NCBI GenBank assembly: GCA_033720715.1
Contig: JAWWBZ010000001.1
Location: forward strand, 1 to 62,632
Source: Nitrosopumilaceae archaeon
GTDB lineage: Archaea > Thermoproteota > Nitrososphaeria > Nitrososphaerales > Nitrosopumilaceae
DNA: 62,632 nt
Reading direction: 5' to 3'
Shown here: piece after piece, positions 1-62,632 of the stretch
How positions within the stretch are numbered: the first letter of the stretch is position 1
Layout: each line of letters opens with the position of its first letter
Program-made: the position numbers and the translations under genes
Notes under the pieces: generated by a model
What the model was told of the DNA's origin: nothing
Databases searched by the model: none
Seen by the model: only the letters and a program-made list of their open reading frames with translations

Positions 1-360
1 AATTTCATCCCAATAAATCGAGATTGTAAAACCAATTTTGAAAACGTCTATGCAATTGGAGATGTCACTACTCTCAAGGCAAACGAAAAATCTGTAGTTC
101 CAAAGGCTGGAGTTTTTGCCGAAGGAGAAGGATTAACTGTAGCTCAAAATATTATTTCTAAGATTCAATCAAAAGAAGACAATGCCTTGTTTGATGGAAA
201 AGGAGGATGTTTTATTGAATCAGGAAGAGACACTGCATCACTAATTGAGGTTGACATGTTTTCAGGACCAGAACCTTCCGTAAAATTAACAAAGTCCACC
301 TCTGAGCACCTTGAAGAGAAATTACAATTTGAAAAAGATAGACTTTCTAAATGGCTATGA
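1..360 (+). CDS. C-terminal fragment of an FAD-dependent pyridine nucleotide-disulfide oxidoreductase (sulfide:quinone reductase / type II NADH dehydrogenase-like); 5' end is outside the window
   Basis: Frame 1 is open from nt 1 to TGA at 358-360. It contains the second FAD-binding motif context NVYAIGDV followed by a C-terminal tail typical of SQR/NDH-2-like enzymes. Confidence 0.6.
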   Translation, partial: NFIPINRDCKTNFENVYAIGDVTTLKANEKSVVPKAGVFAEGEGLTVAQNIISKIQSKEDNALFDGKGGCFIESGRDTASLIEVDMFSGPEPSVKLTKSTSEHLEEKLQFEKDRLSKWL

Positions 361-573
361 TCATTCGTTTTTCTCTTTTTCTCTAGACAAGTGTTCCAAA
401 ATAGCTTTTACTTCAACATCCAAATCTTGAGTGTTTTTGGATAGTTGTAAATTTTCAGCAATCTTCCCCTTAAAGTCTTCATCTTCAAGTTCTACTCGTC
501 TTTTTTGAACACAATCAAGATGGTCCTGACCAGAGCCTGAAATCTTATGACAAATAGTACAAATCTTCATCAA
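361..573 (-). CDS. small zinc-knuckle protein (CxxC-x9-HxxC) with an acidic/coiled C-terminal tail
   Basis: 70-aa ORF with N-terminal CTICHKISGSGQDHLDC. Convergent with the upstream partial CDS. Confidence 0.45.
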   Translation of the reverse strand: MMKICTICHKISGSGQDHLDCVQKRRVELEDEDFKGKIAENLQLSKNTQDLDVEVKAILEHLSREKEKNE

Positions 574-626
574 TTATTTTTACAAATCCGACGATTTAAT
601 AATTTCATTTTATGCCTAACCGATGA

Positions 627-700
627 GGGATCGTCGTCTAGCTTGGTATGATACTTGTCTGGGGGGCAAGTGGTCGCAGGTTCAAATCCTGCCGGTCCCA
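627..700 (+). tRNA. tRNA-Pro (anticodon GGG)
   Basis: Manual cloverleaf: acceptor GGGATCG/CGGTCCC, anticodon stem CTTGT/GCAAG, loop CTGGGGG (anticodon GGG), T arm GCAGG-TTCAAAT-CCTGC, discriminator A. A GC-rich island in AT-rich DNA. Confidence 0.9.
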
Positions 701-734
701 TTTTTTAAAATAAAAAAAGGTGAGAATGACTCAC
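701..734. terminator. bidirectional terminator region between convergent tRNA-Pro and the minus-strand gene
   Basis: T6 (701-706) immediately follows the tRNA 3' end. Hairpin GTGAG-AATGA-CTCAC (720-734) abuts the stop of the minus-strand ORF and is followed on the minus strand by T7 (712-718). Confidence 0.5.
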
Positions 735-1297
735 TAGATTCCACTAGAAGTGGCTTGAACCGTGGTCCTGTCTATTAATCCAGAGATGTAAAATAGCTCA
801 TACACTTCCCCATTTCCAGTAGCTGTTCCTGAAACAAAGTACAAGCTTCCATTTTCAAGGTCTGAAATTTCATCTCCGGAAATCTCTATCTCATAGACTA
901 GACCATCTTGATTTTCTACCTCGCCAGATGCATCAAATGATTTTTCATTTGGGCTCACAGACACTTGCCATGTATCAGAAATTACAGAGAAAATTTGTCT
1001 TTGGTCATGCTTCCCAACAGCAAAAACACCACGTTTTACGTCATATTGGGCATGTCCGTTATCCTCTGTCTCAACTTCTACTAATCCCATTTTGAAATGA
1101 GACCGCCATGGTTGGTTTTCTTCAGAAACTGCAGCTCCACTTCCTACAAGAAATGTTCCCATATGGAGGGGTCTTTCTGATAACTGCCTTTCTCTGTCAA
1201 ATTCTTGGGCAAACGCTGTCTCGTATACAACCGAAGTTGAAATTAGGACAGCCATCAATCCAAGTCCAGCAAAGATAGTTTTGTTTGATTTTGTCAT
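734..1297 (-). CDS. secreted or membrane-anchored hypothetical protein (N-terminal signal peptide)
   Basis: 187-aa ORF. N-terminus MTKSNKTIFAGLGLMAVLISTSVVYETAFA looks like a signal peptide; the rest is beta-rich. Confidence 0.6.
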   Translation of the reverse strand: MTKSNKTIFAGLGLMAVLISTSVVYETAFAQEFDRERQLSERPLHMGTFLVGSGAAVSEENQPWRSHFKMGLVEVETEDNGHAQYDVKRGVFAVGKHDQRQIFSVISDTWQVSVSPNEKSFDASGEVENQDGLVYEIEISGDEISDLENGSLYFVSGTATGNGEVYELFYISGLIDRTTVQATSSGI

Positions 1298-1339
1298 TAA
1301 GCAGGAAAAACAATTTTGAATAAAAGGGATTGTTAAGCA

Positions 1340-1353
1340 TTGTTAGCTAACAA
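1340..1353. promoter_or_regulatory. perfect 14-bp palindrome TTGTTAGCTAACAA in a divergent promoter region (candidate operator)
   Basis: Read directly. Preceded by the related half-copy ATTGTTAAGCA (1330-1340). Lies between the divergent genes 734..1297(-) and the wHTH gene (+). Confidence 0.35.
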
Positions 1354-1476
1354 AGTTACTTGAGCTTTATTGGGAATTGTTAAAAATTATCAAAAAAACT
1401 GTGAAATAGTTTCAAGGAATGATTCAAACTGGCACAAGGATACAGAGATCGTACATACATTAGAAAAGACATTATT

Positions 1477-1719
1477 TTGATGTTGTCCGAGTACGGAGAG
1501 CTAAATCAAACCAAGCTTTTAAGCTACTGCGGGCTCAACATTGTAAAACATAAAGAGATTCTTGAAGATATGGAACAAAAGGGACTAATTCAAAGAAAAG
1601 AAGAGCCTTGGGGTAAAAAAACAATAATCAAATACAAAGCAAGTCCAAAGGGACATGAATTTTGTAAATTAATCTTAGAGCCTTATGAGGAGATGTTTCC
1701 AAGGGAGGGCGATGAGTAA
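1477..1719 (+). CDS. winged-helix DNA-binding protein (HTH_45-like small archaeal regulator); the true start may be upstream at CTG 1429
   Basis: 80-aa ORF from TTG 1477 with helix-turn-helix plus wing (NQTKLLSYCGLNIVKHKEILEDMEQKGLIQRKE...). The in-frame upstream extension AQGYRDRTYIRKDIIL looks like the missing first helix (see findings). Confidence 0.65.
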   Translation: MMLSEYGELNQTKLLSYCGLNIVKHKEILEDMEQKGLIQRKEEPWGKKTIIKYKASPKGHEFCKLILEPYEEMFPREGDE

Positions 1720-1764
1720 CAATGTTATCTAAAGGTTTTAAGATAAAATTGGAGGTTTTTCATT

Positions 1765-2229
1765 ATGAGTAGATCCAACAAGGATCATGATAGCATTTTT
1801 GAAATTTTAGACGGAATTATGTTCCAGCTTAGCAAAACCAAAAAGATGTTTATGATTATGATACTAACAACCCTAATCATTCCGCCAATTGCGTTGTTGG
1901 TAATGACGAGCACATTTGATTCTCCCTTTAATGATAGATTTGAAAAAAGGCTTGAGGACCGTCTCAATGAGGCTTTGCGGAGGGGTCAAATAACTCTAGA
2001 AGATGCAAATAGAATCAAAAACCAGTTCATAGACCAACATAGAGGGCAAATTCTACTTCAACCTGGGCAATTAGTTATTTTTGCAATCTCATTGGTTTGG
2101 TTAGGTGTTGGAATAAAACAATGGCTATCGATATCAAAATGGGATAAAAAATATCAAAAATTCAAAGAAAGACAAGAACAAGTAGATAAGAAACTTGACG
2201 AGTACTTTGATGATGAAAAATATACCTAA
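1765..2229 (+). CDS. hypothetical membrane protein (two predicted TM segments, charged tail)
   Basis: 154-aa ORF with hydrophobic stretches FMIMILTTLIIPPIALLVM and LVIFAISLVWLGVGI. Confidence 0.55.
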   Translation: MSRSNKDHDSIFEILDGIMFQLSKTKKMFMIMILTTLIIPPIALLVMTSTFDSPFNDRFEKRLEDRLNEALRRGQITLEDANRIKNQFIDQHRGQILLQPGQLVIFAISLVWLGVGIKQWLSISKWDKKYQKFKERQEQVDKKLDEYFDDEKYT

Positions 2230-2252
2230 ATTTTTTCATTCTTAGAATCAAG

Positions 2253-2618
2253 TTACAAAAATTTGTTAGAATTAAGCTTGTTGGATTTATCTAGATAGAA
2301 TTTTCCTTTTTCAGGATTTTCTAACTCTGAAAAATAAATCTGGGCCAATTGACTAAGAGTAAAGGAATCTTTGGGGTTAATCTCATTCATTTTCTCTAGA
2401 CATTCAATTTTTTTCTCAGAATTTGACAAATCTACATAACAACAATACAACTGATATAGTAAATTAAAATTATCGGGCTCTTGTTTTATTTTTTTTTCTA
2501 ATATTGGAATTTTTTCTTTTGCAAGTTGAATTGTTTTAGGATCAACTTTAGATTCTTTAATCTCAATTTTCTTTTTAAATTTTTTAAGAAAATCCATTAC
2601 TATACAAAAAATCCTCAA
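2253..2618 (-). CDS. TPR-like repeat protein (hypothetical)
   Basis: 121-aa ORF with helical-repeat character (NLLYQLYCCYVDLSNSEKKIECLEKMNEINPKDSFTLSQLAQIYF). Alternative start at Met8 (2597). Confidence 0.5.
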   Translation of the reverse strand: MRIFCIVMDFLKKFKKKIEIKESKVDPKTIQLAKEKIPILEKKIKQEPDNFNLLYQLYCCYVDLSNSEKKIECLEKMNEINPKDSFTLSQLAQIYFSELENPEKGKFYLDKSNKLNSNKFL

Positions 2619-2679
2619 CTATTTTAATTGACATCTTAATCTTGCAAAGATTTTATAATTTCTACCAACACCAAAAACT

Positions 2680-3459
2680 ATGAAAATCTTTTCGATAATT
2701 TTTTCTATTTTTCTTTCTTTATTGGTTTTTTTGATCCCATCATCCTTTGCAGAGACAACTAATGTATCAATTCCTGAAGGAACCTCTTTACGAGGATGTG
2801 AAACCAACAATGAATGTTACCTTCCATATCAAATCACTATAGATGTTGGAGATGAAGTGACGTGGACAAATGATGATCTTGCCTTTCATACTGTAACTAG
2901 TGGAAATAGCTTGGAGGGAACCGATGGATTTTTTGATTCTGGAATGTTTAAAATTGATGAACAATTCTCGCACACCTTCAAAGATTCAGGAAATTTTGAA
3001 TATTTTTGCACACTCCATCCTTGGATGGAGGGAATTGTAATTGTTCAAGAATTATCTGACGAAGATGGTTCGAATAGTGAAGGAGGGGGTTGTTTAATTG
3101 CCACTGCAACATTTGGTTCTGAATTAGCCCCTCAAGTTCAACAGCTCCGAGAAATTAGAGATAAAAAATTACAGCAAACCGATTCAGGCTCCACATTTAT
3201 TCAAGAATTTAACAAAATCTACTATTCATTTAGTCCTATTATAGCTGATTTTGAGCGTGAAAATCTCGTTTTCAAACAAGCCATAAAAATTACCCTAACC
3301 CCAATGCTTGTGAGTCTATCATTACTGAATTATGTAAATCTTGATTCTGAATATGACGTAATTGGATATGGAGTTAGCTTGATTCTATTAAATGTTGGAA
3401 TGTATCTAGGTTTGCCTGCATTCGTTTTTTTTAGAATAAAAAAGAAGTTTGAAAATTAA
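2680..3459 (+). CDS. blue (type 1) copper protein, plastocyanin/cupredoxin domain, with a C-terminal Cys-containing module and TM anchor
   Basis: Signal peptide, then copper ligands in AFHTVTSG and YFCTLHPWMEG (His, Cys, His, Met). C-terminal GGGCLIATATFGSELAPQVQQLREIRD module plus hydrophobic tail. Confidence 0.8.
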   Translation: MKIFSIIFSIFLSLLVFLIPSSFAETTNVSIPEGTSLRGCETNNECYLPYQITIDVGDEVTWTNDDLAFHTVTSGNSLEGTDGFFDSGMFKIDEQFSHTFKDSGNFEYFCTLHPWMEGIVIVQELSDEDGSNSEGGGCLIATATFGSELAPQVQQLREIRDKKLQQTDSGSTFIQEFNKIYYSFSPIIADFERENLVFKQAIKITLTPMLVSLSLLNYVNLDSEYDVIGYGVSLILLNVGMYLGLPAFVFFRIKKKFEN

Positions 3460-3498
3460 TAACATATCAAAACTCTAACCTTGTTGGTGTGAAATTTT

Positions 3499-3759
3499 AT
3501 GTCAGAAGATTTAATCGTTAAAAAAGAAACTATGAAGAAAAATCTTGAAGATCTGATAAATTCTGTAAATCAATTGGAACCCTCTCAATCTATCAAAGTT
3601 TACCAAAATTTGTTAGCTACAGTCAGGGAAGAACTTGAGAAAATTGAACATCCAACTGAAAATTGTATTTCTTGTGGGAGCCCCCTTGAATCTTGGGAAA
3701 AAGAGCGATGTGGTCCTTGCAAAATAGCCGATGAGAGAGTGCCTGAAGAGGAGGATTAA
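3499..3759 (+). CDS. small protein with C-terminal zinc ribbon (CxxC-x11-CxxC)
   Basis: 86-aa ORF with CISCGSPLESWEKERCGPCK near the C-terminus. Confidence 0.5.
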   Translation: MSEDLIVKKETMKKNLEDLINSVNQLEPSQSIKVYQNLLATVREELEKIEHPTENCISCGSPLESWEKERCGPCKIADERVPEEED

Positions 3760-3822
3760 TTTTCTTTTTTGGATTTCTAAGTTTCAAGTTTTAAAAATTC
3801 CAAATAATTATTACTGTAATTT

Positions 3823-3975
3823 TTATTCAACCATAACATCTGAAAAACGAAATGGATTATTCTGAACTTTAAAAACTAAAACACATTTTACACAAACTCT
3901 TTCATTCCCATATGGTTCTAAGGAATAATGAGTTTTTGTCTTACATCTAGGACAAATATACCCTCCCACAAACAT
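3823..3975 (-). CDS. 50-aa zinc-ribbon mini-protein (below the ORF-track threshold)
   Basis: Manual translation of the minus strand: MFVGGYICPRCKTKTHYSLEPYGNERVCVKCVLVFKVQNNPFRFSDVMVE. ATG start, TAA stop, CPRC...CVKC Cys4 motif. Confidence 0.45.
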   Translation of the reverse strand: MFVGGYICPRCKTKTHYSLEPYGNERVCVKCVLVFKVQNNPFRFSDVMVE

Positions 3976-4220
3976 ATTTTAAATTCTAATTATTTAGTTT
4001 CTTGTCTGTTTAGAATATTTCATATCATCATACTACATTACCACTTTAATTTTTATTGTAATAATGTAGGTTTTGTAATAACTGTTAAAAACAAATTTTA
4101 CAATATTGTTTTTTAAAAATCTATCAAAAGGAAAAATCTAGTTGGATTAATAATTTGGAAATAAAAACATACAATTTGTGCCTAAATTAACGGAAATTTT
4201 CACCTTTTCTTGTAAATGTA

Positions 4221-4982
4221 TCAAACCCTCAATATTTTTAAAAGATTTTCAAAACTCTCTCGAGTTTGTTCTTTTTTGTAAATCCGTAACACATCAATAA
4301 TTTTTTCTTTTGTGGGAATTTTGTAAATCTTTTTAATTTTTTTACCAATACCTGATCCTATGAAAATTGCTTGAGTAATTGAAGTTACATTTGAAGGTCT
4401 TCTGTTAATACTTGAACTTTCAAAATCAATCAAAGTTGATTTTGATTTTCCAATAATCACATGTTTGGTAATACTACTTAATTCTCCATGGTCGAATCCT
4501 ATCTGATCTAATCTATAACAATCCTCAAGGATAATTTTAATTACTGATTTTAATTTTTTAGCACTTCCTTTACCATGTAATGTTTCAATCCATTTTCCAA
4601 TTTTTTCACCTTCAAGATATTCCATAATTACAAAATTTTTGCTAAAACCAATCATCTTTGGACCCACGTTGACAGAATTTACAACCTGAAGGAGCCTTGC
4701 CTCATTTCTCATATCTTTTCTTTGCGAATCTAATCTTCGTATTTTTATTGCAACTGTCTTACTTCTTTTCTTACCTAGAACAACAATCCCAACATATCCT
4801 TTACCTAAAATTTCTAATTTACCAATAGTAGTGGGGCCCTTCAAAGCTATAGAACTTATTTTCAATTTTTCAAGCTCGGATATTCTTGAATTCAGCTGAC
4901 GAGATGTAGCTTTAGGGTATCCTAAAATTAAAGAATAGGGGTGTTCTGAAAATTTATTAATTGAAATAAAAGAATCTTTCAT
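4221..4982 (-). CDS. atypical RIO-like Ser/Thr protein kinase (COG2112-like)
   Basis: 253-aa ORF with Gly-rich loop LGKGYVGIV, VAIK lysine, and IMEYLEG hinge-like and DHGELS catalytic-like segments. Overlaps the cca stop by 26 nt (operon). Confidence 0.65.
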   Translation of the reverse strand: MKDSFISINKFSEHPYSLILGYPKATSRQLNSRISELEKLKISSIALKGPTTIGKLEILGKGYVGIVVLGKKRSKTVAIKIRRLDSQRKDMRNEARLLQVVNSVNVGPKMIGFSKNFVIMEYLEGEKIGKWIETLHGKGSAKKLKSVIKIILEDCYRLDQIGFDHGELSSITKHVIIGKSKSTLIDFESSSINRRPSNVTSITQAIFIGSGIGKKIKKIYKIPTKEKIIDVLRIYKKEQTRESFENLLKILRV

Positions 4983-6288
4983 CCGTTGAGATAAGCTGGT
5001 TTGCTACCTCTTTAATGGATTTGGATAGATTTTTTGTGCCTAAAAACACCTTATATCCTCGTTTAAAATCATCTTGAAGGCCTTTTGGAATACCAGTTTC
5101 CAAGTTATTTTTTAAAAAATTTGAAATAAATTTAACCACATCAGAGTTTTTCCTTTTTTCTAATGAGACAATTCGTTTGTTTTCATTGATCCACATTAAT
5201 TCAGTTGTTGATTGGTTTTTTGAAATAAAACTTCTACAATCTTTCTCCCTAAAAAAATCTGGACCTATTTTGGTATATTTTTTTGGAATTATTGGAGATT
5301 CTAACAAAAACAATAGATAACTCTCTTTTTTTTCATCTGTAAATCCAGCATTTCTCAAAACATTGAATCCTGCTACATTCAATTGGGTTGTAAGGGAATT
5401 GGCAGCCCTTTTGGTTTGACCCCAAATAATATCAGGGCTTCGCATTTTAAAATCAAATTTTACAACAAGAATATTTTCGTGATTGGAATTTGAAACCTTT
5501 GATTTTATTTTTTTGAAGAATTTTAATGATGGATTTTCTTGGAACATCCTACAGGCCATTATAAATTTGCCAATATTTTCTTCAGAAATAGCTGCAGCTA
5601 AATTTCTGTTAGAATCAATGGGATCAATAATTACTACTGGTGTATCAAATTTCCTTGTGGTCTTTCCTATTACCTGATTTTCTTTAATTTTGGATATTGA
5701 TTTTATTACATTTTCAAAACTTCCAAAATTAATAATCAAAACTTCTGAGACGTATCCACTAAATCCTTGTTTTGCAACTTCTGCTCCATAAATCCCAATT
5801 GATTGGAGAAATATTTTGAGTATCCTTACTTCATTCTGCATTTTAGAGGTAAGCATTTTTTTCATATGTCTAGTATGAAACGGTGATCTGTCTGCTGAGC
5901 TTTTCCAGGTTCCCAGCTTTACGTCGTAACAAGGAACAACATTAATTTTGGTATTCTTTATTTTAGCCTCTACGTAGGGATGTTCTGAATATCTAACGTA
6001 GGGATGATATTTTCCCATTGCATCAAAACCAATCTTTTTAGAAATTTCTTCAAATTTCTCACTTGGCACATTTTTTTTGAATTTAATGAAAATATCTATA
6101 TCTGCACTTCCTGGTAACCAAGTTCCCTTTGCGAAGGATCCGCCAAATTCTAAACCAACAATTAGTTCATATTCCTTAATTTGATTCTCCACTAACCCAT
6201 ATGCTAAATTTGCAATTTGTTTTTTTGATTTTTCCAGTGATTTTGTTGGAATAGCAAATTTTTTAGCTTTGTCAATTATTTTTTTCAT
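4957..6288 (-). CDS. cca: CCA-adding enzyme (archaeal class I tRNA nucleotidyltransferase)
   Basis: 443-aa ORF with nucleotidyltransferase signature GGSFAKGTWLPGSADIDIFIKF and archaeal CCA-enzyme length and architecture. Confidence 0.85.
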   Translation of the reverse strand: MKKIIDKAKKFAIPTKSLEKSKKQIANLAYGLVENQIKEYELIVGLEFGGSFAKGTWLPGSADIDIFIKFKKNVPSEKFEEISKKIGFDAMGKYHPYVRYSEHPYVEAKIKNTKINVVPCYDVKLGTWKSSADRSPFHTRHMKKMLTSKMQNEVRILKIFLQSIGIYGAEVAKQGFSGYVSEVLIINFGSFENVIKSISKIKENQVIGKTTRKFDTPVVIIDPIDSNRNLAAAISEENIGKFIMACRMFQENPSLKFFKKIKSKVSNSNHENILVVKFDFKMRSPDIIWGQTKRAANSLTTQLNVAGFNVLRNAGFTDEKKESYLLFLLESPIIPKKYTKIGPDFFREKDCRSFISKNQSTTELMWINENKRIVSLEKRKNSDVVKFISNFLKNNLETGIPKGLQDDFKRGYKVFLGTKNLSKSIKEVANQLISTDERFFYFN

Positions 6289-6830
6289 TACTTTGCTTTT
6301 ACCTCCAATAAATCAGAGTAGATTGGACCTTGAGGGGTAAGTACACTTTGTTTTAATTTTACACTAGAAATTTTTTGAGAGCCAAACTCATATGTAGAAA
6401 ATTTTCCCAAGTCTTTACTAACATCTCCTAACTTGTTTTTAATTCTAAATATCGTAATGTGAGATTTGAATGGTTTATCAGGAAAAAATCCCAAGGGTTC
6501 CAGGGCATTTCGTACCTTTTTGGACAAATCTGTCAAGTCACTTCCACCTTTCTCATCGGTTCCAATCCAGATAACCCTTGGAATTTTCATTTTTGGAAAT
6601 GCTCCTAAACCTTGAAATTTTATTTTAAATTCTGAAAAATCTATTGTTTTTAAAGCAAGTTTAATTTTTTCGACCATGTCTTCTGAAATCTCACCTAAAA
6701 ATTGAATTGTAAAATGTAAGTTATTAGGTTCTACAGATTTTGCTTTAATCTTAATTTTTGACTGAATTTTTGTAATAGACTCAATTACTTTTTCATCATT
6801 AACTTCAACAGCCACAAAAGCTCGCATCAC
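6288..6830 (-). CDS. thpR: RNA 2',3'-cyclic phosphodiesterase (2H phosphoesterase, LigT/ThpR family)
   Basis: 180-aa ORF with two HxT/S motifs (LHFTIQF and SHITIF). Abuts cca with a 1-nt overlap. Confidence 0.8.
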   Translation of the reverse strand: MMRAFVAVEVNDEKVIESITKIQSKIKIKAKSVEPNNLHFTIQFLGEISEDMVEKIKLALKTIDFSEFKIKFQGLGAFPKMKIPRVIWIGTDEKGGSDLTDLSKKVRNALEPLGFFPDKPFKSHITIFRIKNKLGDVSKDLGKFSTYEFGSQKISSVKLKQSVLTPQGPIYSDLLEVKAK

Positions 6831-6900
6831 AATTTCCTTTGAAGTATTCTTATAATAATTTCCGGTAGCTTCATAGACTAGCCATTTTGTTCTCTAATAG

Positions 6901-7449
6901 TTGACCAAACTAATTGTTTGTCTAACTGGAATGCCAGGAGCGGGAAAATCTACTATAGCTGAGGGATTAAAGTCAAAAGGATTTGAAATTATCAACATGG
7001 GAAATGCAGTTAGAAGCGAGGCAAAAAATAGGAATCTTGAGCCCACAGGAGAAAATCTTGGAAAACTAATGCTTGAATTAAGAGAAAAAAATGGTCAAGG
7101 AGCAGTAGCGGAATTGGTAAAACCTCAAATTGAGAATTCGAAATCCAAAGTAATAATCATTGATGGAATAAGATCATATCCTGAAATCGAAGTACTTCGA
7201 AAATTTGGTAAAGTAAAACTACTTGCAATCCATGCATCAACGAATACTAGATATGATTTCTTACAAAAAAGAGGAAGATCAGATGACCCAAAAACAAAAG
7301 AAAACTTTGAAAAAAGAGATGATAGAGAACTTGGTGTGGGTATAAGCAACCCTATTGCGCTTTCTGATGATGCGATTTCAAATAATAATTTGACAAAAGA
7401 GGAACTAATAGACGAAGCATTTAGAAAGATCCACCAGTGGATAGAATGA
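6901..7449 (+). CDS. P-loop nucleotide kinase (UPF0200 / dephospho-CoA-kinase-like family)
   Basis: 182-aa ORF from TTG with Walker A GMPGAGKST near the N-terminus. Confidence 0.7.
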   Translation: MTKLIVCLTGMPGAGKSTIAEGLKSKGFEIINMGNAVRSEAKNRNLEPTGENLGKLMLELREKNGQGAVAELVKPQIENSKSKVIIIDGIRSYPEIEVLRKFGKVKLLAIHASTNTRYDFLQKRGRSDDPKTKENFEKRDDRELGVGISNPIALSDDAISNNNLTKEELIDEAFRKIHQWIE

Positions 7450-7853
7450 AAATTCCTTCTCTTTCTTGTCGGATTGAAATTTTTTGTTCAGTAAACCCAT
7501 CGGAAGATCCTAAAAAAGTTGAAACATCAATTTTGAATGTTCTTCCAAATTGTGAAATAAAACAAGAAAAGTTTTCTGTAAAGGGAATCTCTAAAAATTT
7601 GAGTTCATTAGTAAAAATTCGTGAATCGATTCATGCTCTAAAACATGAAAGGATTTATCGAAAAAATCTTGAAAAAAATTTATCGAAAAACTCTTCTTGG
7701 TTTTATCTAAACAAACAAGCAGCATTTGCAGACAAAATTGCAATTTGTGAAGAAGCTGATGAATCTCCACTTGGACCACTAAAAATAGTTCTGAGCTCTG
7801 ATAGTATTGAACAAATTATAGAATGGTTAATTTTTGATGATGAAATTAGTTAG
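7446..7853 (+). CDS. conserved archaeal protein, UPF0201/COG1931-like (predicted RNA-binding)
   Basis: ATGA start/stop overlap with the preceding kinase gene (an alternative ATG at 7437 is given by the track). Family assignment comes from the remembered gene pairing and size only. Confidence 0.45.
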   Translation: MKIPSLSCRIEIFCSVNPSEDPKKVETSILNVLPNCEIKQEKFSVKGISKNLSSLVKIRESIHALKHERIYRKNLEKNLSKNSSWFYLNKQAAFADKIAICEEADESPLGPLKIVLSSDSIEQIIEWLIFDDEIS

Positions 7854-7921
7854 ATAAATTCAATCAAATTTTTACATTTTTTTAATACTGGTTCTAAAAA
7901 ATATAATTAAAGAAAGTAATT

Positions 7922-8209
7922 GTGATAATTAAGATTACAATCATTGGGGCACTAGTTATTGCGGGAGGAATACTTTTTGGTTCAGAAATAAAGGAATTTT
8001 TTCCACAATCAACCTCAACAGGCGTGGATTCTTTAAAATCTGATGTAAAGACACTTGCTACGCATACTATACAAACCGCAGAAAAAACCATTGAATCATC
8101 AGTGGAAACTGCTGAAACCAAATTAACAGAGATAAAACAAAATTCTACTGATTTTGTAGAAGAAAAAATTGTAAGTAATATTCCCTTCATTAAAGAAAAT
8201 CCACAATAA
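7922..8209 (+). CDS. hypothetical membrane-anchored protein
   Basis: 95-aa ORF from GTG with one N-terminal TM (IIGALVIAGGILFG), then a hydrophilic helical region. Preferred over the antisense 98-aa ORF, which looks like low-complexity hydrophobic noise. Confidence 0.35.
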   Translation: MIIKITIIGALVIAGGILFGSEIKEFFPQSTSTGVDSLKSDVKTLATHTIQTAEKTIESSVETAETKLTEIKQNSTDFVEEKIVSNIPFIKENPQ

Positions 8210-8220
8210 TAGAAATTTGA

Positions 8221-8937
8221 CTATTTGAAAATCGAAACTAATTCTGGTAAGGAAATTGTCGAACTAGATCTTATTGAAAAATCCATATCTGATGTCATTA
8301 TGGTCTGATCAGGATTTATTTCAATTAATGTTGCATTGTTTTGTTTAGCATAAATTGGAAGAGTATTTGCTGGTGATACAACAAGAGACGTTCCTGCAAT
8401 CACCATAACATCACAACTGTTTGCATGAATAATAGCTTGTTGCCAAACATCTTGTGGTAACGCTTCTCCAAACCACACCACATCTGGTCTTAAAATACCT
8501 CCACATTTACATAAAGGAGGAAATTTAGTAAACTCTGTAAAAATTTCTTCGTTAAAATTACATTCAGTACATTTTATTTTCACAATACTTCCATGCAATT
8601 CGAAAACCTTTGAACTTCCAGCTTTTTGATGTAACCCGTCAATATTTTGAGTTAAAACAATGACATCAACAAAATTTTCTAGTTCGGCTATTGCTTTATG
8701 TCCATCATTAGGAATTGCAGCAAAAATATTTTTTCTCCTTTCATTATACCACTCCCAAACCAATTCAGGATTATCGTAGAATGCATCAATTGTTGCTAAT
8801 TTCATAGCATCGTAATTTTTCCATAGTCCATCTTCACCTCGAAAGGTAGGTATACCACTTTCTTGAGATATTCCAGCACCTGTTACAAAGACAACTTTTT
8901 TTGCGGAAAGTAGTTTTTCAGAAATTTCTTTAATCAC
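8221..8937 (-). CDS. cobB: NAD-dependent protein deacylase, Sir2 family
   Basis: [22 protein letters not shown] and Zn-ribbon CTEC...CKCG motifs. 4-nt overlap with rnz. Confidence 0.9.
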
Positions 8938-9833
8938 TTTATCTCAATTTCAAGAAGGTCTTTGGCCGCAATAACCGAGTCATGAAATTTTTTTGCCTCT
9001 TCAAGATGTTGTTTTTCGTCCTTATACCTGGCTGAAAAATGGGTGAGGATCAAATTCTTTACATTTGCATTTTTTGCTAAGATAGAGGCTTCTTTGGCAG
9101 TTGAATGATGAGTTTCTTTTGCTTTTTCTTTAATTTCATCTAAAAATGTAGAATCAAAAACAAGAAAATCACAATTTTCAAAGAATTTTTGCAATTCTGC
9201 TGTTGGTTTGGTATCTCCAGAAATTCCAATTTTTTTACCGGGACGTTTTTCTCCTAACACTTGATTAGGTCCAATATTCTTCCCATTAATTGTAATTTGT
9301 TCTCCATTTTGCAATTTATTCCAAAGAGGACCTTCAGGTATTTCCAACTCTTTAGCTTTTTCTAAATTAAATCTTCCAGGTTTGTCTTTTTCATCAAATC
9401 TATATGCAAAAGCTGGTATCGAATGACTTGCTTTACAACAATAAATGGAATAAAATTTAGAATCAAAAACTTGACCTTCCTTAATTATTGAAATCATTAT
9501 TGGAAACGATAATCCAAAATTCAATACTCGAATATTTGATGAAATAAAATCATCAATTCCTTTAGGACCATAAATTTCTAAAGGTTCTTTTCTTTTTTGC
9601 ATTGTCATTGTTTGTAAAAGTCCTAAAATTCCAATACAATGATCTCCATGCAGATGAGTCACAAAAATTTTCATTTTTTTATTCCATCCTAAACCTGATT
9701 TGAGATAAGCAATTTGTGCTGCTTCTCCAGCATCAAACATCAAAACCTCGCCTTCTCTTTCAAGACAAATGCATGAAAGACTTCTATTTTCGGTAGGTTG
9801 TGCAGCTGAGGTTCCAAGAAATACTAGTTTCAT
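8934..9833 (-). CDS. rnz: ribonuclease Z (tRNA 3' endonuclease, metallo-beta-lactamase)
   Basis: 299-aa ORF with HLHGDHCIG motif and typical short-form RNase Z length. Confidence 0.9.
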
Positions 9834-10777
9834 TTTATCAGAATTGTCCTTGTCAAGCTTTTATGCCTATAGATATCATATGTTTTTGAAGGATTCATAT
9901 TCAATTTCTTTTCATATCCCTTCTTGCACATTATTGCAATTTTTTTTCGTCTTGGAAGCATGACTACAAATTTTTTTATTAATTCTTGAGGATTTTCTGA
10001 CGATTTTGAGGCCGTCCCATAAGGAAGATCGGTAACGATTCCATCAAATTTATCACTAATTGAAGTAAATTTACTAAAATCTCCCTTGATTAGTTTTGAT
10101 TTATACCCATTAAGGAGTAAATTTTCCTGAGAGATGTGATACATTTTTTCATCAAAATCAACTCCTATTGCTTTAATTCCCATGGATTCAGCCTCCAAGA
10201 GAATTGTTCCTGTACCACAGAAAGGATCACATACTGTTTCTCCCTCCTTTAAACCAATCAAATTAATCATTGCTCTTGCTAATTTCCAATCCAATTCGTG
10301 AGGATGAGTTCTTGCCTTTTTTGGTCTTGGATTTGGTCCATCCGGTCTTGAAAATCCAAAAAAATTCTCTTGATTGGTAAAAATTAAGTAAATGACAATA
10401 TCTGGATTTTCTAAATTCACTTCAACTGGAGCTAGTTTTGATATCATATCACCCATTGAGCTTTCTAATTCTGGAATATCAAATTGTTTTGATGATAAAT
10501 TGACTATTCTACAAGCAAAAGTTTTTGCATTTTTCAAAATTTCAAAATTCTCTTCACCTAAAAACAACCCTGACATTTTACGTAAGATTTGTCCTGAAAT
10601 CTTCACAAAAGTAGCTCGCCTTGTAATTTTCTCCCAATTTATTTTTGATTGAATAATTACTAAATTTGAAATTGATTTTGATTTTGCAAACCTATCATAT
10701 GTTTTAGCTATGGCATTAATTTCATCTTTTGCAAGTTCTAAATGGTCTTTAGATAACACAAAAAAACTTTCTGGCAT
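9830..10777 (-). CDS. THUMP-domain tRNA (guanine-N2) methyltransferase (Trm11/TrmG10-like)
   Basis: 315-aa ORF with SAM motif [14 protein letters not shown] and catalytic DLPYG. N-terminal THUMP-like region. Confidence 0.8.
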
Positions 10778-11649
10778 TATTTTAGTGCCTTTGCAATTGT
10801 GCTTGATACATCTACTACAGAAGTTTTACCAGGTATTGTATTTGCACTAATTATTTTTGAAACACCTGCTTTTCGTATTTTTCCTTCCGCCCCATTAATT
10901 AATAAAGCATGAGTGCATGCAACAAAAATCCTTTTGCATTTTTGTTTTTTCAAAAACTCTGTAGATTTTATTATACTCCCTCCCGTGCTAATCATATCAT
11001 CAACTATTATCAAATCTCTTCCTTTTACTTCATCAAGACCTTTTGTTTCAATCTGTACTTTACCGGTTTTCCTATCTCTTTTTTTATGCAAAGCAATAAA
11101 ATCAGAATTGAACAATTTTGCAAATTTCTTGGCCCTTTCTTTACCTCCTTGATCAGGAGAAATTACAAGAGGATTTTTCAGTTTAATTTTTTTGAAAAAA
11201 TTTACCAAATCAGGTATTGCTGTCAAATTTTGAGCCTTGATTTTAAAGTGTTTTAACCCAATTAGGCTGTGGATGTCCATCACAACCACTCTTGAGGCTC
11301 CAATTTGCTTGAATAATTTTCCAATAACCTTCATTGTAACAATTTCACCAGGAAGAAATTCTCTATCCTGTCGAGCATATCCCATGTAAGGAATAACCAC
11401 TTCAACCTGTCTAGACTGCTCTTTTACCTTTGCAATCAATGACAGAATTTGGATAAGGTTGGTATCCACGGGTGGATAGATGGACTGTACTACAATAGAT
11501 TTGTTTTTGGAAATTTTCCCCTTTAATGTAATTTTACTTTCTCCATCTGGAAATATCTTTACTTCAGATTTTACCAGATTAGCTTTAATTTTTTTTGAAA
11601 TTTTTTTCGCTAAATCCTCAGAGGATGCTCCTGCAATCAGACTTGTCAA
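10777..11649 (-). CDS. prs: ribose-phosphate pyrophosphokinase
   Basis: 290-aa ORF with PRPP-binding loop LIIVDDMISTGGS and an N-terminal Prs-type fold pattern. Confidence 0.9.
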   Translation of the reverse strand: MTSLIAGASSEDLAKKISKKIKANLVKSEVKIFPDGESKITLKGKISKNKSIVVQSIYPPVDTNLIQILSLIAKVKEQSRQVEVVIPYMGYARQDREFLPGEIVTMKVIGKLFKQIGASRVVVMDIHSLIGLKHFKIKAQNLTAIPDLVNFFKKIKLKNPLVISPDQGGKERAKKFAKLFNSDFIALHKKRDRKTGKVQIETKGLDEVKGRDLIIVDDMISTGGSIIKSTEFLKKQKCKRIFVACTHALLINGAEGKIRKAGVSKIISANTIPGKTSVVDVSSTIAKALK

Positions 11650-11696
11650 TAAAAGACCGTGTAGTGATGGGATTCTTAAGTTTTGAGAAATTGATA

Positions 11697-13430
11697 CTAG
11701 TCGTCTCCTTCTCCACGACCAATATCTCCAAGCCCGTAATCATCAATCACTTTATTTCTGTCTGCATCTCTTTGGCTAATTTCCTCATTTTCTCTCTTTT
11801 CATCTCCTTGATAGATTGTTCTAATAGGCCATGGAATTCTAATATCATATCTCTTGAACTCTTCATACATTATCATTCTTAGGTCTGTCATAGTTTTGAA
11901 TTGGGCACCGTAATCTTTAACATAAACCCACATTGAAAAATCCAATGAAGAATCATTAAAATCAGTAAATCTAACCACTGGTTGAGTAATATCTACATGC
12001 AAATCTTTGTCACAACCACAACTTTTCCTGTTCCTATCAAGGTATGGACATCGATTTTGTCTCACAAGGTGTCTACCTTTTGAATCAACAATTTCCTTCA
12101 TTCCGCGTTTTCCAACTTTAACCAAAATTGATGCTACTTGTTGAGGATTATTCAAGTATGAAACGCCAACTTTTACTGTGGCTGGAACAAGTTTGTTTTC
12201 TTTAGTGTAATTGATAATTTGTGAGGATACCAATTGTCTTGTTGGAATTACCGCAATCGATTCATGTAAGGCATCTCGAACATAGGTTACTCTTGGAGTA
12301 ATTTTGTGTACATATCCATTATAACCAGTATCTAATAGAATTCTATCTCCCTCTTGGAAAATCTTATCTTTTCTAATAATCAAATATGCAAAATAATTTT
12401 GCATTGTTTCTTGCATAGCTAATCCTAAACCAATTGAAAATCCTCCTGTTGCAGTTGCTAATACAAAAAGGTCAACTCCCCACCATGCAACCACTCCAAG
12501 AATAGTGGCCACAAAAATCCCAAGTGGTAAAATCTGTTTAACTGACTTTGGCATACCTTCTCTTTGTTTTCTTGCATATCCTGGAGGTCTGTTACTAGGA
12601 ATAATTGGTTCAAAATCATGGATCCGTTTTTCTTCCCTCCAAATATCTATTGGAAAAATCTCCTCTGGCTTCGCACCAGGTTTTAATTTTCTCCCAGATT
12701 GATTATTACCAGTAACGCAATTTTTGTAATATTTTTCATATTTCTCTCTCTCGGATTTTTTCCATTCTTCAAATGGGTTTTCAATTAATTTCTCGTAACT
12801 ACCTATAGGGTTCCCTTTTGAAGTTCTATATTCTTCTAAATGTCGAAGCCCTTCCTTTGTTTTTAGAAGTTTTTGAAATTCTTCCTCATCAAAATCATCT
12901 GGGGGAACATTTGGAGGAACCCATTTGAATAATTTATGGAACAGGTCTCCCTTATCATCGGAAAACCCACGTCTATCAATCCAAGCCTCAAAGTCCTCTT
13001 TTTCTAGAATAGATTTTTCTCGTTTGATTAAAACAATTGGAATTAATTGAGAAACAGTATAACCAATAACCAAAATGTTGAATGTATTTAGAATTTTAGC
13101 AAAGGTCGCCTCTGCAGAAAGAACTCCATCTGTTGTCCCATCTTGTACAAAAATCCCTGAAGTCTGGATATAGGCATTAGTAGAGGAGATTAAGGCGATT
13201 GCAAAAAAAGGGAGGACTGCTTTACGGATAAACCTGGATAGGTGGGGTCTAGAATAGTATATTTTTTGGGATGTTACCCACCCAGAAAATTTACTATATG
13301 CAAGAGAAATTCCTACAATACCTAATACCATAATAACAAAGGCTATCTGAAGAGATTCAGAGGATGCTAGAAGCTGGGACACGGTCTCAAATTGCCCTAC
13401 AGAAATCTGTGAAACGTCCTCCTCAGCCAT
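11697..13430 (-). CDS. mechanosensitive ion channel, MscS family (large form with a cytoplasmic insertion)
   Basis: 577-aa ORF with multiple TM helices, the pore-helix/beta-domain signature region GLGLAMQETMQNYFAYLIIRKDKIFQEGDRI, and a C-terminal alpha/beta domain. Confidence 0.8.
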   Translation of the reverse strand: MAEEDVSQISVGQFETVSQLLASSESLQIAFVIMVLGIVGISLAYSKFSGWVTSQKIYYSRPHLSRFIRKAVLPFFAIALISSTNAYIQTSGIFVQDGTTDGVLSAEATFAKILNTFNILVIGYTVSQLIPIVLIKREKSILEKEDFEAWIDRRGFSDDKGDLFHKLFKWVPPNVPPDDFDEEEFQKLLKTKEGLRHLEEYRTSKGNPIGSYEKLIENPFEEWKKSEREKYEKYYKNCVTGNNQSGRKLKPGAKPEEIFPIDIWREEKRIHDFEPIIPSNRPPGYARKQREGMPKSVKQILPLGIFVATILGVVAWWGVDLFVLATATGGFSIGLGLAMQETMQNYFAYLIIRKDKIFQEGDRILLDTGYNGYVHKITPRVTYVRDALHESIAVIPTRQLVSSQIINYTKENKLVPATVKVGVSYLNNPQQVASILVKVGKRGMKEIVDSKGRHLVRQNRCPYLDRNRKSCGCDKDLHVDITQPVVRFTDFNDSSLDFSMWVYVKDYGAQFKTMTDLRMIMYEEFKRYDIRIPWPIRTIYQGDEKRENEEISQRDADRNKVIDDYGLGDIGRGEGDD

Positions 13431-13568
13431 AACCCTTCCTTTTATCGTTGAAATGTCTTGAATACAAACTTTAGCTTAAATATATCGGATAATCATTGGT
13501 CAAAACCGTGATTTTAATTGGGCTTGGAAGGTGTAACCTTTAACAATAGTAACAAAGCATCGTACTAA

Positions 13569-14933
13569 ATGACCTATCAAGAAACTGTTTGGGATGAATC
13601 ACCATCGCTAAAATCTTATACATTAGCAAATTTTCGTGAGCTTCCACAAATACAGAAACTCCCCGAACAGACTAAATTTGAAATGGAAGTTGTAGGAAAT
13701 GTTTTGCCATTTAAAACCAATAATTATGTTGTTGAACAGTTAATTGATTGGAATAATATTCCAAATGATCCAATGTATGTTCTTACTTTCCCACAAAGGG
13801 AAATGTTGAAACCGGAACACTATGAAAAAATGGAAGCTGTTTTGAAAAACAATTCTGACAAAAAAGAAATCGCACAAACAGCTAATGAAATTCGTTTACA
13901 ACTAAACCCACACCCTGCGGGACAAATGGAGCTTAATGTCCCCACTCTTAAAGATGGGACAAAACTTTATGGAATGCAACACAAATACAACGAGACATGT
14001 TTGTTTTTCCCAAGTCAAAGTCAGACATGTCACGCATATTGTAGTTTTTGTTTTAGGTGGCCTCAATTTGTTGGAATGGATGAAATGAAATTCGCTATGA
14101 AGGAAGGTGAGCAACTAGTTCAATATCTTACTGAACATCCTGAAATTTCTGACGTATTATTTACTGGTGGTGATCCAATGATAATGAAAGCAAAAATTTT
14201 CGAAAAATACGTTGATATTCTAATTGAAGCTAAATTACCAAATCTTAAAACAATAAGAATTGGATCAAAAGCATTATCTTATTGGCCATACAAATTCCTC
14301 ACTGACTCAGATTCCCAAGAAATGTTGGAAACTTTTAGAAAAGTAACTGATAATAATTTGCATCTTGCTTTTATGGGCCACTTTAACCATTTACAAGAAT
14401 TATCTACCAAAGCTGTAAAATCGGCAATAGATGCAGTTAGAAAAACTGGTGCCCAAATCCGAACCCAATCACCAATATTGGCACATATCAATGATGATGC
14501 TGAAATGTGGGCTAAAATGTGGACTAAGCAAGTTCAGTTAGGCTGTATCCCATATTACATGTTTGTTGTTCGCGATACTGGCGCCCAACATTACTTTGGA
14601 ATACCTCTTGTTAAAGCACAGAAAATTTTTAGAAAAGCATATGCTTCAGTAAGTGGGTTAGCTCGAACGGTAAGGGGGCCTAGCATGTCTGCAACTCCAG
14701 GAAAAGTACATGTACTTGGAGTAGCTGATATGTCCAACCAAAAAGTAATAGTCCTAAGATTTTTACAAGGAAGAAATCCCGATTGGGTTCAAGTACCATT
14801 TTTTGCAAAATATGATGAAAACGCTATATGGCTAGATGATCTTAAACCAGCCTTTTCTGACAAATTTTTCTTTGAAGATGAAATGAAAAATTTCAAGAAA
14901 ATCCATCCAAATGATGATTATCCAGAATCTTAA
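13569..14933 (+). CDS. KamA-family radical SAM aminomutase (lysine 2,3-aminomutase-like; substrate not determinable)
   Basis: 454-aa ORF with radical SAM cluster motif CHAYCSFCFRW and KamA-type C-terminal region (IPYYMFVVRDTGAQHYF). Confidence 0.85.
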   Translation: MTYQETVWDESPSLKSYTLANFRELPQIQKLPEQTKFEMEVVGNVLPFKTNNYVVEQLIDWNNIPNDPMYVLTFPQREMLKPEHYEKMEAVLKNNSDKKEIAQTANEIRLQLNPHPAGQMELNVPTLKDGTKLYGMQHKYNETCLFFPSQSQTCHAYCSFCFRWPQFVGMDEMKFAMKEGEQLVQYLTEHPEISDVLFTGGDPMIMKAKIFEKYVDILIEAKLPNLKTIRIGSKALSYWPYKFLTDSDSQEMLETFRKVTDNNLHLAFMGHFNHLQELSTKAVKSAIDAVRKTGAQIRTQSPILAHINDDAEMWAKMWTKQVQLGCIPYYMFVVRDTGAQHYFGIPLVKAQKIFRKAYASVSGLARTVRGPSMSATPGKVHVLGVADMSNQKVIVLRFLQGRNPDWVQVPFFAKYDENAIWLDDLKPAFSDKFFFEDEMKNFKKIHPNDDYPES

Positions 14934-14964
14934 AATTTTACCTGACAATATTGACAAATCTAAC

Positions 14965-14984
14965 TTACTAATCCACATTAGTAA
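14965..14984. promoter_or_regulatory. perfect inverted repeat TTACTAAT-CCAC-ATTAGTAA upstream of glnA (candidate operator, or kamA-side terminator)
   Basis: Read directly. 8-bp arms, 4-bp spacer, ending 22 nt before the glnA TTG start. Confidence 0.3.
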
Positions 14985-15006
14985 AACAATATCTGAATAT
15001 AATTAG

Positions 15007-16452
15007 TTGAACGCTGATCAAGTACTTCAAACAATTAAAAATGAAAATATCACCTTTCTTAATTTCTGGTTTGTAGATATTTTTGGAGAATTGCATAGAC
15101 TTGGAATGCCTAGTTATGCAGTCGATAAAGATAGTTTCAAAAATGGGTTAGAAAAGCTAGATGCAAGTTCGATTGTTGGATTCAAATCCGTAAATAATTC
15201 TGATATGATTTTAAAACCTGATCCTAAATCATTTAGAATTTTACCTGCAGATTATGACCAAGGAAATAGGAAAAATGCAATATTATTTTGTGATCTTTAT
15301 GAAGGAAACACAGTTGATGAAACGCGCTATAATAGAGATTCAAGAGGTATTGCTTACAAAGCCTCTGAACAATTGAAAAGCTTTGGATTAACACACACTA
15401 ATTGGGGACCTGAAATAGAATTTTTTGTTTTTGATACAATCAATGTTTATCCATCTCCTTACGCTGCTACCCATTCATATGGGGGTTCTGGGTATTCGAT
15501 TGAATCAAAAGAATCTCCTTGGGCAAAAGGAAATGTAAGTACAGCTATTGATATCAAAGAAGGGTACTATCCATCCCAACCTAAAGATACTCTAGAAACT
15601 TTTAGAAAAGACATCTGTGATGATCTCTACAAACATTTTGGGATAAAAATTGAGGCAGAACACCATGAAGTAGCCACATCAGGCCAATGTGAGATTAATC
15701 TGGTTTATGATGAAATGATTGCCATGGCTGACAATGTGGTGGCAGTCAAAAACATCGTAAAAGTGAAAGCAAAGCGTAAAAATAAAGTTGCCACCTTTAT
15801 GCCCAAACCGATTTTCGGTGATAATGCATCCGCCATGCATACCCACCAAAGTTTATGGAATGATTCTGTCAATGTAATGTTTGATCCTGGAGATCCAGTT
15901 GCACAAATGAGTCAAAAGGGAAGATATTACATTGGAGGAATTTTAGAACATGCATCGGCATTATGTGCAATAACTAACCCAACCACAAATTCCTATAAGA
16001 GACTGGTTCCAGGTTTTGAAGCACCAGTAAATGTGTGTTGGGGGATGGGAAATCGTTCAGCTGCAATAAGAGTCCCAATGTATTACAGAAATCAAGAGAA
16101 GAGTAAGAGAATCGAATATCGTGTACCAGATCCCACGGCGAACATTTACTTACTAGAAGCAGCATTGTTATTAGCAGGTCTAGACGGAATTAAAAATAAA
16201 ATTGATCCTGGAGATCCTGTAGAAGAAAATGTATACAAATTAACTCCAGCAAAAAAACGTGAATACAATATCGGAACTCTTCCAGTTTCTTTGAAAGGAG
16301 CTCTTGATTCTCTAAAAAGTGATCAGAAATTCTTAGAGGAAGTTTTTACAAAAGATTTTCTTGATAAATATACAGAATTAAAATACAAAGAATACACTGC
16401 ATTTGCCCAAACTCCAACTGCCTGGGAAGTCTCAATGTATGCAGATGCTTAG
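15007..16452 (+). CDS. glnA: glutamine synthetase, type I
   Basis: 481-aa ORF from TTG. Beta-grasp N-domain and catalytic domain motifs (GPEIEFFVFD, HHEVATSGQCEI, NASAMHTHQSLW, NSYKRLVPGFEAP). Confidence 0.9.
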   Translation: MNADQVLQTIKNENITFLNFWFVDIFGELHRLGMPSYAVDKDSFKNGLEKLDASSIVGFKSVNNSDMILKPDPKSFRILPADYDQGNRKNAILFCDLYEGNTVDETRYNRDSRGIAYKASEQLKSFGLTHTNWGPEIEFFVFDTINVYPSPYAATHSYGGSGYSIESKESPWAKGNVSTAIDIKEGYYPSQPKDTLETFRKDICDDLYKHFGIKIEAEHHEVATSGQCEINLVYDEMIAMADNVVAVKNIVKVKAKRKNKVATFMPKPIFGDNASAMHTHQSLWNDSVNVMFDPGDPVAQMSQKGRYYIGGILEHASALCAITNPTTNSYKRLVPGFEAPVNVCWGMGNRSAAIRVPMYYRNQEKSKRIEYRVPDPTANIYLLEAALLLAGLDGIKNKIDPGDPVEENVYKLTPAKKREYNIGTLPVSLKGALDSLKSDQKFLEEVFTKDFLDKYTELKYKEYTAFAQTPTAWEVSMYADA

Positions 16453-16538
16453 ATAAAAAATTGACCACAGGAAAAATTCAATTTTAAATTTAATAAATTG
16501 CTAAAACATTTTTAAAATGAAGTTCGCTTGTTTGATCA

Positions 16539-17195
16539 TTGAATCTAATAATTTTTCTTTTAGTTTTAATAGTCATTTCTGGGTATACTGGAATTGCCCA
16601 TGGACATACAATTGATTCCGTAGGCGATTATAGGTTGGAAATTGGCTGGATGAATGAACCAGTTGTATCAGGGGAAACCAATGGTATTGAGCTTTATGTT
16701 AGTCCTCTTCTCCCTTGCCCAGAAATCCCAGAATTAACAAAATGTGCAGAGTCCCAATCATTTCATAATGGAGTATCAAATTTAGATGAAACTTTAAAGA
16801 TGCAACTAGTTCTAAAAGATCAAAAAATTACTCTTCCACTAAAAGAAGATCATAACGTTCCTGGAAAATATTATGCGTTTGTAAATCCAACTGTGGCAGG
16901 TTTCTACCAAGCAAATATTTTAGGAAATATTGGAGAAACCAAAGTTAGTCTTTCTATGCATCCACCCAAGGTAGATGAAAGAGGATACATTGAATTTCCC
17001 GAGTCCTCAGACCTTACATTAAACCAACTAATCGATGGGCATACAGCATTGCTTGAAGATGTAAATGATTTGAATGATAAAGTATCCAAGCTAGAAAAAA
17101 CGAACCCACAAAATAATCTTGGTTATGTTGGTATTGGTCTAGGAATTATGGCAATTGCCATTGCAGGTATATCCATTGCAAAATCAAAACGATAG
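16539..17195 (+). CDS. secreted protein with C-terminal TM anchor (hypothetical)
   Basis: 218-aa ORF from TTG. Signal peptide ends ...GIAHGHT, and the C-terminal hydrophobic helix is followed by KSKR. Confidence 0.55.
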   Translation: MNLIIFLLVLIVISGYTGIAHGHTIDSVGDYRLEIGWMNEPVVSGETNGIELYVSPLLPCPEIPELTKCAESQSFHNGVSNLDETLKMQLVLKDQKITLPLKEDHNVPGKYYAFVNPTVAGFYQANILGNIGETKVSLSMHPPKVDERGYIEFPESSDLTLNQLIDGHTALLEDVNDLNDKVSKLEKTNPQNNLGYVGIGLGIMAIAIAGISIAKSKR

Positions 17196-18470
17196 TTATT
17201 TTCTTTTATTATAAACAAAATAGAAAACTACGCCCGAAGCAATAATTCCAAGACCTACAAGAATAATTTCTAATTCAAACTGAATTGCCATGTATATTGT
17301 GGCACCTAAACCAAACAATGGTAGGATTGGAAATTTGCCTATATTGATAGGGACCCTATAGGGTCTTGCAACATCGGGTTTAACATATCTTAAAAGAATT
17401 ACAGCCAAGTTGATCATTGAAAAAGTTACAACAACTGCAAAAACTACAATGTGTGCTACAATCACTATATCTCCAATGAAGGAAAACCCAATTGCTGTGA
17501 CAAGGATCAGAATTACCGAAATCCAGGGGGTTTTTGTTTTATGGTGAATTAATCCTAACTTGGATGGTAACGACCCATCTCTTGCCATTCCATAAAAAAT
17601 TCTTGCTCCTGCTACCAATGTAATCAATATTGTACTTGCCGTAGCAAAAAGCGCAATTACTGACAAAATTAAATGACCTTGTTCTCCAAGACGTTGCTGA
17701 GCTACAAAGGCAAGTGGGGCAGAAGACTCTGCAAGCTGTTCCCATCCAACTATTCTAATTGAGGCAAAAGAAACTAGAATGTAAATTATTGTGGAAATTA
17801 ACACTGATAACATTATCCCTCTTGGCAAGGTTCTTTGAGGTCGCTTTACCTCTTCAGCAACATTTGCTATATCTTCAAATCCAATAAATGCAAAAAATAC
17901 CAAAATAAAAGCCAGAACTATTCCATTAACCCCCATTGGATTTTCAAAGTAATCTAGTTCTTCTTCCATAGGAAACGAAAATCCAACAAAAATAATGATT
18001 CCCAAACCACTAATTGTTATAATAGCAAAAATTGTATTTGCCCATGCTGATTCTTTTATTCCAATAAAATTCACAAAGGATAAAATTCCAAGGATTGCCA
18101 AAGCGGAAATTAAAATTGGAACCTTTGTTAATTCTTCCATATACCCACCAAAACCCAAAGCAACGGTGGCAGCTACAATAATTGATGTCAAAATTGTTAA
18201 CCAGCCAACAAGGAAACCAATAAAATCACTGCGAAAACCTTCTTTTACAAAAACATATTCAGCAGCTGCTCTTGGAAATAATGCAGATAATTCTGAATAG
18301 CTCAACCCAGCAAATGCTGCTACGATAGCTCCAAGAATAAATGAAATCCAAAGAGCATTGCCTGCAAAACCTGCAGCTTCCCCAATCAGAACGTAAATTC
18401 CAGCTCCTAGGATTAATCCTACCCCATACATGGTTAGATGAAATAATCCAATATGTCGACTAAGGGACAT
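17196..18470 (-). CDS. amino acid permease, APC superfamily
   Basis: 424-aa ORF of about 12 TM. N-terminal motif typical of the APC family (MYGVGLILGAGIYVLIGEAAG). Confidence 0.85.
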   Translation of the reverse strand: MSLSRHIGLFHLTMYGVGLILGAGIYVLIGEAAGFAGNALWISFILGAIVAAFAGLSYSELSALFPRAAAEYVFVKEGFRSDFIGFLVGWLTILTSIIVAATVALGFGGYMEELTKVPILISALAILGILSFVNFIGIKESAWANTIFAIITISGLGIIIFVGFSFPMEEELDYFENPMGVNGIVLAFILVFFAFIGFEDIANVAEEVKRPQRTLPRGIMLSVLISTIIYILVSFASIRIVGWEQLAESSAPLAFVAQQRLGEQGHLILSVIALFATASTILITLVAGARIFYGMARDGSLPSKLGLIHHKTKTPWISVILILVTAIGFSFIGDIVIVAHIVVFAVVVTFSMINLAVILLRYVKPDVARPYRVPINIGKFPILPLFGLGATIYMAIQFELEIILVGLGIIASGVVFYFVYNKRK

Positions 18471-18473
18471 TCT

Positions 18474-18893
18474 TTATTCCCCAATAATCTGTAAAACTAA
18501 ATTTCTTGTTCTGCTTTTTACATCTAATTCTAAAAACACAATTTGTTGCCAAGTTCCCAAGAGCATCTCACCGTTACTAAACGGAATAGTCAAAGATGGT
18601 CCCACTAAAGAGGCTTTTACATGGGAATGACCATTTCCATCATGCCACATTTTTTCATGACGATAATCGAGGTCATTTGGTGCAATTCTGCTTAACATTT
18701 CTGGAAAATCCTTGATTAGGCCAGGCTCAAACTCTATTGTTGTTACCGAACCTGTTGAGCCAGATACAAAAATTGTAACAATCCCATTTGAAACTTCTGA
18801 TTCTCCAATTAATTCAGAAATTTTCTCTGTCAAATCAATCATGTCATTTTCACCTTTTGAACGAATTTGGATGAATTTAGAAATCACAGTCAT
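18474..18893 (-). CDS. YjbQ/UPF0047 family protein (secondary thiamine-phosphate synthase-like)
   Basis: 139-aa ORF with conserved HDGNGHSHVKASLVG and LGTWQQI motifs. Confidence 0.85.
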   Translation of the reverse strand: MTVISKFIQIRSKGENDMIDLTEKISELIGESEVSNGIVTIFVSGSTGSVTTIEFEPGLIKDFPEMLSRIAPNDLDYRHEKMWHDGNGHSHVKASLVGPSLTIPFSNGEMLLGTWQQIVFLELDVKSRTRNLVLQIIGE

Positions 18894-19150
18894 CGCTTAA
18901 CAGATATATCTCTTAGAATTTAAGATTCATCTAAAATATCATTTGTGATTTAATTCTGGTAATATTTCAACTAACAATGGAAAAAATTAACATATTTCAA
19001 ATTTAGTGACTAATATTCAACTTACATAGAAAGTTCTGTTATAATTACAGATTTAAAAAATTGATTTTCCATAGATTCCCAAATAATTTTTGGATAAAAA
19101 ATTGATCTGCAATTATCAAAAATGATCTTCAATAAAAGTAAAAGAAATGA

Positions 19151-19483
19151 TTAGGAGAGGTTGGGTTCAACTTCTATCTGCACAACCCCTCCTTGAAAAG
19201 AGGTTGCAATTGCTCTAACTTTACTCTTATAGAGAAAGTATTTCTTCCCATCATCACTTATGGAACCAGAGATTCCCAGTAGTTTATTATCGTGGAGAGT
19301 TTGTAGTCTTCTATAGACAGTACTAATTGGAATTTTGGTCTCAGCACTTATCTCCATTGCAGATTTTGGTTTTTCCATAGTAATTTCTAAAATTGCTCTA
19401 CAATACTTGTCTGACATTACCTCTAGTATAGCGTCCTTTCTTGAGTCATCTTCAATTTTTCTTCCAGCAACTAATGTTTGCAT
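19151..19483 (-). CDS. ArsR-like winged-helix transcriptional regulator
   Basis: 110-aa ORF with an HTH segment (KSAMEISAETKIPISTVYRRLQTLHDNKLL). Confidence 0.7.
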   Translation of the reverse strand: MQTLVAGRKIEDDSRKDAILEVMSDKYCRAILEITMEKPKSAMEISAETKIPISTVYRRLQTLHDNKLLGISGSISDDGKKYFLYKSKVRAIATSFQGGVVQIEVEPNLS

Positions 19484-19610
19484 GGCTAAATATGGTAAAC
19501 TTTGGATTTAATAGGTCAGTACACAACGCCATGCAGTGCATTACAAATCTAATTTACGGGTAGAAAATCTGGTTTGAGCTTTAAATTGAACATAATTACA
19601 AAATCTATTA

Positions 19611-20045
19611 ATGTCATTCCAAAATATCTTAGTTCCATTTGATCTATCGAATCCTTCTAACGAGGCATTCAAAGTAGCACTTGATTTGGCCCAAAAATAT
19701 GACTCCAAAATCACTCTGATTACTTGTGTTGAAGGGGATGCCTGGCATCATAAATTCTATGATGCAAGAGCAGATAATCAATTATTAAAAGCACAAACTA
19801 AGGTGGCAAAAAAATACATGGAAAAACTAGAAGAAACAGCAAACAAAGTAGGTGTTAAAATTAAATTACAAATTATTAAATCTACTTCAGTTGCAAAAGA
19901 TATTGCAACATTTGCAAAGTCACGCAAAATGGATATTATAGTTATTAGCTCCCATGGAAGAACTGGTTTTGATAAACTAGTTCTAGGAAGCGTAGCAAAC
20001 GGTGTAATTCAAAGAACAAGCGTTCCGGTCCTTTTAATTAAATGA
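19611..20045 (+). CDS. universal stress protein (UspA family)
   Basis: 144-aa ORF with ILVPFD start and C-terminal GSVANGVIQRTSVPVLLIK ATP-binding-type motif. Confidence 0.85.
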   Translation: MSFQNILVPFDLSNPSNEAFKVALDLAQKYDSKITLITCVEGDAWHHKFYDARADNQLLKAQTKVAKKYMEKLEETANKVGVKIKLQIIKSTSVAKDIATFAKSRKMDIIVISSHGRTGFDKLVLGSVANGVIQRTSVPVLLIK

Positions 20046-20057
20046 GATGAGATTTAA

Positions 20058-20957
20058 CTGATCTCAATTATTGGAAGCGGTTTAGTTGGCTCTTCGATAG
20101 CTTTTCTTTGTGCAGTAAATTCTTTAGATGATATAGTTTTACTAAATCGTACAAAAAGCAAAGCATTGGGAGAGTCTTTAGATATTTCCAATGCAATCCC
20201 AAAAAATTCTGATATTATAATTAAAGGAACAGATGATTATTCAGAAATAACAGATTCAAAATTAATTATTATTGCTGCTAGTACCGGAGTTTATTCGAAA
20301 AATCGTAATGAAATAATTGATTCACAAGTTGAAATGATAAAAAAAATTGGAAAGGAAATCAAAGAGAATTGTTCATCTCCACTAACTTTGATTGTATCAA
20401 ATCCTGTGGATGTTTTGACATTTTATTTTCAAAAAGAAACCAAAATTCCACGAACTAAGGTAATTGGGATTGCATCCAGTTTGGATTCTAGCAGATTTAG
20501 ATTAAAACTTTCTCAAAAATTAAATATCAAAAATTCCCAGATATCTGATGCAATTGTTCTAGGAGAACATGGAGATTCGATGGTTCCTATCTTCTCTAGA
20601 GTAAAAATTGATGGGAAGAACCTCTCAGAGATAGACTCAAAGATAAAAGCGGAAATTTCAAAGAAAATTCGTGATTATTGGATTTCCTTAAGAAACTACA
20701 AAAGTAGATCACAATTTGGGATTGCAAAAAATACTTTTGACGTTATTGAGACAATAGTGAAAAATCAAGAAATTTCTATTCCAGCCTCAGTTGTACTGGA
20801 TGGTGAATATGGTGAAAAAGAAGTTAGTATGGGAGTTCCTGTTACCATCAATGCAAATGGTATTTCTAAAATTCAAGAAATTAATTTGAATCAATTAGAA
20901 CAAGAGTTACTCAAATTATCAGCTAAAACTATTAGAGAAAATATCAAAACTATCTAG
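20058..20957 (+). CDS. mdh: malate/L-lactate dehydrogenase family protein (probable malate dehydrogenase); start assigned to CTG 20058 because the Rossmann motif precedes the first canonical start
   Basis: Track ORF starts at TTG 20166, but the in-frame upstream codons read (L/M)ISIIGSGLVGSSIAFLCA, the GxGxxG dinucleotide fold. Downstream: SNPVD, LDSSRFR, GEHGDS catalytic His. Confidence 0.75.
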   Translation: MISIIGSGLVGSSIAFLCAVNSLDDIVLLNRTKSKALGESLDISNAIPKNSDIIIKGTDDYSEITDSKLIIIAASTGVYSKNRNEIIDSQVEMIKKIGKEIKENCSSPLTLIVSNPVDVLTFYFQKETKIPRTKVIGIASSLDSSRFRLKLSQKLNIKNSQISDAIVLGEHGDSMVPIFSRVKIDGKNLSEIDSKIKAEISKKIRDYWISLRNYKSRSQFGIAKNTFDVIETIVKNQEISIPASVVLDGEYGEKEVSMGVPVTINANGISKIQEINLNQLEQELLKLSAKTIRENIKTI

Positions 20958-20958
20958 A

Positions 20959-21639
20959 TTATAGTACCAAACTTAGTGCATTACCAACAAAATAGGCTAC
21001 CAGTGCAGCTCCACCACCAATTAATATTGTATAAAATCCTGATCTAAGTTTATTTTTTCTAACAATTTTTCCTTTGATAATACCTACAATAAAAAATGCA
21101 GATATAACAAAAATAGTTGAATAGAAAAAAGCCTCTGAATTTGGATCTATTCCCAAGGCAATAAAAATCATAAATGGAATTAAAGGGATTATTCCAATTA
21201 CATTAAATCCTACAAAGGTACTAAATGAACTATCCAAAGGTCTCTTTTCATCTTCAATTAATCCTAATTCTTCTTTCATCATAGTATCTACCCAAACTTT
21301 TCTTCTAGATGTTATTATCCGTACAATCTCCTCCAATAATTCATCCTTGAATCCTTTCTTTGTGTAAATGTCACGAATTTCCTCTTTTTCTTGTTCTTCT
21401 AGATTATCTATTTCCCATTCTTCTTGTTTTCTTTTCATTTCAATGTACTCATTTTTTGCTTTGGATGCTTGATAATTTGCAGCTGCCATTGAGAATCCAT
21501 CTGCAAATAAATTGGCAAATCCGAGAATCAAAATTATTCCTGGTGATAGAGAAGCACCAACAACTCCAGCAACTATTGCAAAAGTTGTAACTGCACCATC
21601 TATTGAACCGTAAATAAAATCATCAAAGTGCCATTTCAT
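20959..21639 (-). CDS. VIT1/CCC1-family iron/manganese transporter
   Basis: 226-aa ORF with N-terminal FIYGSIDGAVTTFAIVAGVVGA, a central acidic cytoplasmic helix bundle and C-terminal TMs. Confidence 0.85.
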   Translation of the reverse strand: MKWHFDDFIYGSIDGAVTTFAIVAGVVGASLSPGIILILGFANLFADGFSMAAANYQASKAKNEYIEMKRKQEEWEIDNLEEQEKEEIRDIYTKKGFKDELLEEIVRIITSRRKVWVDTMMKEELGLIEDEKRPLDSSFSTFVGFNVIGIIPLIPFMIFIALGIDPNSEAFFYSTIFVISAFFIVGIIKGKIVRKNKLRSGFYTILIGGGAALVAYFVGNALSLVL

Positions 21640-21684
21640 TACATTTAATCATCAATTTTCATTTTTTAATTTATTAAAAAATTT

Positions 21685-22509
21685 TCAATTAATCAAAGCC
21701 CTAACTATGTCAGTTTTACTTATGATTCCTGCAATATCGCCATTTCCATCAAGCACCACTAGACCGCTAACATTATTATCAAGAATTAGTTTACAGGCAT
21801 TTGTTAATTTTTCATTAAATTTTATGGAAATTATTCCCTTACTCATTACCTCTCTTGCTAGAGAAATGTCTCCAAATCCCTCTTCAGATAGAAAACCTTT
21901 CCTAATTTGGTCTGAAATTGTAAATCCAGAATCACCCTCCTCACTACCTAATTCTAATGAAATTCTAAAAAGGTCCCTAAACGAAATAACTCCTACAGCT
22001 TCTTCATTTTGATTTTTTACAATAATTCTGGAGACTTTGTTTTCAAGCATTTTCTTTACAACCTTGAATAAAGGCGCTGCAGAATGGGTGAAAATATAGT
22101 CGTGTGTCATATAGTCAACTACTTTTTTATCAGATGGATTTTCAAGGAAATATTTCACAAGGTCTGTTTTGGTAAATATCCCTCGAATATCTTCAACTGA
22201 ACCTAGAGTAAGTGAGCTGACTCCCCTCTCAATCATTAATTTGGCAGATTCTTTTGGATTTATTTCCTCACCCACATACAAAATTGGTTTCATAATTTTA
22301 TCTAAAGAAATATCATCTAATCCCTGTTTTGAGGTCTCAGAAAATAGAAACAATCCAATATCTTTTTCAGTAATTATTCCAACTGGATTTCCATTTTCTA
22401 CAACTATCAACCTACTAAGTTTTGATTCTAATAATTTTCTTATTACATCAGATAAACTTGAATTTTTTAAAATGGTTATAGGTTTGTTACTAATTTTAAT
22501 CGACAACAA
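21685..22509 (-). CDS. CBS-domain protein (four tandem CBS motifs)
   Basis: 274-aa ORF with repeated ...G(I/V)(I/V)(T/S)xxD(I/L)... CBS signatures (GIITEKDI, GIFTKTDL, GVISFRDL, GIISKTDI). Confidence 0.85.
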   Translation of the reverse strand: MLSIKISNKPITILKNSSLSDVIRKLLESKLSRLIVVENGNPVGIITEKDIGLFLFSETSKQGLDDISLDKIMKPILYVGEEINPKESAKLMIERGVSSLTLGSVEDIRGIFTKTDLVKYFLENPSDKKVVDYMTHDYIFTHSAAPLFKVVKKMLENKVSRIIVKNQNEEAVGVISFRDLFRISLELGSEEGDSGFTISDQIRKGFLSEEGFGDISLAREVMSKGIISIKFNEKLTNACKLILDNNVSGLVVLDGNGDIAGIISKTDIVRALIN

Positions 22510-22645
22510 TAAACGAATTTTTAATCTCTATAAAAAGATCAACTTAATTTTCAGTAATGATTGTTATTCAAAAATTTTGAACGATAAAATTCCAAAACTG
22601 AAAATCATAGTCTTCTTATATATTTGAATAACTATCAAGTCAATT

Positions 22646-23071
22646 ATGGCAAAATTCAAAAAAATCCTTGTTCCAATAGATGGATCTAAGAATGCCACAA
22701 GAGGATTAGACAGAGCAATCGAAATTGCAAAAGAAAGTGGAGCCGAAATAACAGGATTTTACGTATTCCATTTGCCAATTCTTGCAGGAATAAAATATAC
22801 TCAAAAAATGAAGGAAGAGGCCCAACAAAAAGCTGTTAAAGCCATAGGCCCAGCAATGAAACGAGCTCAGCAAGCAGGTGCAACTTTCAAGTATAAAACT
22901 GGGGGCGGTCACACAGGAAAAGAGATTGTCAAATTTGCTGAAAAAGGAAAATATGACATGATCGTTATCGGAGCAAGAGGAATGGGAGCAGCCCAAGAAG
23001 CAATTCATTTTGGTAGTACCTCTAATTATGTAATGCACAAAACAAAAATCCCTGTTTTAGTGGTAAAGTAA
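22646..23071 (+). CDS. universal stress protein (UspA family)
   Basis: 141-aa ORF with ILVPIDGS start and a GSTSNYVMHKTKIPVLVVK tail. Confidence 0.85.
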   Translation: MAKFKKILVPIDGSKNATRGLDRAIEIAKESGAEITGFYVFHLPILAGIKYTQKMKEEAQQKAVKAIGPAMKRAQQAGATFKYKTGGGHTGKEIVKFAEKGKYDMIVIGARGMGAAQEAIHFGSTSNYVMHKTKIPVLVVK

Positions 23072-23077
23072 AAACTT

Positions 23078-23098
23078 GTGGGCTAACCCACCATTTTT
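23078..23098 (+). terminator. hairpin plus T-tract terminator candidate after usp
   Basis: GTGGG-CTAA-CCCAC followed by CATTTTTC, starting 7 nt after the stop codon. Confidence 0.4.
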
Positions 23099-23218
23099 CT
23101 AGTATCTTCCAATTTTTTTTAACTAACTGGCAATTATTTTTTAATAATGAATTCTTCATATTCAGTAAAGGATTAAGTTGGAAAAGAATTGAATTAATTC
23201 AAAAAATCTGTGGTGAGT

Positions 23219-24355
23219 ATGGTAGAAAGTAATTATGATATTTTAGGAGTTTCTGAAGGCTCGTCTGAAACTGAAATTCGTGATGGATTTAGAAGATTAG
23301 CTTTACAATTCCATTCAGATAAAGGAGGGGATAATGAACAATTCATAAAAATAAAACAGGCATATGAAGACCTAAAAATCGGAAAAAAATATCCAGATAC
23401 TGATACTGAACGATTAAGAAAATCACGAGTATATACAGGAGATTCTGAAGAAGATATTAGAAGAAAAAACCAAATTTTAGGAAAAGAACTCTCTAAAGAA
23501 ATGAAATTAGCTCAAGAATGGGCAGCTGCTTTGAATCGAACTAATTCAACTGCAACCAGATTATTTGGTTCAAAAACTTTGGGTGAAATAGAATTAGAAA
23601 GAAAAGCAAATGGTGCATTGTCCATAAAGGGAAATTTTATGGCTGGAGAACTGGAATATGATGGTCCAATAATCATGCAAGGGAATATTACAAGTCCATC
23701 ATGGACAAAGGAATACCAGACGAATATCCGTGTTTCAAATGGAGATTTCAAATTTGTTGATCCAATTGAAAATAAATACAAAATTGAAAATGGTGCAAAA
23801 TTAGTTGTAGAAAATGGAAATGCAGTAATTGGAAACGTTTTTGGGAGAAAATACAAAGTACAAGATGCATCAGGAAAGGTTGGGGTATATGTTACACAGG
23901 AACACCGAACGCAAATTTTAGCTCCTCGTGGAAAAATAATTGTGGAAAATGTTGTGAATACAGTTTCCCTTGATGCTGACTCAATAATTGCACTTAACCT
24001 TGAAGATGATGTCAAAATTAGTGGAAGAGAAATCTTACTTTATGGAAGTAAGGTAACTTATGACGTTGAAATAAATTTGAAAAAAGATGGAATTTTAAGA
24101 TTTTTTGAAACCTTTTCGGTTCAAGGAATTAGTAACGATGCAAAAATTAAATTAGAAAATGGAAAACAAATTCGTTTGTTTGATATCAAAACCAAAAAAA
24201 TCAAAGATTTAGCAGATGAATTTGTTCCTGATAAATCCAAATATGCTAAAGATGATACAATGGTTGGAAAAGGATTCACGATCACATACAAAATGTTGGA
24301 AAACCTTGACAAAAAACCAACCAAATCTAGGTGGAAATTTGGGTTCAAGAAGTAA
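23219..24355 (+). CDS. J-domain protein with degenerate HPD (HSD) and a long beta-rich C-terminal domain
   Basis: N-terminus YDILGVSEGSSETEIRDGFRRLALQFHSDKGG...IKQAYEDL is a DnaJ J-domain. The remaining ~300 aa are repetitive and beta-strand-like. Track start is GTG 23210; ATG 23219 is preferred. Confidence 0.7.
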   Translation: MVESNYDILGVSEGSSETEIRDGFRRLALQFHSDKGGDNEQFIKIKQAYEDLKIGKKYPDTDTERLRKSRVYTGDSEEDIRRKNQILGKELSKEMKLAQEWAAALNRTNSTATRLFGSKTLGEIELERKANGALSIKGNFMAGELEYDGPIIMQGNITSPSWTKEYQTNIRVSNGDFKFVDPIENKYKIENGAKLVVENGNAVIGNVFGRKYKVQDASGKVGVYVTQEHRTQILAPRGKIIVENVVNTVSLDADSIIALNLEDDVKISGREILLYGSKVTYDVEINLKKDGILRFFETFSVQGISNDAKIKLENGKQIRLFDIKTKKIKDLADEFVPDKSKYAKDDTMVGKGFTITYKMLENLDKKPTKSRWKFGFKK

Positions 24356-24457
24356 AACTTGAAATCTTATCCCAATTTGTATTAGATTTTATCACAAATT
24401 ATCGTCCTGATAATAATCAAAGACTTGATATTCAAAGGATAAGTAAAAAGAATTGAA

Positions 24458-26218
24458 TTGGCAATATCTTTTGCTTTAAATAAAAAATTAATTCTTTTAG
24501 TGATGCTTGTATCGATTATTGCCTTATCAATTACAGCATTTTTGAGTTTTAACTATGCTGAGCAAATTCTTAAAGAAAGGACTGGTGAACAACTATTTGG
24601 AGAATCCAGTATACGTGGAGAGACTGTTAGACTTCTTCTTGATACTCGTATTGAACAGAATGAAATAATTACAACGGATCCTATGATTCGAATTCTTGTT
24701 AAAGAACTTAATGCAACTCCAGAAAATCAGATCAAAGAATCAATAGAAAGTAAGAGAAGAGATTTTCTAACCCAAATTCAAGCTTTTCAAACTTTAATTG
24801 GATTTTCCATAGGCTTTGAAGATGTAAAAATTTTAGGGAAAAATGGAGATGTTTATTTTTCCCTTGGGAGAACTGAAAAAGAAAATTACTTTAATGATCC
24901 TCTGTTCCAGAAAGGATTAAAATCCTCATTTGTAGATTTTGAACCATTTCAAAACAGCAAAAAAATGATTGTAGTTTCCCCAATTTATTCTGAGGATAGT
25001 AAAATTGGAGATGAACCAATTGGAGTTATTATTTCTCGAATGCGTACTGCAGCTCTTGATAATATTTTGTTAAATAGAAGTGGTCTAGGTGATTCAGGAG
25101 AAATCTATATTGTAAACAAGGACTTTTTGATGTTATCAGAATCACGATTCATTGAAAATACAATATTTACACAAAAAGTAAACACAATAGGTGTTCAAAA
25201 ATGCTTTGATGAAGGAGTAAACTATGAGGGTCTATATCTGGACTATCGAGGTATCCCAATTTATGGGTCAACTTACTGTGCAAATGATTTAGGCTTTGTT
25301 TTACTTGCAGAAATTGACGAAGAAGAAACAATTCAACCTATTGTAACTCTTCAAGAAAGAATTTTTGAAACTGGAATTCTTATCACAACTGGTATGGCAA
25401 TAATTGCCTTTATCATCTCAAGGACATTATCTAAGCCATTAATTAAATTAAAAAATGCAGCAAATACCATAGCTGAAGGAAATTTCGAAGTAAGGACCAA
25501 GATCAATACCTCCGATGAGATAGGTGAACTTTCCCATGCTTTTGATTCTATGGCACAAAAACTTCAGGAATCTCTCATCGAAATTAAAGAAAAAGAGGAT
25601 GTAATCAAACAACAAGAAGATATTCTTTTACAATTCTCAGATTATAGTGAAAAATATTGTGTTTGTATGGTCGATATAATGAATTCTACAAAAATAACCT
25701 CTAAATTAACTGATGAGCAAACAAGTGAGTTTTATAGAATTTTTTTGAATTCAATAGCATTAACAGTAAGGAACTTTGGCGGAATTGTTGTAAAAAATAT
25801 TGGAGATGCTTTGCTATTCTATTTTCCAGTATTACACTCTGAAAAAGATCTTACCATAAAAAAATGTCTTAATTGTTGTTTAACTTTAGGCGAAACACGC
25901 AAAAATATCCTAGACCAATTACACAAACACAACCTTCCGTCTTTTGATTATAGAACTAGTGCTACTTTTGGAATTGTAAGGATTGCTAGAACCTCTACCT
26001 CATCAGTTAACGATATTTTTGGAGCAACCGTTAATAGATGTGCCAAAATCAATAGATCTGCCCCAGCAAATGGGTTGATTATAGGAGAAGAATTTTATGA
26101 AAATGCCAAACATCTGGATGGTTATGTCTATAAGAGAATAGAAAGTGAAATTGTTTCTCCAGAACATGGTTATGTTGGATATGTTGTATCCAGAAAGCCG
26201 GCAGGGATCCAAAAATAA
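24458..26218 (+). CDS. membrane sensor: extracytoplasmic Cache-like domain, HAMP, class III nucleotidyl cyclase domain
   Basis: 586-aa ORF from TTG. TM1, periplasmic-type domain (YLDYRGIPIYG...LLAEID), TM2, HAMP (SKPLIKLKNAANTIAEGNF...DEIGELSHAFDSMAQKL), and a cyclase core (MVDIMNSTK, VVKNIGDALLFYF, GATVNRCAKI). Confidence 0.8.
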   Translation: MAISFALNKKLILLVMLVSIIALSITAFLSFNYAEQILKERTGEQLFGESSIRGETVRLLLDTRIEQNEIITTDPMIRILVKELNATPENQIKESIESKRRDFLTQIQAFQTLIGFSIGFEDVKILGKNGDVYFSLGRTEKENYFNDPLFQKGLKSSFVDFEPFQNSKKMIVVSPIYSEDSKIGDEPIGVIISRMRTAALDNILLNRSGLGDSGEIYIVNKDFLMLSESRFIENTIFTQKVNTIGVQKCFDEGVNYEGLYLDYRGIPIYGSTYCANDLGFVLLAEIDEEETIQPIVTLQERIFETGILITTGMAIIAFIISRTLSKPLIKLKNAANTIAEGNFEVRTKINTSDEIGELSHAFDSMAQKLQESLIEIKEKEDVIKQQEDILLQFSDYSEKYCVCMVDIMNSTKITSKLTDEQTSEFYRIFLNSIALTVRNFGGIVVKNIGDALLFYFPVLHSEKDLTIKKCLNCCLTLGETRKNILDQLHKHNLPSFDYRTSATFGIVRIARTSTSSVNDIFGATVNRCAKINRSAPANGLIIGEEFYENAKHLDGYVYKRIESEIVSPEHGYVGYVVSRKPAGIQK

Positions 26219-26233
26219 AAAAATAATCTTAAA

Positions 26234-26560
26234 TCAAATCGTATCAACTGATTTATCTTTTGTAGAGATATCATACGATTCTTCTACATTTGTGACAAAA
26301 ATCTTTCCATCCCCTTTATTACCTGTGTGAGCTGAATTCATTATTGCTGAAATTACAGAATTTACTTGTGAATCTTTTACTATAGTAATAATTATGTCAG
26401 TAGAATTAAATTCGATTTGTTTTCCAGCTATTTCTGGTCTATATCCAGCTCCTTGGCCTAAAGACTCTATCAAGGTAACTCCTCCTACCCCTGTATCTCT
26501 TACTGCTTTTACAACTTTTCTGGAGACTTCACTTTGGACCACTGCTTCAATTTTTTTCAT
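26234..26560 (-). CDS. PII-family nitrogen regulatory protein (GlnB-like)
   Basis: MKKIEAVV start (third in-frame Met; the track ORF extends to 26584). B-loop TGNKGDGKIFV. Short T-loop region GQGAGYRPEIAGK. Confidence 0.8.
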   Translation of the reverse strand: MKKIEAVVQSEVSRKVVKAVRDTGVGGVTLIESLGQGAGYRPEIAGKQIEFNSTDIIITIVKDSQVNSVISAIMNSAHTGNKGDGKIFVTNVEESYDISTKDKSVDTI

Positions 26561-26678
26561 GAATTTTTTCATTAAAGTTTCCATTTAAAAATACCTTTAA
26601 TTTTATTCTCAAATGTGAATCTCAAAAAGAGTAATCAACCAAATCTTATATGAGTTCAAGAAGGAAAATCATTATGAA

Positions 26679-27665
26679 ATGAATCTTTTCCCTGTAATTT
26701 TTGTAATCTGTCTTACAAGTTTAGTTTGCACAAGCAATGCTGATGAATATATTGTCGATATTCCTTATGGTGCTTTCAATCCTGAACTAAATACTCCAGC
26801 AGAAGTCTGGTATAATCCTCCAGTAATTTCAATATCTGTGGCTGATTCAATTATTTGGTATAATGATGACAGAGAAGGTCATACAGTAACCTCTGGGGAT
26901 GGGTCAGGAAGATTTGGGTGGATGAGTGATAATTTTGGAACACCAAATGGGTACTTTGACAGTGGAAGATTCATGCCTGGTGAATCATGGTCCTACAAAT
27001 TTGAGAATGCTGGTACCTTTTCATATTTTTGCACAATTCATCCCTGGATGGAAGGAGTTGTTATTGTTGAAAAAGAAATTCCAGATTATCCCCATGATGC
27101 AACAGGTCAAAAAATTGAATTTCCTCTTTTACAATATACACCAGACCAAAGAATAGAGGTAAATCTTACTTGGGATCCTCCAATTATCAAAACACACGAG
27201 AAAATTCAATTTGTCTACCAATTCTACGACCCTGAAACAAATTCAAATTTAGCCAGAATGCAATATGATTTTATAATTTTTCAAAATGGGAAAGAGATTT
27301 TCCGGGATGAAGGTTTAAACCAAATTGGTGGAGATTACAGGAATTTTGTATTTGACGAATCAGGTTCTATAATAATTAGAATTCAAGGAATTCAAACTGC
27401 TTCTCTTTTGGCAGAAGAAAGTGTTACAGTAGGAGGATCTATTGAAAACCAAAGACAACGATCTGTTGATTTTACTGGAGTAGTTTATGATAATCCAGAA
27501 AAAACTTCACATGAAGTTTACCACATTAAACCTGCACAAAGATTGGAATTTTATTATGAAATGGCAATGGCAATAATTTTAGTTCCTGCAGCAATGTTTA
27601 TTGGAATAATTATCTGGCTTAAACGGTCCCCAAAAACCTCAGCTGGAAAATATAGTGCTGTTTAA
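26679..27665 (+). CDS. blue (type 1) copper protein with an additional beta-rich domain and C-terminal TM anchor
   Basis: Signal peptide, ligands in EGHTVTSG and YFCTIHPWMEG. Paralogue of 2680..3459 in the cupredoxin part only. Confidence 0.8.
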   Translation: MNLFPVIFVICLTSLVCTSNADEYIVDIPYGAFNPELNTPAEVWYNPPVISISVADSIIWYNDDREGHTVTSGDGSGRFGWMSDNFGTPNGYFDSGRFMPGESWSYKFENAGTFSYFCTIHPWMEGVVIVEKEIPDYPHDATGQKIEFPLLQYTPDQRIEVNLTWDPPIIKTHEKIQFVYQFYDPETNSNLARMQYDFIIFQNGKEIFRDEGLNQIGGDYRNFVFDESGSIIIRIQGIQTASLLAEESVTVGGSIENQRQRSVDFTGVVYDNPEKTSHEVYHIKPAQRLEFYYEMAMAIILVPAAMFIGIIIWLKRSPKTSAGKYSAV

Positions 27666-27706
27666 TTTTAAGAAAATAAAAATAAATTAAAATTGATTGA
27701 ATTCGA

Positions 27707-28006
27707 CTAGTCTACTAGTTCGGTCCAACCTTTTACGAAGACTGAATCTTTGTGGAGTGGAACTGGTTGTCCAACAGTAAAGTCCATTGGTCTCATCCAA
27801 AAGATTGCTTTTGTTGGGCATACACCAATGCATGCGCCATCAGAAATACATCTTTCTGGGTAAAAGACAAATGCTTTACCTCTCTTCCAGCCTTCTACTG
27901 GTTTTACTCTAAGGACATCTGGGCCAAGAGTCGTACAGATTTCTACACATAGTGCGCATCCGATACACATTTGTTCACTGATGTCGGGAATAATTCCTAC
28001 TGGCAT
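27707..28006 (-). CDS. ferredoxin with two Fe-S cluster motifs, one carrying Asp in place of the second Cys
   Basis: 99-aa ORF with CIGCALCVEIC and CISDGACIGVCP (CxxDxxCxxxCP). Confidence 0.85.
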   Translation of the reverse strand: MPVGIIPDISEQMCIGCALCVEICTTLGPDVLRVKPVEGWKRGKAFVFYPERCISDGACIGVCPTKAIFWMRPMDFTVGQPVPLHKDSVFVKGWTELVD

Positions 28007-28060
28007 TACAAAATTTTTTCGGCTTTTGATCTTTATATAATTTACCGAAAATTTGATTGT

Positions 28061-28100
28061 TATAACACCGTTTGAAATTTTATAACGCCGTTTGAAAATT
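28061..28100. repeat. tandem 20-bp direct repeat (18/20 identical) upstream of the ferredoxin TATA-like element
   Basis: TATAACACCGTTTGAAATTT (28061-28080) and TATAACGCCGTTTGAAAATT (28081-28100). Flanked by GAAAATTTGATTGT (28047-28060), with GAAAATTTGATCGT at 28094-28107. TATA-like CTTTATATAA sits at 28031-28040. Confidence 0.6.
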
Positions 28101-28112
28101 TGATCGTTTTCC

Positions 28113-28721
28113 TCATTTCTCTATTGCAAAAAATTGATCGGTGACGGAATCGTCAAGGGATTTCAGAATTATCTGTGAATCCAAAATACTAACAAAAAAC
28201 GTCCCTGTTGTTTTAGATCTAATAAGATGTCTCCCACTGGGAGATAAAACTATGTCACCATCCTCATTCTTAGCAACTATCCCACTTACGATTATCATAG
28301 ATTTGGTTTGTCTGGAAATAGAAGACAGTAACATTATCGCAGCATTTACGTTTCGAGCTGACTCTAAATCATCAAATAAATTATAGACTCCATTTAAGGT
28401 ATCAATAATAACCAAAACCTGTGTTTGGGAAATTCGTTTTATGATTTTTTCCAGATTTTGATTAAAATCTTTTTTACCTCCACGAATAATTGTAACTTTG
28501 TTATTTTTCTTAATTAACCCAGATTTTATATATCCAGAATACAACATATCGATGTCAAAAAAAATTACAGGCAAATCAACAACTTCAATTAATCTATTCA
28601 AAAACTCAGACTTCAAAAATGTTTTTTTACACAAAATAAAACTTGGATTTTTCTTAGAGAATTCAACACTTATTTTTTTAAAATCATTATCTAAAATTTG
28701 GTGAGGATTTTTATCCAACAA
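28113..28721 (-). CDS. hypothetical protein, possibly a degenerate RecA/KaiC-like fold without a Walker A motif
   Basis: 202-aa ORF. Walker-B-like VLVIIDTLNGVY and alternating beta/alpha pattern, but no GxxxxGK[ST]. Confidence 0.4.
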   Translation of the reverse strand: MLDKNPHQILDNDFKKISVEFSKKNPSFILCKKTFLKSEFLNRLIEVVDLPVIFFDIDMLYSGYIKSGLIKKNNKVTIIRGGKKDFNQNLEKIIKRISQTQVLVIIDTLNGVYNLFDDLESARNVNAAIMLLSSISRQTKSMIIVSGIVAKNEDGDIVLSPSGRHLIRSKTTGTFFVSILDSQIILKSLDDSVTDQFFAIEK

Positions 28722-28747
28722 TAATTTAGCAGAAACCAGATATAATA

Positions 28748-29896
28748 ATGAATTTAGTTTCGAAAGACATCTCTAACGATTTTGCTACTAACAAAATCTA
28801 TCTGAACAATGCATCTGTCTCAGTAATGCCTAAACAAAGTATTGAGGCCATGAATGAGTTCTTAACATCTTATAACGAAATGGGACCCGATTCCACCCAA
28901 TCTCAATCCTTTATTACTGAAAAATTCAGGAATGTCAGAAAAATAATTTCTAAAATTGTAAATTGTCAACCTGATGAAATTATTCTTACTCAAAGTACAA
29001 CTGACGGAATTAATTTTGTTGCAAACGGTCTGAAATTCCCTTCAAATTCTAATATTGTAATTAGGGGAATGTCTCACGAGCATCATGCAAACTTCTTTCC
29101 TTGGCTTTACCTAAAAAATAAAACAGAAATAAGAAATCTAGAAATTGATGAAAATGGTTTTTTTAATTTTGAAGACCTTAGGGGATTAATTGATAACCAA
29201 ACAAAACTTGTAGCACTAAGTCAGGCATTGTATAACACTGGCTCTATTTTACCAGTTGAAGAAATTGGAAAAATTTTAGACAACAAGGCTTCCTTTTTCA
29301 TAGATAGTGCACAAACAGTTGGATGTATTACAAATGTCAATGTAAAAAAAATAAAATGTAATTTTATGTCTTTTAATGGATCAAAATGGCTTTGTGGTCC
29401 GATGGGGACGGGTTTATTTTATTGCGATAGAAAATCGAGTGAATTACTAGAACCCATTTCAATCGGTGGTGAATCTGCAATGTTATACGAAAATTCTAGA
29501 TTGGCCTTTAAAGAAATACCAGAAAAATTCCAAACAGGATTTAGAAATTATGTTGGAATTGTTGGTTTAGAGTCATCTGCAAATTATCTTTACAATTTTG
29601 GATTTGACAACATTCAAGAAAAAAATAGAAAATTATCAACCATTCTTAGAGAAGAATTATCAAAAATTAATAAAATCAATCTTTATGGACCAGACCAACC
29701 AGAAAAAAGGACAAGCATTGTTTCCTTTACGGTGGATGGATTAGAACCAGATTTTATAGTTAAAAAATTGGAAAAGAGGAACATAATCCTGGCTGTTCGT
29801 GAAATTTATGATAAAAAAATAGTCAGGGCATCTCCTCATTTATTCAATACAGAATCCCAGATAATTCAAGTAGTTGAGGAAATAAAGAAACTATAG
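28748..29896 (+). CDS. class V aminotransferase / cysteine desulfurase-family PLP enzyme
   Basis: 382-aa ORF with fold-type I pattern and PLP-lysine region SFNGSKWLCGPMGTGLFY. Confidence 0.75.
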   Translation: MNLVSKDISNDFATNKIYLNNASVSVMPKQSIEAMNEFLTSYNEMGPDSTQSQSFITEKFRNVRKIISKIVNCQPDEIILTQSTTDGINFVANGLKFPSNSNIVIRGMSHEHHANFFPWLYLKNKTEIRNLEIDENGFFNFEDLRGLIDNQTKLVALSQALYNTGSILPVEEIGKILDNKASFFIDSAQTVGCITNVNVKKIKCNFMSFNGSKWLCGPMGTGLFYCDRKSSELLEPISIGGESAMLYENSRLAFKEIPEKFQTGFRNYVGIVGLESSANYLYNFGFDNIQEKNRKLSTILREELSKINKINLYGPDQPEKRTSIVSFTVDGLEPDFIVKKLEKRNIILAVREIYDKKIVRASPHLFNTESQIIQVVEEIKKL

Positions 29897-30163
29897 ATTT
29901 TCTTGTTCTTCAATAACCATCATTGTAAGGGTGGATTGAACTTTGCTTATTTTTCTAATTCTATTGGTAATAATTGCTCTTAATTTGTCAGCATTATCAG
30001 ATGATAATTTTAAAACAATATCATAAACACCATAAACACCTTGCACTTCATAATCTACATCTTCTTCTTGAAGAATTTGTTTTACTTCACTAATTATTGA
30101 GGAATCTGAACCTAAATCCGAATTCAACAAAACATATGCAGTAGGCATGTTGCAGATTTTCAT
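29891..30163 (-). CDS. stand-alone Lrp/AsnC-type ligand-binding (RAM) domain protein
   Basis: 90-aa ORF. AYVLLN...VQGVYGVYDIVLKL...STLTMMV pattern of RAM domains, with no HTH. Confidence 0.65.
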   Translation of the reverse strand: MKICNMPTAYVLLNSDLGSDSSIISEVKQILQEEDVDYEVQGVYGVYDIVLKLSSDNADKLRAIITNRIRKISKVQSTLTMMVIEEQENL

Positions 30164-30225
30164 AAACAGTATTTAACCTTTCATAACAATCAAAGACTGA
30201 TTAACTACTTTACAGATTATCGAAT

Positions 30226-30870
30226 GTGAAAAAATTAGATCTCACACTAAGCATTTCTCCGAAAATTCCAACATTTCCTGGATCACCCAAACCACAATTT
30301 CTTTTGTGGTCTACAATCAAGGACGATCTATACAATCTAGAATTACTTTTTTTTAGTTCTCATACCGGTACTCATCTTGATGCTCCATATCATTTCACAC
30401 CAAAAGGAAAAAAAATTCATCAAATACCATTGAATCGGTTTATGGGTACGACATTATTAATTAAAATCAGAAAAGGAAAGAATCAAGCAATCACCAAAAA
30501 TGATATACTCAATTTTGAAAAAAAATTTGGTATTATTTCAAAATATTCGTCGGTTGTTTTTTTCACCGACTGGCAAAAAAATCTTAAAAAAAATTTTTAC
30601 TTTACAAATAATCCTGGGTTATCCTCTTCTGCAGCAATCTATCTTGCCTCAAAAAAAATTAACTTGGTTGGAATAGATTCTCCAAGCATCGATTTAGGCA
30701 CAGAAACATCATTCCCTGTACATAAAATTTTAGCAAAAAATGACATTTTAATAGTTGAAAATCTTTCAAATTTAGAAAAAATCTCACAATTGGAATTTGA
30801 GTATATTTTTTTACCACTCAAACTAGAAGGTGCAACTGGCTCTCCAGTTAGAGCAATCGCCATTTATTGA
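30226..30870 (+). CDS. cyclase-family metallohydrolase (kynurenine formamidase-like)
   Basis: 214-aa ORF from GTG with the HTGTHLDAPYHF signature. Confidence 0.8.
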   Translation: MKKLDLTLSISPKIPTFPGSPKPQFLLWSTIKDDLYNLELLFFSSHTGTHLDAPYHFTPKGKKIHQIPLNRFMGTTLLIKIRKGKNQAITKNDILNFEKKFGIISKYSSVVFFTDWQKNLKKNFYFTNNPGLSSSAAIYLASKKINLVGIDSPSIDLGTETSFPVHKILAKNDILIVENLSNLEKISQLEFEYIFLPLKLEGATGSPVRAIAIY

Positions 30871-31922
30871 ACAAAATGAAATCTATTTTGTTTATAGTTT
30901 TTTGATAACGTTCCCACAATTGGTATTTGATTTCCACAATACTTACATTGATTTTTTTCATCAAGATTCCATTCTTGTATATCAAAACTAAATCGTTTTA
31001 CTACAATTTTATTACATTCAGAACAATAGGTATGCTCTAAAGGATGTCCTGGAACATTTCCAATATATGCATACTTTAATCCAACTTTCTTAGCTACCAT
31101 GTGATGTTTTTCTAAAGTCTCTACAGGGGTAGAATCAAACTCCATCATTTTATAGTCTGGATGGAATCTTAGAAAATGAATTGGCATCTCTGGGCCAAAT
31201 TCATTGTAAACAAATTTACACAATTTCTCTGCATACTCTAAACTATCTCCTACTTGCGGAACTACCAAATCAGTAATTTCAACATGGATTTTGGTTTTGT
31301 CTCGAATTTCTAAAAGAGAATCAAAAACTGGTTGGGGGTCAGGAACTCCAATGTATTTTCGAGTAAAATCAGGTTCAGCATTTCCCTTAAAATCCACAGT
31401 AATAGAATCCAAAAATTCACCCATCATTTTTACAGATTCAGGAGTATCATATCCATTTGATACAAAAACGTTGTAAAGATTTTTTTTATGAGCTAGTACG
31501 CCACAATCTCTTGCAAACTCGATGAAAATAGATGGTTCGTTGTAAGTATACGCAATTCCATCCGCCCCGTTATCTAGAGCAGTTTGAACCACTTGCCCTG
31601 GAGTCATATCAACTCCCTCAATCTTCCTTCTTTGACTAATATCGTAATTTTGACAATATTTGCAAAGCCAATTGCAACCCGTTGTGGCAATAGAATACAC
31701 CTTTGAGCCTGGATGAAAATGAGTTACAGGTTTTTTCTCAATAGGATCTACATGACCTGCGATCACTTTACCATACACAAACAAGTTTAATTTTCCATTC
31801 TCGTTGCCCCTGATCCCACAAAGACCAATCTGACCTTCTTTCATCTCACAATATCGCGCACATGCTGTACACCTAACTTTGTTATCAGCTAATTTCTCAT
31901 AAAGAACTGCTTCCTTTCCCAT
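30864..31922 (-). CDS. AmmeMemoRadiSam-system radical SAM enzyme (PFL-activase-like)
   Basis: 352-aa ORF with N-terminal Cys cluster CTACARYC, radical SAM CNWLCKYCQN and C-terminal zinc-ribbon CSEC...CKYC. Confidence 0.8.
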   Translation of the reverse strand: MGKEAVLYEKLADNKVRCTACARYCEMKEGQIGLCGIRGNENGKLNLFVYGKVIAGHVDPIEKKPVTHFHPGSKVYSIATTGCNWLCKYCQNYDISQRRKIEGVDMTPGQVVQTALDNGADGIAYTYNEPSIFIEFARDCGVLAHKKNLYNVFVSNGYDTPESVKMMGEFLDSITVDFKGNAEPDFTRKYIGVPDPQPVFDSLLEIRDKTKIHVEITDLVVPQVGDSLEYAEKLCKFVYNEFGPEMPIHFLRFHPDYKMMEFDSTPVETLEKHHMVAKKVGLKYAYIGNVPGHPLEHTYCSECNKIVVKRFSFDIQEWNLDEKNQCKYCGNQIPIVGTLSKNYKQNRFHFVQ

Positions 31923-32004
31923 TTACTTTATACTATAATTTTTCAGATATAAGCTCAGTGTATTTTTCGCAATGCTAAAAATATAGAATTGTTAATGACA
32001 AGGC

Positions 32005-32499
32005 ATGAGCAAACCAGGAAATTTATGGAGAAAAGTTCACGGGAAAATTACTAAAAAACCTACTAATTTCTCTTGGTTAATTGATGAAAAACTAGCCGGT
32101 TCTGGAATGCCTACTTCTTTTGATGAGTTAGACTGGATTCTAAAACAAGGTGTAAAATCAATCGTAACAATGACGGAGAACTCGCTTCCTGAAGAATGGA
32201 CAAGAGAAATTGGATACTTGCATGTGCCAACTCCGGATCTTACTGCTCCTGAAATCGAAAAAATTGATCTTGCGGTTGATTTTATCCATCAAAATATTAA
32301 CAAAAATCAAGCAGTAATGGTACACTGTGCTGCTGGAATGGGAAGAGCGGGAACAATTCTAGCATGTTATCTTGTAAAGTATCAAGAATATTCTGCAAAA
32401 GATGCAATTGAAAAAATAAGAAAAGAAAGACCTGGTTCTATCCAATCAGAAGTTCAAGAACTGGCAATTTCATATTATCAAAAACATGTACAAAATTAA
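32005..32499 (+). CDS. dual-specificity protein phosphatase (CX5R)
   Basis: 164-aa ORF with active site VHCAAGMGRAGT. Confidence 0.85.
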   Translation: MSKPGNLWRKVHGKITKKPTNFSWLIDEKLAGSGMPTSFDELDWILKQGVKSIVTMTENSLPEEWTREIGYLHVPTPDLTAPEIEKIDLAVDFIHQNINKNQAVMVHCAAGMGRAGTILACYLVKYQEYSAKDAIEKIRKERPGSIQSEVQELAISYYQKHVQN

Positions 32500-32642
32500 A
32501 TAAATTCTGAAACTAGTTTACCATCTACTACCTTAATTTGGAGTTTTTTATCTTCTTGAAAAATTAAAGTTAGTCCACCATCTGTATCAGGATCCTCTAC
32601 TTTAACTAGTTCTAACATCTTGATTTGCTCGAATTTTTCCAT
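32496..32642 (-). CDS. 48-aa small ORF, paralogue A of a tandem pair (below track threshold)
   Basis: Manual translation: MEKFEQIKMLELVKVEDPDTDGGLTLIFQEDKKLQIKVVDGKLVSEFI. ATG start, TAA stop. Shares a motif skeleton with the adjacent ORF. Confidence 0.45.
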   Translation of the reverse strand: MEKFEQIKMLELVKVEDPDTDGGLTLIFQEDKKLQIKVVDGKLVSEFI

Positions 32643-32650
32643 TTTTCTAT

Positions 32651-32803
32651 CTACTCCGGAATAGATACTGTCTCAATTTTACCATCTACAGCCTTTATGA
32701 AAAGAAATCTATTGTCTTTGAAGATAAATGTAATTCCTCCTTCTTTATCGGGTTCTTCTACCTCAAGTACGGGCTGACCTAATAATCCATCATATTTTGC
32801 CAT
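32651..32803 (-). CDS. 50-aa small ORF, paralogue B of a tandem pair (below track threshold)
   Basis: Manual translation: MAKYDGLLGQPVLEVEEPDKEGGITFIFKDNRFLFIKAVDGKIETVSIPE. ATG start, TAG stop, 8 nt upstream of paralogue A. Confidence 0.45.
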   Translation of the reverse strand: MAKYDGLLGQPVLEVEEPDKEGGITFIFKDNRFLFIKAVDGKIETVSIPE

Positions 32804-32952
32804 GTGAAAACATGAAAAAAGTTCCTTATATCCCTAATTACCCAGAAATTTAAGTATCAAAAATCATTTTTTAAAATAAAAATCAAATTTATTGATTATT
32901 TAAACACAAACCTAGAACAAAAAATTATACAAATAATAGGGATATTTTTGGA

Positions 32953-33321
32953 GTGCTATCAGAAATGGATCATCAACAATTATGTGAAAAAGTAATAGAA
33001 CTACTACCGCAAGTCAGGTTCAGCGGAATCTTAAATTCAAGAGGAGATTTAGCGGTTGAAAAAAATAGAGAGGATTCAGAAAAATTACTTAAACCCGATG
33101 AAGTGAAAATGTCAGTTCATTACACTTTTCAAAGATGGACAAGTATTCAAAACCTATCTCATAGAATTGGAAACGAAAAAACGAACATTTCGGAATTTGA
33201 TAAAGTTACTTTGATTAGTATATTACTTCCAGACAAAAATCTTCTTTTGATAAGTTCTGAACCAGGAGCAAACTACATGGAAATTATTTCTAAAGTTAAA
33301 CAAATAATTCCAGAAGAATAG
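32953..33321 (+). CDS. hypothetical protein (possibly Roadblock/LC7-like fold)
   Basis: 122-aa ORF from GTG. The alpha-beta-beta pattern (RFSGILNSRGDLAVEK ... VTLISILLPDKNLLLISSEPGANYMEI) resembles Roadblock domains. Weak. Confidence 0.45.
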   Translation: MLSEMDHQQLCEKVIELLPQVRFSGILNSRGDLAVEKNREDSEKLLKPDEVKMSVHYTFQRWTSIQNLSHRIGNEKTNISEFDKVTLISILLPDKNLLLISSEPGANYMEIISKVKQIIPEE

Positions 33322-33336
33322 AAAGGTTCAAAAAAA

Positions 33337-33531
33337 TTGTCTTTAGTTTGGACATTTGTATTCACAATGGTCCTAGTTTATCTCAGTACAAATTTAGTTT
33401 TGAAAATAGATGTTCTTGATGGATGGCTTAAAGCACTATATTTCATTGTCTTAATACCAGGTTTTGGTCTGGTAACCTTCCAAATCAGAATGTATTTTCA
33501 GAGAAAACAAAAACCTGAAACAAAAAATTGA
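33337..33531 (+). CDS. small two-TM membrane protein
   Basis: 64-aa ORF from TTG with two hydrophobic helices and a basic tail. Confidence 0.4.
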   Translation: MSLVWTFVFTMVLVYLSTNLVLKIDVLDGWLKALYFIVLIPGFGLVTFQIRMYFQRKQKPETKN

Positions 33532-33586
33532 TTATTCTTCTATTTCTTATTCTAAAATTATAAAGCAGTACTAAACTGGAAAATTA

Positions 33587-33844
33587 ATGAAAGGATTGTA
33601 CTGGTTAATTTTAGGACTATGTGTATGGTTTATTCCAACAATAATTTTTAATGCTATTGTAACCTCAGGTGAATCTGAATTAACCCCAGAACAAGCAACT
33701 TCTGATATTCCACCTGAATTTGTTATTGTTTTATTCGCTGCAGCTTTGCCCCTCATCTTAAAGGGTGTAATGACAATCAGAAAAGAAAGAAGAACTGTTC
33801 AAAAAGATCCTAGAAAAGAAAAGAAAAAATTCAAAAAAAAGTAA
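33587..33844 (+). CDS. small two-TM membrane protein with Lys-rich tail
   Basis: 85-aa ORF with two hydrophobic helices and tail RKEKKKFKKK. The antisense 61-aa ORF was rejected. Confidence 0.45.
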   Translation: MKGLYWLILGLCVWFIPTIIFNAIVTSGESELTPEQATSDIPPEFVIVLFAAALPLILKGVMTIRKERRTVQKDPRKEKKKFKKK

Positions 33845-33962
33845 TCACTAAAATTTCTTGGTCCTAATTTTTGAGGTTTTTCATAAAATCATAGGTAATT
33901 CTCATAATTTTTTTCCGGGAAATTAGATAGTATAATAAATAACCATATTTTTGATTTTTTAT

Positions 33963-34544
33963 ATGAAGAAAATAGAGGCGATTATTAAAAGATCTAGCTA
34001 TACAGAAATTGCGGACAAGCTAAATGAATTAGGTTATACAATTATTGATAAGCGAAATCTTGAGGATAGTAAAATTTTTGATAAACAAAACAGTTCTAAA
34101 GTTGGGGGAACCATAGGTGTAAAGACCATTCCTTTATCGAAGATCGAGTTAGTTGTCGCTGAAAAAGATGCAAGGAAAGTAATTGAATTAATTTCAAAGA
34201 AATCTGGTTTTACCTCAAGTAAGGTCGGAAAAATTTTTGTCTCTGAAATGGATGAAGTCTTGGAAATTAATACTCTGGAAAGTACTCAAGACTTAGAATT
34301 AGATGAACCCAAATTTCCACCAAAACCCAAAATTAAACGAAGTCGATTGGTACCACTTCAAAAATATACCCTCCTTCGACTACAAACAGTCTATGAAGAA
34401 AATTATGACACTTTAGTATCTGATCATAGGATTAAATCATTTAGTGATTTTGTTAATCACTGTATCATGGGATACCTACCATCTTTTGAAAAACAGCTAA
34501 AACATCCAACAGTTGTATATGGAAATAATTTTAGAGAGTTTTAG
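33963..34544 (+). CDS. PII-like domain protein with a ~90-aa C-terminal extension (possible ribbon-helix-helix)
   Basis: MKKIEAIIK start at ATG 33963 (track start is TTG 33951). PII-like beta-alpha-beta layout ending KVGKIFVSEMDEVLEI, then KRSRLVPLQKYTLLRLQTVYEEN...SFSDFVNHCIMGYL. Confidence 0.65.
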   Translation: MKKIEAIIKRSSYTEIADKLNELGYTIIDKRNLEDSKIFDKQNSSKVGGTIGVKTIPLSKIELVVAEKDARKVIELISKKSGFTSSKVGKIFVSEMDEVLEINTLESTQDLELDEPKFPPKPKIKRSRLVPLQKYTLLRLQTVYEENYDTLVSDHRIKSFSDFVNHCIMGYLPSFEKQLKHPTVVYGNNFREF

Positions 34545-34870
34545 ATAGTACTTTCTCCTTCGTCACCTGAAGCAATATCTACTGCTCTTAAAATTGGTGA
34601 TACAAAGATTTTTCCAACGCTTCCTTTGTCTTTAATGATGTTTATCACTTGTTCTTCTTTACTTTCTGGAATTACTAATTCAATGACATACTTTTGGCTA
34701 AACTGAGGCTGAAATATTGCACTTCCTTTAGAAGCATGGATTTCAGGAGGAGGTCTTTTCCCACGTCCTCTGACTTTACTTACAGTCAACCCTCCAATCT
34801 CAAGTTCCTTTAAAGCCTCGCTAATGTTCATTACGTCATTATTTCCGAGAAATGCTTGGATCTTAATCAT
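34541..34870 (-). CDS. glnK: PII nitrogen regulatory protein (GlnK-like), divergent from amt
   Basis: 109-aa ORF. MIKIQAFL..., T-loop-like RGRGKRPPPEIHASKGSAIFQPQF, B-loop GSVGKIFVSPI. Confidence 0.8.
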   Translation of the reverse strand: MIKIQAFLGNNDVMNISEALKELEIGGLTVSKVRGRGKRPPPEIHASKGSAIFQPQFSQKYVIELVIPESKEEQVINIIKDKGSVGKIFVSPILRAVDIASGDEGESTI

Positions 34871-34913
34871 TTAATGGATCGGAGAGGTTTTTCACAAATA
34901 ATAGTTTCAGATT

Positions 34914-34935
34914 TTGATTATCAAGTGATAATCAA
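34914..34935. promoter_or_regulatory. perfect 22-bp palindrome TTGATTATCA-AG-TGATAATCAA between divergent glnK-like and amt (candidate operator)
   Basis: Read directly. 10-bp arms, 2-bp spacer. A further TTATCAA copy at 34940-34946. AT-rich TATA-like TATTATTATTTA lies downstream toward the amt TTG start at 34989. Confidence 0.45.
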
Positions 34936-34988
34936 ATAGTTATCAAATTTCGTTATTATTATTTAGTTTCAAAATTTTCACAATAGCG

Positions 34989-36308
34989 TTGCCAATAGAT
35001 ACAGGTGATACAGCGTGGATGCTCGTAGCAGGAAGTTTAGTATTGTTAATGATACCTGCTTTGGGACTTTTTGAATCAGGGCTACTAAGAAAGAAAAATG
35101 CCGTATCTGTATTTATGCAAATTTTCTTTGGTTTAGCCTTACTTTCTGTAATGTGGTTTGTTTTTGGATTTAGCCTCGCATTTGGTCCAGATGAGACAGG
35201 TGGTTTGATGGGAAACCTGGATTGGGTGTTCCTAAAGGGAGTCCCTTGGGATGAAGCGCTAGACTATGCACCTACTATTCCAGGTGTATTATTTGTGAAA
35301 TTCCAATTGATGTTCGCAGCAATTACTCCACTTCTTTTGACGGGAACTATTGCAGAACGTATGAAATTTAGCTCATTTATTATATTTATTGCAACATGGT
35401 CGATCCTGATCTACTATCCACTAGTACATTGGGTCTGGGGAGGAGGCTGGTTAGCAGAATTAGGAGTTGTGGATTTTGCAGGAGGAATCGTAATACACAC
35501 AAGTGTAGGTATGGGAGCACTTGCTGCTGCCATAGTATTAGGGCGAAGAAGATTCTTTGGTCCAGCAATTGAAATTCCACATAGTATTCCTCTTGCTGTA
35601 GTAGGTTCATCTTTACTTTGGTTAGGATGGTTCGGATTTAATGCAGGAAGTGCTCTTGCATCAGGTTCATTAGCTGGAAATACCGTAATTGTAACTCATA
35701 TGGCGTCATCTGTTTCTGCATTAATCTGGGTAGGATTATCATGGATGAGATCTGGTAAACCTTCAGTCGTTGCTGCTGTCAACGGGGCAATTGCAGGGTT
35801 AGCAGGAATTACTCCAGCATCAGGATTTGTAAGTGTTGAACATTCATTTGTAATTGGCATAGCTATTGGTATTGCTTCATACTCTACATTGGTAATTTTC
35901 AAAGAAAAACTAAAGATAGACGACGCATTAGACGTAAGTTCTGTCCACGGAACTGCCGGTATTATAGGTTCGCTTGCAATTGGTATATTTGCAAGTACTG
36001 CAATTAATCCTGCAGGTCCAAACGGTTTACTATTTGGAAATCCAGATCAATTGGGAATTCAAGCGATTGGCGTAGGAGTTGCAGGTGCCTTAGGATTTGG
36101 TGGAACCTTCATAATTATGAAAGTCATTAACTTCCTTGTAGGGGTTCGAGTGTCGCCAGAAGTGGAGGATGCTGGACTAGACATAAGTGAACATGCAGAA
36201 CGGGCGTACGCAGATGAAGAAGAATTTAAACTTGAAATGGATGAATATGTAGAAGATCTTGAGAGAAAAGGTGGATTCTTCGGTGGACGGAAGAAAGATA
36301 ACAACTAA
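34989..36308 (+). CDS. amt: ammonium transporter, Amt family
   Basis: 439-aa ORF from TTG. DTGDTAWMLVAGSLVLLMIPALGLFESG, VDFAGGIVIHTSVG and FGFNAGS signatures, 11 TM pattern. Confidence 0.95.
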   Translation: MPIDTGDTAWMLVAGSLVLLMIPALGLFESGLLRKKNAVSVFMQIFFGLALLSVMWFVFGFSLAFGPDETGGLMGNLDWVFLKGVPWDEALDYAPTIPGVLFVKFQLMFAAITPLLLTGTIAERMKFSSFIIFIATWSILIYYPLVHWVWGGGWLAELGVVDFAGGIVIHTSVGMGALAAAIVLGRRRFFGPAIEIPHSIPLAVVGSSLLWLGWFGFNAGSALASGSLAGNTVIVTHMASSVSALIWVGLSWMRSGKPSVVAAVNGAIAGLAGITPASGFVSVEHSFVIGIAIGIASYSTLVIFKEKLKIDDALDVSSVHGTAGIIGSLAIGIFASTAINPAGPNGLLFGNPDQLGIQAIGVGVAGALGFGGTFIIMKVINFLVGVRVSPEVEDAGLDISEHAERAYADEEEFKLEMDEYVEDLERKGGFFGGRKKDNN

Positions 36309-36314
36309 AATTTT

Positions 36315-36860
36315 TTAATTTATAGTAATCTCAATTTCTTTTGAAGTATTCTTTATACTATCCGAGTCTATGTACTCATGTTTTTGCCAAGAGGCAAAAA
36401 CCTCTGCTCCTATCTTATGTTTCCCAGGCCCCAAATCTGAGGCTTTAATTAAGAATTTTTCATTGAAATCAAATAATTCTTGTCTCACTTCTTCTTCTGA
36501 TAAGCGAATAAATGGCTCAAAATTTTTTGCCACTTGAACCCAAATTCTCCTGTCTTTCATTGGATTAACTAATTTTGGATTTCTTGTCCAAAAAATGGAT
36601 GCTTTTCTGTAGGTGTCTATTGTTTTACCTAACTCTTTTTTTCTAAAACCACCTGAGAGAAGTTTAATTCCATATTTTAGCTTAAAAGATACATCGTTCT
36701 TGTTGTAGGCATCTGTCCATTTTTCCTCGGTGAATGAATCCCTGATATCTCCCTCAATTGAAAATTGGACCTGAATCTCAATAATATCTCCAGAAGAATA
36801 TTGATCTTTACCATTAACCAGTAAAATCTCTGATATTCTACTATTTCCCATCTCTATCAA
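36315..36860 (-). CDS. hypothetical protein
   Basis: 181-aa ORF with no recognisable motif. Good coding appearance and tight spacing to neighbours. Confidence 0.5.
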   Translation of the reverse strand: MIEMGNSRISEILLVNGKDQYSSGDIIEIQVQFSIEGDIRDSFTEEKWTDAYNKNDVSFKLKYGIKLLSGGFRKKELGKTIDTYRKASIFWTRNPKLVNPMKDRRIWVQVAKNFEPFIRLSEEEVRQELFDFNEKFLIKASDLGPGKHKIGAEVFASWQKHEYIDSDSIKNTSKEIEITIN

Positions 36861-36902
36861 TCATAAGGATTTATATCCACAATAAGTGCTTTTTCCGAAT
36901 AC

Positions 36903-37181
36903 ATGCATGCGCAAGTAGTAAGTTCAGAACCAAAAGAACTCAATATTTCCATTAAGGATACCGATATAGGAATATTGTATATTATCCAACATGAACTTTT
37001 AAAGAATTCAAAAATTGACTTTGCAGGCGTTATTGTAAAACACCCACTTACTAATGAATGCTGGATGAGAGTAAATTCAAATGGAAAACCACTTCAAGAA
37101 ATTAAAAACGCAACTCAAACTGCAGAAAAAACTGCTGAAGAACTTAAAAAATTATTCAATTCAACATTAAAGGGAAATTAA
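36903..37181 (+). CDS. rpoL: DNA-directed RNA polymerase subunit L (Rpb11 homologue)
   Basis: 92-aa ORF. DIGILYIIQHELLKNSKIDFAGVIVKHPL matches the RpoL/Rpb11 dimerisation-domain pattern. Confidence 0.8.
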   Translation: MHAQVVSSEPKELNISIKDTDIGILYIIQHELLKNSKIDFAGVIVKHPLTNECWMRVNSNGKPLQEIKNATQTAEKTAEELKKLFNSTLKGN

Positions 37182-37496
37182 ATGAAATTTTGCCCCAAAT
37201 GTGAGGTCAAATTAAAAAAAGACGGGTCTGACTTCAAATGTTCTAAATGTGGTTATGTAGAAGGTGGAGCATCTTCTCAACCAAAAAAAACTGTTCAAGA
37301 AGAATCAACAGAAGCATTCAATGTTTTTGCAGAAAATGAAGGAGAGGAAGCATTACCAACTATAGAAATTGAGTGTGAAAACTGTGGAAATAACGAAGCT
37401 GTTTGGTGGATGTTACAAACTAGAAGTGCGGATGAACCAACAACACAATTTTACAGATGTACAAAATGTAAAAACACTTGGCGTAATTACGCATAA
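37182..37496 (+). CDS. tfs: transcription factor S (TFIIS-like cleavage factor / RpoM-like)
   Basis: 104-aa ORF. N-terminal Zn ribbon CPKC...CSKC. C-terminal TFIIS ribbon CENCG...QTRSADEPTTQFYRCTKC. Confidence 0.85.
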   Translation: MKFCPKCEVKLKKDGSDFKCSKCGYVEGGASSQPKKTVQEESTEAFNVFAENEGEEALPTIEIECENCGNNEAVWWMLQTRSADEPTTQFYRCTKCKNTWRNYA

Positions 37497-37531
37497 CGTT
37501 TAACTTGAACTTATAGCACCTGAAAATCAGT

Positions 37532-38278
37532 TTGACTTTTAGCGCAAAAACTAGTGGGTCTGATGATCTTAAAGCAATTATTTCAGCTATTTCCACACTT
37601 GTAGAAGAAGCAACTTTTGTTGCATCTTCAGAAGGGATCACATTTAGAGGGATGGATCCATCTCATGTTGCTTTAATCGATATTTCATGGCCAAACTCAG
37701 CTTTTGAAAAATACGAATGTGACAGTGATATTAAATTTGGGGTGAGAATTGATGAGTTCTCTAAACTAATCAAAAGAGCAGAAAAAAAAGATAGTATTGA
37801 AATTAGCATATCAGAACAAAATTTACTCCTTGTAACTATTGGAAAAAATAAAAAATACAAAATGCGACTTATTGAAAGCTCTGCTACTGATACGCCTTTA
37901 CCAAAGATTCCTTATAATTCTAAAATTACATTATCTTCCTCCTTGTTTGACAGAATTTTGGGGGATGTCCAAGTTGTCTCAGATTACCTTACCATGCATA
38001 CATCTGATTCTAACGCAGATTTTTCAGGAAAGGGAGATTCAGGAGAAGTTGTCATTGACCTAGAAAAAGAATCTGAGGAAATTGCAGAGATTACATCAAC
38101 GGAAGACAGCACAGGAACTTATAGCCTCGAATATCTTAATCCTGTAGTCAAAGCTGTAGGCTCAACTGCAGGAAACGTAACATGTGAATTTTCAACGGCT
38201 AAACCTCTTAGAATAGAATTCAAAGTTGCAAATATTGGAAGAATCCACTTTTATCTGGCGCCAAGAGTAGAAAGTTAA
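37532..38278 (+). CDS. pcn: DNA polymerase sliding clamp (PCNA)
   Basis: 248-aa ORF from TTG with two-domain PCNA pattern (LVEEATFVASSEGITFRGMDPSHVALIDI...). Confidence 0.85.
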   Translation: MTFSAKTSGSDDLKAIISAISTLVEEATFVASSEGITFRGMDPSHVALIDISWPNSAFEKYECDSDIKFGVRIDEFSKLIKRAEKKDSIEISISEQNLLLVTIGKNKKYKMRLIESSATDTPLPKIPYNSKITLSSSLFDRILGDVQVVSDYLTMHTSDSNADFSGKGDSGEVVIDLEKESEEIAEITSTEDSTGTYSLEYLNPVVKAVGSTAGNVTCEFSTAKPLRIEFKVANIGRIHFYLAPRVES

Positions 38279-38313
38279 AGCATTTAAAGATAAAACAATT
38301 CAGGTATTTTGAA

Positions 38314-39717
38314 TTGAAAATTGTACTAAAGTATGGTGGGACTTCCATCTCCACTCCTAAGGATATTCAAAATGTAGCAAAGCACATTAAATCATTATCA
38401 AATCAAAACCAACTTGCAATAGTTTGTTCTGCAATAAGTGACACTACAGATGATCTAATCGAAATATCTCAATCGATTAAAAAGGAGAATAAGAAAAAAG
38501 CAGAATTATTAGCAAAAAATATTGCAAATAGACACCAACAACTTGCAAAACAAACCATAAAAAAATCTCAAATAAGAAAAAAACTTTTACAAACATTTAA
38601 CGAATATTTTGATGAATTAAATGCATTAATTGATGGAATGGTCCTACTTGGGGAAGTAACTCCTAGATCCATGGATTATCTTTTTTCATTTGGTGAACGT
38701 CTTTCCATTCAGATAATTTCGGCTGCTATTAATGACATTGGAAAAAAATCTCTTGCTCTAACCGGAAAGGAGGTAGGAATTGTAACTGACTCTAATTTTG
38801 GTAGCTCAAAGCCGTTAATGGATACTACAAGACTCCGAGTATCTAGAACACTGGATCCTCTAGTAGGCAAAAAAATAATTCCTGTAATTGGTGGATTTGT
38901 GGGAGCTGACCAACATGGTCATATTACAACATTTGGCAGAGGAGGCTCGGATTATTCAGCTACCATAATAGGATCTTGCATCAAAGCTGACGAAATATGG
39001 CTAATGAGTGATGTTGATGGACTGATGACTGCAGACCCAAAGATTGTAAAAAATGCAAAAGTTCTACCTGAAGTTTCATACATTGAGGCAATTGAGATGG
39101 CAATGTTTGGAGCAAAGCAAATTCATCCTAGAACATTTGAACCACTGTTGTCCAAAAAAACTCCAATGAGAATACGTAGTTCATTTAATGTTAAAAATGA
39201 AGGAACATTAGTCACTTCCTCCCCATCAGCTTCAGCAAAAAATACAGTAAAGTGTGTAAGTAGTGTATCACAAAATGGGTTAATCGATATACGTGGAGGA
39301 AGTATGATTGGTACACCAGGAACCGCAGCAAAAATTTTTGCAACCTTGGCAGATGCAAGCATAAATGTAATGATGATCTCTCAAAACCCCTCTGAATCAA
39401 GCATAACAATTGTAGTTAAAAACACAGACCTTGACAAAGCAGTAAACACTTTGGAGTTAGAACTATTGGGAAAAATAATCAAAAAACTCGAGGTAACTAC
39501 CAATATGGCAATAATTGCATTAATAGGTTCAGGAATGAGAGGAACAGTTGGAGTTGCATCCAAAGTTTTTAGTTCAATGGCAAAAAACAAGGTAAACGTT
39601 TCAATGATAACTCAAGGTTCATCCGAACTTAACCTAGCTTTTGTCGTAAAAAATTCTGACACAAAGGCTGCAGTTAATGCCCTACATGATGAATTTGAGT
39701 TATCGCAAATCAACTAA
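38314..39717 (+). CDS. lysC: aspartate kinase with C-terminal ACT domains
   Basis: 467-aa ORF from TTG. KYGGTS N-terminal motif, amino-acid-kinase fold, and two ACT-like repeats (AKIFATLADASINVMMISQ, SKVFSSMAKNKVNVSMITQ). Confidence 0.9.
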   Translation: MKIVLKYGGTSISTPKDIQNVAKHIKSLSNQNQLAIVCSAISDTTDDLIEISQSIKKENKKKAELLAKNIANRHQQLAKQTIKKSQIRKKLLQTFNEYFDELNALIDGMVLLGEVTPRSMDYLFSFGERLSIQIISAAINDIGKKSLALTGKEVGIVTDSNFGSSKPLMDTTRLRVSRTLDPLVGKKIIPVIGGFVGADQHGHITTFGRGGSDYSATIIGSCIKADEIWLMSDVDGLMTADPKIVKNAKVLPEVSYIEAIEMAMFGAKQIHPRTFEPLLSKKTPMRIRSSFNVKNEGTLVTSSPSASAKNTVKCVSSVSQNGLIDIRGGSMIGTPGTAAKIFATLADASINVMMISQNPSESSITIVVKNTDLDKAVNTLELELLGKIIKKLEVTTNMAIIALIGSGMRGTVGVASKVFSSMAKNKVNVSMITQGSSELNLAFVVKNSDTKAAVNALHDEFELSQIN

Positions 39718-39750
39718 AATAATTTAAGGGAACAAAAACAGAGAACCTCA

Positions 39751-41211
39751 TTGAATAAGATTATTTTTGTAATTATTATTGGAGTTATAGTTGGGGCAAT
39801 TTTTTCTATCTCTTCAATTTCTGATCAATTTGTTGATGCAAATTCTAGAAAAAAAATTCATTTTACACAAACAATTACGTCTACCCAAGATCCTGGTCAA
39901 GGACATGAAGGACACCAACTAGCAATCATATTGCTACCTAGCGAGGGAACCATCTACGATGGTTCATTAACATATACAGCAAGTGAACAAGTACAAGTTG
40001 TAGTTTTGCATGAAATTTCAGTAAATGATTCCAAAGGACAACCAATATGGACTATTGATGGAGATAAAATATACGGTCTTACTCTAATTGATTCAGGAAA
40101 TTCAAACTCTTTTGAATTTACTGGAGCTGCCTTGGCTCTTCATTCTCCAAATTCCAAGGAATTTACTGCTACAGTCAGTGTTGATGGGTGGATAAGAGGA
40201 CAACCAACAGAACTAGTCTTTCAACAATTGGAAATCAAAAGAGAAGAACCCACCTTATCACTATTGAAATCAAATGTTCCCGCAGTTATCCCAATGCAGA
40301 AAGGAATTTACAATTCGACTTCTCTTTATTATATAATTACTGACGCAAGTGACAAAGCATTAGCAGAAAAAATAACTGAAAAACAAAATTGGAAGGTAGA
40401 ATTAGCACCTCCATTGAGCAATGCTCCAGAAAATGCAACTCAACAAATTTTTGTTTTTACCAATGGAGTAAGCGGTGATGGAATCTATGGTTTCCAAGAT
40501 GAAGTCTTTTCCAATACCCCTAATCAAGAATCAGAATATAGCGCATTGGGTAAAGTTGTAGAAGTTACATGGAAAAAAGGACAAAAAATATCAATACTAG
40601 AGTCAGCTGAGGAAATACTAGAGGCTCATAAAGGAAGTAGACTTGAATTTAATGAATCTCAAATTGTAATTAATGCTCCTCAAATAAAGTGGGAAGGTGG
40701 ACAAATGACGGTACGGAGCAATTCAGAGATTTCCGTTGATTCCCTATATACTGGAGGACAAATCACAGAAATTAATGAAGAAGAGATGACTGTCACCTTT
40801 ATTGCCCATAGAGGATGGGGTCCTGATGGCAAAACTATCTACTATATTGTCACAGATGCATCTCCTCGTGGTCCAGCAGAATTGATGGGTGTTATCTTTT
40901 CACCTACTTCTGCAGAACTAATTGCAAATTCCGCCGCTGTAGACTTGTTCCAGTTTAAAAATGGCATTAAAGGTTCAGGACCAATGGGATATCAACCGGG
41001 AATTGCGGCTGCTGCACCTGGGGATGAAAACTATAGTCCAATGTGGAGAATCTATAATGTAGAATGGAATGATCCAAAAGATGCGAAACTTTTGGAAACT
41101 AGGTTTGATATAGATTCTGCAAGTGAAGAAGATCTTTTGATTGCAAGCATTGCCCGTCCCTTAAATGAAGATCATATAGTCAATTGCCCCTTCATAGATC
41201 CGTTCCAATAA
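39751..41211 (+). CDS. secreted or anchored hypothetical protein with an internally duplicated domain
   Basis: 486-aa ORF from TTG with an N-terminal TM. Two homologous segments share YYI(I/V)TDAS ... F(V/Q)F(T/K)NG(V/I)xGxG..G(F/Y)Q ... YS......V(T/E)W. Confidence 0.6.
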   Translation: MNKIIFVIIIGVIVGAIFSISSISDQFVDANSRKKIHFTQTITSTQDPGQGHEGHQLAIILLPSEGTIYDGSLTYTASEQVQVVVLHEISVNDSKGQPIWTIDGDKIYGLTLIDSGNSNSFEFTGAALALHSPNSKEFTATVSVDGWIRGQPTELVFQQLEIKREEPTLSLLKSNVPAVIPMQKGIYNSTSLYYIITDASDKALAEKITEKQNWKVELAPPLSNAPENATQQIFVFTNGVSGDGIYGFQDEVFSNTPNQESEYSALGKVVEVTWKKGQKISILESAEEILEAHKGSRLEFNESQIVINAPQIKWEGGQMTVRSNSEISVDSLYTGGQITEINEEEMTVTFIAHRGWGPDGKTIYYIVTDASPRGPAELMGVIFSPTSAELIANSAAVDLFQFKNGIKGSGPMGYQPGIAAAAPGDENYSPMWRIYNVEWNDPKDAKLLETRFDIDSASEEDLLIASIARPLNEDHIVNCPFIDPFQ

Positions 41212-41262
41212 AACTTGGATCTCTAAAGGGATAAATTACTTGAAAAATGTTTTAGTGTAAAA

Positions 41263-42057
41263 TTGACTGGTAAGCTGTACATTGTAGGTGTTGGACCTGG
41301 CCATCATGATCATATGACCTTCCGAGCTAAACAAGTAATAGATGAAAGCGATACAATTGTAGGATATGAAACCTATGTAAATTTGGTAGCAGATCTTATA
41401 GAAGGAAAAGAAGTTCATCGGTATGCTATGACCCAAGAAGTTGAACGCGCTCACCAATGCATCGACCTTGCCAAATCTGGAAAAATAGTTTCTCTTGTTT
41501 CAAGCGGTGATCCTGGAATTTATGGAATGGCTGGTTTGATTTATGAAACTCTTGCAGAATCAGGTTGGAATCCCAAAGATGATTTACCAGTAGAAATTGT
41601 TCCAGGGGTTTCTGCATTGAATTCTTGTGCATCAATCATTGGTTCACCTCTAATGACAGATTTTGCCGTTGTAAGTATGAGTGATTTGTTAGTTCCTTGG
41701 GAAATTATTCAAAAAAGAGTAGAGGCAGCAGCTCAAGGAGATTTTGTCATTGTCATTTACAATCCAGCAAGTAAAAAGAGAATACATCAACTTCAAGATA
41801 CTCGTAAAATTCTACTAAAATATAGAAAAGCTTCTACACCTGTTGCCATTATTAAAGGAGCATTTAGAAATTCCCAATCAATAGTTATTACAAACTTGGA
41901 AGAGCTTCCAAATTACTCTGATAAACTAGGAATGATTAGTACAGTAATTGTAGGAAACTCATCCACTTATAATTACCAAGACCTTATGATTAATCCTAGG
42001 GGATACAAATCCAAATACAATCTAGAGGAACAAACCAATCCTAAACTTAAAGTCTAA
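41263..42057 (+). CDS. cbiH: precorrin-3B / cobalt-factor III C17-methyltransferase
   Basis: 264-aa ORF from TTG with tetrapyrrole methylase motifs LYIVGVGPG and SSGDPGIYGMAG. Confidence 0.85.
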   Translation: MTGKLYIVGVGPGHHDHMTFRAKQVIDESDTIVGYETYVNLVADLIEGKEVHRYAMTQEVERAHQCIDLAKSGKIVSLVSSGDPGIYGMAGLIYETLAESGWNPKDDLPVEIVPGVSALNSCASIIGSPLMTDFAVVSMSDLLVPWEIIQKRVEAAAQGDFVIVIYNPASKKRIHQLQDTRKILLKYRKASTPVAIIKGAFRNSQSIVITNLEELPNYSDKLGMISTVIVGNSSTYNYQDLMINPRGYKSKYNLEEQTNPKLKV

Positions 42058-43100
42058 TAGCTTTTCTTTATAGCTCCAAACAATTCATCATCCAGTTTTA
42101 GGTTGTCACGAATTGGAGAAACTATTTTTACTAAATAATTTCCAACTGTCTGTTTTAGATCCGTTGGGTGAAGCTTCTTTTGAGCAAAATCTAATTCAAG
42201 AGAATTGTAATCAACATAATCGACGTTGCCACCAAATTTCTCAGGCCTTTCTACCTTAATCTCTTTAAACTCATGTAAAATCACATTTTTTGATATTTCC
42301 AATAAAGGATTGTTTTCAATATTTGCTTCCTCACACCAGGCTTTATTGATCTTATTTCTTATTTCATCATCAGTATTATGAATAAAAATACCAGAATTTG
42401 GATCAGATTTACTCATTTTTCCAAGAACCTGCGAGTCTTCGGTTTTAGCAGGTTTTGAAAGTCCTGGTAATAGTTTGTGATGAACAGCTACTGGAACTTT
42501 CCAATTCATTTTTGGAAAAATTTCTCTAACTAGCATGTGTATTTTTCTTTGATCCATACCCGCATGGACAATATCTAAATCAAGTGAATGAATATCAACG
42601 GCTTGCATTGGAGGATATAGTAGTTTTGCCAAATCTATTTTTGATTCATCTTCAGACCTTCCCATTATTGTTAAAGTTCTCATGGTCCTCTTTAATGACA
42701 TATGTTTTGTAAATTTCATAAATTCTTTCCAGTATTCTTTTCTGGAATCATAAAGATCGGATCCTAATACAATTTTTGCCTGAGGACACACAAGTTTGAA
42801 AGCATCAGAATAATATTTTGAAACTTTGGTTATTGTATCCCAATCTCCACCTAGCTTATCATTAATCATTGTGTGCCAATCAGCAAGAAAAATTGTACAA
42901 TCCACACCAGCTTTAATAAAATCATTAATTTTGAAACCAGTGCTGATTAAACTCCCTAAATGTAAAAATCCGGAAATTTCAAGACCAATATAGTGATTGG
43001 GAGATGAATTTGTTTGGAAAAGTTCGATTAGCTCTTCATGGGTAACAACTTCTTCTGTTGGAGATCTTTCTACTAGTTCAATTTTTTCTTTAATGTCCAA
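42054..43100 (-). CDS. tyrS: tyrosine--tRNA ligase (archaeal type)
   Basis: 348-aa ORF. HIGH-like GFLHLG, KMSKS, and strong resemblance to archaeal TyrRS blocks (GMDQRKIHML, RPEKFGG, LHPTDLK). Confidence 0.88.
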   Translation of the reverse strand: MDIKEKIELVERSPTEEVVTHEELIELFQTNSSPNHYIGLEISGFLHLGSLISTGFKINDFIKAGVDCTIFLADWHTMINDKLGGDWDTITKVSKYYSDAFKLVCPQAKIVLGSDLYDSRKEYWKEFMKFTKHMSLKRTMRTLTIMGRSEDESKIDLAKLLYPPMQAVDIHSLDLDIVHAGMDQRKIHMLVREIFPKMNWKVPVAVHHKLLPGLSKPAKTEDSQVLGKMSKSDPNSGIFIHNTDDEIRNKINKAWCEEANIENNPLLEISKNVILHEFKEIKVERPEKFGGNVDYVDYNSLELDFAQKKLHPTDLKQTVGNYLVKIVSPIRDNLKLDDELFGAIKKSY

Positions 43101-43181
43101 ACCAAAACAACTTCAAAATAGTAACCCTATAAAGATTCTGAACTTAATTGAAAATCTAGAAATTTCCCTAGAAACTGGAAT

Positions 43182-43370
43182 TCATTTACAATTTTTCTTA
43201 TGTTTTCTTAACTCTTCGGTAAGATCAAATTCCTGGCCACAAACTCTACACTTTTCTTTCTTTTTGTTGTGTGCTTTTTCTTGATGTCTTTTGAGCTTTT
43301 CTAGGTCAGGGAGTACAGTTCCGCACTTTTTACATTTTGTTTCATTTTTACTAGATCCAAAAAGACCCAT
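43182..43370 (-). CDS. small protein with two classical zinc fingers (C2H2 + C2HC)
   Basis: 62-aa ORF with CKKCGTVLPDLEKLKRHQEKAH and CRVCGQEFDLTEELRKHKKNC. Confidence 0.65.
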   Translation of the reverse strand: MGLFGSSKNETKCKKCGTVLPDLEKLKRHQEKAHNKKKEKCRVCGQEFDLTEELRKHKKNCK

Positions 43371-43422
43371 CTTGAACTATTTTAGCACAAAAGTAGTTTA
43401 ACCTTTTGAAAAATTATTAAAA

Positions 43423-44007
43423 CTAGGTTTCTGTATCCAAACTCTTTCTGGGTCTTGTGCTCAAATAAAATGCATGGGCGCTAATGATAAAACAAGCCAA
43501 AAAAACCTTCGTAGCGAACACCAGATTCCAAGGTCGCTCAGGATCTGGATAAGCTACAGAAAGCCGATCGATGTCAGGAACCTGGCCATCTATTACTCCT
43601 GCTGTAATCATTGCATTTAGGACTGTAAAATTGTATAATACTTCATACAAAGTAATTATGGCAAACCCTAACAACATTAATTGTAACAATGACATTCTCC
43701 ATCCAATAATTTTATTTCCAGCAGTTTTTTTCCAACCAATTCTTGAAACACAATACCATCCAATAATTGTAGAAAAGAAAATCCATGTTGAAACTCGTGC
43801 AAAATTTTCAAAAGGAATTACGGTGTTATGGATAGCTTCTCCCATAACATAAGTTCCATTTTCCATCCATTCAATCGTTGTTACATATACTCCAAAGACC
43901 ATAGAAGCTCCCATGATGAAAGCACAAACATAGAAAATATACAAGAAAATTTTGTAAGCCCTATCAGATTCTTGAAGATGCCGCTGAGTCATTATGCGTT
44001 TGCCCAT
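43423..44007 (-). CDS. hypothetical integral membrane protein (about 5 TM)
   Basis: 194-aa ORF with multiple hydrophobic helices. Confidence 0.55.
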   Translation of the reverse strand: MGKRIMTQRHLQESDRAYKIFLYIFYVCAFIMGASMVFGVYVTTIEWMENGTYVMGEAIHNTVIPFENFARVSTWIFFSTIIGWYCVSRIGWKKTAGNKIIGWRMSLLQLMLLGFAIITLYEVLYNFTVLNAMITAGVIDGQVPDIDRLSVAYPDPERPWNLVFATKVFLACFIISAHAFYLSTRPRKSLDTET

Positions 44008-44090
44008 TTTTTAAATATAAAAATTCATAGGAAATCTAATTAATTGAAAACCTAGTTAAGGAGTAAATTTATTGAAATTCATGCCTAAAG

Positions 44091-44567
44091 GTGAAGGTGA
44101 TGAATAGTTTAGAAAATTTATTGGGAGAAATTTGCAAAGTTGTCCTTCCTATTCCTGAAGAAACCTATAAGGGAAATTCTAATTCTCACATTGCAATATG
44201 TACCCTTTCAAGTATGGACCTATTAAAAAAATTCAGGAATCCTGAAATATTAAAAAATGTCTCAATGGTAGGAAGACTTCTTTCTGAAAATAAAGGAATT
44301 GACGCTATTCTTCAATACCTAAATCAAAATAAAAAGATCAAAACCCTAATTGTATGTGGTAAAGATGTTTGGGGACATAAAGCAGGACACTCTTTGATAA
44401 AATTATACGAAAATGGTGTTGATACAAATGGAAGGATAATCGATTCATCAAGTCCAGATCCTTTTCTAAACGTTCCTAAAACACAAATTGAATACTTTAG
44501 AAAAGAAGTAAACCTGATAAATATGATTAATGAAACAAATTTTGAGAAAATTAAAAAACTAATCTAA
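44091..44567 (+). CDS. MtrA-like cobamide-binding domain protein (soluble; no C-terminal TM helix)
   Basis: 158-aa ORF. GRLLSENKGIDAILQYLNQNKKIKTLIVCGKDVWGHKAGHSLIKLYENGVD aligns by eye with the methanogen MtrA segment ...TENLGIEKVV...IRYLLVTGSEVKGHITGQS...HANGV, including the cobalt-ligand His context. Start is GTG 44091 or ATG 44100. Confidence 0.7.
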   Translation: MKVMNSLENLLGEICKVVLPIPEETYKGNSNSHIAICTLSSMDLLKKFRNPEILKNVSMVGRLLSENKGIDAILQYLNQNKKIKTLIVCGKDVWGHKAGHSLIKLYENGVDTNGRIIDSSSPDPFLNVPKTQIEYFRKEVNLINMINETNFEKIKKLI

Positions 44568-44920
44568 TATCCAGTTCGTTGTCTTTCACGGTTAATTTCA
44601 TTTTTCCTTTTGTATTCATCAACAATATCATCTGGTGTTAAGTTAAGTTCAAGTGATGCTTGAACAACAAAATGCCAAATATCAATTAATTCTTCTCTTG
44701 CTTCACTTTCATTAAATGTGGTAGGAGTTTTCCACCACTTCCAATTAGTTGTTCGTTGTAATTCCACAGCTTCATGCATAATTGCCGTACATAATGACGA
44801 AACCCGTCCTTCAGTATCTTTAGGATATCTATCTAACTTCATCATTTCTGCCAACCCTTTTTGCAACTTGAAAATTGTTTCTAACCTATCGTCTATTTTT
44901 TCGGTTGTTTCTTGAGACAT
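44564..44920 (-). CDS. all-alpha NTP pyrophosphohydrolase (dimeric dUTPase / MazG-like)
   Basis: 118-aa helical ORF. AIMHEAVELQ...WKWWK...EELIDIWHFVVQ pattern of the dUTPase_2/MazG superfamily. Confidence 0.6.
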   Translation of the reverse strand: MSQETTEKIDDRLETIFKLQKGLAEMMKLDRYPKDTEGRVSSLCTAIMHEAVELQRTTNWKWWKTPTTFNESEAREELIDIWHFVVQASLELNLTPDDIVDEYKRKNEINRERQRTGY

Positions 44921-44961
44921 TGAATAATAAACTTGCTGAAATAATTTAACTTAAATCTTTT

Positions 44962-45855
44962 TTAAAAACGAATCATTTTTTCATATAATTTTACCCGTTT
45001 GTTAATATCAGATTTCTTTAATCCCAACAATCCTTCTAATCCATATTTTTCGACAGCAAAAGAACCCAAAACATTCCCATAAACTACTGCTTTTTTTATT
45101 TCTGAAAGACTAGTAGATTTTTTGCTTGCCAAATACCCAATCATTGCCCCTGCAAACGAATCACCCGCTCCAGTGGGATCAACTACATCTTCCAAGGAGA
45201 ATCCTGCCGAAGGAAAAATTACATCATCAAAAAACATCAAAGATCCATGCTCGCCTTTCTTGATAATTACGTATTTTGCTCCCCATTCCATGATTTTTTT
45301 CGCACATTTTATCAAGTTGTATTCCTTTGTTAGAAGTTTGGCTTCTTCATCATTTATCACAACCGCATCTACTGCCTTTATCATTTTAATCACAGAATTT
45401 CTTTTTGTAGAAATCCAAAAATCTATTGTATCACACATGGAAAATTTTACTTTATCAAATTCCTTAATAAGAGAAGTATTTTGATCCGGATCATTATTGG
45501 CTAGATAAACAAATTGCGATTTTTTGTATTCTTCAGGGACAATAGGTTTAAAATTTTGTAAAACGTTTAGTTCAGTCTTCAAAGTTTCCCTAGAACTTAG
45601 AGTATTATCAAATCTTCCATCATATCGAAATGTTTTACCATCTTTTACTGTAAAACCTGTTAAATCCAAACGAGAGGATAAAGTTTTTTGGTGCTCTTTT
45701 GGAAAGTCTTTTCCAACTACTGCGATTAAACCAGTTTTGACAAAATTACTTGCAGAAATTGCTGCAAATGTAGCTGCTCCTCCTAATACATTTCTCAAGG
45801 TTTTATTTGGAGTTCTAATTGTGTCTAATGCTGTAGATCCAAAAACTGTTAGCAT
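44962..45855 (-). CDS. PfkB-family carbohydrate/nucleoside kinase
   Basis: 297-aa ORF with N-terminal GGAA motif (LGGAATF) and C-terminal DPTGAGDSFAGA. Confidence 0.85.
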   Translation of the reverse strand: MLTVFGSTALDTIRTPNKTLRNVLGGAATFAAISASNFVKTGLIAVVGKDFPKEHQKTLSSRLDLTGFTVKDGKTFRYDGRFDNTLSSRETLKTELNVLQNFKPIVPEEYKKSQFVYLANNDPDQNTSLIKEFDKVKFSMCDTIDFWISTKRNSVIKMIKAVDAVVINDEEAKLLTKEYNLIKCAKKIMEWGAKYVIIKKGEHGSLMFFDDVIFPSAGFSLEDVVDPTGAGDSFAGAMIGYLASKKSTSLSEIKKAVVYGNVLGSFAVEKYGLEGLLGLKKSDINKRVKLYEKMIRF

Positions 45856-45866
45856 TCTATTGCAAA

Positions 45867-46319
45867 CTATTCTTGATGTATAAATTTTCTTGCTTGCTCT
45901 TCAGTTGGATAAAAAACAAATGGAACATCAATAGTTGTTAAGAGAAAATCATATTTTGAAACGCCACTAATTTTCACAGTAGGAGTTTCTTTGGAATCAA
46001 AATTTTTTGAGGTGTGAAATGTACCTTTTACATCTTTATTTCCTAATACAGGTAAGGTAAAGGGTTCAAGTTCTCCTTCTCCAATAGTTTCATCATCCGC
46101 AATTACAAAAAAATCTGTTTCACCAGCAGTTAACAACAATATGGATGGATTTTCAAATTTTAATTTAACATTATATGCAGAACCTAATTCGGTCTTTTCA
46201 ATGAGATCGCTTTCTGTAATTTCTACGGCTATTTGGGAGGCAGCCGCATATTGAGAATACCCAAAAATACTCATGCCTAGTACAAACATTATGATTATGA
46301 TCTTCCTTGAATTTTGCAT
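45867..46319 (-). CDS. secreted hypothetical protein (LEA_2 / immunoglobulin-like beta-sandwich suspected)
   Basis: 150-aa ORF with a signal peptide. Beta-strand-rich, with a pattern similar to 51620..52114. Confidence 0.5.
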   Translation of the reverse strand: MQNSRKIIIIMFVLGMSIFGYSQYAAASQIAVEITESDLIEKTELGSAYNVKLKFENPSILLLTAGETDFFVIADDETIGEGELEPFTLPVLGNKDVKGTFHTSKNFDSKETPTVKISGVSKYDFLLTTIDVPFVFYPTEEQARKFIHQE

Positions 46320-46451
46320 GCGTAATACTCAAAAAATTCTTTTTTAATCTAAAAGAGAAAATTTACCAATAACATGTGTAAAAATTTTGATCTAGTCTTT
46401 AAGCTCATTAGAGCTAACAGAATAAATTAAAATTCAATAATAAAGGAACAG

Positions 46452-46931
46452 ATGGCCAAAATCAAACTAAAATTTGGTGAAAATGAGATCGAGGTAGATT
46501 CAAGGGATTTTTACGTAGATAATCAAACCTTGGGAGAGGTCATTGAAAACCTTGCAAAATTAATGGAAGAAAACCAAACCAAACCCGTCTACTCTAAACC
46601 TGAAAGTGACTCGATCGTAAAAGAATCAAAATTTGATAGTTTGAATGCACTAGAAGATGTAGAATTATTTGAACCTGAATTTAATGAACCTAAACCAATT
46701 TCCACCTCTGAAATTAAAGATAAATTAAAAATTTTAGAAACCAATGATTTCTTTAATGTTCCAAGGACAGTAACCGAGACTGTTCAACAATTACGTGAAT
46801 ATGGTTGGGTTGCAAGCCCATTAGATGTTTCAAAAACTCTTGTGAATATGGCCTCCAACAGAGAAATTTCAAAAAACTCTTCAGAAAACCGAACACATTA
46901 CTTTGTTGTAGAACCAATTTTTGCTAATTAG
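46452..46931 (+). CDS. hypothetical protein
   Basis: 159-aa ORF with an acidic linker and a C-terminal region with a possible winged-helix pattern (TVQQLREYGWVASPLDVSKTLVNM). Confidence 0.5.
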   Translation: MAKIKLKFGENEIEVDSRDFYVDNQTLGEVIENLAKLMEENQTKPVYSKPESDSIVKESKFDSLNALEDVELFEPEFNEPKPISTSEIKDKLKILETNDFFNVPRTVTETVQQLREYGWVASPLDVSKTLVNMASNREISKNSSENRTHYFVVEPIFAN

Positions 46932-47121
46932 AATTGTAGGTACATTTTTGGCAAGAATCAAAAATATCTCCTTCTAAATGATCAAAATGTGTATTACACC
47001 TTTTGCAAGTATGATGCATGTCGAAATACCCATCCTCTTCAACCATTCCAACTTGATTTGATTCTAAATCAGTATTTCCACATTTTATGCAGTGACAACC
47101 ACATTCTATTTTCATTATCAT
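46924..47121 (-). CDS. small Cys/His-rich zinc-binding protein
   Basis: 65-aa ORF with CGCHCIKCG ... HHTCKRCNTHFDH ... CQKC. Confidence 0.5.
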   Translation of the reverse strand: MIMKIECGCHCIKCGNTDLESNQVGMVEEDGYFDMHHTCKRCNTHFDHLEGDIFDSCQKCTYNSN

Positions 47122-47163
47122 TTAATCCTAATAATCTATGTATAGTTGTTTCAAGTATAGAAA

Positions 47164-47322
47164 TTGTTGGAGAAAAAACGTGAAATCCCCTTAGAAATTG
47201 ATGATCATTTTAAACTATTTGGAAAAGAGCCTTGGGAGGTAGAATATGGTGAAAAATGTCCTGTATGTAATATTAGAATTGATGAATATGGATTTTGTTC
47301 CTGTGGTTCGTGTGGGGAATAA
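47164..47322 (+). CDS. possible 52-aa zinc-ribbon ORF (TTG start; below track threshold)
   Basis: Manual translation: (M)LEKKREIPLEIDDHFKLFGKEPWEVEYGEKCPVCNIRIDEYGFCSCGSCGE. Only TTG starts are available (47164/47167). Confidence 0.3.
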   Translation: MLEKKREIPLEIDDHFKLFGKEPWEVEYGEKCPVCNIRIDEYGFCSCGSCGE

Positions 47323-47324
47323 TT

Positions 47325-48239
47325 TTATTTCTTTTTCTTTATGAAAATTATTGCAATTACTGCTCCAATTCCAATTGCTATTCCTATTCCGGCAAGATAC
47401 TCAACAGGAATTGAACCCATATCGTTTTCTGGAAATTCAGGAACAACTGTTCCTGAAATAGAAACTTCTCCTGGATTTTTGGGTTTTAAACTAATCCAAG
47501 TGTGAGTATCATTTTCAATGTATTTGTGAAATAATATTTTTTCATCATTAAGTGATACCTCCAAAGGTTCTTTTAAAAGATTTTTTGGGACTATTAGAGT
47601 TACAAAGTCATTACTATCTTCTAAACCAAAAGTTATTCCGTTTTCTTTATCAAAATTAAATTGGTCTACTTTTGCCCAAGTAATAATCTCAATGACATGA
47701 ACATTGTTCTTACTCTTAACATTCTCAATTAATTTTGGTTGGTCCAAAGAATATTCTAATTTCATCTGGCAACCATGGCAAATAATTCCTGGTTTGTCCC
47801 CAAGAAAAACAGGTTTATCATTTACAAAAACAAGATCAACTTCTTCAGGAAAGATAATAGATGTACTAAGAAAATAAAGCAAATTCCAAGTCCAAAAATT
47901 ATCTATCAGAGTTAATGCATCCGACAGGTCATAAGTAACAATTAATTTTTCATCAGATGGTAGGATCATTATACTATTTTCATTTAATAACCCAAAGGAG
48001 AATTCATCCCCATCTTCATTATTTACTCTTAGGTTAGTAATAGTACCATCTAAAAGATCCAATTGCTTAGGTTCATTTTGTTTTTTTATTTCATGGATTA
48101 CCTTCACATCTCCTAAAGAATTAATTTCCACACGAACTGATTTCTGCAAGGAATCTTCAGTTTTTATTTGACCGTGAGCTGTGGGAATAATAATTAACAT
48201 TGAAAAAATTATTGAAAAAATAATGATCTGATTTTTCAT
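47325..48239 (-). CDS. secreted protein with a PEFG-CTERM-like C-terminal sorting/anchor region
   Basis: 304-aa ORF with a signal peptide. C-terminus is ...VVPEFPENDMGSIPVEYLAGIGIAIGIGAVIAIIFIKKKK. Confidence 0.6.
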   Translation of the reverse strand: MKNQIIIFSIIFSMLIIIPTAHGQIKTEDSLQKSVRVEINSLGDVKVIHEIKKQNEPKQLDLLDGTITNLRVNNEDGDEFSFGLLNENSIMILPSDEKLIVTYDLSDALTLIDNFWTWNLLYFLSTSIIFPEEVDLVFVNDKPVFLGDKPGIICHGCQMKLEYSLDQPKLIENVKSKNNVHVIEIITWAKVDQFNFDKENGITFGLEDSNDFVTLIVPKNLLKEPLEVSLNDEKILFHKYIENDTHTWISLKPKNPGEVSISGTVVPEFPENDMGSIPVEYLAGIGIAIGIGAVIAIIFIKKKK

Positions 48240-48716
48240 CTATTCCACTGTTACATGAAGCATTTTAGCTTCTTCAAGAGGACAATCATTACCATCTCTT
48301 TGTAAATTCACAATTTTGTCTGCAACATCCATTCCTTCAATGACTTCTCCAAAAACGGTGTACTGTCTGTCCAAAAATGTTGAATCCGTAGTCACAATAA
48401 AAAACTGTGAACCTGCGCTGTCTGGATCTTGAGCTCTAGCCATTGAAACAATACCTCTTAAATGAGATCTAGAATTAAATTCAGCCTTAATGGTGTAGCC
48501 TGGACCTCCCATTCCCCAACTTCCTTTATTACCAGTCTTTGTGTTTGGATCTCCTCCCTGAATCATAAAACCAGGGATTACTCTATGAAAAAGCGTACCA
48601 TCATAAAATCCATCTTTTGCTAATTTCACAAAATTTCTAACGGTCTCAGGAGCTAATTCAGGAAGTAATTTAAAAGAAATTTTTCCAAGATTTGTCTCAA
48701 TTGTAATATTACTCAA
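48240..48716 (-). CDS. ppiB: peptidyl-prolyl cis-trans isomerase, cyclophilin type
   Basis: 158-aa ORF with FHRVIPGFMIQGGDP and SAGSQFFI motifs. Confidence 0.9.
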   Translation of the reverse strand: MSNITIETNLGKISFKLLPELAPETVRNFVKLAKDGFYDGTLFHRVIPGFMIQGGDPNTKTGNKGSWGMGGPGYTIKAEFNSRSHLRGIVSMARAQDPDSAGSQFFIVTTDSTFLDRQYTVFGEVIEGMDVADKIVNLQRDGNDCPLEEAKMLHVTVE

Positions 48717-48948
48717 TACGGAGTTTTTACCGTCTTACCATAAGAGTCTTTTGTGGCAGAATATTTGAAAAATATTAATTATGATTATTGTAAATTGAAA
48801 AATTTTCAAATGTAATTACGTATTTCGTCGATAGAACTAATTTTTCCAAAAATTTTTCAAAGTTAAATTTTCTGAATTAATATTCAAATTACAATATTTT
48901 AAAATTCTAAGTTATAGTGTTATATAGAACGAATAAAATTGAAATTCG

Positions 48949-49173
48949 TTGAATCGTACAAATCAAAGCACGATCATTAAAGAAGCAATTAATTCTTATC
49001 TAGACAAGGGAGTTACCGACAAACAAGACATCTATACCAAAGTAGTAGACGAGCTAGGAGTTCCTAGACCAACCGTTAGAAGAGTGGCAAGAGATCTTCG
49101 AAACGAATTATTACAAAAAATTCAGATCTTACAATCTGATATGCCTAAAACTACTCCCGAAGAAGACCAATAA
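48949..49173 (+). CDS. small helix-turn-helix protein (hypothetical)
   Basis: 74-aa ORF from TTG. ELGVPRPTVRRVARDLRNEL is an HTH-like segment. Preceded by a ~230-bp AT-rich intergenic region. Confidence 0.45.
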   Translation: MNRTNQSTIIKEAINSYLDKGVTDKQDIYTKVVDELGVPRPTVRRVARDLRNELLQKIQILQSDMPKTTPEEDQ

Positions 49174-49258
49174 ACTTGGCTCCTTTTTCTTTTTAATTAA
49201 AACCTACTAGTGATATCTAACATTACTGTTATAAACAATGGATTTTCTGGAGTAAATA

Positions 49259-49732
49259 ATGGGATATTTGGGCAACCATTTGGCCACGGTAGTTACCGGA
49301 GTTTTTGCCGCAGTACTAACTGGACTATGGCCAATCTTTATGGATTTTGCACCCCTCTTAGAATTCATCTTTATCATGGCAGTCCCAATAACTTGGTTCC
49401 TGACAGGCATTTGTTGGGTATCTCAAAGAAGTGCTGATTATGCCCACAACAATCCTCCACCCACTCATGAAAAAAAAAGCTTGAGTAGGGCAAAACAAGT
49501 AACTACATTTTATACACCTGAAGGAAAGAAAGCAAGCCAAAGTCAAATCACTGAGGCAAAAACTGAACTATCTGAGGAATTGAATTCTCTTAAAGCAACA
49601 GTGAAGATCAAAGATGATGAGATTGAAAGATTAAACCAAGAAATTTCTAATCTTCAAACTCTTGTTCAGATTGAATCATTAAAAACGGAATTAGCCAATC
49701 TAAAGATGTTAGCCTCAAAATCAAAAAAGTAA
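49259..49732 (+). CDS. membrane protein with C-terminal coiled coil (hypothetical)
   Basis: 157-aa ORF with two N-terminal TM helices, then the heptad-like segment LNSLKATVKIKDDEIERLNQEISNLQTLVQIESLKTELANLKML. Confidence 0.5.
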   Translation: MGYLGNHLATVVTGVFAAVLTGLWPIFMDFAPLLEFIFIMAVPITWFLTGICWVSQRSADYAHNNPPPTHEKKSLSRAKQVTTFYTPEGKKASQSQITEAKTELSEELNSLKATVKIKDDEIERLNQEISNLQTLVQIESLKTELANLKMLASKSKK

Positions 49733-49733
49733 C

Positions 49734-49853
49734 TTAATTGTTGCAATGACAACAAACCATTCCGTGATTCCCTTTACACCCCGGACAACTAACAGCACCC
49801 CCATAATGACATTTACATGAACACTGTTCTGTTGTTTCCTTTGATTCACTCAT
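49734..49853 (-). CDS. 39-aa Cys/His-rich (metallothionein-like) ORF (below track threshold)
   Basis: Manual translation: MSESKETTEQCSCKCHYGGAVSCPGCKGNHGMVCCHCNN. 8 Cys and 3 His in the last 29 residues. ATG start, TAA stop. A locally GC-richer patch. Confidence 0.4.
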   Translation of the reverse strand: MSESKETTEQCSCKCHYGGAVSCPGCKGNHGMVCCHCNN

Positions 49854-50059
49854 GGATACTTCTTGTATATACTATCAATATTTTACCTTTACATCCTATT
49901 GTAATAAAGTAATGAGATTTTTTCTCCTATTAGATACTGCTGGTATTCTTTTCAATTGATGATATTCACAAAAAATCTTCTAATTTTATTTGAAAACGAA
50001 GTAATTCCTTTACTCTAAAACTATACCCAAAAAACTAGATCAAACAATCTACTCATAGT

Positions 50060-50602
50060 CTAGTTTTGATTTTGTAATTTCAAAGCTAGTTCCAAAGTTC
50101 CATCCACCATTTCTTCCAATCTCTTCTTTGCCGAATCATCTGACACTGAATTATCTGAAATAGAGTCGACTGTAAGAAATACCGCTTTTGGATTGGCAAT
50201 CACTCTAAAATAAGAAAGCAGTTGGGTTATCAGAGTCTGCACATCAATAAATCCAATATTGCCTGCTGCCATTATAGCCATTCCTGCCACTTTTCCCTCT
50301 GTTTTTTTGTAATTTACATACTCGAACAAATTTTTCAACGCAGAACTAAAGAATGAGTTGTAAATAGGTGAGCCTATTAGCCAAACATCAGCCTCCATGA
50401 TGTTTTTTGTTGCATTCTTTGTGACTTCATTATACTCTTCGTCAGGTCCTCTATAACATTCAATTTGATCTTTTGAGAGGTTAACAAATCTTACATCGAC
50501 ATCTTTTGTCTTCACGTAATTATAGACAAAATTCATTGCCACCTGGGTATTGGATTGTTTTCTAGGACTTGCTGAAATAACAACAACCTTCATAATTTTC
50601 AA
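50060..50602 (-). CDS. NAD(P)H-dependent FMN reductase (flavodoxin-like fold)
   Basis: 180-aa ORF with the N-terminal MKVVVISASPRKQSNT pattern and the IGSPIYNSFFSSALKN segment. Confidence 0.8.
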   Translation of the reverse strand: MKIMKVVVISASPRKQSNTQVAMNFVYNYVKTKDVDVRFVNLSKDQIECYRGPDEEYNEVTKNATKNIMEADVWLIGSPIYNSFFSSALKNLFEYVNYKKTEGKVAGMAIMAAGNIGFIDVQTLITQLLSYFRVIANPKAVFLTVDSISDNSVSDDSAKKRLEEMVDGTLELALKLQNQN

Positions 50603-50644
50603 AATTGATTTCTATATTTAAACGCCAAATTTTTCAAAATTATG

Positions 50645-50738
50645 CGGGCTTGGAGGGCTTCGATCCCTCGACCTGTAACTTAGGAGGCTACCGCGCTATC
50701 CATGTTTCGCGTCGTTTTTGACTCTGCGCCACAAGCCC
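50645..50738 (-). tRNA. tRNA-Arg (anticodon CCT) with an apparent ~19-nt intron in the D-loop
   Basis: Minus-strand read: GGGCTTG TG GCGC [29-nt loop AGAGTCAAAAACGACGCGAAACATGGATA] GCGC G GTAGC CTCCTAA GTTAC AGGTC GAGGG ATCGAAG CCCTC CAAGCCC G. Every stem except the D-loop length is canonical. Confidence 0.75.
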
Positions 50739-50762
50739 AGCAAAAAAAATACTTGTAATTAT

Positions 50763-51473
50763 TTAAGGGTAATCAAGATTTGATTTGATAATTTTTTGAA
50801 TTGTTTTCCAAGATATATTATCAATATCATTCCATTTTTCAAAATAAACTACATCTTTTAGATCAAGTCTTGGTAACCAACCAGCAGTCTCTAAATCGGG
50901 TTTGGTTGCAAATTCATCTACATATCCTAAACACAAATAGGCAACAGGAACAACATGATTTGGAATTTCTAATACCTCTTTTAGAATTTCATTGGAAAGA
51001 ATACTTACCCAACCAAGACCTAATCCTTCAGTCCGTGCCGATAACCAAAGATTCTGAATAGCACAACAAACACTATACAATCCAGCTTCAGGAATGCTTG
51101 ATCTTCCAATTACAAATGGACCAAATTTTGTAGGATCATATGTTACACATAAGTTAACAGGTGATTCTAAAATTCCTTCTAATTTGAATGATAGATATTT
51201 TGATTTTTTTGGCTCTTCTATTAGTTTTGAAGATCTCTCCTTTTCTTCTTCAAAGGATTTTTTGATTTTTGTCTTTGTTTCCTTGTCCTTTATCAAAATG
51301 AAATTCCATGGTTGTGAGAAACCAACGGAGGGAGCATGATGAGCTGCATTTAAAATTCGAGACAAAACCTCACTCTCAATTGGTTTGGGTGTAAAGTGTG
51401 ACCTAACATCTCTTCTAGAATGAATTGCCTTGTAAAGCCCCTTTTTTTCCTCCTCAGTGAAATCTTCAGTCAT
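50763..51473 (-). CDS. bluB: 5,6-dimethylbenzimidazole synthase (BluB, nitroreductase fold)
   Basis: 236-aa ORF with IHSRRDVRSHF and APSVGFSQPWNFILI signatures typical of BluB. Confidence 0.8.
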   Translation of the reverse strand: MTEDFTEEEKKGLYKAIHSRRDVRSHFTPKPIESEVLSRILNAAHHAPSVGFSQPWNFILIKDKETKTKIKKSFEEEKERSSKLIEEPKKSKYLSFKLEGILESPVNLCVTYDPTKFGPFVIGRSSIPEAGLYSVCCAIQNLWLSARTEGLGLGWVSILSNEILKEVLEIPNHVVPVAYLCLGYVDEFATKPDLETAGWLPRLDLKDVVYFEKWNDIDNISWKTIQKIIKSNLDYP

Positions 51474-51540
51474 CCCACTTGCCTTTTTCCTTTCATTTGT
51501 TAAACGTTAATAATGTCTGCAACTAGTCTTGTTTTTCAAT

Positions 51541-51614
51541 GGGCCGGTAGTCTAGCTGGTTAGGATACCGCCTCGACACGGCGGTGATCGTGAGTTCGAA
51601 TCTCACTCGGCCCA
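51541..51614 (+). tRNA. tRNA-Val (anticodon GAC)
   Basis: Acceptor GGGCCGG/TCGGCCC, anticodon stem CCGCC/GGCGG, loop TCGACAC, T arm GTGAG-TTCGAAT-CTCAC, discriminator A. Confidence 0.85.
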
Positions 51615-51619
51615 TTTTC

Positions 51620-52114
51620 TTAAGTTGATGCAGTAAACTCTTTTTCAACTATACTCCAGGCACTTTCAGTTGTTATCATTCCTTCTACTTTGAAATTAGT
51701 AATTTGCTCATCCAAAACTGCTTGAAACAGTTCATTTCTAATTTCTGCTCTTTCTAATTGAATTGTATTTTCTATTGGAATCTGTACACCGGAACCAAAG
51801 ATAGGTCTTCCTGGCATTGGTACATCTGCGGTTGAATATTGCCCAGTTGCCAAATATTCTCCATCTGCAAATAAATCATAATTTATCAGCGCAATTGTAA
51901 AGGTTTTTTCTCCAGGATTCGAAACAAGGAATTTCACTTTTACCTTAACGGTATTTTCAACTCTGTTAATTTCTCCTACTTCGACTCCAAGTAAATTAAC
52001 TTCGACTTTTTCTAACTCTGGATTTTCTAAACTTGCATACCATGCAAAAAATCCCATTAAAGCTAACATCCCTGCAATTGCTGCGTAAACTACCATTTTA
52101 CTTTGAAGTGCCAA
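51620..52114 (-). CDS. membrane-anchored LEA_2-like (water-stress/NDR1-like) beta-sandwich protein
   Basis: 164-aa ORF with an N-terminal TM, then VEVNLLGVEVGEINRVENTVKVKVKFLVSNPGEKTFTI... typical of LEA_2 domains. Confidence 0.55.
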   Translation of the reverse strand: MALQSKMVVYAAIAGMLALMGFFAWYASLENPELEKVEVNLLGVEVGEINRVENTVKVKVKFLVSNPGEKTFTIALINYDLFADGEYLATGQYSTADVPMPGRPIFGSGVQIPIENTIQLERAEIRNELFQAVLDEQITNFKVEGMITTESAWSIVEKEFTAST

Positions 52115-52196
52115 ACCATTGTTTGCACATCATTATCAACTAAAAAAGGTTGTCAAGATCCAAATACATAATATTTGAATTAACTTATCAAAATTT

Positions 52197-52691
52197 GTGG
52201 CCGTTGAACAAGCAATACTAACTTGGATTCATCTTGTAGCTGCAGCTATTTGGGTTGGTGGATCTCTTTTTATTGGAATTGTGTTTTCTCCAATACTAAA
52301 GTCAATTTCAACATCTGTAGAAGAAAGAATTCAAATAATGATTAAAGTTGGAAAAAGGTTCAACAAAATAGCAGTACCATCCCTTGTTATTCTTATGGGT
52401 ACGGGTTTGTATAACTCTCATATGCTTTTGAGCAAACCAGATTTACTATTAGCTACTAGTTATGGAACGTTCCTTACTATCAAGATAATTCTGGTGATTG
52501 CATTAATAATTACATATGCAATACATGTCAGAGTTATCCGCAAAGATGTTGAGGATAAATTAATGTCTAACCAAATGCCAATCCAACAAATTCAAAAATT
52601 AAGAAAAAAAATCATAATTTTAGGAGAAATTACAGTAATACTCTCTGTAATAATTCTCCTAATGGCAGCACTACTTGACGCTGGAGTGTGA
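52197..52691 (+). CDS. CopD-like membrane protein
   Basis: 164-aa ORF from GTG of 4 TM with the WIHLVAAAIWVGGSLF motif, as in CopD-domain proteins. Confidence 0.55.
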   Translation: MAVEQAILTWIHLVAAAIWVGGSLFIGIVFSPILKSISTSVEERIQIMIKVGKRFNKIAVPSLVILMGTGLYNSHMLLSKPDLLLATSYGTFLTIKIILVIALIITYAIHVRVIRKDVEDKLMSNQMPIQQIQKLRKKIIILGEITVILSVIILLMAALLDAGV

Positions 52692-53699
52692 TCCTCCTTG
52701 AATTCTTACCTCGTATCCTTCTTTTAATTTTCCAATTCCATATTTACACCCGGTAAATTTTGATGCAACATACAAGTTAGTCTCTAAATGATTTGAAATT
52801 TTATCAACTTTAAAAATACTAATACCTTCACCTAAACAAGCTGGTAGAACGATCATATCAGCTAAATTTTCGTCAACACTAAGGTTATTCTTAATAAATT
52901 TGGCCAAATCTAAATCAAATTTTTTCTTGTGGATATCAAATAAAGAATCCAATCCTATTATGGAATGATCATCTATACTTGATATCAAAAGAGTAGCCCC
53001 TGAGTTGAGGGTATTTTCTTCTCTGATTTCCTTCTCTACTACAAAATTATTTTTAATCAATTTTTTTTCAATATCTCCTATCTGATTTTTAATTAAATCA
53101 AAAGGCAATTTTGAATAGGAACAAGATAATTTAACATTCTTTGTTTTACGATTTGATAAAATAATAGGAATAATCCTCTTTGAAGGTTCTACTTCTAACT
53201 CAACTATTCCTCCTCCCTTAGGATAATAACCCCTATGAACTATTTTGATTGAGAAATTAATTCCCATTCTCCGATATAATTCTCTTAATAAAATTTGGGT
53301 ATAGTCGATTGTTGGACTCCAAAGCACATCTGTTCCACCCTTTATTATCAACTTTAATTTTTTTTTACAAATTGAAACTATTGGAACTAAGACTTGAACA
53401 ATTAAAGAAATACTTCCTGCAGTACCTACATCTTCATTTAGAATACAACTATGTACTTCTTTTGGTAAAATTTGTAAATTGGTAGATTTGATTTTCAAAG
53501 GTTCGATTTCTGATTTAGAAAATTTTTTTAAAATTTTCAGAGCAGAAAGGTGTTGTGGTAATAGTCCTGGAACTGTTCGATTTTTTCTAATGTTTTCTAT
53601 TTTGATTGGTGTATTTGTTATGACAGATAATGAAACAGCTGTTCTAACAATTTGACCTCCCCCTTCACCAAAACCTCCATCAATTTCCAAAAATTCCAT
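52671..53699 (-). CDS. rtcA: RNA 3'-terminal phosphate cyclase
   Basis: 342-aa ORF with N-terminal IDGGFGEGGGQIVRTAVSLS signature. Confidence 0.85.
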   Translation of the reverse strand: MEFLEIDGGFGEGGGQIVRTAVSLSVITNTPIKIENIRKNRTVPGLLPQHLSALKILKKFSKSEIEPLKIKSTNLQILPKEVHSCILNEDVGTAGSISLIVQVLVPIVSICKKKLKLIIKGGTDVLWSPTIDYTQILLRELYRRMGINFSIKIVHRGYYPKGGGIVELEVEPSKRIIPIILSNRKTKNVKLSCSYSKLPFDLIKNQIGDIEKKLIKNNFVVEKEIREENTLNSGATLLISSIDDHSIIGLDSLFDIHKKKFDLDLAKFIKNNLSVDENLADMIVLPACLGEGISIFKVDKISNHLETNLYVASKFTGCKYGIGKLKEGYEVRIQGGSHSSVK

Positions 53700-53759
53700 A
53701 AATCTGAACTACAAGTTCTCTTTATGATAGTTTTTAAAAGAAATTTTCTTACCTTAATT

Positions 53760-54254
53760 ATGAATGGCTTACTAATTGGAAGATTCCAACCTTTTCATTT
53801 AGGTCACTTGGAAGCTTTACGTTTTGCTTTATCAAAAGTAGACAAATTATGGGTAGGATTAGGAAGTTCAAACAAACCTCCGCAGCATAACAATCCCTTC
53901 TCTGCAGAAGAGCGTAAAAATATGATTCTTTCTTCTATCGATGAATCAATAAAAAATCGAATTGAAATTTATTTTATTCCAGATTTTGACGATCACAAAA
54001 AATGGGTTTCCCATATCGATACCATAGTTCCAAAATTTGATATTGTTTTTACCAATGATGAAATGACTAAATTTCTTTATGAAAAAAGAAAAACCAAAGT
54101 TTCCTCTATTCCCTTTACAAAACGAGACATATTATCTGGTACAAATATTCGAGATCAAATAATTAGCGATCAACCCTGGGAAAATTTTGTCCCAGTAGGA
54201 ACTAAAAAATTATTGGATAAGATAAATGCAAAAGAGAGACTAAAAAATCTCTAA
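53760..54254 (+). CDS. nadM: nicotinamide-nucleotide adenylyltransferase (archaeal NadM type)
   Basis: GRFQPFHLGHLEAL (HxGH) lies directly after ATG 53760. The track ORF extends to 53652, inside rtcA. Confidence 0.8.
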   Translation: MNGLLIGRFQPFHLGHLEALRFALSKVDKLWVGLGSSNKPPQHNNPFSAEERKNMILSSIDESIKNRIEIYFIPDFDDHKKWVSHIDTIVPKFDIVFTNDEMTKFLYEKRKTKVSSIPFTKRDILSGTNIRDQIISDQPWENFVPVGTKKLLDKINAKERLKNL

Positions 54255-54310
54255 TTATAAATACACCCCAGAAGATGTCTCAATGGAGATAAGATTTGGA
54301 ATATCTTTCA

Positions 54311-55441
54311 ATGTTACCAGGCCCAACAAATGTGCCTAATAGAGTTATGAGGGCGATGCTAGCTCCAATTATCAATCATAGAAGCGATGATTTTGTAGAA
54401 CTTTACACTGACGTAATTGAAAAAACTCAACAAGTCTTTGAAACACAAAATGATATTGTTGCTTTATCGGCCTCAGGAACTGGGGCAGTGGAAGCGGGAG
54501 TAGTCAACCTTGTGAAAAAAGGAGATAAGGTGATAATTCCTGTTAATGGAGAATTCAGTAACAGACTTTCACAATTAATTGCAGGCCAAGGTGCTGAAGT
54601 AATAAAACTTGAAACCCCACCAGGACAGAATGCTACCTTTGACCAAGTAAAAGAAGCGTTTGATAATAATAAAGATGTCAAAGCCTTCTATGTTGTTCAT
54701 AACGAAACCTCAACCGGAACTATGGTAAATTATCTTGACAAAGTTTCTGATTTAACATCCCGTAATGATTCATACTTTGTAGTAGATTCAGTATCCTTAC
54801 TGGGAGGAGCTCCTTTACCAGTTGACAAATGGAATATTGATGTGTGTATGACTGGAGCACAAAAAGCAATAGCTGCGCCTCCGGGAATTTCACCAATATC
54901 AGTGAGTTCTCGAGCCAAAAAGTACATGATTGAAAACCCACCAGCTACAATGTACTTCAATTTAGCCAGATACTTCAAATATTATGAAGAATCAAAACAT
55001 ACTCCTTTTACACCTGCATTGCCTCTTCTTTATGCTTATAGAGAAGCCTTGGCAATATTACTTGAAGAAGGATTAGAGGCAGTTTTCAAACGTCACAAAG
55101 TATGTTCAGATGCTCTTTATTCTGGTTTGAGTGCCATTGGTCTTACACCATTTGCAAAAGAGGAGGATCGTTCAATCTCAATTGTTGCTCTAAACTATCT
55201 TGAAGGATTACAAGACAAAACCTTTAGAGATACTTTGGCAAAAAAGTTCAAAGTATTAGTTGCCGGAGGATTTGGAAATCTTAAAGGTAAAGTATTCAGA
55301 GTTGGTTGCATGGGAGAAGTTAGTCAATACCATGTAATGAGAACCATTTCTGCTATTTCATCAACTCTTGCAATGATGGGATATGAGACTGATGCTCAAG
55401 CAGGACTTAACACAGCAGAAGAAAAACTAAAAGCTCTCTAA
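54311..55441 (+). CDS. class V aminotransferase (serine-glyoxylate / alanine-glyoxylate / phosphoserine aminotransferase-like)
   Basis: MLPGPTNVP N-terminus, TGAQKAIAAPPG PLP-lysine region, FRVGCMG C-terminal motif. Track start is TTG 54296. Confidence 0.8.
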   Translation: MLPGPTNVPNRVMRAMLAPIINHRSDDFVELYTDVIEKTQQVFETQNDIVALSASGTGAVEAGVVNLVKKGDKVIIPVNGEFSNRLSQLIAGQGAEVIKLETPPGQNATFDQVKEAFDNNKDVKAFYVVHNETSTGTMVNYLDKVSDLTSRNDSYFVVDSVSLLGGAPLPVDKWNIDVCMTGAQKAIAAPPGISPISVSSRAKKYMIENPPATMYFNLARYFKYYEESKHTPFTPALPLLYAYREALAILLEEGLEAVFKRHKVCSDALYSGLSAIGLTPFAKEEDRSISIVALNYLEGLQDKTFRDTLAKKFKVLVAGGFGNLKGKVFRVGCMGEVSQYHVMRTISAISSTLAMMGYETDAQAGLNTAEEKLKAL

Positions 55442-55482
55442 TCCATGTTAACTTAATATTAGGAAATTCGAGAGCGATCACA

Positions 55483-56256
55483 TTGACTTTCAACAAAGGT
55501 TCTTTGATCCTAATTGATTATGTCGCTAAAGTTAAAGACAGTAATGAAGTATTTGATACTACCATCGAAGAAGAAGCAAAAAAACATTCTATCCATGAAA
55601 CTGGAGTAAAATATTCGCCAAAGTTAGTCTCAGTAGGTGAAGTATCTTATCCTGTTCTAAAGGGACTTGATGAAGCACTAACAAAAACTTCAGTCGGCGA
55701 GAAACTAACTGTAGAAGTCACACCGGACAAAGGGTTCGGAGAACGCGATTCAACCAAAGTCAGAATGATTCCACTTAGAAAACTTGGTGAAGATGCTGAA
55801 AAAATTTCCGTAGGTGACACAATCGAAATTGATAACAAACGTGGCACTATAAGGTTCATTGGTTCAGGAAGAGTCCAAATTGATTATAACCACAAATACG
55901 CAGGAAAAACCATTCTTTATGATGTTACTGTAATAAAATCGCTTGAATCTGAACAAGATAAGGTTGACGGAATTCTAAAAAATCGACTTCCAGTAGAAGA
56001 TTCTAAAATTAAATTCACAATAAAAGAAAAAGAAGCAGATATTACCATTCCTGAAGAAATTTTTAGAGCAGATGGGCTTCAAATAATGAAACATTTTATT
56101 CAAATTGATATTTTCAAATTTGTCCCTACACTAGAAAAGATCAACTTTATTGAAACCCATCAAAATAAACAAAAACAAACTAAGAAACATGAATCAACAG
56201 AAAAGAAAGAATCAAAAACTCCGGAAGAAAAAGCTCCAGAACCAAAAGCAGCTTAA
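55483..56256 (+). CDS. FKBP-type peptidyl-prolyl isomerase (long archaeal form with IF insert and C-terminal domain)
   Basis: 257-aa ORF from TTG with GSLILIDYVAKV, FDTT and GERD motifs and a Lys/Glu-rich tail. Confidence 0.8.
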   Translation: MTFNKGSLILIDYVAKVKDSNEVFDTTIEEEAKKHSIHETGVKYSPKLVSVGEVSYPVLKGLDEALTKTSVGEKLTVEVTPDKGFGERDSTKVRMIPLRKLGEDAEKISVGDTIEIDNKRGTIRFIGSGRVQIDYNHKYAGKTILYDVTVIKSLESEQDKVDGILKNRLPVEDSKIKFTIKEKEADITIPEEIFRADGLQIMKHFIQIDIFKFVPTLEKINFIETHQNKQKQTKKHESTEKKESKTPEEKAPEPKAA

Positions 56257-56257
56257 A

Positions 56258-57322
56258 TTAAATTATTCCAGTACTTTTTGCTAAATTCAAAGCTTTCTGC
56301 TCAGTCATTTCTATTTCTTTTAAAATTGTATATCTTTCCGGTCTAAGGTCTTGAGCAATAACTAAAGCATCTATCACTTGATCTTTAGTTACACCAATCT
56401 GTTTTGCAGTCGTTGGAGCACCAACATCTTTTAATGTTTTAATAATTTTTTTCCAATCCTGACCTTGTAACTTTGCCATCATAATTGCTCCAATCCCACA
56501 CTTTTCCCCATGAAGTCCTTTCTCAGGAGCTATTTTATCTAACGCATGTGAAAACAAATGCTCAGCACCAGAACAAGGTCTACTGCTTCCTGCTATACAT
56601 GATGCTACACCCGCACTGATTAATGCTTCAACAATGACTCTTGCATCTAATCCTTTTTTAGCATATTTTGATGAATTTTCCATCACGATTTTAGCACTCA
56701 TTAATGCTAAATCTGCTGAATACATACCGTAATATTCACCAGTTTTTTTATGACCAAGTTGCCAATCTTTGACGGCAATAATATTTGCAATTAAATCCCC
56801 ACAACCACTTGCAAGGAGCTTTGATGGTGCTTTTCTTATCACATCTATATCAACAAAAACACCAAGTGGAGCACTAGCTACGATAGAATGCGGCTTGTCG
56901 GTCTTTACAGAAACAAACGGACTTGCCATACCATCATGAGAGGCCGCAGTTGGAACACTTACAAATGGTACATCGAGGTTAAATGAAACCATTTTAGCCG
57001 TATCAACTGACCGACCACCTCCAATACCTGCAACTAGATTACTATGATCTTCTTTCACTTCTTTTTGAATTTGTTTGAGGGATCTTATCTTATTGTCCTT
57101 TGTAGTGTGCCATACAAAATTAATTTTTTTTGATTTTAAGGAACGTTCTATTTTTTGTTTTAAAATTTTTTTAACATTTTTTCCAGAAATTAACGAAACT
57201 TTTTTTGGTTTATTCAGTGTAACTAGGAATTCTCCAAATTCGTTGATATTTTTCTCCCCTACGACAATCAATCTAGGTAGTTCCATAGTATGAGATTGCA
57301 TGCGTTTTTCCATTTTTGTCAC
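56258..57322 (-). CDS. egsA: sn-glycerol-1-phosphate dehydrogenase (archaeal lipid backbone synthesis)
   Basis: 354-aa ORF of the iron-dependent ADH/DHQS-like fold with GIGGGRSVDTAK and HDG...H metal-site pattern. Confidence 0.85.
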   Translation of the reverse strand: MTKMEKRMQSHTMELPRLIVVGEKNINEFGEFLVTLNKPKKVSLISGKNVKKILKQKIERSLKSKKINFVWHTTKDNKIRSLKQIQKEVKEDHSNLVAGIGGGRSVDTAKMVSFNLDVPFVSVPTAASHDGMASPFVSVKTDKPHSIVASAPLGVFVDIDVIRKAPSKLLASGCGDLIANIIAVKDWQLGHKKTGEYYGMYSADLALMSAKIVMENSSKYAKKGLDARVIVEALISAGVASCIAGSSRPCSGAEHLFSHALDKIAPEKGLHGEKCGIGAIMMAKLQGQDWKKIIKTLKDVGAPTTAKQIGVTKDQVIDALVIAQDLRPERYTILKEIEMTEQKALNLAKSTGII

Positions 57323-57361
57323 TATTTATCATTTCAAGAGATCAAAAAGTTATTTAAAAGG

Positions 57362-58030
57362 GTGAATGCCACTTACAATATCTCTAAAGGTGATCTTTTG
57401 TCTAATAATGTTGAAGAAAAAATTCTACACGGAACAACCACAGTAGGGATCAAAGCTAAAGATGGTATAGTTTTGTGCGCAGATATGCGAGCCAGCGCTG
57501 GATACTTTATTGCAAATAACAATACCATGAAAATCCAAAAAATTGATGAGCATGCAGGATTAACACTTGCAGGAGGTGTGGCAGATGCCCAAAATATTGT
57601 GGATATCTTACGTTATCATTCTAATCTTCATAGAGTTGATAAACATGGTCCCATTTCAATTCATTCTCTAGCAAGATTATGTTCTTTGATATTCCATCAA
57701 AACCGTGGTTATCCATTTATCGCAGATATTTTGATTGGGGGTTATGATGCAAAAGGTCCTGCTTTGTTCAATGTAGATATGTTTGGATCGGTAGAAGAGA
57801 AAACTTATGTTACAACTGGAAGCGGTTCGCCAGTTGCATACGGATTACTTGAAGAAGAATACCGTGATGATCTCACAGTTGAAGAAGCCAAGAAAATAGC
57901 TTTACGTGCAGTAAAGGCAGCAATTGTACGAAATATTGGAACTGGTGATGGGATTAACGTTGCTATTGTTGATAAGGATGGATTTCGTCTTTTATCAGAT
58001 GAACAAAAGAAAGCAATAATTGAACTTTAG
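57362..58030 (+). CDS. psmB: proteasome subunit beta
   Basis: Propeptide, then the GTTTVGIKAKDGIVLCADMRAS catalytic Thr context. GTG 57362 was chosen to avoid overlap with divergent egsA (track ORF starts at 57290). Confidence 0.85.
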   Translation: MNATYNISKGDLLSNNVEEKILHGTTTVGIKAKDGIVLCADMRASAGYFIANNNTMKIQKIDEHAGLTLAGGVADAQNIVDILRYHSNLHRVDKHGPISIHSLARLCSLIFHQNRGYPFIADILIGGYDAKGPALFNVDMFGSVEEKTYVTTGSGSPVAYGLLEEEYRDDLTVEEAKKIALRAVKAAIVRNIGTGDGINVAIVDKDGFRLLSDEQKKAIIEL

Positions 58031-58073
58031 AAATTTAGCAAATTAACTTTACAAATTATACTTTAGTGATTTA

Positions 58074-60011
58074 ATGCAAAGGAAATTTCAAGAAAAAGAA
58101 TCATCAGATAGCCAAAGTATTATGGCAACTATACTGCAAAGTATACCAAAAGAAGCAAGTTTAACCAAAATTGAATATGAAGGACCTAGAATTGCGCTTT
58201 ACACAAACTCACCACGGTATCTATTAGAAAATAACAATACAATATCGAATCTGGTAAACATAATCAAAAAAAGAATAGTTATCAGGACTGATGAATCAAT
58301 AAGAAAACCTGAAGATGAAGCTAGAAAAATTATTGCAGAATGCGTTCCTGAAGAAGCCAATCTTCAAGCAACCATATTTGATACTGCAACTGGCGAAGTT
58401 TCTATTGAGGCTAAACGACCATGGCTATTGCAAAGAAACGCAAAAGAGTTCAACCATGCTGAAGTAACTGAAAAAACTGGATGGAAAATACGGGTTAGGA
58501 AAGCAACCACAATTCCATCAAGAACAATTCAGACAATAAAGTCAACCCTCAAGCAATCATCAGCAGATAGGAGCAAACAACTGCGGGAGATTGGTGATGA
58601 AATATTCCGACCCAGGTTAGCTCAAAGATCCGAGGTTTCTCTTTTCACACTTGGTGGGTTTGGTCAAGTTGGTAGATCTTCTATGCTATTATCCACTCCA
58701 GAAAGTAAAATTTTGATTGATTGTGGTGTAAACCCTGGAGCCAGATCTCCCATGGATGCCTATCCAAGATTGGATTCACTAAACCTTACACTTGATGACC
58801 TTGATGCAATTGTAATTGGACATGCCCATCTAGATCACACTGGATTTTTACCTGCTCTTTGTAAATATGGCTACAAAGGACCAATTTATTGTACAGAACC
58901 AACACTGCCAATGATGAACCTAATACAACTTGATGCAATTAAAGTAGCAGCAGCACAGGGGAGAACTCCAATTTATTCTGAACGAGATGTTAAACAAATA
59001 ATGAAACAGACAATTACTCTTCCTTATGGCACAGTAACTGACATCTCTCCTGACATTAAACTTGTTCTTGCCAATGCTGGACACATTCTTGGCTCTGCTC
59101 TTTGTCATTTTCATATCGGAAATGGAGATCATAATTTTGTTTATTCAGGAGATTTGAAATTCGGGAAAAGTATTTTGTTTGAAGCTGCCAGTTGGAATTT
59201 TCCAAGGGTTGAAACCTTACTTATTGAAAGCACTTATGGTCTTAAAGAAGACATTCAACCCAGTAGGCAAGAAGTCGAATCGTCTTTCATCAATGCCGTA
59301 AATAACACCCTTGCCGATGGTGGCAAAGTTCTAATTCCAATTCCTGCTGTGGGACGTGCTCAAGAAATCATGATGGTAATTGATCATTATATGAAATCTG
59401 GGGAAATGGTTGAAGCACCGGTATTTACAGAAGGTATGATATCGGAAGCTTCAGCGATCCATGAGTCATATCCAGAATACCTAGCAAGGGAATTAAAACA
59501 AAAAATCTTGGAAACAGATGATAATCCATTTGATTCTGAATACTTTACAAATATCGAGCACGCCGATGACAGAGAGGAACCATTAAGAGAAGACTCTCCT
59601 TGTATTATCTTAGCAACATCTGGAATGCTTGAAGGAGGGCCGGTTTTGGAATATTTCAAAAATATTGCTCCAGACAAAAAGAGCAAAGTTTTGTTTGTTT
59701 CTTATCAAGTAAATGGAACTTTAGGAAGACGAGTTTTAGATGGATCAAAACAGGTTTCAATGCTAGGAAAGGAAGGCAAAGTCGAAGTTGTAAACATTAA
59801 TTGTGGAGTTGAAAAATTAGATGGATTTAGCGGTCATAGTGACTATAATCAATTAATGTCCTTTGTTCAAAGATTAAGACCAAAACTACGAAGAGTTTTG
59901 GTTAACCATGGAGAGAGAAAAAAATCTGAAAATCTTGCAATGAATATTAGAAGAATGTATAGAATTCCATCCCATTATCCACAAATCCAAGAAGCTATAA
60001 AATTATTTTAG
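58074..60011 (+). CDS. aCPSF1-type beta-CASP ribonuclease with N-terminal KH domains (archaeal transcription termination/RNA processing factor)
   Basis: 645-aa ORF with two KH-like N-domains, the metallo-beta-lactamase motif GHAHLDHTG, and beta-CASP motifs downstream. Confidence 0.9.
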   Translation: MQRKFQEKESSDSQSIMATILQSIPKEASLTKIEYEGPRIALYTNSPRYLLENNNTISNLVNIIKKRIVIRTDESIRKPEDEARKIIAECVPEEANLQATIFDTATGEVSIEAKRPWLLQRNAKEFNHAEVTEKTGWKIRVRKATTIPSRTIQTIKSTLKQSSADRSKQLREIGDEIFRPRLAQRSEVSLFTLGGFGQVGRSSMLLSTPESKILIDCGVNPGARSPMDAYPRLDSLNLTLDDLDAIVIGHAHLDHTGFLPALCKYGYKGPIYCTEPTLPMMNLIQLDAIKVAAAQGRTPIYSERDVKQIMKQTITLPYGTVTDISPDIKLVLANAGHILGSALCHFHIGNGDHNFVYSGDLKFGKSILFEAASWNFPRVETLLIESTYGLKEDIQPSRQEVESSFINAVNNTLADGGKVLIPIPAVGRAQEIMMVIDHYMKSGEMVEAPVFTEGMISEASAIHESYPEYLARELKQKILETDDNPFDSEYFTNIEHADDREEPLREDSPCIILATSGMLEGGPVLEYFKNIAPDKKSKVLFVSYQVNGTLGRRVLDGSKQVSMLGKEGKVEVVNINCGVEKLDGFSGHSDYNQLMSFVQRLRPKLRRVLVNHGERKKSENLAMNIRRMYRIPSHYPQIQEAIKLF

Positions 60012-60281
60012 ATCGTACTCTGGTTTCCAGATCTTAATACTGGAAGGGGCAACAATAATTCTTTCTTCACCTAACCTAGCAATATCTGCCCCTGCAGTTT
60101 TTGCAATAGCATACAAATCCTCAACAACTTTACGTAATTGTTCTACATCTTTTTGAGCTAATGGAGTAACCCGCAAAATCAGAATCATTCCCTTTTTGAT
60201 ATCTTCCTTGATTGAGTGTACATCACTTGCATCGCGAATTGTTATTGCTTTCAAATAAGTGGGATTTTCCTGTTTTTGCAT
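60003..60281 (-). CDS. sepF: SepF-like (DUF552) protein
   Basis: 92-aa ORF. IKEDIKKGMILILRVTPLAQKDVEQLRKVVEDLYAIAKTAGADIARLGEERIIVAPSSIKI aligns by eye with the bacterial SepF core (...AVVVNLQRI..AKRIVDFLSG..YAIGGDIQRIG..IFLCTP..V.V). Confidence 0.6.
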   Translation of the reverse strand: MQKQENPTYLKAITIRDASDVHSIKEDIKKGMILILRVTPLAQKDVEQLRKVVEDLYAIAKTAGADIARLGEERIIVAPSSIKIWKPEYDLK

Positions 60282-60354
60282 CTTAGCTAAAAAAGAGATC
60301 TACTCCTTCAAAAACTCTTCTTTAACATCAACCAATTTTACTATAATTTCACGC

Positions 60355-61353
60355 CTAAATCCTAAATTTAAGGTAAGATTCTTCGTTTGCAGGTACAACA
60401 ACACATTCTTTTTCTCTGTTTGTTAAAACGGTACTTTCTTTTTCTTTTGGAGCATCTGAGTATCTTAGCGTGACACTGGCTGCAAATTCAAAATGTTTGT
60501 CAGCATTTTCACCTCTCAAAATAGAAACAGGACCCATATAGTCTCGTGCTTCTAACAAAACATCTCCGGATAAAGCAATAGATTTTATCATTTCATTTTC
60601 ATCTTTGTTTCTTCCAACAACTAATTTTGTTTTGTTATCTAATCTAAAATGCCTTCCAATTTTTAACAAATCAATATCATTTATTGTTGGAGTCTCAGTA
60701 TGTTCAAACAAGTCTTTTGCGCGTAATCCAAATGCAGGATCAGTTAAAAGACACCCTCCACCCGCATTAGGAGGATTTTCTATTCCATATTTTTTGGCCA
60801 TATCCAATTGACCACGTCTAGTTCTACCTTTTATCATTCCAAGATTCTCTCTTTTGATCAAACCTTCTTTTTCAGCATCTGTTTCTGGAAGCAAACCACC
60901 TGATAAAGGTCTCAAAATTTTTCCTTCCAAACCTGAATCTTTTTCGATAGTCCTCAAAGCAGGTGCATGTTGACTCATTGGTCTTTGCCCTAGAACTTCT
61001 CCTGAAATTATAAACTCCGCTCCAATCTCTTCCATGTGTTTTTTTGCTGCATTAAACATCATTGTTCTACAATCTACACAAGGATTGAAACCAGCACCCA
61101 TTCCATGTTTAGGATGCTTTAACATTTCGATATATTCATCTCCCAAGTATACCGTTTTCAAATTAACGTTAAGATCATCTGCTCTTTCTCTAATTTCAAA
61201 TCCACAACCTCTTCCACAATCAAAATCACAAAAAGGTGTTTTTATTGCAACAGCTGAAACATCAAAACCTTGTTCTTGCATCATTCTAACTGCCAACTGG
61301 CTATCTAATCCGCCAGAAAGAAGTGCAACAACCTTTTTCTTTTCATCTGTCAT
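60355..61353 (-). CDS. PP-loop ATP pyrophosphatase, ThiI/MnmA-like tRNA thiolation enzyme family
   Basis: SGGLDS PP-loop is 10 residues after Met16 (chosen start; track start is 61398). NPCVDCRTMMF and ISGEVLGQRPMSQ blocks. Confidence 0.6.
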   Translation of the reverse strand: MTDEKKKVVALLSGGLDSQLAVRMMQEQGFDVSAVAIKTPFCDFDCGRGCGFEIRERADDLNVNLKTVYLGDEYIEMLKHPKHGMGAGFNPCVDCRTMMFNAAKKHMEEIGAEFIISGEVLGQRPMSQHAPALRTIEKDSGLEGKILRPLSGGLLPETDAEKEGLIKRENLGMIKGRTRRGQLDMAKKYGIENPPNAGGGCLLTDPAFGLRAKDLFEHTETPTINDIDLLKIGRHFRLDNKTKLVVGRNKDENEMIKSIALSGDVLLEARDYMGPVSILRGENADKHFEFAASVTLRYSDAPKEKESTVLTNREKECVVVPANEESYLKFRI

Positions 61354-61424
61354 ATCAAAAAATTTTCGAAGCGGATATACAAACTTTACATCATACATAA
61401 ATTAACAAAAAAACCAGAAATTTC

Positions 61425-62489
61425 ATGAACGATCGTAGAAAAAAACTCCTACAAAATACAAAAAAAATTGGATGTGATACTTTAGTCGCATTTGAGCCTG
61501 AGAACCTTTATTATTTGACCGGATTTTGGGGGGAAGCCATTGGAATTTTGGAAAAAGGAGGTACCACAACAATAATTGCACCTGAATTAGAAGTTGGTAG
61601 GGCAAAAGAAGAATGTGATAATTGTGAAGTAATTACTGGTGAAAGGGGTGTAGGATTAATCTCATCTTTGATAAAGAAAATCAAAAAAAATAAGGTTTGC
61701 ACAGATTGCAACGACTATTCAACCGTAACATCCTTGAAAAAATCAATCCAAAATCTAAAATCATCTACTGAACCCTTTCAAAACTCAAGGATAATTAAAG
61801 ATGAAAATGAGATAAAACTTCTCAAAAAAGGATCAAAAATCATTGATGAAATGTTTGAGCTATGCTCAAAAAAAATGAAAATAGGTCAAAAAGAATCTGA
61901 GCTTCAAGCAATCTTGATGAGTTATGCTATGGAACAACAAATGTTTGATACTGGTTACAAATCTACTCTAAACCCATTAATTATTGCTGGTGGTCCAAAT
62001 GGTGCTCTTCCACATGCACAAGTAACCCAAAGAAAATTTAAGAATGGTGATCTTGTCGTTGTGGATCTAACTCTACGTTACAAAGGATACATTTCAGACT
62101 CCACAAGAACTTTTGCTGTGGGAAAAATATCTGAAAAAGAGAAAAATGTCTATGAAATTGTTAAGGAATCCCAAAGGATAGGACTAAAGTCTGTAAAACC
62201 CAAAGTAAGTTGTAAAGATGTAGATTTATCATGCCGAAAATTTATCGAGGATAACAATTATGGAAAATTTTTCATACACTCTACAGGACACGGAATTGGC
62301 TTAGAAGTTCATGAAGCACCAGCTATTTCATACAGAAGTGAAACAAACCTTGAAAAAAATATGGCAATTACTGTAGAACCTGGAATTTACATTCCAAATA
62401 AATTTGGAATCAGAATCGAGGATTCTTTAATTGTAAAGGATAAACCAGTTGTATTGCACAAATTTACCAAAGATTTGGTTACAATTTAG
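61425..62489 (+). CDS. pepQ: M24-family Xaa-Pro aminopeptidase/dipeptidase
   Basis: 354-aa ORF with metal-ligand blocks VVDLTLRYKGYISDSTRT, HSTGHGIGLEVHE and ITVEPGIY...IRIED. Confidence 0.85.
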   Translation: MNDRRKKLLQNTKKIGCDTLVAFEPENLYYLTGFWGEAIGILEKGGTTTIIAPELEVGRAKEECDNCEVITGERGVGLISSLIKKIKKNKVCTDCNDYSTVTSLKKSIQNLKSSTEPFQNSRIIKDENEIKLLKKGSKIIDEMFELCSKKMKIGQKESELQAILMSYAMEQQMFDTGYKSTLNPLIIAGGPNGALPHAQVTQRKFKNGDLVVVDLTLRYKGYISDSTRTFAVGKISEKEKNVYEIVKESQRIGLKSVKPKVSCKDVDLSCRKFIEDNNYGKFFIHSTGHGIGLEVHEAPAISYRSETNLEKNMAITVEPGIYIPNKFGIRIEDSLIVKDKPVVLHKFTKDLVTI

Positions 62490-62500
62490 CCTCAATTTAG

Positions 62501-62632
62501 CTAATCATAAAAATCGACTAAATTTTTAATACTTTGCGATGCTTCATTATTTCCCTTCACATTACCAGTCTGCATATCGATATTCCAATCATATTGAATA
62601 TTTCCTTTGTATGATTCAAAATTAAACAACAC
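62501..62632 (-). CDS. C-terminal fragment of an unidentified ORF (5' end outside the window)
   Basis: Minus-strand frame is open from the window edge to TAG (complement of 62501-62503): ...VLFNFESYKGNIQYDWNIDMQTGNVKGNNEASQSIKNLVDFYD. Confidence 0.3.
   Translation of the reverse strand: MLFNFESYKGNIQYDWNIDMQTGNVKGNNEASQSIKNLVDFYD

Follow-up and report, generated by a model that had tools for sequence, protein, structure and literature searches.

Introduction

Few signalling proteins are as widespread as those of the PII family. Canonical GlnB and GlnK (Pfam PF00543) bind MgATP, ADP and 2-oxoglutarate through contacts that comprise, in E. coli numbering, G27–T29, G35–Q39, K58, G84/G87/D88/G89/K90, R101 and R103. 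Nitrogen and carbon status is coupled to the transcription of nitrogen-assimilation genes by PII-PipX-NtcA, GlnK-AmtR and GlnK-TnrA, which use separate polypeptides, and by the archaeal 2-oxoglutarate-sensing repressor NrpR, whose sensor is not a PII protein. According to PMC4285133, all characterised PII proteins signal via protein–protein contacts. A PII protein carrying its own DNA-binding module would therefore add an output mode to the family.

Sensor and DNA-binding module are united in NikR, in which a domain of the ribbon-helix-helix (RHH) type that binds DNA is fused to an ACT-like ferredoxin-fold metal sensor and which recognises a palindromic operator. Among the RHH repressors acting on tandem in-phase sites (Arc, MetJ, CopG, omega, ParG and ParB of pCXC100), the last-named is described in PMC3074162 as an RHH protein without detectable sequence homology to known DNA-binding motifs.

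Ammonia-oxidising archaea (AOA) govern nitrification in the sea and in soils. In group 1.1a AOA, the low-affinity ammonium transporter Amt1 adjoins PII homologues (PMC4836417), and PII repertoires vary among AOA (PMC7490402). Our literature search found nothing explaining how AOA regulate ammonium uptake against oxidation, and no description of either a C-terminal extension of PII or a TGATWATCA array in AOA.

Here we describe a locus in a 62,632-nt stretch of DNA from a Nitrosopumilaceae archaeon (the window), in which the gene for a C-terminally extended PII protein, termed PII-ext, lies beside a GlnK-like PII gene and an ammonium transporter gene (amt). PII-ext is a PII protein with a conserved extra C-terminal domain. 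We hypothesise that it is a one-component regulator of amt and the GlnK-like gene, in which PII is covalently linked to a DNA-binding module, a reading of the sequence comparisons that we consider evenly balanced between right and wrong. Like PII-PipX-NtcA, GlnK-AmtR, GlnK-TnrA and NrpR, it would couple nitrogen or carbon status to transcription; unlike the first three, it would do so with sensor and putative DNA-binding module in one chain, and unlike NrpR with a PII sensor. It resembles NikR in joining a β-α-β-β-α-β oligomeric sensor to a small module, putatively DNA-binding in PII-ext, and differs from it in its reversed domain order, in using PII (presumably a trimer) rather than ACT (tetramer) as the sensor, in a C-terminal domain (C-domain) that does not match RHH_1, the family of the NikR N-domain, and in a candidate operator of three 11-bp-phased units instead of two half-sites 16 bp apart.

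If DNA binding by the C-domain is true, PII signalling would gain a new mode of output in organisms that dominate global nitrification, and the locus offers a concrete, testable candidate regulator–operator pair at the Amt gene. The PII part is of a family already known. Pfam, NCBIfam and PHROGs contain neither the family to which the C-domain belongs nor the array of three units phased at 11 bp; both are new and conserved, whether or not DNA is bound by the C-domain.

A PII protein with a conserved extension

The PII-ext gene (33963..34544, plus strand) is an uninterrupted open reading frame from the ATG at 33963 to the TAG at 34542–34544, encoding 193 amino acids in which a PII domain precedes a C-terminal domain specific to the lineage. 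An alternative TTG start at 33951 would add four residues; the start is placed at 33963 because all orthologues begin with MKKIE. A search of 5.8 billion proteins retrieved 1346 homologues. The best 120 of these, all from Nitrosopumilaceae and 171–194 amino acids long, match PII-ext end to end at 70–100% identity, and no Pfam domain besides PF00543 was found among them. The fusion noticed in the first-pass annotation, with its extension of ~90 residues past the PII domain, is thus genuine, and a frameshift or annotation artefact is ruled out: full-length orthologues are abundant, and the frame is kept while the linker between the two parts varies in length. In the databases, these best matches carry the name ‘nitrogen regulatory protein P-II’ or ‘P-II family nitrogen regulator’ or, more simply, ‘transcriptional regulator’.

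The N-terminal part (residues 1–104; 33963..34274, plus strand) is a PII domain of the GlnB/GlnK type with a ferredoxin-like fold, as had been read from the sequence. It scores 42.7 bits against PF00543 (gathering cutoff 25) over profile positions 1–100 of 102, and far under the cutoffs of the NCBIfam GlnB/GlnK equivalogs. A PDB sequence search returned solved PII chains with E-values down to 5e-8. The AF2 model of PII-ext, based on an alignment with 24 orthologues, displays the order E-H-E-E-H-E in this domain with pLDDT values of 76–88 except in the T-loop, and Foldseek matched it to GlnK, GlnB and GlnZ at probability 1.00, with 198 matches at E ≤ 1e-3. PII-ext presumably forms a trimer. The T-loop had been described as long and divergent. 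It is divergent, being the second least conserved segment of the protein (identity 0.55), and is of canonical length, with only one or two gap positions against E. coli GlnB and GlnK. Of the proposed B-loop, the GKIF stretch is present.

A remodelled effector pocket

PII-ext shares with canonical GlnB and GlnK, including the archaeal GlnK-Amt pairs, the fold, the family (residues 1–104), the residues K58, G89 and K90 and the adjacency to amt. It differs from them by its ~90 additional C-terminal residues, the absence of a Tyr51-type modification motif and a family-specific effector pocket. To compare this pocket, we aligned the N-domain with GlnB and GlnK of E. coli. Of the canonical contact residues, about 15 in number, PII-ext retains only K58, G89 and K90. 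G27-M28-T29 is replaced by I-I-D, G35-F36-G37-R38-Q39 by D-S-K-I-F, G84/G87/D88 by T/K/V and R101/R103 by E/N. The replacements (IIDKRNLED) are invariant across the PII-ext family, and the pocket is therefore under selection yet remodelled. Since most of the canonical contacts to ATP and 2-oxoglutarate are replaced, sensing of these metabolites by PII-ext cannot be assumed, and the earlier suggestion that the protein responds to ATP, ADP and 2-oxoglutarate is doubtful. The sequence of the pocket suggests a signal other than ATP or 2-oxoglutarate.

Linker and C-domain

The PII domain is followed by an acidic, proline-rich linker (residues 105–122; 34275..34328, plus strand) of variable length and sequence that is predicted to be disordered. 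AF2 pLDDT values are below 50 for residues 98–130, the pI of residues 105–120 is 4.1, and the mean pairwise identity of the linker (0.44) is the lowest of the protein. Its length varies in the divergent homologues P0124, P0127 and P0130. Beyond it lies the candidate DNA-binding module (residues 123–180; 34329..34502, plus strand), which consists of a basic arm, KIKRSRLVPLQK, and a three-helix C-domain with an RIKSFSDFVNxC motif. The arm is invariant in the form K-x-K-R-S-R-L-V-P-L-Q-K; its KIKRSRLV portion has a pI of 12 and the whole C-domain a pI of 9.6. Modelled on its own, the C-domain reaches pLDDT values of 86–96 at construct residues 11–60, corresponding to protein residues 129–178. The most conserved stretch of PII-ext is formed by residues 156–180 (identity 0.86), where the R-I-K-S-F-S-D-F-V-N-x-C segment begins the last helix. 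Conservation has its maxima in the KIKRSRLV arm and in RIKSFSDFVN, which covers the turn and the beginning of the last helix, positions at which an RHH or an arm-plus-HTH domain would contact DNA. A separately folding domain of ~60 residues on a disordered, poorly conserved and length-variable linker is how a tethered effector domain is built.

An exhaustive lookup of the C-terminal 87 residues among 1.84 billion representatives yielded only 12 clusters. All full-length members carry a PII-like N-domain, the rest being fragments or mis-started gene calls, so that in current data the C-domain has neither an independent existence nor another fusion partner.

The fold of the C-domain

The extension had been read as a strand/helix/helix module of the RHH type, an assignment that the fold tests did not support. 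In the AF2 monomer, the C-domain comprises a coil, which includes KRSRLV, followed by three helices (131–146, 148–155 and 160–180), and the connection corresponding to that between RHH helices A and B is an 8-residue helix without Gly. No RHH or HTH family was found for the C-domain in Pfam, NCBIfam or PHROGs (13 diverse members, E ≤ 10), the best sub-threshold noise being DUF1599 at 0.01 and RepB_C at 0.011, and Pfam gave no RHH match even when the 8-residue middle helix was deleted to imitate a canonical RHH. A profile search against all PDB sequences returned nothing below E = 0.3. For Foldseek, a model of the C-domain alone was used (pLDDT 81.5). It matched the PDB only twice, each time ParB of pCXC100, itself an RHH protein, at E-values of about 8–10 and a probability of 0.06, and BFVD twice, with E-values above 4; none of these matches is significant.

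In hhalign, the C-domain matched a hand-made RHH mini-profile at a probability of 0.1%, and six RHH family alignments of retrieved real proteins (Arc, ParG, RHH_1, ParD, RelB and Omega) at 0.2–3.5%. These values are to be read against the control, in which true RHH pairs themselves reached only 0.1–49% and 8 of 15 genuine pairs stayed at or below 3.5%, so the weakly powered set-up misses about half of them and its low values do not speak against an RHH fold. The best local match aligned KSFSDFVNHCIMGYLPSF of C-domain helix 3 (KSFSDFVNHCIMGYL) with TSITDVVNQLVDNWLKEN of ParG helix B (P = 0.013); helix 1 is similar to helix A of Arc (P = 0.12). With the tandem-site RHH repressors, the C-domain shares a basic N-terminal segment followed by helices. 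In contrast to them, it has the extra 8-residue helix in place of the G-x-S/T/N turn, and an arm without a clear alternating strand pattern, and neither its profile nor its structure matches theirs significantly. Judged by eye, there is a likeness between the arm, helix 1 and helix 3 and the strand, helix A and helix B of an RHH with an inserted helix, which we regard as a lead. A homeodomain-like arm with a tri-helical HTH is a further lead, as it fits the helix lengths equally well.

Neighbouring genes and their conserved order

The end of PII-ext overlaps by 4 nt a convergent gene for a GlnK-like PII protein of 109 amino acids (34541..34870, minus strand; Pfam P-II 49.2 bits), in agreement with the first-pass annotation. 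This gene is divergent from amt (34989..36308, plus strand), which has a TTG start and encodes an ammonium transporter of 439 amino acids (PF00909, E = 3e-112; TIGR00836, 408.8 bits) that is probably the low-affinity Amt1 of PMC4836417. The divergent partner of amt is thus the 109-aa paralogue and not PII-ext. The paralogue is also non-canonical, with a B-loop five residues shorter and the equivalents of K58, R101 and R103 lost.

The C-domain was found at 80 species-level genome loci of Nitrosopumilus, Nitrosarchaeum, Nitrosotenuis and ‘Nitrosomaritimum’, the last being closest to the window, with C-domains that are 99% identical. Wherever both flanks are present, the genes stand in the order PII-ext (+) / GlnK-like (−) / Amt (+). 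The synteny with the GlnK-like gene and amt noticed in the window held in every sufficiently long locus of the 80, and it extends to a distant homologue, P0130 (C-domain identity 46%), which has the same three-gene order and a second Amt. The outer flanks vary between genera. PII-ext, the GlnK-like gene, Amt and sometimes orf122 are the only recurrent genes of the neighbourhood, and no conserved candidate transcription factor was found near PII-ext among the genome loci compared.

A three-unit palindromic array in the shared promoter region

The GlnK-like gene and amt are separated by a bidirectional promoter region of 118 nt (34871..34988), the length of which is conserved at 115–118 nt in nearly all loci. 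It contains the perfect palindrome noticed at the outset, 11 + 2 + 11 nt in the form TTTGATTATCA-AG-TGATAATCAAA (34913–34936), 369 bp downstream of PII-ext. This palindrome is part of a larger, conserved and operator-like structure, namely a three-unit TGATWATCA array with 11-bp phasing (34915..34945) composed of TGATTATCA (34915–34923), TGATAATCA (34926–34934) and the degenerate TAGTTATCA (34937–34945). As in the operators of the tandem-site RHH repressors, short palindromes follow each other at a distance of one helical turn.

On either side of the array lies an A/T-rich block whose promoter function is putative, inferred from position. The putative TATA/BRE element of the GlnK-like gene (34894..34908, minus strand; ACAAAT.ATA.TTTC on the plus strand) is located ~29 nt before its ATG, with columns at least 90% conserved in 74 loci, and the putative TATA box of amt (34954..34965, plus strand) is a conserved A/T-rich tATt.TTATT.A ~29 nt before the TTG start. 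With these blocks on both sides, the array would occupy the stretch from one BRE/TATA region to the other in a bidirectional promoter that is symmetric. Across 73 loci, the central unit is located 59–60 nt from the GlnK-like start codon and 57–59 nt from that of Amt.

The number of units is supported by the mismatches to TGATWATCA in these 73 loci, which average 0.1 at the central unit, 1.2 at offset −11 and 2.0 at offset +11, rise to 7.1 and 6.7 at offsets −22 and +22, and lie between 4.8 and 6.6 in off-phase controls. Low values at −11, 0 and +11 but not at ±22 mean that the array has exactly three units. In the 62.6-kb window, TGATWATCA occurs exactly only twice, in the two adjacent units of the spacer. 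Of the 140 exact copies counted over 601 kb of locus sequence, 113 lie within the spacer between the GlnK-like gene and amt, a density of 12.1 per kb compared with 0.046 per kb elsewhere (~265-fold), and wherever two units are phased at 11 or 22 bp, they are found in this spacer or near a PII-ext gene.

The motif accompanies PII-ext across lineages

The candidate operator co-occurs with PII-ext across lineages, including divergent homologues on short metagenomic contigs (L081, L082, L083 and L085). In L085 (protein P0131), two exact units 22 bp apart lie between PII-ext and a dCache chemoreceptor gene, with neither amt nor glnK nearby and with a PII domain that lacks the T-loop. In L082 (P0127), with a GC content of 26%, three units at 11-bp spacing are located just downstream of PII-ext. 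In L083 (P0130), with the gene order PII-ext/PII/Amt/Amt, the second Amt is preceded by three phased units with one mismatch each and one exact unit, degenerate phased units occupy the PII–Amt spacer, and a unit with one mismatch is found 17 nt before the PII-ext ATG. In L081 (P0124), one exact unit surrounded by motif-like 11-bp repeats lies upstream of a small-ORF/PII-ext pair. A partial exception is L088, in which a single motif copy lies outside the PII–amt spacer. Across five divergent lineages, 5 exact motifs lie within 700 bp of PII-ext, where 0.17 are expected (P < 1/2000). The motif travels with the PII-ext gene rather than with amt.

In 38 of 82 loci, the 130 nt upstream of the ATG of PII-ext contain a lone motif-like unit with no more than one mismatch, at positions −45 to −52 in nearly all of them, hinting at autoregulation of PII-ext; the window lacks such a unit there. 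In Nitrosotenuis, the array reads TTGTATAACAA in two to three repeats, and PII-ext has NRNRLVSLQK in place of KRSRLVPLQK in the arm and SFND in place of SFSD at the start of helix 3; this co-variation of protein and operator is a single lineage event.

Proposed mechanism and alternative explanations

The C-domain is the best conserved part of the protein (0.86, compared with 0.44 for the linker) and the fusion itself is conserved, which, like the confinement of the C-domain to PII proteins, the basic arm, the gene order and the distribution of the motif, speaks for the C-domain as a putative DNA-binding module. The comparative evidence points to such binding through some fold, and regulation of amt and the GlnK-like gene by PII-ext as a one-component system would best explain the comparative-genomic association on which this reading rests, in a protein with no recognised DNA-binding fold. 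We propose the following hypothetical mechanism, in which (i) a presumed PII-ext trimer would hold, through a flexible acidic linker on each subunit, three basic arms with their three-helix domains; (ii) the C-domains would bind the three TGATWATCA palindromes 11 bp apart, either as one trimer on three sites or as two trimers giving three dimers; (iii) a metabolite in the remodelled PII clefts would alter the engagement of the array by the three C-domains; and (iv) transcription of amt and of the GlnK-like partner would thereby be set together. As the array is placed between and just upstream of both TATA/BRE elements, its position would allow activation as well as occlusion. The analysis shows the PII fold, the fusion and its conservation, the gene order, the array and the occurrence of the array alongside PII-ext; DNA binding by the C-domain and its stoichiometry, the identity of the ligand and the direction of the effect on transcription are inferred. 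To our knowledge, there is no precedent for a three-fold-symmetric sensor acting on palindromic, that is two-fold, sites. Taken in full, with PII-ext as the first member of the PII family to act as a sequence-specific DNA-binding transcription factor in its own right, an undescribed or unrecognisably divergent fold, a trimer reading three in-phase palindromes and a non-canonical effector, the proposal is tentative and leans slightly towards doubt.

Against a one-component regulator stand the observation that no DNA-binding fold was recognised by any profile or structure search, the partial exception L088, the restriction of the co-variation of protein and operator to one lineage event and the lack of a known precedent for its symmetry, and the association with the motif would be equally expected if PII-ext merely belonged to the regulon of another motif-binding factor. 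On this alternative, PII-ext would be an adaptor whose C-domain docks onto a separate transcription factor recognising the TGATWATCA array, on the model of PII-PipX-NtcA or GlnK-AmtR/TnrA, and the motif would mark PII-ext as a regulon member. We consider this unlikely while granting it appreciable weight. It accords with the mode of signalling of the characterised PII proteins and with the outcome of the fold searches, and the motif-like unit upstream of PII-ext in 38 of 82 loci also fits a regulated target. However, the neighbourhood of PII-ext holds no conserved candidate for the transcription factor in question, contact with nucleic acid agrees better with the arm, which is basic and invariant, and with the pI of 9.6 of the C-domain, and L085 keeps both C-domain and motif though its PII part is degenerate.

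It is improbable that PII-ext instead serves, by itself or in trimers mixed with the GlnK-like protein of 109 amino acids, as a second regulator acting on Amt after translation, with the C-domain anchoring it to the cytoplasmic face of the transporter, the membrane or another enzyme and with the array being unrelated. The invariable adjacency of PII-ext to amt and the GlnK-like gene speaks for such a role, as does the GlnK-AmtB pairing, which PMC3831643 gives as the ancestral PII function. Yet the role of GlnK is already filled by the adjacent 109-aa PII protein, the T-loop of PII-ext is its second least conserved segment (0.55 identity), the C-domain is not obviously hydrophobic or amphipathic, and in L085 the C-domain and the motif are retained without amt nearby. 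Least credible, and in our view very improbable, is an intramolecular or oligomerisation element that would fold onto the PII clefts or link trimers without a target of its own, for although the plant PII Q-loop and the SbtB R-loop are known C-terminal extensions with a modulating role and the canonical effector residues are remodelled in PII-ext, such extensions are short (below 25 residues), whereas PII-ext has a separately folding domain of ~60 residues that a disordered, poorly conserved and length-variable linker separates from the PII body.

Further observations on the array and the C-domain

The unit TGATAATCA resembles the central part of the Fur box of E. coli. This similarity was judged to be coincidental, the periodicity of the array being 11 bp and not 6 bp. 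In one locus (L063), the unit is expanded to 11 tandem copies. Homeodomain-like hints were seen in the helix lengths of the C-domain, in an F-x-N in helix 3 and in the TAAT core of the motif.

The GlnK-like protein and the intergenic spacers

The 109-aa GlnK-like protein (34541-34870, minus strand) is also non-canonical: its B-loop is five residues shorter, it has no equivalents of the PII effector-contact residues K58, R101 and R103 (E. coli GlnB/GlnK numbering), and its T-loop is rich in Arg and Pro (RGRGKRPPPE). The GGLT motif is retained in this protein, whereas it is missing from PII-ext, the 193-aa PII protein with the additional C-terminal domain. A 16-nt element, GAGGTTTTTCAYAAA, occurs both 5' of the PII-ext gene (33872-33887) and between the ATG and the putative TATA box of the GlnK-like gene (34883-34898), the two copies being opposite in orientation when each is taken relative to its own gene. 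In one Nitrosopumilus MAG (L063), the glnK-amt spacer contains 11 perfect tandem copies of the 11-bp candidate operator unit TTGATAATCAT (4838-4956), an expansion that lengthens the spacer to 203 nt, compared with approximately 117 nt.

Genomic neighbourhood

In the Nitrosopumilus locus L033, a gap of about 230 nt after the GlnK-like gene is occupied by two small hydrophobic ORFs of 30 and 53 aa (4207-4457, minus strand), and similar small hydrophobic ORFs follow this gene in other Nitrosopumilus loci and in L088. The window lacks them, and the PII-ext and GlnK-like genes overlap there by 4 nt. A homologue (37-45% identity) of a 122-aa ORF of the window (32953-33321, plus strand; weak match to DUF6659, E = 0.12) lies directly 3' of Amt in most Nitrosopumilus loci, which makes it a fourth gene that recurs alongside PII-ext, GlnK-like and Amt. 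The cluster in the window is followed by genes that encode an Rpb11/L-like RNA polymerase subunit, a zinc-ribbon protein of the TFS/TFIIS type and PCNA (36903-38278), and a radical-SAM protein and a phosphatase of the DSP type are encoded on its 5' side. Conservation of both flanks is confined to the closest genera.

The thaumarchaeal cluster was also found, at 66-93% identity, on contigs JAGXRG010000008.1 (L031) and JAJFHZ010000014.1 (L053), which are labelled as Chitinophagaceae and Amylibacter MAGs; this probably reflects binning contamination of the public records. In two divergent lineages, represented by metagenomic contigs L083 and L085, PII-ext adjoins signal-transduction genes. In L083 (1127-3662) these comprise a dCache-PAS histidine kinase and a response regulator, along with a guanylate-cyclase-like gene; in L085 (1-2347 and 4617-6740) they comprise MCP chemoreceptors and CheW, and the TGATWATCA pair there is located 5' of a dCache MCP gene.
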